Program-made: the position numbers and the translations under genes
Shown: one piece after another, positions 1 through 64,000 of the stretch
How positions within the stretch are numbered: the stretch's first letter is position 1
Layout: the number at the start of each line of letters is the position of its first letter
Origin: Paecilomyces variotii
Taxonomy: Eukaryota
Assembly: GCA_004022145.1 (NCBI GenBank)
Contig: RCNU01000002.1
DNA: 64,000 nt
Strand: one strand, 5' to 3'
Notes under the pieces: model-generated
Told to the model about the DNA's origin: nothing
The model's input: only the letters and a program-made list of their open reading frames with translations
Databases searched by the model: none

Positions 1-1510
<1,510 letters not shown>

Positions 1511-2300
1511 GGTGCCTATCGGAGAATTAACATAATGTTGCCATTCTTATTTTGTTCCCTTCCTTTCCATTTTCTCTCGAAAGTCAATCAAGGTAGAAAG
1601 CAAGACTACAGAGGTGACCATTGGCCTGGGTGATTGATCTGGTTTCAGGTGGGGAGAGCAGGTCATGGGGAGCTCATTTTCTCTATCATTTGGCTCGTTA
1701 ACAATGGGAGCTCCAATTTCGAGGTACCACCTTTATTTGTCTCTTTGGTATACTCTTCACCATACCGCGCGGTGTTCACAAGCGTTGAAACTCAGGTTGG
1801 GCGTTTTTTTCTCTTCTTCGATTCTTGAGTTCATGAATATAAGTAACGTCTGGATTCGCGTCCTCTTTTCATTTTTTCTTTACATTTCTTGGTTCCCATA
1901 TTTTCTGTTCATGGGTAGAACCAACTGATCTCACTTCTTCAACTGGTTAAATGGGCGCAGACAAATAAAAGAAAAACTATGATCATTGCAGATGAAAAAT
2001 ATCAAAGAAATTAGAAGCTCTGAAAAGGTACTCTAAAAATTCGTGGTCAACTTACATGACGCTAGTTTCGAAGATGCTAACGTACTGTGTTATACAGTAG
2101 AGAGAGTCATATATTAGGACTCACCTAGGCGGCCCTTCATAGAGCTGTCTAGACCACGAGCTTTATGCATGAATCAGTCTATACATAGGTGTCTAGACAC
2201 TCTAGCCCCGATAGGCAGTAATATAGTATATACACACTACCGGTTCCGTCCACTATATACTTAAGTATGAACCACGAAGAAGAAGAAGAAGAAGAAGCAT

Positions 2301-4178
2301 CTACGCCTTCCAGTTCTTGAAGTCACGAAGCCATTTCTGAACCGTGCGAATCTCCCAGTAATGAGCCTCGCGGATGAACTGAGGTTCTGCATCAACATCG
2401 AGAATGCCGTAGCTGTTATTCTGTTAGCAATGGGTGTCCCTCCCCCTTCTCCTTACGAAGTTGGGGTTGTAATTAATATTAATTAATATTGCTTGCTATT
2501 CTGCATGCTACTCACCTATCCCAATGATGGCCAGCGCCATTGATTAGCAATTCTGGGTGTTTGTTGGTAGAGTATCGTTGCGGGGCATCTTTGCTATGAT
2601 AACATAGTTGGTTCCAGACGTCGGAGCCTGGGTGTTATATAGTTAATCATCTTTTCTCTCATTCTTTGATAACTATGTTTCTGGCCACTGTATAAAAATA
2701 CAGGGATGGAAAGGAAAGTGAAAGAAAAGAAAAGAGCATGTATGAATGAATACACTTACTACCATCAATAAAAGCCAATCTATCCGCACTGATATTGAAC
2801 CCGCCGTATCTATTCCAATAATTCAAATCAGGCGTAGACGGAATACTATTATACTTGCCCTTGGGAAAAGCCCATTCGCACCACTCCTGCGTATAATTAA
2901 CCTGAAGGACTCTTGAGATCAAGCTCGGTCCCGAAGCCGGCGCGACTTGATAAGCACCCTGCTCGACGCACGTCGTATATAGATAACTCCTCGTTGCGGA
3001 ATTACTCGTGTCTGCCCAGAAACTGCGGTTCTGGGTACCAAAGCATGCGCTGCTATCGTACTCGCCGCTCGGGCAGAGGGGTAAAACGACGTTCTTGACG
3101 TAGTTGGCGTAGTTTCCTAGATTCGTCCATGGCTCCCCGTTCGTGTAATTAGCTAGCTCGTAGTCGATGGCTGTGATATTGTCCGGCGCGTTGATGTCGG
3201 TTACGTTTCGGCAGAAATTGAAGAAATCCTCCGACCCATAGGTCGAGTTCCAGTTGAGCTCTTGCCAGGTGTTGGTTGGGTAAATGAATGGACCACCGAT
3301 GGGGAAGGCGATGGTTTGCGCGAAGTCGCGGATGTCTTTGAGCGCTTCGAGGCCGAAGATCCGCTTGAGATGATTGATGGCGGAGTGCGCGTTGTTCGCG
3401 ACCAGATGGTCGATCTTGTCGATAATGGCGTTGATGCTGGCGACACAGTCCTGGGGAGCATAGAGCTGGATCGGATAGTACCACTCGGGGTATGCTAGTT
3501 TGCCTATGATGGGAGCGCTGCTTGCGATGCCGCCATAGAGCGTATTGCCATATGTGACGAGCGAGAACGCCGTCTGGGCTCCAGCCAAACTGCCCCCGTA
3601 GAGAATCCAGGGCGTTTGGGGCGCAGTCAGGTCCGCGTCAATGCCTGGGAATTGGACATGTTGTGCAAAATACTGGTTATCAGCGATGGTCTGCTCTTGA
3701 GTTAAATACGCAAGCTCGTCGATCGTGCTGGTGTTGAACGGATAGCTTTCCCCATAGTAGCGGTTCTCCAAGATCACACCGAGGCCATTGGTCGCTTGCA
3801 TCAATATCTGGATGATGCCCGTCTGGAGATTGGAGTAGCGACTCTCGGCCGATGTCTCCCCGCCGATGTACAGGAAGACAGGCCCGCCAGGCTTGTAATA
3901 AGTGTCGTCGAACACATACCGCTGCTTAAAAGTGCCGTTGGTATGTGGTGCATAGCGCGTGCTGTTGGGGAAATGATCGATCTGAAAAGGTCGTCAATGG
4001 TGCTAGCACTTCTTGGAATTGAGATCACAGTCCTTATCCTCCACCAACTTACCGGCTGGTCGAAGGTGTACGGCGTGTAGGAAGTCGGCCTGGGGACACT
4101 GGTAGACTGAGTCGTCGTCGTCGTCGTCGCAGCGGTCAGACCCAGCAGGGTTGTCGCAAGGAGCACGAGCAGATGCAT
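2301..4178 (-). CDS. Secreted serine peptidase, family S28 (prolyl carboxypeptidase/endoprotease-like), 4 exons
   Basis: Signal peptide MHLLVLLATTLLGLTAA, then FDQP|IDHFP, GGPVFLYIGGE, LENRYYGES and catalytic GGSLAG. C-terminal exons give SDVWNQL and GAGHHWD before the TAG at 2301-2303. Confidence 0.92.
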
Positions 4179-5198
4179 ATTGTCGTATCTAGTTACACAA
4201 GAAGCAACAGAGCTAGAACGGGTCAATCTTATTATATAGCTACGGAGTATTACTACGCAGTAATCGCCAACTGACTACCGTGTATGTATGGCATTACCAA
4301 GAATTGAGACTCATACCAGCCGGGAATGGAAGGGAACTACTGCAAGATGACCTGCAGTTTCGGGTAAGATGTGCTCGTGGGACGACTGACAATCATCGAA
4401 TTACAGGCCCGTTAAGTCTGCAGTGGAGGAACTTTCGGATCGTATCTCATAGCCAGGGTGACATCGGGCCAAGTCAATGTCGGTATAGCTGATTCGTGTA
4501 CTAAACTACCGCTTCCAAAAGAGACGATGGCATTGCATGCTCCAGTTAGACACATCTCGTCTTACGTGATATCGATGCTCTTCTCCGTCAAGTCAACTCG
4601 ATGCTTAGCGCGGGACTTCGACCGGTTATTGTCGGATTTGGAGTGCAATTCGGATCTTCGGGCTACAAGTTGCAAGCTGAACTGATTGACGGACAGGTAG
4701 ATAGGATGATATGGATAAAAAACAAAGGTCGCTTCCCTTGGCAGATAGGTAGAAAAACGCGAGGAACCACTTTCAAAGTCTCCTTTTTTTTATTGTTATT
4801 TCTTTAGCGCTTATCTATAAACGTAATAATAAGCATGTGTATTGTTAACTTATCGGCAAAAAGTCCATAAAAGATAGTCCATCTCTAAATAACTTATCGG
4901 AGTATAAAAGTAGTCGTTAACCGTGAGTAGAACGTAAGAATGTACTGTACCCTGCCCTATCATTTCCCTCCCTTCCTCCTTTCCAAGAAGATCTCCCAAG
5001 ACAGATCCAAGACAAGGAACTAGACGACAATGCAATGTATAGAACATTGAAAAAGATCCCGCCACATCCAAAAAACGCCCTCGATGTGGTATCCGGAAAC
5101 AATGTGCAAAAGTGATTGAACAGACAGAATGAATCGCAGTCCAATGACTCCAACATTCCAATCCGAAAGCAACCCAAAAGAGAAAAGATTTATCCGCA

Positions 5199-8100
5199 TC
5201 ACTCGATACCCTTACGCCGCTGGCTTTCCCTCCTCTTGATCAATTCGCTCTTAGCTCGTCGGAGGCCATCGCCTATTTTCCGAGCCTTGCTCCATTCTTG
5301 GCTCATGTTCTTCATCCGTACGGTAGCCATGACCGCAGAGATTACTGTTCGAAGTTTCCGGCGAGGGTCGCCCATCTTCTTACGATCGGGAGCCCTGATG
5401 CCCATCTCCGCAATCATTCGGAGATCGGCTTCGTTACTGTAGCACAGAGATTAGCAGGGAAGCACCAAACAAATGCCCATGCAGAGCCGCGCGCGACATA
5501 CCAAGCAACCCTAACTCGTTCTCCCAACTCCATCAGTCCCTTACTCCAGGCAAGATCACGACGGAACTTCTCTTCTCTCTTCAGCCTAGCTCTCAGCCAA
5601 AGTATCTCCTTGCCGAGACCACGAATCTCTTTTTCATGTTTGCCTTTCCGGTCTCCCTTCGTATGACTTTCCATTGCTTGTTCATAGCGATCCTGTAGTG
5701 CCTCAAGCTCTCGAGCAATTGAATCAGCTCGCTTGATGGAGGAGGCACGTTCCTCACGGATTCGTCGCAGCTGCGCCTTCAATTCATTCACGCGAGCATC
5801 TCGCTCAGAGAGCTTAAGAGCTAGAGATTCTGCTTCAATAGTCGATGACTTAAGAAGCTCGTTGAGATCTTTCTGGTCTTCTTCCCTGAGGGCAGCGCGT
5901 TCGAGTTCACGGTTCTTCTCCTTCAAGCGCCTCATAGCTTTCAGCGCATCTGAGAGTTGGCTCCGGAGTTTCCGTAGTTCCTCCTGGACTTTATCGGAAG
6001 GAGAAGACTGCGGGGAGTGAGATTCGAATTTCCTCATCTGCAGATCATGTAGCTCCCGCTCAAGTTCCGCAATACGGGTCTTAAAGTCGCGGATAGACGA
6101 CTTATGGTCAGCTTCTCTCTGGAGCAAGGTCTTTTCTCTCTTGCGAGCTTCATCCAGACTGTGACGGAGCACTGACACGTCCGCCGCAGCGGTGGAAACG
6201 TCATTATCGATAGCTGACTGCTGAGAGAGATGTGTCTCCAGTTCCTGTACACGCTTTTCGAGGCGTTGCACCTTGCTTCTAGCTGAAACCAGCTCGCGTT
6301 CTCTGCTGTTCGATTTTTCGAGCAACTTGTCCTGGAGTTTGTCAATTTCAGTCGATAGACGGCTTTCCTCTGCTGTTGCCCTTTCGATCTCCGAATTTAG
6401 CTCCTTCTCTATGGAATCCCTGGCCTCGACTAATGCCGCTCGTTCCTCCTTGAGCCTATTCACCTCGCTTTCTAGGCGCAGCTTCGATTTCCGTAGTTCG
6501 ATCTTCTCCTGGTCCAAGCGGTGAGTGTCGTCGAATTTGTTCTGACCACGGTCGACGTGACTTTGAAGCTCATCGCGTTCGGCTTCCACCTCAGCCAATG
6601 AGGCTCGAGTGTTGTGTAGGTCGATATTGACCTTGGCAAGTTGGTCACGAAGATTCTGCTTTTCGCTCAAGGCTTTATGCAACTGGTTTTCCAGATCAGA
6701 TGCACCTTTCTTCAACTGGCTCTTGGCATATTCTTGCTCCTCCTCCAGGCTTGCTTGAAGGAGCACAATCTCGTCTTCCAGAGCTTGCACTCTGTCTCTG
6801 AGGGCTGACTCTTCTCGCCTGGCGATCCGAAGTTCATCCTTGACAGAGAGAAGTTCGTTCCGCTGCTCGTCAAGAACCTGTCTCTTATTGACGATATCGT
6901 CGTTGAGTTCCCTCACCTGCCGGCTCAGCACGGCCTCCTCATGTAGATGTCGATCCTTCTCGCTGTCAATGACTTCCTGGAGCTTCGCTTCTCTCCCTGA
7001 GAGAGTTAGCTCAACATCTTGCAATTTCTCGATGGTGCGCTTGAAGCCAGCCGCTTGCTCCTCCGCTCTTTCTTTTTGGGACTGCAGTGTTCTCTTGGTG
7101 CTCTCCCATCGGTCCTGATCAAGCGCAAATTGGCCTTCCTTATCTTCTATCTCGTGCTGAAGAGACTCGATCTCTTCCTGAAGCCGCTCGATCTCCTCTT
7201 TATATTCGGCGTTAATAGCTTGGTTGTTGTCAAGAGCATGCTGTCGCTCATCTTCTAGCGCTTCTTCAAGCTCTCGGATCGTTGACTGTGCTTTCGCCAG
7301 CTCTCGCTGCAGGCTCGCAGACTCGTCAGTCAGTGCGGAATGCCGAGTCTTCAATAGCTCCTTTTCATCCGCCTTGCGGTGAACATCATCCAGGACATCT
7401 CTCAGGCGTACAGAGAGATCGCTTCGCTGTTGCTGAACCATCTCCCGTTCGCTTTTCACTCTTTCGAGTTCCTCCTGTAGCTTACGGTTCTCAGCGGTAA
7501 ATTCTTGCTGCATCTCTCGAAGTTGTTTCTCTAGATCAGCTTCGCGTCTGGCCTTGGTGCCGAGCTCTTCATTCAGATTGTCATGGTCTCTTCGCAGCTC
7601 CGCGAGCTCATCTTCCAATTTACTTGCCTTCTCCTCGAGTTGGCGGCTGAGCCCTCTTGTGTTGAAAGACTTGTTGGCCATCTCCTCCTGAAGCTCCCTC
7701 AGGTCCTCTTCGGCCTTCTGCTTCTCCTCCATTGCTTGATTTTGAGACTCCTTAGCTTCTTGTGCCTCAGACCTCGCTTTCTCAAGGCTTTCATGGAGCT
7801 CCTCAAGCTGCTCTTTTGCGCGCTCTAATTCCGCTTCCAGTTCCGCGGCAGCTTCGTTTTCTTTCCCATCTCTTTCCTTCAGATTGTCAATTTCTTCCTC
7901 GCGTTCATCGATAATCCGATCTTTTTCTCGGACGCTTGCTTCAAGATCCTCAATCTCGTCCCGAAGTCGTTCGATCTCCTCTGATTGCTTGTCTTTGGCC
8001 TCTTTAAGCTCTTCCTGAAGCTTCTTGACCTGATTCCCTCTATTCTCGACCTCTTCGCGCATCCATTCCATTTCGCGTCGTCCTTCCTCATCGAGCTGTC

Positions 8101-9052
8101 TTTTCTTGGCCTTGTCTCGAAGCTCCTGAAGTTGCAGACGATATGCTTCGAGGTCGCGCTCTGCTTGGAGAAGGTTCTTCTTGTATCTGGCAATATCTCT
8201 CTGCATCGTGATTTTGGTGACCTTCAGCTCCGTATTTTCTTGGAGAGCGGCTTGATTATATTCGGGACCAGCTTTCTGTAGTTGCTCCTGCAGGTAGTGG
8301 ATCTTCAATTTCAAGCCAAAGTTATCCTTGTCTAGCTTGTCGATTATCTGCGCGTTTTTTCACATGGTGTCAGTAGTGTTCTTCCAGCCAGACGTTATCC
8401 ACGTTGATTTCCGCAGATGTCGGCATCAACCTCTTACCTTTTCCTGCTCCTTCAATGTCATCATATTTTGACCATCACTGACTACACCTCCATCTCTTCC
8501 CGGAAGCATTGGTAAGGGAGTGCTTTGCGCACTACTGCTTGCAACCTCCTGAGGGAGAGGTGTCACGTCATCTGTGGCGGTCGCATCGTCACCGTAGATA
8601 TCCGTCATGTCTATGGGCGGCAGTCCGGGCGTATTAGCGTTGCTTCGATAGCTGGCTCTTAGGTATGCGGGAGTTTGCGGCACGCCATTCCCTCGCGCAG
8701 CAGACATATTTCGCAGATAATTATTCCTCGTCGCGCTCTTCATCATTGGCGTGAATTCGCCCTTGGGAGGCGCTGCTGATGGCAGATTTCTTCGATGGTC
8801 CAATGCATTTCGGGTCGTCTTTGGTCCAGAGCCTGCGCGCGGCGTCCTGAGGCTGAAACCGCTCGAACCGCGTCGTCGTCCATTTTCCATTGACTTGATA
8901 ATATCATCCTCCTTTGATGGCGTCTGAAATGAATTTTCTACCGATTCCAGTGCAGACAGATGAGATCTGGCGACACTCCGTAAACCGTTGGTCATGTAAG
9001 TCGCGTTTCCGTCGACTTCGGTGCGCGGCGTGTCGATGTAGGGCAGCGCCAT
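5199..9052 (-). CDS. pcpA: Spindle pole body protein Pcp1/PcpA (CM1 motif, long coiled coil, C-terminal PACT domain). Exons 9052-8438, 8347-5502, 5436-5199
   Basis: CM1-like LKEQEK|IIDKLDKDNFGLKLKIHYL; about 900 aa of heptad coiled coil; PACT-like REEKFRRDLAWSK...CNEADLRMIAEMG...KLRTVISAVMATVRM. Confidence 0.9.
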
Positions 9053-9409
9053 GGTGGGCGCCGGAGCACTAAACGCGTATTATCACGATGATCGGGGTTC
9101 GATATCAAAAGACACAGCGCATAACCATGGCCGCAATTGCCCTGTAAAAGTAAGATATACGGAGGCAGAATGTAATCAAGTTCATTTAGTGGGAAAGACG
9201 TGTTTGGGCAGAGCGGGCGCAGGCGTGTATGGCGGCCCGTTGTTGAATTCTAGCCGGATCCGGACTAGCTCGCTGCGGAGCTTCGAGGGCAGAAAAAGCA
9301 TGCGGGCCGACTGTTTCTCCGGATATCAGTATGCCTGCGGGAATATTATTGTATGAAGTCATTCCATACGGATCGGGGGTTGGATATTGTCAATCATTTT
9401 GCGCTCAAG

Positions 9410-11361
9410 ATGGCGCCTATGTCGCAGGAGGACCTCGAGTGGTTCAAGTCCACTTTCCATCCGATTCCTAAACCCCAGCTGCCGGACGACAGCGTGGAAT
9501 ACTCGCTATATCTTATTCCCTCCGGCCCCGCCCCCGCCGCCGCCGAGGAAGCTGCTGAAACACGGTCGCGTCTGCACGAAGTCCAGAAGACGGCGTCTGA
9601 ACTCACGAAGACCTTGTTGAAGGATTATATCTGGCAGCGAGATGCCTTCAGTCTGGAGATTGCCAAAGAAAATGGTAAGGAGTCTGCTGTTGCATTCCGC
9701 CAACGGTGGCGAGAACCGAAGCTGACATATATCTACTACTAGGTATTACACTACTGCGAGGGCGAACAAACTATGGAGACTCTATTGAAGATGAATGGGT
9801 CATTGTGTATATCCTACGCGAACTGACGAGAAGGCACAAGGATCTCTGGGTCAAGGTCGTAGACAGTGATGGCGAATTCCTTCTTGTCGAAGCCTCTGGT
9901 ACTCTGCCAGCATGGTTAGAACCCGAAGTTGCAGACAATCGAGTGAGTCTATGAAAAGCGGTATTTGGCAGAGCATATCGAAACTAATGCTGGAAATAGG
10001 TGTGGATCCATGATGGCGAATTGGTGATCATACGACCGAAGCAGGAGCCGAAAGGCTCCAAGAGAACAACGGAAAAGATATCGCTCGAGGAATCCAGACG
10101 AATTATACGGGAAGAGCCGAAGCGACTTATGCGGTCTGCGATGATACAGGAAGAAGCGTTCTATAGGCTACGGAACTATCCCAAGCAGATCAGTGAAAAT
10201 CTTCACTCCGCTTTGGTGACTCTTCCACGAAAAGTTGCGTACTTGCTGCATCAGAAACCTGCATACGTTTCTCCTGCAGTTGAAACTTTCTACCTCAGAG
10301 ATCCAATAGCTCTTCGACCACTCTGTGCCAAAGACCAAAACAACTTAATATTCAAACCGGATGATCTTGTAACGGTTAGCGTGCGGTTCACGAGAGTGGG
10401 ATATGCACAGCTGAAGAGCCAGGACTTTCCCGTCCCTCAAAGTTGGATAGGAAAACTACCACCGAAGACAGACCAAAAAGCGTACGACCGTGCGGAGTTG
10501 GGGATGAAATTGTCTTGTGGGTTCGAGATGCTACTCTCCGACCCGCAGAATCAGGACAAAGTGTCTGTGCGGGAAATTAAACTATTGCTGGAAGACGTCA
10601 GTACTGGAGATGAGCAGCTGCCGACAGACGCTGAGATCGCGAAGTGGGATAAGCGGGAAGATGACGAAAAGTGGTTGGATATCAACTATGAGGATCTGGA
10701 AGGGGAGCTAAGAGGGAAAGCTAAAGGAGAGGGTGCCGACAAGCCAGGAGCCTTCGGTGATGCAAGCGCTCAGGAGAATCTGCAGCGCATCGTTGCTCGT
10801 TTCGAACAATTCCTGAATGATGAAGCTGCTGATTTCGAAGGTGCTGATCTTATCAACGAGTTTGATTCTGACGATGATGACGACGATGACGGTGACGACC
10901 TCAGCAGCGACGGTGAAGACAAAGATGTATCGTTCGATGAGGAAGAATTCTCTAGGATGATGAAGGAGATGATGGGGTTGCCTTCAGGCTCCGAGCCCAA
11001 GGGTGCCTCCCGTCCAACGAACCAGCGCAACAGAGTAGAAGAGTTGGACGATGAGTCAGAAGATGATACAGAGCAGATTCAGGAGCTGTCACGGCAGATG
11101 GAAGCTGAGTTGAGAGGTACTGGCGTGCTTGACCTTAATCGCCGCTCTAAAGGCCAGCACCAATCTCTCAAGGGAAAAGGACGTTCTACGAGCAACGAAG
11201 GCGATAAGTCGGAAGACGAATTAAACACAGACGAAGATATCAACGTCAATCTCGCTAAGAATCTCCTCGAAAGTCTACAGAGCCAAGCCGGAGCAGCTGG
11301 TCCTGGCAGCAACATGCTTGGCATGCTAGGAATGCAGATGCCCAAAGATAACCGACGATAA
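9410..11361 (+). CDS. Ecdysoneless/SGT1 (Ecd) family protein, 3 exons
   Basis: YIWQRDAF, GRTNYGDSIEDEWVIVYILRELT, DSDGEFLLVEA..LPAWLEPE..DNRVWIHDG, FYLRDP, GMKLSCGFEML, NLAKNLLESLQSQAGAAGPGSNML. Introns at about 9674-9742 and 9943-9999. Confidence 0.92.
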
Positions 11362-11637
11362 TCGACCTACACCACTATTTGACGGGCTATGAATCTCCCT
11401 AAACCAGATATCATTTGGGCCAATTGTCTGGATCGAATTATCCACTAATACATCAGACTGGATATGCCAAACACGATTAATCTCGCTTTCCTTCATCATC
11501 CATGCTATGCAACTGCTTGTCTTGTTCCGCCATTGCAAGACCAAGCGTGAGTATCCAAATGCTCCGCCTCACAGATCATCAAATGGCCGGCAATAACCGC
11601 AAATAATCACATAAAGGAGAGCGGCTATGCAAGGACT

Positions 11638-11863
11638 CTAGTTCTGGGCGACGTTAACGTCAGCCGAGTTGAAAGGTACGACGTCGCCTTGCGTGGTCGT
11701 CATGGCAGGAGCGGTATCCGTTCGTTCTGTTTGCACCTGTTAGCACTCTATTCGAGCCCGGTTGTAAGCAAACCGGCAGCAGTGAACGCTTACCATGGGT
11801 AGTGATTGGAGCCGCAATAGCGACAGCTGCAAGGAGGGAAAAAATGGCGACGGTGAAACGCAT
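11638..11863 (-). CDS. Small secreted peptide, 52 aa: MRFTVAIFSLLAAVAIAAPITTHERTDTAPAMTTTQGDVVPFNSADVNVAQN. Exons 11863-11794 and 11726-11638
   Basis: Good start context (CAAAATG), hydrophobic signal peptide ending AIA-AP, 67-nt intron GTAAGC...GCTAAC...CAG that restores the frame to a TAG, and TATATAA about 230 bp upstream followed by a CT-rich leader. Confidence 0.75.
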
Positions 11864-13190
11864 TTTGGAAGATTTGAAATTTGGACTGGAGAGTATATGG
11901 CCTGAGTTCTGAAAGGAACGGCTTTTGGAGTTCGAGATAGAGAGCGAGAAAAGAAGTCGACCGGCGACAAATGAACACTGCGTACAGAAAGATTGACGGT
12001 GGACGAAAGAATAGGAGACTCCAAAGAATTGTAGAAGCTTGAGGGAGAAGGAAACTTGCTCTGGGAGTGTAAGAAATATACTTCCTGACAATTATATAGA
12101 CGGCCATCGGCCTCATAGAAGGCAGCACGCAATCAACAAGGAAAATGCTGTGTACGGCATAGCCCAAAATGGATGAATCAGGGAACTTTCCAATTCAGGT
12201 CTATACTACGACAGCCCCTGTGAGAGAAGCGTCACAAGCATTCGCTTATTACAGTATGATTCCTACTACATCTGGAAGTGGACTGGATGTGCCGGGCAGA
12301 AATGAATTTGGGGCGGTCCTTATGCGGATGGTTGCAGATACAAAATCAGTAATGGGCTGCGGATCGTCTGTTTGATGGACAGGGAGCTCTTGGTCTGTGC
12401 CTTAGCTGAGGATTGCGGCGTAGAGATCTGATACAGGTCTCAAGCGTCTCTGGATACTCGAGACCATGTCTGTCTGAGATCAAATGGACTCCTGCTTGGC
12501 AGGATCTTAACCTCTTATTGGTAACAACAGGATCGAAGCAAGATAAAATAAGATCTACATTCAATTAACAGGACTTCCCAGTCATTTCTTTTCATCGGGA
12601 TATGGATGATTTTTCCAAATAGTATACTTAGTCACCGCAATATACCAATTCGCCGCAGTCCGGTGCCCCAACAGCCAGTGGCAGCAGCTATTCCAGCTTC
12701 ACGCCCTGGACCAGACCGCTGTGGGTCATATAGACCAATATCAGTTAGCGAATAATGCCGCGTCATCGAGGTACGGGGATGAAAATCTTGCAAGACAGCG
12801 TACTTAGAATAGCATCGAGGAGAATTATGGTACGGTCCCAGGGGGCGATTCTGCTTTCTAGGCACCGCCAGGCGCTCAACGTCACCCGCAGCCCGGCCCG
12901 ATAAGCCCTCACGTGCGGGCTATCTCCCATTTCCCCTGGGTCCTCGCTTTCCCCTCGGTCGTCTGGAGTACGATCAACTCCACGGACGATCGGACAGCGT
13001 TGCACCGCTGCTCGAACCGTGAGGCTCAGCAGATCGAGGCCTATCCCCTTCGCTGGCTGGAACCTGCGGGTAGAAATCTTCTTTCGTTGTGATACTGCTA
13101 GCACCCCGGGATCTTCGTTCAGGCCCTCGTTGCTTGTATCACCGGCCCCCGCTTCTGCTCTGCTACCTCAGAACAACTCCAGCGGAGTAG

Positions 13191-14312
<1,122 letters not shown>

Positions 14313-16729
14313 TCCGATTCGGAAACTTATTTAGATGAGACATGACTGATGACGGGGTTTCAACGTTTAATTTGGAATTTGGAATTTGAACTTACTTTGA
14401 ACTTGTGCGCTGGCTATGAATGGAAGACGTAGGAAAGGCATCGTATTATTGAATACCAAGCTCCAGAGGCTCGCGTGTCATGAGATTGTATACGTGCAAG
14501 ATCCAGTGTTGAGTTTGTAATAGCAGAGCCAGGATATACAATTAAGGGGTCCACTCATGATATGTTTTGCATCTTGACAATTATCTGTTGGCATAGTGCT
14601 CAGAGGGACTGATGGAGTTCTCCTGTAGACGCGGAGTCTGAATCGAAGTTGACGTCTTGGACTTGAGATCAAGAAATTCAGTCTTGACAAAACAAGGTGT
14701 GTTTGATATCCTCAAGAGGTTCCTCGCAACAGCAACGCCAGGACACATCAAGAATGGGGATAAGAGACAGAATGAAGCGAAACAATGCAAATACAAGAAC
14801 TGAAGTGCGTTCTGCTAGATACAATGACTGGCAGTATCCCATGTCCATGAAGGCGGTGTTCTCTTGTCAGTGTTGAAGCCAGAAAACTCTAGAATATATA
14901 TGTTCCGGTACAGTGAAACTGCTATCTCGGAAGATATGAACAAAGAATGCCAGGGCCGTATTTAATCCATGGTTGAACAAACTAGAACCTGGAGATCCAG
15001 TAGGTTCTATTGACCAAGAAGGGTACCAGCGTTTGATAACTCTTATGCAAGCAAACTGCGAGCAGCGTCTAACATGCAGCAGTGAAATCGTATGACAATT
15101 TGGTAGGTCTCAAATAGGGCCGGCCCGTTCCTATAGAATCATCATTGCGGCATTTTGTCGTTGTTCCAAGGGTACGTAGCAGGATCGAGACTAACTATTA
15201 CACTATTACTTTCTGATTTCTCTCTTTCTTCCCTTTCCTGGAGAGACTCTCCGAAGTACCGTTGATTTCGATCGAACCAGTTGCAGCCTAGAAATATATC
15301 CCAAAAGAAGGAGGCATCTCAGGGCTTGCCAAAAAAGCGAGTCCATTTCCCTCAGCATGTCTCCATGCCAGGGGAAATCCTGCAGAGATTAGATAGATGC
15401 CATGTCTCATACGGTTAGATCTAGCGTATTCCCGAACCGAAGACAATGGTGGCGGTATCAAAAGAACTATGAACATAGAAGCGATTTGGGAGGGGAGATA
15501 ATCAATCGAATCCTATTAGACGCGGATATGGTAATAATGGCCAAAGGATGTTCTTTCGAGGACGGTCTCGATCTCGGATTGCGAGTAATATCTGTTTCTC
15601 GGTCGAATCCACTGGATGGAGAACCGAGGCTGATGGTGCAATGCAATGCAAGAACAAGGTCAAAAGACAGCAGGCTTTGCACTGACACCCGTGGTTCACT
15701 TGTAACATACTTGGTAACGTATTGTATTTAACTATCGCGTGGCTGATAATTGGTGCTGACTGTACCATACGCCGCTACCACGCCATTGCGATTATTGCTG
15801 TTCCCGACATGGAGACTATAAGTTTTCCCGATTATGTGTGTTTTTTTTTTTCTATCATAGCTAACTAGTTAAGTAAGTGGTGCTGTTGGATTAGAAATCG
15901 TTTCTGTGGAGTGGCACTAATCCAGACAAGGCCTGACCTTGGCTCAGCGCCTGAAATCCATAATCATAACTCGGTGGTTGGGGAGTGGAAGGTTGTTTCG
16001 AGGACTGCTATCTGGGAGCAGCCATCCACATCTGACCACGAGTCCATGGGAGGAACGAATGACGGAGCGGCTGAAAGTAGTCGGCTCAGTCGTGTTTCGT
16101 GAAAGCCAGAAAGCAGATTTCCAGCATATCCGTTTGCGTGCAGGAGGTCCGTGAGGGCGATCTGGAGGAAGCATGAATCTGATAGGGACATCGGGGACCT
16201 AGCAAGCTACCGGTAACGATGGAGCTGGCTGGTATGGTATGATATGGTGTATACAGTACGGTACAATACGGTATGGCGATCACAAGTGGACTACTGTACA
16301 GTACTACTAGTCTAGTTACTACTACTACAAAGAAACCTGGCCGTAAAATACAGAACTTACCATACCGCCCTGCCCCAGTTACCGTAAAACGCTCAACTGC
16401 CGCCAGCCCTTCCTATCGCTGTCTCGTACAGATCCCCGATTCCTCTCTGATCCGCTTTCTCTTTCTTTCCTTATCCTCTTGCTTGAGCCGCACTCTGGTC
16501 TCCCCACCATCCCGTCACTTGTCAGTCTTCACTGTTTCAATTCATTCGAATCCCTTTGTGACGGCAGACAATCTCTTTGCGGTTCGAGTCGAGTGACCAA
16601 CATTTCTTTCGTTGTTTCCCCGTCCGCCGTCCGATTCCTCCAATGAGTTGTTCGCATCCAACTCAACCGCCCTTCCGTCCTTGATAGACACGACTTTTCT
16701 CCCACGCCATCACCACCCGTCGCGTAGAC

Positions 16730-19700
16730 ATGGTGGCTCCGGCCTCGATGGGAGCGAATCTGGCCAACCCTCCTCCGTCCTCGACCTCTCGACAGCCCGC
16801 TCGCACCTCCAGCACCCATCCGTCCCACTCCCATAATGTGCCTCTGAGTGCGAGACGGTCTGCGCCGCTGGACCTGTCGACCGTTGAACGGCGAGGACAA
16901 CCCAACGCGGCGCGAGAACCGGTGAAACGGGTGCGCCCGCATGGCTTGCAGGAGGCTCCAACCTACCGTCCGACGGAGGAGGAGTGGAAGGATCCTAACG
17001 AGTATATCCGTAAGATCGCACCGGAAGGAAAGAAGTACGGCATCTGCAGGATCATTCCTCCGGAGAATTGGAATCCCCCATTTGCGATAGATACAGAGGT
17101 ACGAGTGAATTCGAAAAATGCGGAGGCCCCCCGGGTTGCTGTGGTCTCATCCTTGGTGGCCACGGATTGCTTGCGCGGGCCCGCAAACCCCCCTTTCGCA
17201 GCGTCCTCGGACGGTTCATGCCATGGTTACTGACGCGTAGTGAACGTAGCGATTTCATTTTAAAACCCGTCGACAGGAGCTCAACTCGGTCGAAGGAGGT
17301 ATGCCCCAGCGTTCAGCCAGACCTGCTGCCGGTGGAGGAGATCCGCAGCCCAGTTCTGACCCGGAGCCAGGAACCCGTGCGAACCTGAACTATCTCGATC
17401 AGCTCGCCAAGTTCCATAAGCAGCATGGGACCAACCTCAACCGCTTCCCCAGCGTTGACAAGAGACCCCTCGATCTATACAAATTGAAGAAAGCCGTCGA
17501 GGTCCGGGGTGGCTTCGACCAGGTCTGCAAGCTGAAGAAATGGGCCGAGATAGGTCGTGACCTCGGCTACAGCGGCAAGATCATGTCTTCCCTATCAACC
17601 TCGCTCAAGAACTCATATCAGAGATGGCTACAACCCTACGAGGAGTATCTGCGTGTCGCTAAGCCGAGTGTGCAGCAGCAGCTGGAACTTGAGCACGGTG
17701 GTCCCTACACTCCATCGCCTCATCCGTCACCGATGAACAAAAGGGCTGTATCGGATCACAATACTCCATCGCGTGATTCGCCAGCAATCCGTGCATCTGT
17801 AGCTCTGAACTCCGTACAGGCCGAAGCGACTCCGGACAAGCCGACACCACCGGTGGAACAGCAGCCACCACTTCGCCCCTCCGGTTTCACACCAGTCAAT
17901 GCGAACCCTGGAGGATTTACAGCTGTTAACAAGTCTCCTTCGTTTGTGGCCGTCAACAATGGTCCTACCGCAACAGTCAAACAGGAGGCCGAGAACGGAA
18001 ATCTCACTCCCAAGAGCATAGCTGACCATCCCTCGGCCACTCCCGCGAGCAATGGCCATGGCATCAAGCGTGCCATCAGCCATGACAGCCTGACTGGCGG
18101 CTCTCAGACCGAGAATGGGGATCCTGATGCGAATGGACGTCGCAGTAAGCGTCTAAGAAAAGGTATGTTGCAGGATACTCTTCTCAGCCCAAGCTGTGGG
18201 AAGAGCATTTAAGCGTAGCCCGAAGCGGAAGATAATGACTCGTGAGTCTAGATGCGCCGCCTCCGCCTACCGTTGCTGGATCGCACATGAGCCTGCTACG
18301 ACCGGCTCCGCCTCGGATGCGACAGAACAACGGCAACCGTCGAACAGGTGATGTGAGTTTATATATATATATTTTTTTTTGTTTTTATTTCGTTTGTTTT
18401 CCGTGGAAAGGAGCACCACTAACTGCTATCTAGAAATGTGAAAGCTGCGGCAAGACAGACGACCGTCCATCGATTCTTCTTTGCGACAGTTGTGAGAATG
18501 GTTACCACAGATACTGCCTGGATCCTCCTATTAACTCCGTTCCTGAGTATGATTGGCATTGTCCCAAGTGCCTTGTTGGAACCGGCGAGTTCGGGTTCGA
18601 AGAGGGTGGCGTATACTCCCTCAAGCAATTCCAGGAGAAAGCGAACAACTTTAAGAAGAACTATTTTGCCCCGAAAATGCCATTCGATCCTGTCTTGAAC
18701 ACGCATCGTCGTGAATCAGAAGACGACGTTGAGCGCGAATTCTGGAGACTGGTCGAGAGCTTGACGGAGACTGTTGAAGTTGAATACGGTGCAGATATCC
18801 ACTCCACGACACATGGCAGTGGCTTCCCGACCGTGGAGCGGAATCCTCTTGACCCATACTCTGTCGACCCCTGGAATCTGAACGTGCTTCCTTTCTATGG
18901 CGACTCACTCTTCCGACACATAAAGTCCGATATTTCTGGAATGACTGTGCCTTGGGTCTACGTGGGCATGTGTTTCTCGACTTTTTGTTGGCATAACGAG
19001 GACCACTATGCTTACTCCGCCAATTATCAACATTTTGGTGCCACAAAGACGTGGTATGGTATCCCTGGAGCCGATGCGGAAGCTTTCGAGGAGGCCATGC
19101 GACAGGCGGTTCCGGAACTTTTTGAAGGGCAACCCGACCTCCTCTTCCAGCTTGTGACACTCATGCCACCCGACCAGCTGAAAAAAGCCGGTGTCAACGT
19201 GTATGCTCTCGACCAGAGAGCAGGTCAGCTCGTCATTACATTTCCGCAGGCCTATCACGCCGGATTTAACCACGGATTCAACTTCAACGAGGCTGTCAAT
19301 TTTGCACCCACGGACTGGGAACCCTGGGGCGCCATGGCCATCGAACGGCTGCGGGCATTTAGAAGGCAACCATGCTTTTCTCACGACGAGCTGTTACTGA
19401 CAGCTGCTTCAAGAGATAGCTCTATTAAGACCGCTAAGTGGCTAGCTCCCGCCCTGGAAAGGACTTATAATCGGGAAGTGGAAGAGCGCGCAGCTTTCAT
19501 TAGTCGTCACAAAGAAATAGCCCCGCACAACTGCAAATTGGGTTCGGATGATCCTTCTACCACGGGTGACTGTCAACTGAACTTTGTGGTTGAGGAGAAG
19601 GATCTCCCCGAAGACGATTACCAGTGCAGTTATTGCAAGGTTTACACCTACCTGACGCAATTCCGCTGCCATAAGACGGGAAAGACTATCTGCCTGCTCC

Positions 19701-22323
19701 ATGCTGAGAGTTACGACTGCTGCGGAGAGCCGTTGGCACAACGACTGACGGGACCGGACCATACTCTCCGCTACCGGATGAGCAACGATGCCCTGAAAGC
19801 CGTGATGGACAAGGTCAAGGACCGTGCCAGGATCCCCGAAGCGTGGTCGGAGAAACTCGACAAGGTTCTGGAAGATGAACCGAAACCCCAGCTGAAGGTC
19901 CTCCACAGCTTGCTAAGCGAAGGTGAGAAAATCCCATACCATTTACCTGGCCTTCAAGATCTTGCGGCATTTGTCCAGCGCTGCGACAAGTGGGTAGAAG
20001 AAGCAAATAACTACATCACGCGGAAACAACAGAACCGCAGAAAGAACGAAAAGGCTTGGCGCAAGGGCAATTCCGTGAAGGCCGCGCAGCTGGAAGAACG
20101 CGATCGTGAACTTCGCAGAGTGGAGAATATCCACGCCCTACTTGCAGAGGCTGATAAACTTTCCTTCGACTGTCCACAGATGGCGGCACTGGAAGAGAAG
20201 ACCCGCGAGATCGACAAATTCCGTCAGGAAATTAACGCCGCCCTTAGGAACCCCCACATCCGGTCGGTTCAGGAAGTAGAAGACCTGGTCGAATCGAGCC
20301 GGAATTTCAATGTGGATATCCCCGAAGTAGAAGGACTCGAGCACATCCTACGGCAAATGAAATGGAATGACGAGGCCCGTCGTAAGCGTGACCAGTATCT
20401 GACCCTGAAGGAGTGTCAGGAACTAGTCCAGGCTGGTGAGAAACTTGGTTTGGCTGACAATAATGACCACCTGCTCTTCTTCAAGGAGTTGAGTCGCCAG
20501 GGTGAGACCTGGGAGTCAAAGGCCAAAGAATTGATGTCCGCTGAATCTGTACACTACCAGCAGCTTGAGGCCCTTTCCGCGCAGGCCTCTCGGTTCCCTG
20601 TTTCTCCTGAGATCCTTACTGCCGTCGATGCGATCTTGACAAAGCAACGGGAAGCACAGAAACAGATCCAAGATATCTATGAGAGAAGTAAAGACCCGGA
20701 CTTTCGGAAACGACCCAAGTACAAAGAAGTCCGCGAGTTGATGGAGTCACTTGAGCAACTCAACAGTCGGCCAACCGGGGCGATAGACCTCGAGCGGGAA
20801 CAAAAAAGGCACGAGGACTGGATGAGGAAGGGCAAAAAGCTGTTTGGAAAAGCCAACGCTCCCTTGCACATTCTCAAATCTCATATGCAGTACGTTGAGA
20901 AAAAGAATGCGTCTTGTTTCGATCTTGAAGATAGGTGTCGGCCGCCCGTCGAGCCCGCATCGCGCGAGGGAAGTCCCGATGGCCTTCTGGAAAACCATAG
21001 CAGTGGCATGTGGGGAGGTGGCAAGTCTAGGAAGCGAGACGTCTTCTGCATTTGTAGGCAGTCGGAGGCTGGGATGATGATCGAATGTGAAGTCTGTCAT
21101 GAATGGTAAGTCCCCTTTGATTGACTCGACCCTAGCCCTTAGCGGCGGTCGCGACTAACAACTCTAGGTACCATGGCAAGTGCTTGAAGATCGCTAGAGG
21201 TAAGGTCAAGGAGTTCGACAAGTATACGTGCCCAATCTGTGATTGGCGCCGAAAGATACCTCGCGACGCCGCTCGCCCAAAGATTGAAGATCTCCTGGAT
21301 TGGCAGGCTGAAATCCCATACTTGCCGTTCCAACCCGACGAAGAAGAGGTTTTGGAGAACATAATCAATCAAGCTACTGCCTTCCGGGATTTTCTGCAGA
21401 GCTTCACCAATGCTACTTGCACCACCACGGAGGAAGTTCCGACATTGATATTCTATCTGCGGAAGATTGAGGGAGCTGAAGTTCTTCTCGCTTATGAAAC
21501 CAACTTCTTCCGTCAGGAGATCCATAAATGGGCGCCTGTGGCACCAGAGGCTCCTCCGATCCTCGAGCAGTCGCTCTCAACACGCAAACCTCGCCCTACG
21601 AAGCAACAGAAGATAATGGCTCAACTTGGTGTCGAGCGCCCAGAGGATCTTCCACCCCATCTCCGACCGAAGCAGAATAACGTTGCGAAGCGGAAATCCC
21701 TAGAGTCCCAGACCCCGCGACCACATCCATTGCAACCAGCCTCTCAGTTCAGTTCTGATACGCCAGGAGAACGAGCTCGATCAGTTTCGGCCAGCCATGT
21801 CCCAACATTGAGCGCTTCTAGCACGCAGCAATCCCAGCCCTATCCCTTTTCCGCCAATTATTCGCTCGTCGCGAGTGATCCTACTCCAGCATTTGCAGCT
21901 GGATCTTCAGATTTCTTACCTGCCTCTCACGTCCGTTCGCCTACTTTTGCTCCACGTTCTCCGTCACACCATCAAGGTCTAGATCAGCCGCTGTTTAGCC
22001 CACCGAGCTTCAATCGCGATCAAAACGATGGCCCTTCAGGTGTTGACATGGATGGCAACAATCCGTTCGGAAGCAGCCCTCGCCAGAACTTGGATGATGT
22101 CTTTGCCGATCTCACAAATCAGGACCCAGACCCGGAACCGGAGCCTGAGATGATGGAAAACACTCATGCCAATGAAGCTTTGGAGGTGTTGGATGCGAGC
22201 AACAGTGGAGAGCACTCTGCGTCTCCTGAGCAGGCCAACGATGAAGCTGGCGAGAAGGGCTTGGCAAACGGTAATGCCGATGGCCGTGAAGATGCCGCGC
22301 GGAATGCAGAGGATGACTTCTAG
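16730..22323 (+). CDS. kdmB: KDM5/JARID1-type H3K4 demethylase (JmjN, ARID, PHD, JmjC, C5HC2 zinc finger, PLU-1, PHD), 6 exons
   Basis: Jmj[15 protein letters not shown]...[38 protein letters not shown]...[16 protein letters not shown]; JmjC WHNEDH and [12 protein letters not shown]; second PHD FCICRQ...[15 protein letters not shown]. Confidence 0.95.
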
Positions 22324-23025
22324 TCAAACCAGTCATTCTGTAATTCGTGTGCTCTATCTGCTTCTTTTCAGTTCCTACTCTGGCTTGCATCACACCCCTC
22401 CAAATGCTCAACTGGGTTACATCGCTTGTTTCCTGGGCCGTTCTGTGGAAGCATATCTGCTTCCTTCTCACTATTCCTATCGCATTATGTCGATGGGTTG
22501 CTCGATTTTTGCACTTCGTGATACTCCACTTTGTCACTTCTGCTTTTTAAGACACCTCCTGTTCCGATACGTTTGATGATGTAGGGTGTTGCGGGGTCGA
22601 ACATACTAGGTGGCTCTAGCCTTCTATACACGGTTTCTTTTTCTGCCTTGAAAATCTTGTCTGCTTGTTACTCGTATGAGTGTCTATTTTGCCTTTGAGC
22701 ATGATGAGTGTTGCCTTCGTGGAACTTTTTGCTTCTATATGTCCATGTAAACCTATGTGGTGATGACACGGGTTCAGGCGGGGGAATGTCGGGGGTGTCA
22801 AGGTTGTGCTTATTTGTCTGATTCTTGTTGCAGAGTTGCTCGGATTTTTACCTCCTTCCTCCCTTTTTACCTTGAATCGACTGGCTTCCGATTAGGTATT
22901 GAGTGTAATATTACTGGATTTATCAACAGACAAAGAAATAAATGTGTATGATTAGCTATCTTATTTCATCAAGCCCAATGTCACCCAAACAGTCGTGCTC
23001 GACGATCTCCCTTTCAGAACTGTCT

Positions 23026-24456
23026 TTATGCATCGGAATAAGCTGCCAATGCAGATTGTCCTCCGGTATGTATAAACAATACATTCAATTCTTTGCTGTT
23101 TACGGTCGCACCACTTCGCGCAGACCAATCTCGAACAATCTCCCCGCTTTCCACCCAATGTAACAAGCCCCGAAGAGTCTTGCCTGTATAGACAGGATCA
23201 CCAATGAGGCCGTCCGTTTGCGCCACCCTATTTAAGGCAGCCTTCGTATCTGGATCTAGCTGTCCATACGCGGAGCCCACGAAACGATCATCAAGTCGGA
23301 CATCGTCCAGGGAGATATCGTTCTGAGGCTCAAGTCCAATCATCCCCCCCGCAGTGCGAGCGAAGCGAACAACGCGTTCTTCATGATATGGCTTTGGTTT
23401 TGTTGGAGAACTCATAATACCGATGATCTGGCGCTTAGGGAACTGTTTTCCGTCTTCACTTTGTCTTTCTTCTTCTCGCGTCTTTTCCAGCAACTCGAAG
23501 CCGGCGATCAATCCAGCTACGGTACTGCCACTGCCAAACGAGACGAAGATATAGTCGAACTGTCCACTTCCCTTCAATGTTCCGCGTTGAGACTCCTCAA
23601 GTTCCTGCTTCGCGATTTCGAATGCACAACGTGCGTAACCCAGACCACCGAGATGATGCAGGCTTGCACCCGAAGGGATCCAGTACGGGACATGCCCCTT
23701 GACGCGTAGATCCTGCAAAATAGGTTCGACTGGGTCTTTATCGTCGGCGGCTTCATCCGGTTCCAGCATCCTAACCTCTGCACCGAGCATGCGTACCACC
23801 TGCACGTTACCCGTTTGCTGGAACACCTCTGGATTAGTTGTCGAACGCAATCCACCGCCTGTGCCCTTGTGAAGAAGCACGACGGCCTTGAGCCCAAGAA
23901 TCGCAGCTACAGAAGCAACTTGTACTGTGTGATTGCTTTGTATAGCGCCTTCGGTCACGAGCGTCGTCACTTTCCTTCCGTCTTCCTGTGGACGGAGGAT
24001 GTCCGGGACGATGTATTCGAGTTTGCGATACTTGTTCCCGGAGCAAGCGAGTGGAGAGCCGTGGTCTTCTCGTTTGCACCATATGTTTATGCGTGGATGT
24101 GAACTCGAGTTTGGGACATCGGTCGTGTCTTTTGCGTTTGCTGCATCCGTGGCGGATGCGGAGAGATGAGGGAGTGGATGGATCGGAGAGGGATGGAGGT
24201 ATTGTAGCGGATATAGAGGGATTTCAGAGAAAGGGGATGGGAGATCTAAACTCGACATATCTGCACGATGAGAGAGGTGATTGTAGGGGTTTCTTGACGC
24301 GAATGTGGCTTTTTGGATGTAAGATACGAAGGTAGTAGAAGAAGAGGAAGAAAAAGGAAGATACTGGCTGCTGTATTGAGATGGGGACGTGGAGATGCTA
24401 AGACCTCTATTGATCAAGAGGCTATTATACACTGTACGGGTGCGATATCTATACAT
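23026..24456 (-). CDS. PLP-dependent ACC deaminase / D-cysteine desulfhydrase family protein (start uncertain: 24456 or 24258)
   Basis: WCKRED, SGNKYRKLEY (PLP lysine), GAIQSNH, GNVQVVRMLGA, IPSGAS, GSGSTVAG, DPVYTGK, FIHTGG. Intronless. Confidence 0.9.
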   Translation of the reverse strand: MYRYRTRTVYNSLLINRGLSISTSPSQYSSQYLPFSSSSSTTFVSYIQKATFASRNPYNHLSHRADMSSLDLPSPFSEIPLYPLQYLHPSPIHPLPHLSASATDAANAKDTTDVPNSSSHPRINIWCKREDHGSPLACSGNKYRKLEYIVPDILRPQEDGRKVTTLVTEGAIQSNHTVQVASVAAILGLKAVVLLHKGTGGGLRSTTNPEVFQQTGNVQVVRMLGAEVRMLEPDEAADDKDPVEPILQDLRVKGHVPYWIPSGASLHHLGGLGYARCAFEIAKQELEESQRGTLKGSGQFDYIFVSFGSGSTVAGLIAGFELLEKTREEERQSEDGKQFPKRQIIGIMSSPTKPKPYHEERVVRFARTAGGMIGLEPQNDISLDDVRLDDRFVGSAYGQLDPDTKAALNRVAQTDGLIGDPVYTGKTLRGLLHWVESGEIVRDWSARSGATVNSKELNVLFIHTGGQSALAAYSDA

Positions 24457-24807
24457 TGCAAAAAGGACAACTGAACTATAGCGACATTGGGGTCGATGTC
24501 GATAGTTAACAGAGCATGGAGAGCGATGTGGGGAAAGATGATACCATCGCGGGGAAAGGAGGAATCTATCAAGATCAGAGACTGACTGCGCGCCAGTCTG
24601 TTTGCTGCCAACATGCCTTTTCCTTTCCCAGACCCATCTCCATCCCCATCTATAGCTCCTCTCCTTGTTTTTATATTCTAAATTGCATGTAAATGAAACT
24701 TCACTATCACGATCCGATAAAATGATGGACCAACGTAAGGCGGTGAGCTGTGATTCTGCCATTGTGTGACATCAGAGAAAAAAGGACCAACTGCGAGATA
24801 AATAACG

Positions 24808-26454
24808 ATGTTCCATAAGAATCATATCACCAGGAAGACTCTCAGTGCCCTTAGAAATTTCCATGGACGCATCTGGCCCAGGTACAGACCATTGAACTTG
24901 ATCAGACCTTTCTCCTTTCCGACCATGTCAACCGACGTTTCGTCTCGTGTCGGTCTGCTAGAGTTCCTCAGGCGATCCCACGCCCTTCAAGCGCAATATA
25001 TCGCCGGCCATGCTTCCTCCTCTGCTCCCATCCATGTCCTGGGAAACACGTCTGCAGACCTAGACTCGATTATCTCCGCGATAACATACTCCTATTTCGC
25101 CAATGGCCGCGTTCCCTCTGGGAAAGGAAGACCGCATGTCCCCCTCATAAACCTCATCGATGTCCCCTCAGGATCGGAACTCCGTCGGTTGCGTCCAGAG
25201 TTCGTGACCGCTTTATGGTGGGCGACAAATACGGACATATCAGAATCAGCAAACTGGCAGATTGACGGGCACCAAGCGGCGAATTTCCTCCGGGAGCGTC
25301 TGCTTACGATTATGGACCTCAAGGCACTGTTGCGAGAACACGAGCGCGCAGAGGGCGGTAGACTCAAAGAATGGAACTTCGACACGACATTAGTTGATTG
25401 GAATGCGCTACCTCTGCGATCAAAGGATGGGAAACCTGGAAGAGGCTCGATTGAGAACCTGCTGGATGTCCATTTCGACGTGGTCGGCTGCATTGACCAC
25501 CATGTCGATGAGGACTTTGTGCCTCCGGCAGATTCGCTTCCTGCTGATAATCTGCGGATCGTCCAGCCGGGGCCAGGGTCATGTACATCGCTCGTTGTGA
25601 GGGAACTGCGATCGCGAGGTCTTTGGTCCGACAAACCGGCTGCGGATCTATACGGGGCTGTGGGATCTGTCGGGCCTGAGAACGCAGCTGCGATTTACGA
25701 AGCCCAGGTTGCTAAACTCGCACTGGCTGCAATCCTGATAGACACAACGAATCTCACCTCTGAAGGGAAGGTAACAGATGTCGACCGCGACGCAGTCGCG
25801 TTTCTGGAGACGAAGATTGAGCACGGGTATTCGATACATCGTTCCTTGCAAACCGCCCAGCATCCTCAGTGGAGTCGTAACGCTTTTTTCGATGCTATAC
25901 AATCTGCAAAACAAAACAGCCTTGACTTTCTCACGACCGAAGAGATACTGGGTCGAGACTATAAAGAATGGATGGAAACGTCTTCTACATCAGGCACTTC
26001 CATCCGTCTGGGAATGTGCTCTGTTGTGAAACCTATCTCGTGGCTAGTCGAAAAGGCCAGTACCTCTACCAGTTCCACTATTCGGGATCAAACCAAACAA
26101 CTCCTCAGTGACATTCAGGACTTCTCCCAAACGAGAGAATTAGATGTCGTTGCGATTATGACCGCATTCGTCGACGCGAACGGTCAGTTTCAGCGGGAAC
26201 TGCTAGTCTGGTCAGTGAACACCGAGGAGGGTATCCAAAGGTTGGTTAGGCGATTTGCAGAACAATCCTCTAAAGAACTAGAACTAGAGGACTGGACCGA
26301 CGGTGATAAACCCACCGTGGCTGAAGAAATCCGTAGCATTCTCAACAGCGACACATCTTCCACAACGGGATGGAGACATCTCTGGCATCAGAGGGATCTA
26401 GCAAAGAGCCGAAAACAAGTCGCGCCGCTGCTGAGAAAAGCAATTTCCACTTAA
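24808..26454 (+). CDS. ppx1: DHH-family exopolyphosphatase (Ppx1/Prune-like); alternative start at about 24925
   Basis: GNTSADLDS, LVDWN, CIDHH, GSCTSLV, AILIDT, RDYKEW and C-terminal KSRKQVAPLL (DHHA2 domain). Confidence 0.88.
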   Translation: MFHKNHITRKTLSALRNFHGRIWPRYRPLNLIRPFSFPTMSTDVSSRVGLLEFLRRSHALQAQYIAGHASSSAPIHVLGNTSADLDSIISAITYSYFANGRVPSGKGRPHVPLINLIDVPSGSELRRLRPEFVTALWWATNTDISESANWQIDGHQAANFLRERLLTIMDLKALLREHERAEGGRLKEWNFDTTLVDWNALPLRSKDGKPGRGSIENLLDVHFDVVGCIDHHVDEDFVPPADSLPADNLRIVQPGPGSCTSLVVRELRSRGLWSDKPAADLYGAVGSVGPENAAAIYEAQVAKLALAAILIDTTNLTSEGKVTDVDRDAVAFLETKIEHGYSIHRSLQTAQHPQWSRNAFFDAIQSAKQNSLDFLTTEEILGRDYKEWMETSSTSGTSIRLGMCSVVKPISWLVEKASTSTSSTIRDQTKQLLSDIQDFSQTRELDVVAIMTAFVDANGQFQRELLVWSVNTEEGIQRLVRRFAEQSSKELELEDWTDGDKPTVAEEIRSILNSDTSSTTGWRHLWHQRDLAKSRKQVAPLLRKAIST

Positions 26455-27168
26455 TAGTTATACAGCTTATACCACCATAATGAGAAAGAACTAGCCTCTT
26501 GAAAGCCAATACAACATACTGCGACTACTGCTTTAAAACCCGAGATTACGCCATATAACTATCACGCGCCAGAGCGGAAAAAGCTGAGACATAAAAAAAA
26601 GTCATTTTTGGTAACTTTTTGAATTTTGAACACTGACAAATAAGGTTTTCCTTAATGACACCGAAGCTTGCCATGCAATCCTGATCTTACAGATGCAATG
26701 CGTTCAGACCAAGAGAAATGAAAGGGCCTATCCCACCCAAAAGAAAGGGAATCATGCCCCCGAAAAGAAAAGAAACATGATAATGATAATGATGCAACCT
26801 TGCAACTCCGAAAATGTATGGGCCGGCTCATAAAGCAGGAAAAGAAGTGGGCAATGCTGCAAATTCCAACACAGGAAAAAAGAAAGAAAAGAAAAGAAAA
26901 GAAACCTCAAGGCCAGAACCTGCACCTAGTATGAGCACATATTGATACGCTTATCCCTCCCGTTCCGCGACCACTTGTGATGACAAGGTCCCTGGTCCTC
27001 AGCACTGGCTGAAATAGAAGCTTGTCAAGAAAGTAAACAGAAATCACATGAAGGAAACATGTACCATCACCGAAAACCGAAACGATGCTGCTAAAATCGA
27101 AACATTACAAACATGGCCAAAAAAGAAAAACAAATAAGTGACATCGAATATGCAACGGTTCTGTCAGA

Positions 27169-30100
27169 TCAGTAGCACTCCCATTCACAAAAGACGCACC
27201 ACCGGGCACTTCTGTCGGCCAGCACCAGGCCACGCCAGACTCCCCGTTCTCCAATCTTGATGACAGTTTCCCATACGCTGCCATCGGCTGCACCGTCCGC
27301 TGGAGAATCCGCGCCGTTGGCGGCGCTGATCATGTGATCGGCCTTCCGAGTCAATCTGAGGATTTTGCCTGATGGTGATTGAATCGCCAGCTTAGCGGGC
27401 TTCTCACGACCCTGGGTTGACTTGGAGGATGAAAGGGCGGACGTCGAGGCAGAGAACTCGTGGGATGCAGAAGAGGTGGTTGAACCGGCGGCGCTAGATG
27501 CCATACTCAATGCGCTAGATGGCCTGCCAAAGGCACTATGGGGTCGTGAGAAAAGCGATGGCGAGACTCGTCCGTCGGAATTGTCTTCGCTACCAGTAGA
27601 TTGTAGCAAAGAAGGATGTTGGCGGACCGCGAAGACAAAAGTGTTATTGATCGCAAGCCTTCCACACTGAGGCTGCATGACGTACAGATCGTGACGCTGG
27701 GCATGAGGCGTAGGATGGCGAACGAGGAACTCGTAAGGGGGGTTCTCGCCAGTATGGATGATGGGAAGAGAGAGCGCAAGCGGATGAGGGATATCCCTAG
27801 TGGAGTGCATGAGACCCTTCTTGCCTGCATAGATCTTCAGGACCCCATGGCCTTCGTCACCTGGCAGGACTGCCTTAATAGTAAATCTTTTCTGACCACC
27901 AATCCAGTCAGGCTGAACCAAAGCCCTCTTCCTTACCACGTCACCGCTCTCGAAGAAATCACCGTCTGCATCCCTGGCAAAGGCTGGGGCCTCTACCTCA
28001 GCCGCACACTCAACGTCCGCAGGGACCAGAATTCGAATCTGCATTACCTCGAGGCCTTCGATCCTGACCAGACTAGTGTCGTAATTGGGCATTTGGAGAC
28101 CGTTCTTGAAGTAGGGAGGACAGGCCGCAGGAAGCGCCAGGAGGACGTCAGGCGAAATAGGAGGACAAATGTGCTGTTCTTCAGGATACAAAGGCACGTG
28201 TGTATAACAAATCTCGAGGGGCCGTGCCAGAAAATACCAGCTTTCGGCGGATTGGGAATTCGTAGTGACGAAATTGTTCCTTATGGGATTTGTATGGCTT
28301 GCAAGGGAGCAATCCATTATACGCCATTCTCCGTCGACTAGAATCGCATTCCACCAGTGATTCGGTCTCTCCAGACTGTCCAATTCGGACAGTTCCCCAG
28401 GAGTCTTGAGGAATCCTCTGATAACTTCCGCATGTAGTCCGACAGCCGCGCACATTTCTCTCACGAGTATGGCAACTTCTTGCGGACTGCCTCTCCTAGA
28501 ATTTATGACTCTCCTCATGTCGATATCCACGTCGTCCTCAATGGGTTCATCCCATGCTATCTTTTCACTGACCCACGTGAATATAGCACGAAGTCTTTGG
28601 ACGTCACTCTTATAGGGCCGACAGACATAGCCCTGAGCTAGACTTGCGGGGTTAGTCATCGGCGGCAAGCTGTTGACAAACCGGGCGCTCTTGTCCACCA
28701 GGTTGAGGTTAACCGCACCCCAGTTCGTTGGCTCACTAAGAGGTAATCCATCAATGCCTTCGTCGCCTTCTGCCGTCTCGTAGAGCTCCTCGACAGCATA
28801 GATGACAGGATGATCCATCATTTGGCATCGTTCGGCCCTCTCAACTCGTTCATTCGAACTCGGGGAAGTTGCACGGTTAACATCCCGCCGAACTTGCACC
28901 CAGTCAACACTTCCAGGGCCGCCTAGTCCCATTTCTCGGGAAGCATCCTTGCCATGGATAGTGGCTGAGGAGATAGCTTCGGGGAATCTCAGCTTTGTGG
29001 GCGAGGGGGAACCGCCACTTTGACCTACTGAGATGCTGCTCCGAGCGGAAGCCGCTCCTGTCTTCGCAGATTCGATGATTTTCTTGAAGAATCCCGTCTT
29101 CTTGGATTTCGGAGTCGAAAGTCCTCCAAACACGCCTGGAGATTCGGCGACAGAGCTGTTTGCTGGAGAAGACCAAGGTATCGCTGATGATGCCCCCTGC
29201 CTTGAAGTATTATGGCTCGAATGGTACGAGACCCCGGTGAGAGGCGTCTGGGGTCTCGAGCCAGCCTTTCCTAAATCGCTGAAGCCTCTTGGGCGAGCCG
29301 TATCCATAGCTGTATTCGGTCTCTCGCTGAAGCTTCCAATCTTTCCCCTTCTAGCAAAGCTACCTGCACTTGTAGCACTGAGGCCTCCTGCAGAAGGTCC
29401 GCTCATCACACTCTGACTTGTCTTCCCGGTGCTTGTCGTTCCATTTGTGGTGGTGCTCTGCACGCCGCTCGATGAGTTTGTTGTATTTGACTTGTTTGTG
29501 AGAGTACGGTTCAGGACGTTTCTTCCAAGGTCCACTCCTGATTTGCGGGCCCTGAGTTGCGGCTGAGGTGCAGGAATCGAGTGGTATCTTCCACGAGGGG
29601 GGGGCGGGGGACCCATGTCCTCCGAAGGATCCTGCATGCTATCGACGGATTCCCCATTCTGCTCGTGCAGCTGCCTTAGCCGACTTTCCATTCTCTGCAC
29701 ATAGTTACTGAGTTGGGGTGGGCCATCATGATATCTGTCAGGGAAGTTATGGCTGTTTTCATAATTGTTCCCCTCGGGATACGGATCGGTGTCGCCACCA
29801 AGACCCAACGATGTTAGGGGACGAGCATTAACACGCGATGGACTCCTGTCACGCAGAGCATCAAAAGCATCCGGAGACCAAGGATTGGCAAAGGTCGGCG
29901 GAGGGGACGGAGAGTGGCCCTCTCGCGGAAGACCCATATCTTGCAACGAAGTCATCACATCTTCCATAGCGTCCCTTAAAGGGGAGGGGGTATGGCCATT
30001 GATTTCCGGCGACGGAGGAATTGGTGAGGGCGTTCTAGATACAGCCAGATACCGGTCATTCATCTCCAACGGAGCGGGAGCCGAAACATCGTTCCGCGTC

Positions 30101-31236
30101 TGGCTGTTGACTGCCACCCTATGCGGAGGTGGAGGCGGTGGAGGCGGCGAATCTTCGCGTTCTTGATAAGAGCCTGGAGAGATTTCGCGGGATGAATGCC
30201 TCGACCAAGGATCGTGCGGCCTAACTGGGGTTGGCTCATAAGACTCAGGAAACGGTGCTGGAGAAACCGCTCTGGAATGTGGCCTGGAAACCGAGCTACC
30301 GTATCTCACCATCGCCATTGATGGTTCCTCCCGTTCCTGGGGCTGAGGAGCGACATCATGGGTCGAGACCCTAGACATATAACTGTTATGCCTCATTATA
30401 TCCATTGACTGTTCCCCTAGCTCCGGGGGGTGAGGCGAGATACCACGCGTCGGTGGCCGGGAAACGGAACTGTTCTGTCTCATGATATCCATTGACTGTT
30501 CTTCCAGTTCTGGAGGATAAGGTGAGGTACCACGCGTTGGTAGTCTGGACATAGCACTGTGATGCCTCACTATTTCCATTGATGGCTCTTCTGGCTGTGG
30601 AGGACGTGGTGATATGGCACGAGGGGGTAGTCTGGAAAAGGAACCGTGATGTCTCGTTACTGCTGTCAGCGGTGCCTCCGGCTCAGGAGGACGTGGAGAA
30701 ACAGCACGGGCAGGCCTCTTGGACCGTGAAGAGGGTTTTGACAGAGAACTGTGCTTTACCGCCGTTGTCTGTGTACGCAATGGCTGCACAGTCCTTGGCG
30801 GGGTATTATCTCGGGGCGGAGTTTGAGGTATCGAGCTCGCTAATGATGTTGCCAGTCGAGACGGGTTTGAAGAAGGCGGAACAGCCTCTTTGTGAGCTTG
30901 AAACGGTTTTCTGAAAACGGTCTTTTGCTTCTTGGGAGCGGTATTCAACCCATTCGATCGTGACAGACTTCCGCCACTGACGATTGGGGGTTCAGGTCGA
31001 CTCACGGGCACGAAGTCTTCCCCTAGGACCGTCACAAAGTTGGAGGGAAAGAGTCCCATCATACGCCTATCGCGACGCAGTCGCCCCATCCACCACTGTC
31101 CATCTCCCGCGTTCAAGCATTCTATGAGATCCCCCTCCACGAAACCCAAGTCTCGTTTGGTCTCACCTCCCCACGAGTACACTGCTCGACACCAACAGGG
31201 AAACCGTGTTGGCAGCTGAGGCGCCTCGAGCGCCAT
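27169..31236 (-). CDS. cyk3: Cytokinesis protein Cyk3 (N-terminal SH3, Pro/Ser-rich linker, transglutaminase-like domain)
   Basis: SH3 CRAVYSWGGETKRDLGFVEGDLIE...WWMG...GLFPSNFV; TGc-like LRAIFTWVSE...HWWNAILVDGEWRIMDCSLA. First ATG is at 31236 (the ORF track starts on an upstream TTG). Confidence 0.93.
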   Translation of the reverse strand: MALEAPQLPTRFPCWCRAVYSWGGETKRDLGFVEGDLIECLNAGDGQWWMGRLRRDRRMMGLFPSNFVTVLGEDFVPVSRPEPPIVSGGSLSRSNGLNTAPKKQKTVFRKPFQAHKEAVPPSSNPSRLATSLASSIPQTPPRDNTPPRTVQPLRTQTTAVKHSSLSKPSSRSKRPARAVSPRPPEPEAPLTAVTRHHGSFSRLPPRAISPRPPQPEEPSMEIVRHHSAMSRLPTRGTSPYPPELEEQSMDIMRQNSSVSRPPTRGISPHPPELGEQSMDIMRHNSYMSRVSTHDVAPQPQEREEPSMAMVRYGSSVSRPHSRAVSPAPFPESYEPTPVRPHDPWSRHSSREISPGSYQEREDSPPPPPPPPHRVAVNSQTRNDVSAPAPLEMNDRYLAVSRTPSPIPPSPEINGHTPSPLRDAMEDVMTSLQDMGLPREGHSPSPPPTFANPWSPDAFDALRDRSPSRVNARPLTSLGLGGDTDPYPEGNNYENSHNFPDRYHDGPPQLSNYVQRMESRLRQLHEQNGESVDSMQDPSEDMGPPPPPRGRYHSIPAPQPQLRARKSGVDLGRNVLNRTLTNKSNTTNSSSGVQSTTTNGTTSTGKTSQSVMSGPSAGGLSATSAGSFARRGKIGSFSERPNTAMDTARPRGFSDLGKAGSRPQTPLTGVSYHSSHNTSRQGASSAIPWSSPANSSVAESPGVFGGLSTPKSKKTGFFKKIIESAKTGAASARSSISVGQSGGSPSPTKLRFPEAISSATIHGKDASREMGLGGPGSVDWVQVRRDVNRATSPSSNERVERAERCQMMDHPVIYAVEELYETAEGDEGIDGLPLSEPTNWGAVNLNLVDKSARFVNSLPPMTNPASLAQGYVCRPYKSDVQRLRAIFTWVSEKIAWDEPIEDDVDIDMRRVINSRRGSPQEVAILVREMCAAVGLHAEVIRGFLKTPGELSELDSLERPNHWWNAILVDGEWRIMDCSLASHTNPIRNNFVTTNSQSAESWYFLARPLEICYTHVPLYPEEQHICPPISPDVLLALPAACPPYFKNGLQMPNYDTSLVRIEGLEVMQIRILVPADVECAAEVEAPAFARDADGDFFESGDVVRKRALVQPDWIGGQKRFTIKAVLPGDEGHGVLKIYAGKKGLMHSTRDIPHPLALSLPIIHTGENPPYEFLVRHPTPHAQRHDLYVMQPQCGRLAINNTFVFAVRQHPSLLQSTGSEDNSDGRVSPSLFSRPHSAFGRPSSALSMASSAAGSTTSSASHEFSASTSALSSSKSTQGREKPAKLAIQSPSGKILRLTRKADHMISAANGADSPADGAADGSVWETVIKIGERGVWRGLVLADRSARWCVFCEWECY
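30186..30708 (-). repeat. Degenerate coding tandem repeat in cyk3, about six units of 87 bp (29 aa)
   Basis: Units RAVSPRPPEPEAPLTAVTRHHGSFSRLPP / RAISPRPPQPEEPSMEIVRHHSAMSRLPT / RGTSPYPPELEEQSMDIMRQNSSVSRPPT / RGISPHPPELGEQSMDIMRHNSYMSRVST / HDVAPQPQEREEPSMAMVRYGSSVSRPHS / RAVSPAPF... Confidence 0.85.
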
Positions 31237-32592
31237 GGCGCTGGTATTCAATATAAAGTACTAAGCGATCGTTAAACGCTAGACACAGAGGAACGACAGA
31301 TGTTGCACACAATTATGGCGTAGTGTTCTGCCGTTGCTGTCGACAGGGCTGGGGCGGTCGGTTTGCGGCTGAATGTCAGCAGGGAGGACTAGCGTGGGAA
31401 TTTGTGAATGCTAATACAAAATAGAGAAATAGTACAGATAGGAAAAGAGAAAACATAAGAATCGACGAGCCACTAGCAGCCTGGCAAGCAGACGCAGTGG
31501 TTGGAGATAGAAGAGAGTGACAACAGGCAGGGCTGAAGACGGTGAGGCCCGACGGGTGTTTTGACCGGGGTGTTTACGTGGGCGCCCTATCGGGAATAGC
31601 GCAGAGCGGGTGTGCTTTATCGATAAGCTTAACTCCCGCCGTCCATGGATCAGGGCGAGCATCTCTGGACTTCAACTGTTAGCCATGCGTTATGAGCCAG
31701 TGCTATTTCTGCCAACATCGTGGAATAGAGCCCTTTTATTTATTCTGTTTACTTGTCTGGGAAGACCATCCATCATCTCACAGCGGGTGGTGGCTGCCAA
31801 ATGCTGTCCAGGTTGCCAACACCACCCTCTCCACCACCGCTAGCGCCAGCATGGACCACTTTTGGGTTTGAGAGCCAACCTCACAAACAGCGTATCAGCA
31901 GTTGAGATAAGTGGTGGCACGCACTAACTAAAATTGTCTTGAATAATCTATTTGATTTTCCACTCATCTTGTTGGAGATCTAGGTGGCTGTCGAGAACAG
32001 CCCCCTCGTTGATTACTCGAAACACACTGTGTCTACGAAGACTGTAGGTTAGATATGTCTTCATCGCTAGTGCAGAGTCCACAGTCCATCACAGGTGGTC
32101 ATTGCGCAAACGAATCAGAGGCTAGTGCACTGTTGCAGGCATCAGCTCTAGTTTCAAATCGGATTTCTTTGTTTGCATGGTGCTTCCACGTTCTTCTACC
32201 AAAGTTGGCATTTTTCGAAAGTTCTTTGACTGCAGGAGAAGCATTAGTCTTGAGAATGGGGTTCCTTTGTTCCGAGAGACACTAAAGTATCAGCTTGTCC
32301 CCAGATCTCCATTTCTTTAATGCTCCTAACCAATTGCTAGCTTGCCATTGTAGTCTACGAGTGGCCTTGTTTGTTGTCCCCGTCGTTCAACAGCATGTTC
32401 CGTTTTGAGATCTGGTTAGGCTAATGCCCAAGTTAAACAGACCCCTCCACATAACCCCAGCCAGCGCGAAGATATGATTATTCTCCGTATCTCAAGTCCA
32501 AAATATAATGTTTAAAATAAGATATCACGGCGATGTTTTGAACACTTTCGACTACGTATTGACACAGAACACTAGGCGGTCCTTGTGAACCA

Positions 32593-32595
<3 letters not shown>

Positions 32596-32624
<29 letters not shown>
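32596..32624. repeat. (AT)n microsatellite, about 14 units
   Basis: Perfect AT dinucleotide run. Confidence 0.95.
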
Positions 32625-32627
<3 letters not shown>

Positions 32628-32687
32628 GCGAGGGCATAAGTCATTTGCAACGTGATAAGCATCCGACCCATGTGGCATACCCAATTC

Positions 32688-34313
32688 CATTCTTTTCCCT
32701 GATAAACCTAACAGAGAGCAGGTGCTTTTTCATTCATACCATCTCATTGTATGTGGTCAAACACTTCTTTATTCGATATCGTCAAGTGGGGCTGGACAAG
32801 CGGGATCACCAAACTGATTCGAGATACCACGCGGTTGATTTGAGTTCTAGCAAACGACAATAAACCGCATCTTCGGTGATTGACATAGCCTACTGACTGT
32901 GCTGTTAAAACACCCGGTCGCTTATACCTGACAGCTGAGACTGGAATGCAGGTTCTCCTGATCTTGTAACTGCCAAGCAAGACCTTTGTGATGGAAGCAC
33001 AGTTAAGCGAAGCGAAGCTTTCTCAGCCTGTCAAAACTCAAAGAACATGAGACCTGACTTTCAAGCCCGAAACATAAAAGCATGGAGTCATCCCACTATG
33101 CCAGAGGTCCCCTATCATCATTAAACTGTGCTCAAATTGCTTCTCCCGATTAGTCATGCATTCGGGACATGTCTCCGAGAGCCTTGCAACTCATCTTCCC
33201 AGGAAATGAAAAACCAGGAATTGCTTATTCTACGAGAGCACTCCATTTCCGTCCTCACGCTCTCAATTGATGAGGTCTCGATCCTGTTACTGCACTCCGC
33301 CAAGGAGCACCCCATTCCACTCAATGAGTCATGAAGATGTAACAATGTAAGATTATGTGAAAATTCAACGGAAGACCGGATACGGACGCTTGATCCTGGG
33401 GTATTGAGCGGCTTACTCGATTAGGCCATCGCGTCGAAAGGCGTCGGTCGTCTCGGTAACATCAACTCGACCATCCCGCTTCCGGTGGAGCGCTCACATT
33501 CCAGACATTCGTGACAAATACGGACATCGTATTCCTAGCTTCACGATTAGACGTGTATACCTCTTCTCCTTTTGCGTCCTATATGGTCTTTACCAGGGTC
33601 ATTCGAGACTTATACCCATGGTTCTTTTTGACTGATTCAGAGAAGTGAGGACGGAACCGGTGATTCAAGGTACTTGAAAGATAGGGACAGCGATTCAGAA
33701 GCCTTAGATATGCTCAATATGAATTACGTTGTTACATTTCCCCAAAAGTCGGTTACATTTGTCGTATCTATAGGACTGTTAATGTCACATTGAAATTGTC
33801 TCCGCCTTACATTGACAGAGTGCAGATCTCAACACAGGAGAAGCCAAGGCACAGGGCAGGCCTGGACTGAGCGTGAAACCACCCCTACGAGGCTGTTTGC
33901 GATCGATAAATGTATGTTTCTCGAGAAAGGATGAATCAGGCCCCTTTTTTTCAGGGGAATGCGCAACTGTACCTTAGCTTTGTGCAGGCCTGGATGGTAA
34001 ATCCGTTCTCTGCTGCCCGTGGACATATGCAGCAGTAACTACTCCAATCATTGGATAGTCATTCTAGGCACTTCAATGGGCCGTTCTCAGCTTTGTCTCT
34101 AAGACAGTTATAGCAGACTTGAGTTTTGGAAGACTCCGCCTCTGGACGTATGGCAGTTGGATCCCCCGCACCGTATAACGTGGCGGTTCAGTTTTTCTAA
34201 TTCTGGAATGAATGAAAGTCTGCAAACGCTAATCTGGATATTTCGGATCAAGGAGTAGATAACTGTAGGTCTTATTTAGGTTGCCATCGCTGTTGAATCC
34301 ACGGACTCATTCT
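32688..34313. promoter_or_regulatory. Cluster of AbaA-type CATTCY sites upstream of the laccase
   Basis: CATTCY or its reverse complement at 32688, 32943, 33313, 33497, 33956, 34060, 34205 and 34308. Confidence 0.55.
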
Positions 34314-34393
34314 TCCATTTAGGTTCCTTTTCCCAAACACACCAACATCGCCTCTTTGTCCCTCGGCCTTGAACGGCTGTTGGAATTAACGTT

Positions 34394-36516
34394 ATGGCTC
34401 CCCTGAAGTCTTTCATGGCGCTGTGCGCCGCATCCCTGCTACCATCAATCTATGGGCGCCACGTTCCTTTCGAACTAAATCTCACATGGGAAGTGGGAGC
34501 CCCTGATGGAAACCCCAGGGAGATGGTTTTCATGAATGGCCAGTTCCCTGGGCCGGAACTGCGAATTGATGAGGGCGATAATGTTGAGGTTCGTGGGACT
34601 TGATGAGGCTCATTGCCTTTTGCTTCGCTAACGAAGATTGCAGTTTATTGTCCATAACAACATGCCTTTCAACACCAGTATCCATTTCCACGGTATAGAG
34701 TATGTCACTCAGTTATAATATGCTGTTAGGATGCTCTTTGGAAAACAATACTGACAATTGACAGGCAACTCAACACTGTATGGTCAGATGGTGTCCCCGG
34801 CCTCACACAAAAGCCCATCCAGCCAGGAGAAAGCTTCACTTATAAGTGGACTGCTACTCAATATGGCACTTACTGGTCTGTTCCCATCTACAATGTTGAC
34901 TGCATCGAACAATTACTCAAAGTATAGCAGGTATCACTCTCATGCCCGCTCTACCATGGCTGACGGACTTTATGGCCCAATCTGGATCAAGTATGTGATA
35001 CAAATTACTCTCATTTTAAATGAGACACACGCTAACCAAAACAGTCCCAAACCGGGCTCACCGCAACCATTCGAATTGATTTCCAAAAATGAGGACGATC
35101 TTAGGGCTATGCGTCGTGCAGAGGCTAATCCACGCCTTGTTGTTTTGTCGGATTGGGATCATCTGACATCTGAAGAGTATCAAGGTCTGCAGGAATACAG
35201 TGGTCTTGACATCTTGTAGGTTTCGACGTGATCGCACCAACAGCATGTACCGCCTGCTAACTGCATTTCAGTTGCGTCGACAGCATTCTGATCAACGGTA
35301 GAGGTGCTGTGCACTGCCCTAGCGCCGATGAGCTATACAGCTACGAGACTCCTTACCTTAAGGGCGCGATTGATAACTTGAACTTGACAGACAAGGGGTG
35401 AGTTAATCCAGTATAATTCTATACAAAGAATCTTGCTAACGCGTCTTGTTCAGATGTTATCCTAACATTTTCAAGACCCAAGGCGGTTTCCCCTATAATG
35501 AATCCAGGATCCCTCCGGGTGTCAATTCGGGCTGTGTTGCTACCACTGGAAGTCAGGAAGTCATCGAGGTAGATCCTCAAGAAGGCTGGGCCAGTTTCAA
35601 GTTTATCAGTGCGGCTTGGATGAAATCCTTCGTCGTGTCCATTGACGAGCACCCAATGTGGGTCTACGAGGTTGACGGTCACTACATCGAACCACAGCTT
35701 GTCGACTCATTCTCTATGTTCAATGGCGAACGCTATTCGGCCATGGTCAAACTGGACAAGACACCAAAGAACTACACTATCAGAATCCCAGACACAAATG
35801 CTGACCAGATCATTGCCGGTTTTGCAACACTCTCATACAAGAACGGCAAGGATCTTGGGCCGTCAAAGCCTTATGTCAACTACGGCGGTCTGAATGTCTC
35901 GGCAGATGTAGTCGCTTTGAACGTGAAATCACTGCCACCCTACCCGCCGATTAAGCCGGCAGCGACCGCTGATAAGATGCTTAACCTTACTTTGGGACGC
36001 ATCAACTCTTCATGGCAATGGACACTCCAAGGCAGCCAGCTTTGGGATGTTATGGCCAACCTGGATACTCCTCTTCTGTTTGATCTCGATGCAAGGAAGA
36101 ACCTTGGAAGCAAGCTTACTCCATCGACTAAGAACGGCACATGGGTCGACCTGCTACTTCAAATGGGCGAGTTCCCCAAAACGGCTCCGATCCAAGCTCC
36201 CCATGTGATCCACAAACATTCTAACAAGGCCTTTATTATCGGGTTTGGCCAAGGGTTCTTTAACTGGACCAGTGTCGAAGAGGCTGTCCAACAAGCACCT
36301 TCAGATTTCGAATTGGAAAACCCCCAGCTAAGGGACACATTTGTCACCAACGCTCTTACTGGGCCTGCTTGGATGCTTTTACGATACCAGGTGGTCAACC
36401 CGGGCCCGTTCTTGCTTCACTGTCACATCGAAACCCATTTGGCTTCTGGAATGGGCGTTGCCTTGCTCGATGGTATTGACAAATGGCCCGAGGTTCCTCC
36501 GGAGTACGCCATCTAG
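34394..36516 (+). CDS. Secreted multicopper oxidase of the conidial pigment laccase type (yA/Abr2-like), about 8 exons
   Basis: Signal peptide; L1 SIHFHG, WSDGVPGLTQ, L2 GTYW|YHSH, L3 HVIHKHSNK (HKH variant of pigment MCOs), L4 LLHCHIETHLASGM with an axial Met. Confidence 0.92.
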
Positions 36517-38259
36517 AAATAACCTTCACCATGTCCGGCGTGTATAACCTCTCTGGTGCATCTAGAGTTAGAGTTTCGGATTTATTCAGTTTTAATATCA
36601 TTTTTAATCTTTTCCGTGTTCCAGGCACTGTCGAATTAATGGTTCTATGCGAAATTGCGCCTTTCATGTATGCAAGTAGATCGCCTAAAAGTATACTTGA
36701 CATAATAATTAATTCCTTTTTATATTTTTATTCTTTGTCTTTGGAGTATATTTGGAATTTTCTGCTTTATTTGTCATATCGGCCGAAGTCGGTAACTTTT
36801 GCTTACTTGCTATCACTACATTCCATGTTTTCCTTAATTTTTTTCTGAACGACCACAAACTTTGCCCTGTGTTCCTGATGCATCCGGGGACTCAGGTTTC
36901 TGGCAGGACAAACTTGTTCGAGCACGCGAGGGCGATATCCGCTACGAGCCTCAACTCTAAAACAGTTGATGCTCGCAAGCGGAAACTCGAATCAATCGGG
37001 ACTCTATAGGAAGAAAGTGTCTGAGTCATGACGTTTTCTAAGTATTGCCCTATTTGATCCATTAATATTGTATGATGTTTGGTTGTTGTAAGATCTCAAC
37101 GGAGTCGAAAGGCTAGAAAATGCAGAGTCATGACGCAACTAATTGCAGGGCTCTGGAATGGTCTAAGGACTAAGTAACTACTTTATCGGAACAATAAATG
37201 ATCTGTAATCGTCGAAAAAAATAACTTGCATGATTCATGTTGATATCGGTACCATCAGTTAGGTGACAAGATGATAGTTGGGTTTCCGGATGCATCTGGT
37301 GCTTGAGGCAAAAGCCTCATGATCCTGACAAGGAGCCTGGGTCTTGGTCTGACATTTATACAAAATCAACTATATCCAGATATGATCTGCAAGCCTAGAA
37401 CTGGCAGACTAATGCGATCCAGTTAGCAACACCCATGCGCTATAGGATAGTATTAATAGGGTATCATCGAGCACGTGATCCTGTATATCTATGCGGTAGC
37501 GTCGCTGTAACCTTAGCTGCATGCGGATCGCCAAGATCAACTCCAGTCAAACAGTTATCTGGATTACGATGAGAGCAATCATCCTGATCGATGTGAAGAG
37601 AAACAGTATTGCAATTAGTCTGGTACAATGGCTAGACCACCGGATACTGTGGAGAGGATCCAAACAATGCCGGAAGCAACAATGCCCCTTCCAGATCTCA
37701 CGGGGATACTGCCAGTCCTTGCGGACAGCTTCAGAATCCTTGCCTCCTAGTCCTCTTTTGTGGGCAACCCATGTCTTATCGGACAGTGATACAGGTATAG
37801 CTATAGGATTACATCCCGGATCGAGTAGCCCGCTGACCGTCACAGGTAACGGTGCCATTGACGAGCTCTCCACCTTCGATGGATCTTAGTCTCGGATCCG
37901 AGATATTCGGATGTATGCGCTTCGCTAATCTCTGGTCCATTGGAAGAAATAGCAAAACGTGGTCTTCCTTGATTCTAGAATTCCTGACCTCTGAGTCTCG
38001 TCGGTACTACTTACCAAGTGAGATTCGAATAATGACGAGACCAAAAGACAGACCACATCGGGGAACGATGTGGCCACTACCAAGCCGTGGAAACAAAGTA
38101 GTACTTTGCCCACAGAAACCTTGACCCTGATACTCCTGGATCTTTCCCCATAAGAGGAAGGTCTGCCATAGCGTATAAAGTATGGTTTCCCTTAGGGATA
38201 ACTTTCTTCTCAAGGCATCGCAGACTATTCGATCCGCAGGGGAAGGAGAATCGCCAACC

Positions 38260-41200
38260 ATGCGAGTAACTAGCCGCGTCTATCTCTTCGGAGATCAGAC
38301 CGGTGAGTTCGAGACCGGACTTCGCCAGCTCTTGCAGGCGAAGAACAACAGTCTTCTAACGTCTTTTTTCGAGAGATGCTTCTATGCTTTGCGGCAAGAA
38401 GTATCCAGGTTGCCTCCATCACAGAGACAAATCTTCCCTCGGTTCACGAGCATCGTGGATTTGCTAGCAAGACATCGGGAGTTTGGACCTAATCCAGCTC
38501 TTGAGAGTGCCCTCACATGCATCTATCACTTCGCATGCTTCATCAAGTAAGTAAGCCCCATCCCCCATAGGATGTCCCTCATATGATATCATAAGACTCG
38601 ACACTAATACCTGATAGTCACTATGGAGACGGAGGACATGCCTATCCCTCAGCATCAGAAAGCCATATAATAGGTCTGTGTACCGGGCTGCTGGCGTCTG
38701 CTGCTGTCAGCTCCTCCCGCACCGTGGGAGAGCTGATTCCTGCTGCTATCGAAACAGTTACGGTGTCTCTGAGACTCGGACTGTGTGTCTTAAGGACAAG
38801 AGATCTCATTGACCGCAGCTATGAAAAGTCACAAAGCTGGTCAATGGTAGTCTCCGGGCTCAACGAGGAGGAAGTTGGCGCACTCATTCATGGATTTTGC
38901 CAGCGAAAGGTAAGATACGCATATATATTATCTATGGAAATATATTGACAATAGTAGTCTATTTCTCCTTCGTCTCGGCCTTATATCAGTGCTGTGAATA
39001 CCCACAGTTTGACTATCAGTGCTCCTCCATCCATCCTGCAGGAGTTTACGAATGTCTGTCTATCCAAGGAGAACAGGCCCGTGAGAGTTCCAGTTCATGC
39101 TCCTTATCATGCTCCCCATCTCTATGATCGGCGGGATGTGACCAGTATCCTGGAGTCATGGCCGAAGGAAGAGCTTGCGAATTATACTCCACGGATTCCT
39201 GTCTTGTCCAGTGAGACCGGCGAGATTATCCTGGCACGAAACTTGCACGAACTTCTCGGAATTGCTCTCGAGGAGATTCTGTTACGAAAGTTATGCTGGG
39301 ATAAGGTCCAGGATGGCTACGCGTCAATGCTGAAGCGAACCAGCAGTGCTGCTTGCAAAATATTTCCAATTGCATCTGCTGCCTCCCATGGCCTGTCTGC
39401 TGCTCTGAAGCGGACAGGTGTTCCTGACGTTGAGGTCGATAACACCATCAGCGAATCAGCGAAGGCTTGTGATAACGAGAACTCTACCGGTAGAACCGAG
39501 CAATCCAAGATCGCGATTATAGGACTGTCTGGAAGATTCCCTGATGCCCCGAGCCCCGAGCACTTCTGGGATCTCCTTTACAAGGGACTTGATGTCCACC
39601 GGGTAGTACCCCCTGATAGGTGGGATGTGAAGGCCCATGTCGACCCTACGGGCAAGATCAGAAACACCAGCAAGGTACCTTATGGATGTTGGATTGAGGA
39701 GCCTGGCTTGTTCGATCCGCGGTTTTTCAACATGTCTCCCCGCGAAGCACTTCAAGCAGACCCAGCCCAGCGTCTAGCGCTAGTGACCGCCTACGAAGCC
39801 CTTGAGCAGGCTGGCTTTGTACCTGACAGTACTCCTTCAACTCAGAAGGACAGGGTCGGTATATTCTATGGCATGACTAGTGATGACTACCGTGAAGTCA
39901 ACAGCGGTCAGGATATTGATACTTATTTCATTCCTGGCGGAAATCGCGCTTTCACCCCTGGTCGAATCAATTACCATTTCAAGTTCAGCGGTCCTAGCGT
40001 GAGCGTCGATACGGCTTGTTCATCCAGTTTAGCAGCCATTCACCTGGCGTGCAACTCTCTTTGGAGAAATGACTGCGACACTGCCATTGCAGGCGGCACT
40101 AATGTGTTGACGAATCCAGACAACTTCGCTGGCTTGGACCGGGGTCATTTCCTCTCTGCAAAGGGAAACTGCAACACATTCGATGACGAAGCAGATGGCT
40201 ATTGTAGAGCGGATGCGGTAGGCACCGTTGTCCTCAAGCGGTTGGAGGATGCTCAGGCGGACAAGGATCCTATTCTTGGTGTTATCCTTGGGGCTTACAC
40301 CAACCACTCCGCTGAGGCAGTGTCAATGACCCGACCCCATGTTGGGGCGCAAGCATTTATCTTCAATAAGCTGCTAAACGAAGCGAACGTGAGCCCTCGA
40401 GATGTTGGCTATATCGAGATGCACGGAACAGGCACACAGGCCGGTGACGCAGTCGAGATGAAATCGGTACTGGATATCTTTGCTCCCGATTACACACGGG
40501 GACCCAGTCAATCGCTCTATCTAGGTTCCGCCAAAGCCAATATTGGACATGCGGAATCAGCCTCCGGTGTGAGCTCGTTGATCAAAGTACTCTTGATGTT
40601 GAAAGCGAATACGATTCCTCCACACTGTGGCATCAAGACCAAGATCAACCACAACTTTCCTACCGATTTCAAAGAGCGCAACGTCCATATTGCCTTCAAG
40701 CCCACTTCCTGGGAAAGACCTCAGGACGGTAAACGGAGATTGTTCGTTAATAACTTCTCTGCTGCCGGTGGTAACACAGCGCTGCTGATAGAGGATGCAC
40801 CTCTTTCTACCGTTTCGGGTGCCCCGGATTCTCGTTCAACGCATATTGTGGCTGTCTCAGCGAGGTCTCAGTCGTCTCTCAGAAATAACATCCGGTCCCT
40901 TATGAAATATGTCAGCGAATTGGACGGCCAGATTGGAGGCGAAAACTTCCTCGGGAAGCTATCATACACCACAACTGCTCGCCGTATACACCATCAATTC
41001 AGGACTATGGTCAGCGGATCTAGCTTGAAGGGCATTCAAGAGGCACTCTCCTCAGCGGCTTCCCGTGACAGCTTCACACCGATCCCTGCGTCGACTCCTA
41101 GTATCGGCTTCGTGTTCACGGGTCAAGGAGCGCAATATACTGGTATGGGCCAGCAGCTTTATAGCAGCTGTTCCCAGTTCCGGGATAATATAGACCGTTT

Positions 41201-44200
41201 CGACTCTATTGCACGGAGCCAGGGATTCCCGTCGATCGTGCCCTTGATTGATGGAAGCGTTCCGGTCGAGGAGATGAGCCCAGTTGTTACCCAGCTTGGC
41301 ACAACTTGTTTGCAGATGGCCATGACTAGATACTGGATGTCATTGGGAGTGAAGCCCGCCTTTGTGCTTGGTCACAGTCTAGGAAACTATGCTGCGCTCA
41401 ATGCTGCCGGAGTGTTAACAACTAGCGACACAATATACCTAAGTGGTCGTCGCGCGCAGTTGCTCCAAGAGAAGTGTCAGGTCGGAACTCACTCAATGCT
41501 TGCTATCAAAGCAAACCTTGCACAGATCAAGCCATTCCTTGACGATGATGCTTATGAAGTAGCTTGCATCAATGCTCCAGGAGAGACCGTCATCAGCGGT
41601 CTGAGCGCCAATATCGACGTTCTGTCTGAGAAGCTGACTGCGGAGGGGCTGAAGTCAACCAAGCTGAGAGTGCCATACGCGTTCCACTCTGCTCAAGTGG
41701 AGCCCATCCTAGAGAGCTTGGGAGAGGTCGCGCAAGGTGTTACTTTCCACAAGCCTTCAATTCCAGTCGTTTCGGCTCTACTTGGCGAAGTGATCAACGA
41801 AGATAACTGGGATGCATTAGGTCCCCGTTATCTGCAGAGGCACTGCAGAGAGACTGTGAACTTACTTGCTGCGTTGGAAGCCACCAGACACGCAAAACTC
41901 ATGAATGAGAAGACCATCTGGATCGAGGTAGGATCTCACCCTATCTGCTCTGGAATGATCAAGGGAACACTTGGTCCCCAGGCGAACACCGTCGCATCCC
42001 TACGCCGGAATGAGGATACTTGGAAGGTCCTCTGCAACAGCCTTTCCGCCATCTACCTTGCTGGAGTGGATATTCAGTGGAAGGAGTACCATGGGGACTT
42101 CACTTCCAGCCATCAGGTTCTCCAGCTTCCTGCTTATAGTTGGGATAACAAGAACTACTATATCCCATACAACAACAATTTCTGTCTTACAAAGGGTGAT
42201 CCTACGGTCGCAAAGATTGAAGCGGCACCAACCAGCCAGTTTCATACAACCTCTGTCCAGAAAATTGTGGAGACTCGAGATGAGGGTTCTAAGGCTGTTG
42301 TGGTCATGGAATCCGACCTTTCTGACCCTCTCTTGAACCCCGTCATTCAAGGGCACAAGGTCAACGGGGCCGCTCTGTGTCCCTCGGTACGTATACCACC
42401 TTTACACGTAAAGTGTGACTATTGGTGCTGATAACTGCTTTTAGTCTCTCTACGCTGATATCGCCCAGACCCTTGGCGAGTATTTGATCGAGAACTATAA
42501 TCCCGCATTGAGGGGATCAGGACTTGACGTTTGTGACATGACGGTGCCAAAGCCTCTGATCGCCAAGAACTCTGGCCCACAACTATTCCGTGCTATGGCC
42601 ACGGCAGACTGGGAAGAGAGGAAAGCTAATATCCAGATATATTCTGTGAAATCCGATGGTAAGAAGATTATGGATCACGCATCATGTCTCGTCAAATTCT
42701 CCGACACCCATCTCTGGGAAGCGGACTGGAAACGCCATTCATACCTCATCAAAAGGAGTATTGAACGACTCCAGAAAAGTGTCGAAGAAGGTCAGAGTCA
42801 CAGAATGCATCGCGGTATGTTCTATAAGCTGTTCAGTGCTCTAGTCGACTATGGCGACAATTACAAGTCCGTTGAGGAGGTTGTCCTGGATAGCGAGGAG
42901 TACGAGGCTACCGCTCGCGTTAAATTCCAAGCGAAGAGTGGGAACTTCCATCGCAACCCTCTCTGGATTGATAGCATCGGCCATTTGACAGGATTTGTTA
43001 TGAACGCCAACGATGCTACGGACTCTCAAAGTCAGGTGTACGTGAACCACGGATGGGATTTCATGCGCTGTCTCAAGAAGTTCTCGCCGGACACGACATA
43101 TAGAACATATGTGAAGATGCAGCCTTGGCAGGGCACTATCTACGCTGGAGACGTTTATGCCTTCGACGGAGATGAGATCGTTGCGGTTTACGGCGGCGTG
43201 AAAGTATGTTTTTCCTTGTACATTCTCTTGGGCACGGAGAAACTGACTTCAAATTAGTTCCAAGGGGTTCCGCGACAGGTGCTGAACACTGTCCTCCCAC
43301 CTGCTGGGGGGTCTAAGGCCGCTCCAAGAACAACTGCAAGAGCTGTTCCGCCTCCCCCGATCAATGTCGAGAAGCCGAAATCCTCAGTTGAGGCCAAGGC
43401 AGTCTCAAAAGCTGTTCCTGGCGACCCTGTAAAGTCAGCAGGACCAAGCGTGCTTGTTCAGGCCTTGAAGATCCTGGCAGAGGAGATAGGTGTATCTGAG
43501 GCGGAGCTATCGGATGACCTTGTATTCGCCGATTACGGCGTTGATTCTCTTCTGTCATTGACAATAACAGGCAAATTCAGGGAGGAGCTGAACATGGACT
43601 TGGAATCATCGACATTTATTGACCATCCGACTGTCAAGGACCTTAAACAGCTTTTGTCCCAAGCAAGTCCATCTGACAGCAGCGATTCCTCTGAAGAATC
43701 GCACTACTCCTTCCGTGATTCCTCCTCAACGGAGCCATCGACTCCCGGTACTCCAGCATTCTTCTCGCCCAAGAGAGGGAGTGTAGTCACTAATGTCGGG
43801 GAGAGTGAGACAATCAAGACTATTCGCTTGACGCTCTCCGAGGAGATTGGTGTATCTCCAGACGAAATCACGGGGGATGCTAATCTGGCTGAAATGGGCA
43901 TGGATTCGCTCCTTTCCCTGACAGTTCTCGGAAGATTGCGCGAAACTCTTGACATCGAGCTTCCTAGTGACTTCTTCATTGAAAATCCGACGATGGATGC
44001 CGTCGAGACTGCTCTTGATCTCAAGCCCAAGGCAGAACCTATTCCCTCCGAGCTTCCTGTGCCGATTCAAACCGCCGCGGGTGATGAAATAAACGGAGTT
44101 ATCAAGGCTAATTCAACTCATCCACCAGCTACTTCCATCCTGCTCCAGGGAAATCCTAAGAAGGCAACAAAGACACTGTTCCTTTTCCCCGATGGCTCTG

Positions 44201-44940
44201 GATCGGCTACTTCCTATGCCACCCTCCCTGCAGTTTCATCCGACGTCTGCGTATATGGACTTAATTGCCCATATATGAAGAACCCTGAGAACCTCAAGTG
44301 CGGCCTTGATGAGCTTACCATTCCATACGTGGCAGAAATTCGACGTCGGCAACCTAAAGGTCCTTATAGCTTTGGTGGATGGTCAGCTGGAGGGATCTGC
44401 GCATATGACGCTGCACGCTACCTCATCCTGGAGGAAGGCGAGAAGGTCGAACGTCTGCTTCTTCTTGACTCACCATTCCCTATCGGATTAGAGAAACTAC
44501 CTCCACGTCTGTATAGTTTCTTTAACACCATCGGCCTCTTCGGTGAAGGGAAAACACCACCTCCCAAGTGGTTGCTTCCTCATTTCCTTGCCTTTATCGA
44601 CTCCCTCGATGCCTATAACGCTGTCCCATTCCCATTTTCCGACCCCGAACTGGGCGAAAATATGCCAAAGACATATCTTATCTGGGCCAAGGATGGTGTC
44701 TGCGGTAAGCCGGGCGATCCACGACCAGATCCACCTACCGATGGCAGTAAGGACCCAAGGGAAATGCTTTGGCTGCTGAACGACCGAACTGATATGGGCC
44801 CTAATGGGTGGGACACACTTGTTGGACCAAATAATGTTGCTGCTATCGAGGCCATCGAGGGAGCTGATCACTTTACCATGATGAAGGGCGATAAGGCGGC
44901 GAAGCTCTCCGCCTTCATCGGAAGGGCAATGGCAAGCTGA
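38260..44940 (+). CDS. wA: Non-reducing iterative type I PKS, SAT-KS-AT-PT-ACP-ACP-TE/CLC; conidial pigment (YWA1-type) synthase of the wA/PksP/Alb1 class, 5 exons
   Basis: SAT VYLFGDQT and GLCTG; KS DTACSSS, EMHGTGT, NIGHAE; AT GHSLG and YAFHS; PT GHKVNG and WIDSIGH; two ACPs (GVDSLL, GMDSLL); TE GWSAGG and DHFTMM. Introns at about 38547-38617, 38910-38957, 42387-42444 and 43205-43257. Confidence 0.93.
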
Positions 44941-45365
44941 ACGAGAAAGTCGATGACGAGAGCCTTTTCCTTTTACTTTCCTTATTTGTTTCGGTTCCTA
45001 TCTCATACTCGGCGTTCCAGGCTCTAGTTTTTGCTTTCTATTTGCAGAATCGGAGTCGACGCATTTGGTTTTCACACTTTATATAACCGCCTCTTATTTT
45101 TTATCAAGGGCGAAATATCTAGCTATAGCTTTATAATAACAGTAATATAATGTCTCTATAATCATACCTGAATACAACCTCTCCAACAATATTCCACAGG
45201 GCCTCTCTACAGACAGTAAAACTCCAGCTGCCACCTTGCATGGTCCCGAGAGAACTGACTTAGCAGGTTAGAGCATCAGACTACTATGCCAAAAATGCCT
45301 CGACATATATAGGATGATCATAAAACATTTCTCAACACCAGCAAAGAACTTTCGAAAGAACGATC

Positions 45366-45413
45366 AAAAAAAAAAAAAAAAAAAAAAAAAAGAAAGAAAG
45401 AAAGAAAAAAAAA
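45366..45413. repeat. Poly(A) tract (about 25 nt) followed by (GAAA)n
   Basis: Seen directly downstream of the PKS 3' region. Confidence 0.9.
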
Positions 45414-46366
45414 GATTGACAACCTGTAAGGCTGCAGGCGCATCCTATATTGCTCTATAGAGACGTATAACACAAAAGATTCTGTGCCCGGGCTGGCTCC
45501 AGGGAATGTAAGCTGGATGGAGGCAACCATCCGACTAAAAAGACCACGCCCGGCGTTCGATAACCAGCACCGTAGGTACTTTATAGCCTAGCAGTCCCTA
45601 TCCTTAAGGAGGATCATGACACTCAGCAGCTTCCATGTAACAGGAGAGGCTGGGGTATGCGCACTTTTCTCGTGGCATTGGACGTATTGAGATCTAGAGG
45701 TGCATAGAAGGCGGTTGGCCCTCTCGCGCTGGTTCTTTGTTTCCTATTTAGGAAATATAGTTTCAAACAACACGTGAGACCCATACTGTATCTGGGAGTC
45801 AGTGGAATTGGAGGAACCAAGTGATTATTGGCGCCCTTACTAAAGCTTAAGATGACTCGGGTGAAGATTAATAGACGCTAACCAGCATGAAAGATAGGAT
45901 TTGTCAGTACTTATGCTCCAGTCGAACAACTCAGAGGTTGAAATATCCCGGTTGGAAATGCTGAAACTTAAGGAGCAGATAAATGGACGTTTAAGTAGTC
46001 CTTTTGGCGCAGTTACGGCTAGAAGGAAACAAGATGGGATACACTTATTCTAGTTCTGCTGGCACGGTATAGATAACATCCTGGAGTCGTCAATTTGTCC
46101 AGAGCGAGGCATGAAGGGGAGAGACATGCCAAAAGTCGATCTCAGAAGTACTAAAAAGACAGACGGGAGCAATGGATATGACTGAAGGTAAATGGATCAA
46201 CTCCTATACTCCACGAACTCAACAAACAAACGACTCATTGATGACGCCAAACTCAGATCATTGAAATAAACTGTCCATTCTTTAATGGATCAAAAGCGCT
46301 GAAAACATTCTGCCCGCAGTTGATCGGAGATTGCCCTCCTCCAACATGGATGAAGTAGAAAGGATT

Positions 46367-49300
46367 CTAAGTAGACATTTCTGAGCTGAATCTAAGCGCA
46401 CTGCCTCTGCCTGTTGCGCCTGAGTTGTTAACGCCTGGGCTAGTAGGACGACTGTTCGTTGAGGCCCACTTAGGGCTTCGCGGTTGAGTGCTCGTAGAAC
46501 GCGTAGATGGGCGGTTTCTTTTAAGATCTCTAAGCTCATCTTCTTTCCTGCGTAGCAGCTCATCTCTTGATGCAAGAGTAGCTTCCAGCTCTTGCACTCG
46601 TGCGTAGTGCCTAGAGTCATCATTGCTCGTTTTAATTTCCTTGAGCTGTGCCGCATTCGCAGTTGCCTTCCGTTTGAGTTCTTCATTCTGTTCCTTAAGT
46701 TGACGTATCTCGAGACCGGACTGTGCAGCTGCTGTTGAAGCGTTCTGATATTGCTCTCGTGTATACTCAGATTGCTTCTTCTCGTAATCGGCCCTTCTTT
46801 CAAGGTTCGCATTCTCTTGTAAGAGACGGCGTACTTCTTCACGAGCAGCTTCAAGGTCAGCTTCGAGACCACCACCACTCTTTAACGCTTCTCTTGCAGC
46901 TTCTAGGTCATGCTTCAATTGCGTGCGCTCATCTTTCAACTTGCTAATCTCGTCACGCTGCCTTTCAAGTCTTTGCTCTAACTTGGTCACCGTCTCAGCC
47001 AAACGGTCTCGTTCCTGCCGCGTTTTATGAAGATCCTTGGTGCGTGACTCGTATCGGTGTTGCAAACCTGCCAACTCTATTGTCTTCTGCTTGTTTCCAG
47101 ATTGAGCTTCAGAAAGAGTTGCCCGAAGCTGCCGTAATTCAATAGCATGCGTGTTTTTCATCTGGATAAGACTCCTCTCCAAGGATTGTAAGTCATTGTC
47201 TAACGTCTGAGTTGGCTGCGCGGTAGAGTCTGATACCTGGCTGGTATCTTGGGATGCTAAGAACCGCTGTCTCTTTGTACTACGCGCATCTGGGTCATCG
47301 CCATCCTTTTCTATATTAGTCATTCTTGCTTTTAAAAGAATATCCTCTCAACACTCACAAGGACCCGTTTCTGTAGAGAACCCGCTGTCTGCATATACTG
47401 AACACTGGGATCAATAGCTTCCGGCCCTAAGGCAGAAGCAATTTCCGCTGGACTGAGAATCTGGAGCGGTTCAATCGTCGGCCAAGACCAGCTTGCGTTG
47501 AAATTGTCAGAAAGAAGATATGAAAGGAGTTCTTCCGCATCCTCGTGGACATTGAGGGCATCATCTTGAAGATCGCCCACTGTATCATGAAGGCGATAAA
47601 TATAATGTGCAAGAAGGCGAAGGCGCTGTAGTTCAGCGAGATTCGGTAAACAACGCTCAATATGCTCGCTGCTATTTGAAATAAGAAATCGAACAACAGG
47701 GAGTAGGTTTCCATTCCGGGCAAAGGTTGTCCGCAGGTGCTCTATAGAAGGGTTCTTTGCATTGAAGGACGAGTCGAGAGAGAAGATGGCAGTTGGGTTT
47801 CTGTAAAGCTCAATGACACCATCACTTTGCGCTGAGCGGATCCCGAAGCTCAGTGCTCCTTTGGTCATCGATATCTCGACATTAGTGCCACTGCCCATTT
47901 CTGAACGAGGTCGAGTATATTCAAATCCCTTTCCCAGGAGGTATCGCTCCACGAGATCTACAGTGTTTCCTTCTCGTACCATGAGAATAATGTGGAGCTC
48001 ATGACTTTCCGCCATCTCCACAAAGTAGCCTAGCAGTTGAAACTTGGAGCTCGAATACTCGGCCCAAGCAGCTTCCTTCTCTGGATCACTTGGTGAATCT
48101 TGAATGTGTTCAGCTATGTTCAAGTCGGGGTGTACTGTTGTGTTGTTTAGCTTCTCTACCACTCGGCGCATCTGAGATATCACTTGTTCTCGCTGTGAAA
48201 GTCAGAGACCAGACTACAACTGTCGATAGATTATCGGCTCACCTCATTGTTCCCAAGTATCGATTCAGATGTGAATAGAGAGTGGAAGTTTTTGATGACA
48301 TGTGACTCGTCGGTTAAGATTCGTTCATAGACGTCCTTCACCCTAGAATCCATAGGAAGAGTCATGGCGAATTCTGACGCCCCAAGTTGAACTGAGCCGG
48401 GAGGAGCCTCTTCCGCGGGAACGACAGTCAAATCGCTGGGCTGGATTGTCTGCATCAGAGGGCCCTCATGGTATTCAGGGAGTGCAGCTCCAGCGTACGT
48501 TTGTCCGGGCTGGTCATGTAGATCGGCTGGTGCCGCATGTGAAGTCGGTTCCTTATCCACTCGAATACTAAGAGGAGACGTAGTTTCGGGTGCTGATGCT
48601 GCTGCGGGTTCAATGTCCCCGGCAGACGACGGAGTGGCACTAGCACTGACGCTTCGCAAAGTTCGAGGGGGAAAATCGGCCTGCAGTTGAGCATACAGGC
48701 TCCTCAGTTTTTCCCTCGGGGTAGAGCCAGGAACATGGTCGTATCTCTCGGGGACACCGGATTTTGGCGCCCTGCTGCTATCCGGGCTGTTCTCCATGAT
48801 GGCGGAATTCTTTTCGTAATAACTGTAAAGAGTTGGGAATAACGGCGTGATCCTACGACAAAGGATAGGTTCAGTCCTAGGGTTTGAGTCCTGGGTATGT
48901 CTCACGGAGACAGAAAGCGTGCGCTGGCTAAGATTGTGTAGCCCGTAGCCTGTTTGAGATCTGACAGGGTTCTGGTTAGAATCAAATACGGTCTCCGGAA
49001 TTGAACTTATTTGAGACTGTGTTGACTTTTTGGCCTGGGTAGATGGCGTTTCGACCCGCACTGGAAGGGCTTCAGGAATGGATTGCGTCTCAGCTATCTC
49101 ATCCGCTTGGATTGTTGTAGTCTGGAAGTAATAGACGTCTCGCAAAGACCGGCAGTATTGGTTAACGATACGATCATGAGATGAACCTATCGACCCAGAT
49201 ATTGCACTCGAAGACGATATATGAGTCCCAGTGACAAGCGAGCTTTGTGTGCTGTTAACGCTAGACTTCTGTAGAGCGCCTAAAGTCTGCAATGTCGCAC

Positions 49301-49969
49301 CAATTGAACGCAGAGGAGTATTTTCCACAGATGATGTGCCAGTTGTTGATGGTGGATTTGAGCTTTCAAGAGAAGCACTTCCCTGTATGATGTGGTGTTC
49401 TCCTGTCGTCTTATGCGTGCTTTCCGTACTCTGCGTCTCCGGTACCGTCTTGCCAGGTAAAAAAAGCGGCGATGGCGATTGAGAATTGGATCTTTCTGGC
49501 TCCGCTGAGCTCTGCTGAGAGCTGCCAACGCTGTGAGCTGACTGTCTCCTTTTCCCTCTGTACAGTCTTCGCCGTCTCCTCGACTGAATGTCTACCTTCT
49601 TTTTCTCTTCCCAGGCTTCTATTGCAGCGTCGTTAGCACACTCTTTCGGTTCCTATTGTACAATTGTTAGTATTGCACTTTAGCAGATAGAAGGTTGGAA
49701 AGAGTATATATATGTCATTGAGATTGCGGGCACTCGGAATGCTGATATGCAGAATTGGAACGCAAACATACCCAAGTCGGCGAATACGGTCCCTTCCAGT
49801 CAATGAGATATCTCGTTCGCGTCTCGTCGAGGATGCAATTAATAGGGTATTCTTCGTCTCCAATATCAACTATCTGACTGTCTGTACCGGAAGTAAATGA
49901 GTCTTGCGTAGTAGGACAGTGGCTAGTTATAGTAGACAATGTACTCGATTGCTTCCCTCGGCGCGCCAT
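46367..49969 (-). CDS. Chromo-like domain + HDA2/3 (class II HDAC complex subunit, Ccq1-like) domain + C-terminal coiled coil protein. Exons about 49969-49772, 49652-48243, 48175-47359, 47305-46367
   Basis: Splicing builds EEYPINCILDETRTRYLIDWKGPYSPTW|EPKECANDAAIEAWE (chromo-like). Middle region EFAMTLPM...HPDL...SSSKFQLLGYF...SSEHIERC resembles HDA2-3. The last exon is a heptad coiled coil. Confidence 0.75.
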
Positions 49970-50460
49970 TACCTATGCGCGTCGGGCCAGAGTTGCGAAA
50001 GTTGCACAGTCCATGACGAAAGGATTATTGATTTTGGATGGGTAGGATGCAGAAAGGGACCTACAGATCGTCCAGTAAGTTCTGTCAGTAGAAAGTGAGC
50101 AAGAAGCTCTCAATCATGCCGGTAATTAGAACGGTAAGTTGAATTGGCCGGAGACGTGACGGACGCGGCGGTTGACCGCCCGCACGTGATAAGGAGCCCT
50201 TATCGAAACCATTATCAGACTAGCTACCATTGAAGCATGTTTCTCAAGATGTCATAGATGGTCACTTCATACAAATTAAAAGTGTACTGTCTAGAATTTT
50301 CTGGTATACGATCTTTCTCCATATACAGTCTCGCAAGTTGAGTGTGTTGATCTGTCTAGGCAAAATGGTCTGGTTCCACACCCCAGGTCCCTAGATGCAA
50401 TGCATTGTATCGCAGTCTCACCTACATTACCATCAAGCCCAATAATCACGCGTGTCATAG

Positions 50461-52000
50461 CTATGGCCCATTGTTCTCATGTTCTTTCTTCCATGCATCG
50501 AAGTCAAAGCCGATCTCCTCCAACGTCCGGATGGAGCGGCGCTCTTCTCCCTTGCTCTGGAAGGCCTTCTTGATCTCTGGGAAACGGTCCCGCATCCACA
50601 TTTCCTTTTCTCCCCATCTTGTTCCCAATTTACCCTTCCCCTCAGTACCTAGTTCCGATTCCGTTCTGGCCTTTCTTGCCCAGTCATACAGGAAGTTGAG
50701 ATATTCAGCATCCTTCGGAAAAGGTAGAACATGAAACGCTTTGCCGTCTCCCTTCTCTGCAACAACAGACTCCTCCCAAGCTTTCATCTCCGCCTTGGAC
50801 GGAAGAGTTAACTTTCCAGAGAAGACTCGTGCGAAGACAGCAGCCTGGTTTTCAGATAGGGGAAATGGTATGACCTTCTGGGGAAGGGTCGGAAACACTA
50901 ATGTAGGATTCTCAATATAGAACAACTGCTGGTAGATATTGAGAGTCCTACTGCCATCCCGAATCACCGGTGGCTGTAGGGATGATAAGAACGGAAAAGA
51001 ATAGAGATAACCCGTGCAAAAGACGATGGCGTCGATTCCATCCTCTATCCTTCCATCCTTGAATCGAACTGCACGCTCGTGAGCACTGGGTGACAGAAAC
51101 TCCACTATCTCGGGGTATTCGATCCTGTCGGCCGCAGGACCAGGTGAGAGATACGACTCCGACCGTGATGAGGCTAACAGAGGTCCTTTGCAGACCGAAG
51201 CGATCTGAGTCCCAATATCAATTCCAGATGCAGAATTGCCTACCACGATGACCTTTTCCCCCCTAAAAGCTTCCGGGGAATCATAAAATTTGGAGTGTGA
51301 GATGACCCCCGGGTAAGCTAGATTCCATGCCTCGATCCCCTCAATGGCAGGGACGTAAGGAACATTGTAGTGGCCGCTTGCAACCACAACGGCATCGTAT
51401 GGATCCGTCTCAACGCGTCCATTTTGCAATTCTTTCCTTGTCAGTATCCAAGAATTTCCCGGTCCAGTAGTGACATCGAGAACTTGTGTCTCGAAATGAA
51501 TTAGCTCCCTGATATCGTCGGCGTACTCATGAAGGTATTCCGTCACGGTCCGAAACGTCGGGAATAGCTGAGAATCCGCTGGAAACGGCTTATCGGAAAA
51601 CTGCATCAAATCCTTCGGAATGTTGGTTTCTAGTCTTTCATAGAGAGGTGATAGAAAAGTTGCTTCTTGGCCTTCTTTGCTATTTCGTTTCTGGTGCCAA
51701 ATGGGCTCTTCGACTGGCTGGCGTGGATCTAATTGCGGAACAGGGGTTGTAGCTCCAATTTTGTCGGTTCCAGGTGAATAGTTCCAGGTGCCTCCGGGTG
51801 TGCTTCGCTGCTCGAATACGTCGATCTTATCGAAGCTCTTCTCAGCGAGGAGATACCTGGATCAACTTCATTAGCAGGAGCAGATCGCGATATGCGATAT
51901 CAGCATAGGTGAGATTGATAGTTCCATACTTGGCCGCCGCAAGGCCGGCGGGCCCAGCGCCAATAATGGCTATATTCCGGATCTTTGAGATGGCAGTCAT
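50461..52000 (-). CDS. fmo1: Flavin-containing monooxygenase (thiol-specific Fmo1-like), 2 exons (intron about 51928-51857)
   Basis: IAIIGAGPAGLAAAK|YLLAE, GGTWNY, LYERLETNIP, ASGHY, FMO motif YPGVISHSKFY, NADPH motif GNSASG, FCTGY. Confidence 0.92.
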
Positions 52001-52771
52001 AATGACATTATTATAAGGGAGGATGTGAACAACAGGTGGCTGTGAAATGCGACTGTTCGGCCCTGAGGAAACCCCGCCGGTTTTATCTTATCAGACCATC
52101 GGACCCATCTTATGTGCCCTTGGCGCCACTTTGGAGGCAAGTTGCGCCATCCCGGCTCGTGTCCTGTACTCTGATCCGTAACATAAGTCAGTATCAACAC
52201 TCTACGAAGCTGCTGCGAGGTAAAACATGGAAAATATATGGACAATATGGTAGCTGCAGAATGTATCTCAGATGATCATCCTCTGCCAGAATCGCTTATA
52301 TTTACAGGACGCCGTATTGGCTATTTCTCAACAGTCCACATCTCCCTGCGTGGACTTATTGCAGTGGAGAATCTGTTCCATAAGTTTAATCACACTGTTG
52401 GGATAGTAGTAACTACAGAATATCATGTTTGATGCTGTCTACCTCCAACACGCCTGTCCTCGGCGTAAATACCGATTTATATATTACAGCCAAAGCCGGC
52501 GAGCCAAGCTTGAGCTCTACCTACGTATCGTACTGTACCGCCCGTAATAATACAGCCATCACCGACTCCGACACACGAGGTTCGTGATGCAACCAGGCAA
52601 ACCGTCAGACCTTCTTCTCAAATCCCACAACCTTCGCCATCATCGCTCATAGCCTCCTAGTCGTTTGCCTGAGAGCTGAACGCGCTCGACACGAGATATC
52701 ATGTCGTGATCTCGACAACGAAGCTTCCAAGATCGAACAATGCGCGCGACTTTTCCTTAGCGACCGCGATC

Positions 52772-55700
52772 ATGGACTCCGACGATCGATCTCCGGCTGC
52801 TGGAGCTGTCGCACAATCAGCCCATATACCAATATCAGAGCTTTCTCCGGAGCGTGAAGATATAAGTACTAAGTCTGTGCATGCTGTGGTGACACTGGTC
52901 TGGCCATACTCGTCTTCAAGCCAGTCCCTTAGCCTTCTGCTCGCCGAGCCAGATTTTCGTCTTCGACGTTCCCAGGGCCAAGTGAAGGTCAACTTTCATG
53001 GTACAAGCGCGCAGGAAGTTGCCCAGACTCATGTGGGCATTGGTGACGAAGTCCACCTCTCCCTGAAAGGGGTCAGATGGACGGACACCCAGGGACCGTT
53101 AGCGACGCCGGGCAGAAATGTCAGCTGGGATATCAACTTCGAGAACCATGTAACACTTGAGGTACGCTGTCACTCGATAACACGTTATTTGATTTATGGG
53201 CTAAAAGATGATGCAGATCTCGAGAGACTCCCGACCTCTAGCCTCAGTGCAAGTTGATAGGCCAGCATCTCCGCCGCAGAATGATGGTTTCGCAACGCCA
53301 GCGAAACCTCCAGCTATGAATCTACACACGGAGCTGGAAGGTCCGTCTGTGGGATCGGCTCAATGGGCGTCACCAGCTTTTCTACGATCAAACCGCCAGT
53401 CTCTGGGTAGCGTTATCGGCCCTGCATTTGATCCCTTCGCGGAGGAAGATGGCTACGTACCGGGAAAAGGAAGGAAGAGACCCAGGTTCAGCATGCGCAG
53501 TAATGAATGGCGACTTGTTGATGAGCCTGCAAGTCCGGTCAAAGAGGAGACTCCCTGGGGTGAAATGGAAGACATGGATATGCAAGATGATGAGCTAGAA
53601 GCTGAGCTGGCAGTGGAAGAAACCGCCAGCAATCTGAATGGAGCAGGAACACATTCACCGAAACATATAGACGCAAAAGACGTTGCAGCTGAGCCTATGG
53701 TGACCGAAGAGTCTTTATCTGAAACTGCCGCCGGGCTCGCAGCAAGTGACAAAGCTCTCGCGCAAGATCGAAGTATCCAACGACCTCAAGATGCTGTGGA
53801 GGTGGTACGCAAAGATCCTCAGCTAGAGTTTACACCTCCAGTGGTGGCTTCGCAACGCACCAGCCGTGCTCCTACGGATACACCGCGTCTTCTGCCGCTT
53901 CTTTCCCCAGGACTTCTCGTCCCCTCGCCACTGGTAACAGTCTCTCCAAGTCCACAAGGTTACTTTCCGACGGTGGTTGAGTCTACTACATCTAGTGAAC
54001 CTCCAGTGGTTTCCGTGGGTTCTGGCGATCATGAAGCGACAATCCAGAACGGCCCCTTACAGGAAGCTCCTTCGCAGGATCTATTGCAAGAGGCTACCGC
54101 ACGAGTCCTAGAACATGCTGCTGCCGATGCCGTTGATGCTTCTATGGAGGCGAATAAACCTTCATCATCTGAAACAATAGCTGGTATCAGTACCCAAGTT
54201 CCTCATTCTCCTCCTGTGGGCGAGTCCGACGTCTTGATAGAATCATCAAACTTCCAGGTTGTCGAAGAAGGAGTACTTGAGAATACAGGTGAGATCGCAG
54301 GGGTAGTTGAGGAAGCAGCTGAAATTGATGAGGCGCGGTCGTTATCTGAGTCCGTTGAGACAGAGTCTGGCGGCTTCGACGAGGATGATGAAAATATCAG
54401 AGAAACCCGGCATGAGGATAGAGAAGCTCAGTTAGGGGATGGAGAAGGTGTCGATGAGCATGAAGAATACGAATCTACGGAACACGAGGAAGGATATTCC
54501 AATAGATCTCGAAATTACTCAAGGTCACCTCCTGTTCCTATTGAAGAGGAATCTGAAAGTGAAAGCGAGATAAGTGAGGAAGAAACAGAAGCGGAATTCG
54601 AATATGTTAAACGAGAATATGTTAAACCCAGCAACCGGGAGAGCCCTGAAGAGAGACTACATGATACGGCTTCTTATGTCGCTGAAGACGAGTACGATGA
54701 CGCGGAAGAAGATGAGGAACAATCTGAGGAACAATCTGAGGAAGAATTCGACGAGGAATACGAGTCCGTTCATGTCTACGAGGACGAATCTGAGGAATCA
54801 CTAGGTTCTGAAGCCGACTCGGAAGATGCGCCTTCGACAAGACCGCAAGCGCCAGCTCCGGAAAGGACTGTACATCCGGAAATTATCGTTCTAGATAGCG
54901 ACAGTGAAGAGGAGTCCGGTGTGGCTGGAAACCATTCCGTAGTCCCACCGGAAGATCAGAGAGATGTCCTCGTGAAAGCGACTGCAACAAGGGATCAGAA
55001 TGAGCTGTCGGTCTTGCGTACTGTACATGCTGAGGGCTCAGAAGAAATCCAGGACAACGAAGAAGGCATTAGATACTCTGAAACCGAGGAGTCGCAAGAT
55101 AGCGAGCATTCTGAGACTTCGGCTGCTCCCGGATCCCCCGCTACTGGTGAAGATGTATCAGACAGCTTCCAGGAGGAGAGCGAAGAGGAAGTCCATCAAG
55201 AAGTTCAGGAAGAAACCCATCAATATTTCCATCGGGAAATTCAGGAAGAGGCCCGGGAAGAGGCCCGGGAAGAGAACCTGTCACCATCAGAAGAATCGCA
55301 CGGGTCCGTGAGCTATCCTTTCTTTACACCCGAGACCGACCTGCAGCAGCCGATATCAGACGAGCACAGTGAAAGTGCTATAGATCCTGAGTTACTCCGA
55401 TCACAACAAATACCACCGACGAGTGCAATAAACGACAATAACAAAGATGCTCATGAGCAAAAGGATGAGGCCCTGCTGTATGATCGAAGTTCTAATCTAA
55501 GTCGATCCCGTGATCAGGGTCTTTTCCTTGACGGACCAAATTCTCCTCAGCACAGCGGTCAAGTCGAAAGAGGCCAGCACCAATATATCGAACTTCACGG
55601 TCAATTACCTACCCCTAATGCTACGCAACAGATGGATCCCGTGTCTCCAGAACCGGATGATCACATCGCTAGGCCAGAGTTTATGCCCACTCCACGAAAT

Positions 55701-56795
55701 ACTCAAGATCCCTTTACCGAACAGTTACAAGAAGACCAGCCAACTCTCCCAGACACTGCGTCACCAGCGCACATTGAGATAGTGTCCACGGATTTTAATG
55801 GTCAGAAAGAAGAAAATATTCCGGGTGGCATAGTGCAACATGTGTCTCGACATGTGTCTAGCAGAAAATACACAGCCACCGTACCTGTCGAAGACAAGCC
55901 GCTGGCCGCAGACGACACAGGTCTGGACCGCGAAGAGCAGCCAGAAGTTCAACAGAGCATTGAAAGTAATACAGATGTCGTTGATCGCCGTCCCGTGCAA
56001 GTGAGCGTGGAAATCAGTCCTGCTGCGAGTCCGCCGAATCCCCCCGCTCTTCCAGATCGTAAAGCAAGGGGCTTTCGCAGCGCACATTCTTACTTCGCTC
56101 CGCTGGCGACGTTGTTCGACCTTTTCAATTCCGTGATCGATACAATCTCAGTCGTTGTTGAGACGTCAGCTGTGTCCCGTTCCGCGTCTGGTCCCCGGGA
56201 TTACTTTCTGACTCTGCAGCTTACAGACCCGTCAATGGCGGGTACTATACTTCCCGCACAAATATTTCGCCCTTACAAGACGGTCCTGCCAGCTGTGAAA
56301 GAAGGAGACGTGATCCTGCTACGTAACTTCAAGGTCCGGACTTTCAATCATTCAATGATGCTGCTCAGCACAGACACCAGTGCGTGGGCTGTCTTCGACG
56401 GCGAGATGGACGAAGCTCGCGTGGCTGGTCCGCCAGTGGAATACGGCCTGGCTGAACGCTCTTACGCAGACAGTCTACGCGAATGGTTCCGCGAAGATGG
56501 CGCTGCTATGGTTGCGGACTACAGGCTCCAGTTGTCCATCGACAGAGCTAGCAGAGGGGACACGCCTTCCAGCAGCGCTGCCATCAGCGATACCGGCAGC
56601 ATTGACTCGGGCTTGCGTGAATCACGCGGTGACTCGCTTTTCTCACACCGCGGGTCCAGACGCAACAGAAAAGGTAACCGGCGAATCACTATCCATGAAC
56701 TGAGAGACGGGACGCGATATACAGAGGTTGGATCGCCCTCTGATAAGGAGAGCATTCACGAATTAAGAGACGGCACAGTCTACGCGAATCTTTGA
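52772..56795 (+). CDS. Protein with an N-terminal OB fold, a long acidic linker and a C-terminal POT1/Cdc13-type (Telo_bind-like) OB fold; intron about 53162-53217
   Basis: N-terminal HAVVTLVWPYSSS...GQVKVNFHG...GIGDEVHLSL; C-terminal IDTISVV...GPRDYFLTLQLTDPS...AQIFRPYKTVLPAVKEGDVILLRNFKV, which resembles POT1 OB1. Confidence 0.78.
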
Positions 56796-57284
56796 TTTGC
56801 TCATGCTGCAGCCAGTCCAGAGCTCAAACTGTGTAGAAAAGCATGCATGCCCTGCGCTACGCTCCTGAAGCTCGGGTTTCGGGTGTAAAAAAATCATTCA
56901 TTGTGTATAATTGTTGACCGCGTACATTCCATCAAATAAGTATATAGCTCAGTACATTCTCTCCGGCGAGGCCTAGTAAGATAACGAAGCACGGATCTAC
57001 TTCTTGATCGTGTCAGGTCAGCAGTGAGAAAACCAAGAGAAGGACTAATAAAGCCACGGTTAAGGAGCCATGACATTGTCAGACTTTGCCTTTCTACCTC
57101 AAGCTCAACCAGCAACCTGCTAAAAGCAGAAGTGTAGCAGCGGTTGAGCCCCTCGGATTACCAGAGCCTCGTAGGGTATCTTCATAACGGATGACGACGA
57201 CGCCAGGACGGATTCGAATGGACTCGACGTACCGAGTAATAATAAGTACGGCGCACGCGACAGAATCAGGATCCAAAGGATGCT

Positions 57285-57630
57285 ATCATCACAATCATCA
57301 TCATCATCACCATCGTTCTATTACAATGCCTGCATACTGCAGCGACATAGGTCTTAAACCTCCTCGAAAAGAAAAAGAAGGGCATGTCCCGTCGATCAGG
57401 TCATCACCGCATCATGGGAAGCTGGAGAGCCCTCGTGATGATGGTTTTAGACGCGGGGTCCGCACGAAACGGTCAATCTCGACACACTCATCGGAATCGC
57501 CAGCGCAGTGGAGGAATGAAAGAAGCTGCTGGCGATGATTTGAGTCGGTGGTCTTGGGTTTTGTGGAAAAGAAAAAAAAAAAGAAAAGAGAAAAGAAAAG
57601 CGAAAAGAAGGAAAAGAAAAAGAAAAAGAG
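57285..57630. repeat. Low-complexity upstream region of eIF4E: (CAT)n at 57285-57313 and an (A)n/GAAAA tract at 57567-57630
   Basis: Seen directly. Confidence 0.8.
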
Positions 57631-57970
57631 ACGGTGCGGGTGGAGCCGCCGGGCTGGGCGGTGATTGGCTGGGCGCCGGAAGAGGACGAGCGAGAGCGAC
57701 GGCGAGACGTGAGGATGCTTCTCTGCGTCGGTCTCCAACAACATACATACTCGTCTCTCTACGTCCTCGATCAACACCCTTAATCCTGCCTCACACAGCC
57801 CTTTTACGACCTCGACCCCGCCGCTGCCACCTCCTGTACGCCCTGTTCCATCTATTCGGCCCATCTTCTATCGTCTACTAGTCTCGCACGAAGAGCCACC
57901 ACACCCCCCACTAGTGTCAGTCCCTACCTGATGACCGCTCTTTTTCAGAGCAACTGTATACGCTACCTCG

Positions 57971-59186
57971 ATGGATAACGCAAACCTGTGGACGCGGAGA
58001 GCAAAGTAAGACCATCTGACAGCCTTTTTCCTGTAGTCTCAGGACCTGTGTCAGGCCCGTGCTGACCGCGATCATAGCTCCAGCAAGCTGTCTCTGTCCA
58101 TGTCCGGGACTGACAGAGACGGTGGCGCCCGAGTCGATCTTCCCCGCAATCACACAGCGAAGCGCTTCGGTCCCGACAGCTCTCATGGACGGTCGAATCC
58201 CTTCAATGCGATATCTCCTCTCTCCGCGGGCGCGTCCTCCCCGTCGATAAACGCCTCGTCCGCTTTCGGCCTGGGGTCTGGCGCATTCGCGTCGTTCGGT
58301 TCTTCAGCCAAGACTCCGAAGACGCCCTCCGGCGGTGCCTTCGATCTCAGCTCGAAGACTTCTGGTGATAAGAAGGATACGCATGAGACGGAAGGCACGG
58401 GGACGGACACAGTGAAAGCGAAAGGCTCGACGTCCTCACTCAGCACATCCGCTTCCACCATCAAGACACACCCTCTCAAGTCGACGTGGATTGTCTGGTA
58501 CCGTCCACCCACACCGAAATACTCAGACTATGAGAAGTCAACAATCGCACTGGCATCCATTTCCACGGTTGAAGGCTTCTGGAGTGTCTATTCCCACCTG
58601 AAGAGACCATCTCTCCTCCCGACTGTTTCCGACTACCACATCTTCAAGAAGGGTATCCGTCCCGTCTGGGAAGATGAGGCCAACAAGAAGGGTGGGAAGT
58701 GGATCGTCAGATTGAAGAAGGGAGTTGCTGACCGGTACTGGGAGGACCTTCTGCTGGCCATGGTGGGCGACCAGTTCGCGGAAGCTGGAGATGAGGTCTG
58801 CGGTGCCGTTCTTAGCGTGCGGAGCGGAGAGGACGTGTTGAGTGTCTGGACGAGGATCGACGGTGGAAGGAACATCAAGATCAGGTAAGTCTGGACTTGT
58901 CATCAACAATAGCTACATATATGGCCCTTGCTAACCGACGTATAGGGAGACGATCAAGCGATTGCTCGCCTTCCCGCCAGACACCAACATCGTTTGGAAA
59001 AGCCACGATGACAGCATTGCTCAGCGATCTGCTATCGACCAAGCTCGTCAAGAGAAGGCTGCTGCCAACGCTGGTCATCATCACCACCACGGGGGTGACC
59101 GGCGGAGGGCTAATAATGCCAACCACAACAACAGCAACAGCCATGATGACACAACGGGTGACAAGGGGAAAGGTTCGGCGTCTTGA
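57971..59186 (+). CDS. Class II eIF4E (4EHP/eIF4E2-like cap-binding protein), 3 exons (introns about 58006-58076 and 58885-58945)
   Basis: Micro-exon MDNANLWTRRA; core HPLKSTWIVWY, STVEGFWSVYSHL, DYHIFKKGIRPVWED, GGKW, YWEDLLLAMVGDQF. Tyr (SDYE) replaces the first cap-stacking Trp, as in class II. Confidence 0.9.
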
Positions 59187-60557
59187 AAAAGGGTTAAACT
59201 GAGCCTTGGTATGGCCCTGTATAGTAAAGGTTAACTGGCATGCGTTCTTCACTGGGTTGGGGGAAGGCTTGGGCGAATTCCTGCGTCTGCTTTAGTTTTA
59301 ATGCAAGATGACATGAAAGGACCAGCATCTCGATGCTATGTAGTCTACCATTGGTATCACGATTGCTTCTACATTGGGGGGTTTTACGGGTGATGGGGAC
59401 AATGGCACTTCTCATGAATTCCTACGATATCTATTTCCGTTCCTTCTTCTTCGTTGTAAGATAGCACCATCGCAACAGCCCTTCTCTGGGGAGATCACGG
59501 ATTTTCTCACTTTGAGATTTGTCCACAGTACCCCTTCTTCTAGTTGTTGACTCGAGAATCATGCTCTGCGGCGTTGACTACTTTTCTTCCACCAGCAACA
59601 ACATGCGTCAGTATCATCAGTGCGTCCGTCAGCGAGTCAGCTTTGCCTTCTACGTGGAAAACATCACTATGCTCTTTGAACCCTCTTTGTGTACGCCACG
59701 CGAATATGCGGATCGATGTTGTCTGGTGTTATTCTCCCAAGGACATGGTGCTCCCAATTATACTGGTGGATGATTTGCAAGGTGACAAGTTGAGAATGAT
59801 AGCAATTGCACCGAACACCCTTCGTGTTCGTCATCAATGTTGCAAATCAGAAAAGCGTCGACAATCTACCTAGCGGCTTAGGGCCAGTTGTTTGCCCAAT
59901 GAGCCACCAATGGAGCCGGCGAAGCTATGTAGATGCGCCGTATGCTACCTTCCAAACCAAAAATTGTAGATTCTAGGTATATAGTAGGTTCTGTGCTATT
60001 TGGAGAAGGATAATCGTTATTGTAATTTTCTTATCCTGCGTGTCGGCATATGTACTTACTTTCCCTGCTTAAGAGATACAAATTATACACTCCGATTTTA
60101 CCATTAAGCAGTTTTGAAAGGAGGGGGGTTATGATAGCTTGTCATCTTAGTGCTGGTTAAGCACTTGCAGGAAGATGATATATACTATATTTAATGCTCG
60201 GCTGCTTTACGCTACATACTACGTAATACTGTCGAATGTCTCTTCGCTGCCCTGTGCCAGAACTGTAGATATATCGGTTTAACTCTCAATAGGTGCACCA
60301 CTCTCACTTAATATTGTCGAATTATATCCCGGCACACTCAGGAATACTGAAACAAGAAGCTAAAATTAGAATAAAGAGGAATGACGGTGAGTATAGAATA
60401 CATTGCTGGTTTTATATTTACAAGGAACTGAACTTAAGGACCTCGGGACACTCTCCGCAACTGAGTATTGCTTATCAACTACAGCATCATGCCACCCCCT
60501 TTGCTGCGACATTATCCTACTTCAGCTTGCAATGTCCCTATCATGGGGTATAGAACC

Positions 60558-60587
60558 AAAAAAAATTAACAAAAAGAAAAAAAAAAA
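60558..60587 (-). terminator. Oligo(dT) RNA polymerase III terminator of the tRNA gene
   Basis: Long T runs on the minus strand beginning 5-6 nt after G73. Confidence 0.85.
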
Positions 60588-60592
60588 GATGT

Positions 60593-60730
60593 CGACAGAA
60601 CTGGGATTCGAACCCAGGCGGGCGAACCCACAGGCTTACTATTTGGGGTGTTAGTTGGAAATTCGAGTTACGGTGTCTTTGTAAAGGCTACTTACGCAGG
60701 CCTGCACCTTAACCACTCGGTCATCCTGTC
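60593..60730 (-). tRNA. trnS(GCU): tRNA-Ser(GCU), 81 nt mature, interrupted by a 57-nt intron at 60695-60639
   Basis: Acceptor stem GACAGGA/TTCTGTC, discriminator G73, A-box TGACCGAGTGG, D stem ACC/GGT, anticodon stem CAGGC/GCCTG, long variable arm TGGGTTCGCCC, T arm CTGGG-TTCGAAT-CCCAG. Removing the GT...AG segment gives loop CT-GCT-AA. Confidence 0.9.
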
Positions 60731-61478
60731 AAGGTGATGGAAGATTTTCCATTTTGGCGTTTCTTAAATTTGACATCGAGACACCAACTCCTCAAACTCA
60801 CGTGATAGACACTTTTTGGTAAGCATAAACATTTAACTTAACTAAAGAGCTTCAACATAAAATCTTACTTCTGGATTTAGATCGAGTGTTTCTAGCCTGT
60901 AATAGAAACTGAAAGGCTAAATTCCGAAGGGACCAGCTCAGTGTGGGGAGTATTGTGGAGCGTGGGAAACAGCAGTATTGTATTAAGACTGATAGCTGGA
61001 GTTCTCAGGAGCGTATTGTTTGTTATTCTGGCAGGGGGATGCCGGCGGATTGCACTTTCTTCTGACAATTTCCTGACATTTTGTCAAATTTTTGCTTGCC
61101 TGATTAATGAACCTGCCTGCATGTCGTCATGAAGCTGGGGCCTATGGCTGACATTACTCCCACTCAAGAGTTTCTTCTTTAGTCGTCTTGTTCACAACCT
61201 GAATATTGTTCTTAGAATCTCCAAGCCCTGTCATTTACGGTTTCCAAAACATTCGTTCGCCCCTCCTAGATCACCGGCCTTCCATTCTCAACGTTCCTGT
61301 CATTTCCCCTTCTTTACATAGAAAGAAAAACTCGTCCTGCTCCGATCAAGCGCAGGAAAATTACCGATTATCTTCATAGATTGAGAGGCAGGCTTGACTA
61401 AGCAGAGTATGATTTACTTGGACCTGACACAGAAATGATGACTGACTCCAAGCAATAAATTCATAGGAAGAACAAGCC

Positions 61479-64000
61479 ATGTCACCTAAGTTTCCAGATC
61501 ATGAATCCTCTATCTCCATTGATATCAATGAAGGGCAAGCCTTCCAGGAAGACCAGGACAATGTCAAAAGTGATAAAGGAGACGGAGGACAGAGGTCTAA
61601 CCAAGGAGAGGAGGAGGAGGAGGATGACGACGAAGGTAATGAGCACAAGGAAGACGAGGAGCATAAAGACATGCGCGCCCAGAAAATCAAATTCACTGGA
61701 ATAACTGTACTAAACGCAAACAGTCGTGTCCCAGATGGGGACGACAATCCCGTTCCTTGGATACCTGGTGCTTCCGTGAGGGAAACTGTGTACCAAATCC
61801 GACAATTTCTGCGGACTCGCCCAATAGCCATAGTGAGAGTTATCCGAGAAAGCATAGGTTCCGGGAGGGAAGGCGATCTCGAAAAGGCACTGCCTTACTG
61901 TGGATACATCTTCACAAATGGTCCTTGGAGAAATGCACTGATAAGATTTGGGATCGACCCAAGGACTTCATTTGAATATCGCCTGTACCAAACTATCACG
62001 CTGAAAATGGAGTGTGATCCTATTATCGAATGTGGGAAGGAGGACTGTGCTGAGAAAGATGATATTGCCTTCCCTCAACTCCTCAAAGGAAGGGACAGTG
62101 ATTCTCATCTGATCAACGGAAAGAAATCCATTCCAGACGATAATACCTGGCAAATCTGTGACATAACAGATCCTCTTTTGCAGAGCATTGTAGCCACGGG
62201 ACAGCTCCGTTCCGAAGTCTCGTGGAAGGATGGATTCTTTTGGAATGGAACAATGGCTAAGCTTGAGGTCATTATGCGCGATAAGTTAATCTGTCTCAGA
62301 GATGGTAACATCCCTCTCGATGATGAATACAGGTGCCTCCTAGGTTTTCCTGAGAGATATGAATCCTCACAACGCGATCATATCAGGTATGGCCTAGAGT
62401 TTGGCCAGACCTATACTATGAAGCAAGCTTTTTTGAGAGGGAAGATATTACGCAGGGCACGCATATCTCTTTCCCGAGGATCGATGATGCAGACTCAGAA
62501 CGGCTCCCAGAACAACACTCCTGCACTCGAAAAGCCGCTGACCGAAGACCAACTACAAACAATTGATAAAATAGGAAATAAACAGTCGGCTCAGCGCCTT
62601 TATAAACGAACATTAAAGATATTTTCCAAGGAGGAGAGGTTGAATGCAATTGATTTTCTTCGAACACGGAAACACGTCAACCCCACAACTGGACAGGAGC
62701 GACCCATTTCGATCTCAAGTGCATCTGAAGTCCTCTACATCGGCGAGGGTACATTGAAACGGTGGATAAAAGAGGAAGGAAAAATCGTAGAAATGCGGCA
62801 GGGGTCGTCAAGAGCAGATGGGCCAAGGAAAGAACCCGTCAAGATAACAGACCAGTATGATTCAGGACATTATCCATTCCTCATGCTATCGCCAGAAGAA
62901 CTGCACAGCTATGAAGTCATACAACGAAATGAGTTGCACAAGGTACTGCCTACGACGGGATTCCTCTTCTGAGATAATTTACAGATATTTACTTACTATG
63001 GAATAGCTACATCCTTTTGAACATCCAGTCCCTTTCATCGGGATAGAAGGAGGCCGATCTGGGCGACTGAAAACTTTCGAGGATGCTTATAAGTATCTCG
63101 GCCAACAGACCCAGACTTTCCACATTGGACATCCACTTGAACCCTCTGAACCCTCTACAAATAACAAGATGGAAAAGCCAGTACAACTTCCAGATCCTAA
63201 TTCCACAAGTTCCTACCTGAGAGACCCAAAGTCTCAGGGGATAATCAAGAAAATGACAGCACAAGAAGTTAACTCTTGGCTTTACAGCCTTTCGCCAAAG
63301 TATGAACCCAGAACACTTTGTTCAACAGAGCGAAATCCTTTCTATCATGAGTTGACGACGTGTGTTGCCTTTATATGTCAGCAGATGATGGCTGCAAATG
63401 ATAAGGTGAGCGATGATAATACATATCTCCGCTAGATACCGATGAAGTATGTTGATTGTCTGCATAGCTCAAGTCTGCACTTCCAGTCCGGGTCGAGTTT
63501 GGTTACGACCAACCTTTCCAAGGTGCCCCCCAACAATGGGCCATTAAACTTTTGTTCACCACTGACATAGAGATCCTGCTTCCATTGGCACTATGTCTAA
63601 AGGGTTCTGTTAAAGATGAAGTCGCTCCCGACTCCCTCTATCTTCAAGGCTGGACTATAGACCATGCCTTGTTGCCTTGCACAGGGCAGAAAAGGATAAG
63701 AAAAAGGGAGAAGTCAATCAAGTACATGCAACAATTTTACGAGAACTCACAGCCTATTTTTGACAAGTTCAGGTTGAGTCCAGTACTGTATATCACAGAT
63801 GTTGATATGCTGTTTCTTAGAACGCCGGGTTGGCGGCCGCGTCGGTTTTCTGCAAGGTGGACACTATACAGTACAATCCTCCACACCAGCTACCGATTCA
63901 AGTCTCCACTAAGCCCTGTGTATGGAACATATATGGATATTGGACTAATGGTTGATAAAGTCCTTGAAAAGGGATCACAAGTTTCTTTCATAGTCCCACC
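61479..64000 (+). CDS. Chimeric protein: TFIIIC tau95 (Tfc1/Sfc1)-like DNA-binding domain + transposase-like HTH + unknown C-terminus. Exons 61479-62942, 63007-63405, 63468->64000 (runs off the window)
   Basis: FLRTRPI...LPYCGYIFTNGPWRNALIRFGIDPR...YRLYQT, WQICDITDPLLQSIV and DGFFWNGTMAKLEVIMRDK follow fungal tau95 motifs. FSKEERLNAIDF...ISISSASEVLYIGEGTLKRWIK is HTH-like. Two phase-0 GT-AG introns (64 and 62 nt) link open frames, and the last frame is open to the window edge. Confidence 0.7.

Follow-up and report, generated by a model that had tools for sequence, protein, structure and literature searches.

A candidate spliceosomal intron splits the anticodon of a multi-copy tRNA-Ser(GCU) gene in a fungus

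The serine GCU genes of yeast are an example of nuclear tRNA genes that carry canonical TSEN-type introns. According to a 2014 review of tRNA introns, nearly all introns of eukaryotic nuclear tRNA genes lie between positions 37 and 38, whereas non-canonical introns seldom occur in the nuclear genomes of eukaryotes and are for the most part regarded as pseudogenes, with the exception of nucleomorphs and Cyanidioschyzon merolae, in which the enzyme is guided by a bulge-helix-bulge (BHB) motif (PMC4090602). In Aspergillus niger, the gene Ser4 has a 23-bp intron (PMC6108506). According to a 2025 paper, the three types of intron in nuclear genes are to all appearance wholly unrelated (PMC12530127). 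A review of U6 snRNA reports an intron that the spliceosome removes from the Pol III-made U6 of Schizosaccharomyces pombe, together with unrelated introns in the U6 of other fungi (Tani and Ohshima 1989, 1991; Canzler et al. 2016, as cited in PMC5855946). In the same source, the spliceosomal introns of U1, U2, U5 and rRNA genes (Bhattacharya 2000; Takahashi 1993, 1996, cited in PMC5855946) serve, with that of U6, as a precedent for the processing of Pol III and Pol I products. A literature search for a spliceosomal intron in a tRNA gene found none, and the word stem 'spliceosom' does not occur in the 2014 tRNA intron review (PMC4090602).

Here we analyze a tRNA gene on the minus strand of a 64-kb stretch of fungal DNA, the whole of which we call the window. 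The gene and its boundaries are observed directly in the sequence, and its features are the following:

60593..60730, minus strand: tRNA-Ser(GCU) gene with intron, from position 1 to discriminator G73, 138 nt (sequence; Rfam RF00005; ARAGORN cloverleaf)
60696..60730, minus strand: 5' exon, tRNA positions 1-35, comprising the acceptor strand, A-box/D arm, 5' strand of the anticodon stem and C32 U33 G34 C35 (letters; same in the paralogue unitig of run X1)
60639..60695, minus strand: 57-nt spliceosomal-type intron between anticodon positions 35 and 36, from GTAAGT to TAG, the sole excision of five compared that gives GCU with A37
60690..60695, minus strand: 5' splice site GTAAGT (sequence; same in the variant copies of runs X1 and X14)
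60650..60655, minus strand: branch-site motif ACTAAC, with branch A at 60651, 12 nt from the intron 3' end (sequence; spared by the listed differences between copies)
60639..60641, minus strand: 3' splice site TAG, its AG being the first past the branch A (sequence)
60593..60638, minus strand: 3' exon, comprising U36 A37 A38, the 3' strand of the anticodon stem, long variable arm, T arm (B box), acceptor 3' strand and G73
60573..60588, minus strand: T run just past the gene (12 T, one C, further T), a Pol III terminator (sequence)

The encoded RNA is a class-II tRNA with a 7-bp acceptor stem, a 3-bp D stem with a serine-type D loop and a 5-bp anticodon stem, followed by a long variable arm, a T arm with a standard B-box loop, G73 and, directly after it, the 12-T run. 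Serine tRNA identity is determined by G73 and the long variable arm. The A and B boxes, cloverleaf, G73 and terminator are all intact, and the marks of a pseudogene or a tRNA-derived SINE, namely a degenerate cloverleaf or promoter, or an unrelated body and tail shared among copies, are not seen. When a 431-nt region was searched, the Rfam tRNA model RF00005 matched 60593-60730 on the minus strand with 42.9 bits (E 5.9e-08; gathering score 29), covering model positions 1-71 completely and placing a 61-nt insert into the anticodon loop. An earlier note on this DNA had assigned the gene a serine body, which is borne out by G73, the long variable arm, the 3-bp D stem and the RF00005 score of 42.9 bits; the positions and letters it gave for the gene, the insert, GTAAGT, ACTAAC and TAG all agree with the sequence. 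In a search of the whole 64-kb window at the gathering threshold, Rfam missed the gene, which is a filter effect. tRNA genes with intron-sized inserts can drop out at the Rfam speed filters. ARAGORN run without its intron option likewise reported no tRNA in the 64-kb window.

Where the insert is cut determines which amino acid the anticodon specifies. We compared five alternative 57-nt excisions, each of which leaves a 7-nt loop; they are given below as loop nucleotides from the 5' exon plus those from the 3' exon:

2 + 5: anticodon AGU
3 + 4: anticodon GGU
4 + 3, the GT..AG cut: anticodon GCU with A37
5 + 2: anticodon GCG
6 + 1, the canonical 37/38 cut: anticodon GCG with U37

Only the 4 + 3 split among the five tried fits the serine body. 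The excision at 37/38, which in a canonical TSEN-type gene yields the cognate anticodon, here leaves GCG and U37 on a serine body. ARAGORN called Thr(AGT) with a score of 108.8 when the intron was placed freely and Arg(GCG) with 107.3 when it was fixed at 37/38; once 60695-60639 had been removed in silico, it called Ser(GCT) with 118.6, the highest score of the three. These comparisons confirm the two products derived in the earlier note, GCU with A37 from the GT/AG excision and GCG with U37 from the cut at 37/38. Its expectation that scanners may miscall the gene as Arg(GCG) came true with ARAGORN fixed at 37/38, and default ARAGORN and the whole-window Rfam search miss the gene. The letters GTAAG stand at both junctions, once as the intron start and once formed by the last intron G and the four letters that open the 3' exon.

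The splice signals observed in the insert are those of a U2-type GT-AG intron: it has a 5' site of the fungal form GUAAGU/GURNGU, a branch motif of the fungal CTAAC type, an acceptor at the first AG and a length and layout like those of host introns, and its removal would restore a functional product, Ser(GCU) with A37. We searched for a strict layout, defined as GTAAGT, then ACTAAC, then the first AG 5-25 nt further on, with a total of 40-120 nt. This layout occurs twice in the window on both strands together, against a mean of 0.26 and a maximum of 2 in 50 shuffles, and one of the two matches lies exactly on the sole boundaries that give a serine anticodon. A loose pattern (GTRNGT with NCTRAY) was not enriched, with 37 occurrences against 46.9 in shuffles; the weight of the comparison therefore rests on the strict pattern only. 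The host's own mRNA introns follow a similar plan. The intron of the eIF4E gene at 58885-58945 is 61 nt long and consists of GTAAGT, GCTAAC, a further 11 nt and TAG, the same design as that of the tRNA insert, and in run X17 exactly these 61 nt are skipped by an RNA contig that comes from a relative of ~80% identity. This intron bears out the likeness in size and layout to the window's mRNA introns on which the earlier note had remarked, and the 18 other candidate introns in the window measure 48-81 nt. In a second contig, the joint at the eIF4E intron lies 6 nt further on, with 6 other letters between.

The longest T run in the insert is 3, so the intron is without a Pol III stop and can be read through by Pol III. 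Avoidance of T runs was also considered as a signature of Pol III transcription and was rejected as not distinctive, since T4 or more is found in only 5 of the 18 other candidate introns. An introner-like repeat was rejected as well: when the window was searched with the intron by blastn-short, no second copy turned up, the best match being 13 nt.

The nearest protein gene is that for eIF4E at 58100-58945 on the plus strand (Pfam IF4E, E 1.5e-52); its closest solved relatives are of the 4EHP type, and its product has a long N-terminal extension rich in Ser, Gly and Thr. Further away on the plus strand, a 1195-aa ORF at 53208-56795 encodes a C-terminal POT1/CDC13 telomeric ssDNA-binding domain (PF02765, E 7.9e-22) preceded by a very long acidic region of low complexity. 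On the other side, the product of 61479-62972 on the plus strand has a match to Tau95, a subunit of the Pol III factor TFIIIC (PF09734, E 8.6e-22), and the tRNA gene lies ~750 bp upstream of it in divergent orientation. The presence of a TFIIIC Tau95 gene beside a tRNA gene is probably a coincidence.

The gene exists in several copies, and both this multi-copy state and the pattern of conservation among the copies are observed in public sequencing runs. Of 24 runs listed, 20 contain a 5-kb stretch or part of it, and four (X1, X14, X15 and X17) were aligned to 58000-62000. Run X1 carries the same organism label as the window, and its flanks match the window fully over 2.6 kb and 1.3 kb. A single 137-nt unitig of X1 covers the whole gene; its 30-nt overlaps lead to three left and three right flanks, which means that the intron-containing gene is present at three loci or more. 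This unitig does not branch at either exon-intron junction; X1 is therefore without a copy in which the same exons surround a different insert or none. The X1 copy differs from the window by substitutions at 60662, 60666 and 60668 and by one-base deletions at 60658 and 60678, all within intron nt 18-38, and has the same exons, both splice sites, branch motif and branch-to-AG spacing. Run X14, which has another organism label, contributes three variant unitigs spanning 60627-60716, one of which matches the window fully; their shared ends include both splice sites and the branch site, and a listed insertion lies behind 60677. In the RNA library X15, a 5.9-kb contig of a third locus shows one-base deletions at 60663 and 60677. 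All 7 listed differences in X1, X14 and X15 (3 substitutions and 4 indels) fall at 60658-60678, in copies that are paralogues or close relatives only; the count is of differences listed, and further substitutions exist in the X14 and X15 copies.

That the five X1 differences spare the signal positions is not significant alone (about 0.2 by our estimate), and the chance of all 5 changes landing in the intron and not in the exons is about 0.01, again an estimate. Judged from these sequences, the pattern would fit a functional gene family in which the intron interior varies freely; gene conversion or recent duplication could mimic constraint among such close copies. X1 has identical flanks and five changes within 21 nt (60658-60678), and the window's version of the intron recurs in X14, which looks like gene conversion between paralogous tRNA copies. 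One X1 contig starts inside the tRNA gene and ends 4.8 kb on in a copy of the same orientation near 65.5 kb, outside the window. By joining two copies of the gene, this contig indicates a local duplication. Beyond the tRNA and the T run that follows it, the paralogous loci cease to resemble one another; the loose ends lie at 60572/60573, and there is no SINE-like tail. Additional scans were made of non-fungal collections and have, for that reason, no bearing on conservation: a metagenome scan for serine-type genes with C35, then non-T, and an insert of 18-78 nt returned only two bacterial tRNA-Cys loci (L001 and L002), two scans of bacterial and archaeal genome contigs returned 0 and 2 matches, the latter by chance in coding DNA (L003 and L004), and a scan of viral contigs for orthologues returned 0.

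Among the contigs of the RNA runs X15 and X17, no spliced joint of 60696 to 60638 was found, and the sole listed RNA-library contig across the gene, the 5.9-kb contig of the paralogous locus in X15, retains the intron; such contigs show presence and not absence, and tRNAs are poorly captured by libraries of this kind. The bin 60546-60679, which includes the 3' exon, is covered by very deep RNA contigs with summed depths of 4283 and 23381, possibly from the tRNAs of other organisms, and the bin with the 5' exon has almost nothing, with summed depths of 14 and 0. X15 and X17 cover neither 60010-60545 nor 60814-61483, gaps from which we draw no inference.

The codons that such a tRNA would read are in regular use. 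Three ORFs of the window contain 206 serine codons, 58 of which are AGT or AGC, and AGY encodes serines that are conserved between the eIF4E of the window and human 4EHP. To our knowledge, AGU and AGC can by standard wobble rules be read only by a tRNA with the anticodon GCU, so that the use of AGY codons, including those for the conserved eIF4E serines, calls for a GCU tRNA. The same three ORFs contain 38 CGT/CGC codons. A recoding of CGY was considered and set aside: the eIF4E alignment gives no clear test of CGY as Arg, and one CGT aligns with a Lys of human 4EHP.

On the strength of the sequence, we think it likely that this Pol III tRNA gene contains a spliceosomal intron and that the spliceosome makes the mature tRNA-Ser(GCU). 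We infer the spliceosome as the enzyme, and with it the existence of a spliced tRNA. In the proposed mechanism, Pol III would transcribe the multi-copy gene from its internal A and B boxes and terminate at the T run, giving a primary transcript interrupted between C35 and U36 by a 57-nt U2-type GT-AG intron. U1 and U6 would pair with GUAAGU and U2 with ACUAAC; a lariat would form at A60651, and the exons would be joined after UAG. In the product, the loop would read C-U-G-C-U-A-A and so present anticodon GCU with A37; this tRNA would be the only species reading AGU and AGC. There may be an even chance that every GCU gene of this fungus has a spliceosomal intron in its anticodon, in which case a Pol III transcript must pass the spliceosome before roughly a quarter of serine codons become translatable. 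Under this wider reading, the intron probably originated by reverse splicing into the exposed anticodon loop.

Two endonuclease routes have to be weighed against splicing by the spliceosome, and predicted structures of the precursor bear on both. The precursor was folded with the cloverleaf enforced, and the minimum free energy (MFE) structure, the 12 best suboptimal structures and the pair probabilities were considered. In these constrained folds the intron is predicted to be mostly unstructured. The dominant element, at 60684-60699 on the minus strand, is a 4-bp hairpin in which loop nt 32-35 pair with intron nt 5-8 around a GUAA loop, at a predicted probability of 0.61-0.63; this CUGC:GUAG hairpin (p about 0.6) would mask part of the 5' splice site, a point against removal by the spliceosome. 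Neither splice site lies in a 3-nt bulge flanked by helices in the constrained folds. If TSEN cut after 37 and before 38, where nearly all eukaryotic nuclear tRNA introns are located (PMC4090602), it would make a serine-accepting tRNA with GCG and U37 that would either misread Arg CGY codons as serine or be discarded. ARAGORN fixed at this position does accept the gene, as Arg(GCG) with 107.3, and C32 could pair with the third-last nucleotide of the 37/38-type intron beside a 3-nt bulge. This C32:G pair, the one a TSEN-type cut would use, is chemically possible, but its predicted probability in the constrained ensemble is <0.05. What a cut at 37/38 would make tells more strongly against it: a tRNA with U37 and an arginine anticodon on a serine body, which would read CGY arginine codons while accepting serine. 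Misreading the 38 CGT/CGC codons of the three ORFs would do harm, and yet no fewer than three copies have been kept intact; the presence of GTAAGT, ACTAAC and TAG on exactly the boundaries that give GCU would be left as a coincidence of order 1e-6 per position. We consider a 37/38 cut very unlikely. An endonuclease that cuts exactly at 35/36, such as a TSEN guided by structure as in nucleomorphs and Cyanidioschyzon merolae, with ligation by Trl1, would give the same correct GCU tRNA, and truly excised non-canonical introns, including some in the anticodon stem-loop, are described in those systems (PMC4090602). However, a bulge-helix-bulge cannot be drawn at the 35/36 junctions. For the four pairs that it requires, nt 30-33 against the intron 3' end give G:U, C:A, C:A and U:A, of which only two can form; the pair probabilities show no such motif, nor do the MFE structure and the 12 best suboptimal ones, and the constrained folds are predicted to lack bulged sites. 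Such a cut would also leave GTAAGT, ACTAAC and the first-AG layout unexplained, and we regard it as very unlikely. The folds, being thermodynamic predictions, make both endonuclease routes less probable.

A further explanation dispenses with any functional product of these genes. They could be dead or dying tRNA-derived repeats, for example retro-copies of a reverse-spliced tRNA, with ordinary genes elsewhere supplying the serine GCU tRNA. The lack of spliced RNA among the contigs of X15 and X17 would agree with this, and so would the view in the tRNA intron review that odd insertions in eukaryotic tRNA genes are probable pseudogenes (PMC4090602). A serine GCT gene with a 23-bp intron, whose position the table does not give, is listed for Aspergillus niger (PMC6108506, Table 1), and ordinary genes of that sort might do the decoding. 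Against decay stand the exons, which are identical between copies while the intron has 5 changes (the event estimated above at about 0.01 by chance), and the intact cloverleaf, A and B boxes, G73 and terminator. The repeated unit stops at the tRNA and T run and has no SINE-like tail, and the X1 unitig, unbranched at the exon-intron junctions, leaves no intron-free copy with the same exons in X1. On balance, dead repeats appear unlikely to be the explanation.

Should splicing by the spliceosome be correct, it would have several consequences. In textbooks and recent reviews, spliceosomal introns and tRNA introns are treated as unrelated and as served by separate machinery (PMC12530127), a division that a spliceosome-dependent tRNA would break. 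The list of Pol III and Pol I products with spliceosomal introns would become longer, and the gene would be a natural case in which to study how the spliceosome recognises a Pol III transcript that is very small, uncapped and highly folded. It would also explain why scanners could report genomes of this kind as being without a serine GCU tRNA, or with an odd Arg(GCG) tRNA on a serine body; a screen for tRNA genes in which the anticodon loop is followed by GTRNGT suggests itself. If, moreover, every GCU gene of the fungus were built in this way, eukaryotes would have a fourth way to mature their tRNAs, and the read-out of the genetic code would depend directly on pre-mRNA splicing.

Compared with known systems, the intron shares with the canonical TSEN/SEN introns, which are joined by Trl1 or RtcB, its place in the anticodon loop and a length within the eukaryotic range of 6-133 nt (PMC4090602). 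Unlike them, it lies at 35/36 and not at 37/38, so that the canonical cut gives the wrong anticodon, and in place of a favoured anticodon-intron pair and a bulged 3' site, neither of which is predicted, it has GT..AG ends and a branch site. The BHB introns of archaea, of cryptophyte and chlorarachniophyte nucleomorphs and of Cyanidioschyzon merolae are similar in lying off 37/38, including in the anticodon stem-loop, and in being mis-handled by scanners (PMC4090602), whereas the tRNA-Ser intron cannot form a BHB motif. The host of this intron, to judge by its short GTAAGT...CTAAC introns, is probably a filamentous ascomycete. The introns in the rRNA of ascomycetes and in U1, U2, U5 and U3 are, like the one proposed here, spliceosomal and located in abundant non-messenger RNAs, some of them not made by Pol II (PMC5855946, PMC5832005); their hosts are not tRNAs, however, and they interrupt no decoding element. 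Most similar in design is the intron in the U6 snRNA of Schizosaccharomyces pombe and other fungi: it is short, has GT-AG ends with canonical 5', branch and 3' sites, lies between small exons and is removed by the spliceosome from a host that is also a small, structured, non-coding Pol III RNA (PMC5855946). U6 is itself a component of the spliceosome and a tRNA is not, and the origin proposed for the U6 intron, 'reverse splicing at the active site', is not directly applicable here. The tRNA-Ser intron differs further in splitting an anticodon and, on the reading that the spliceosome removes it, in bypassing the splicing system that belongs to its own class of RNA. The type of intron is thus a known one, and it is the class of its host gene, a tRNA, that is new.
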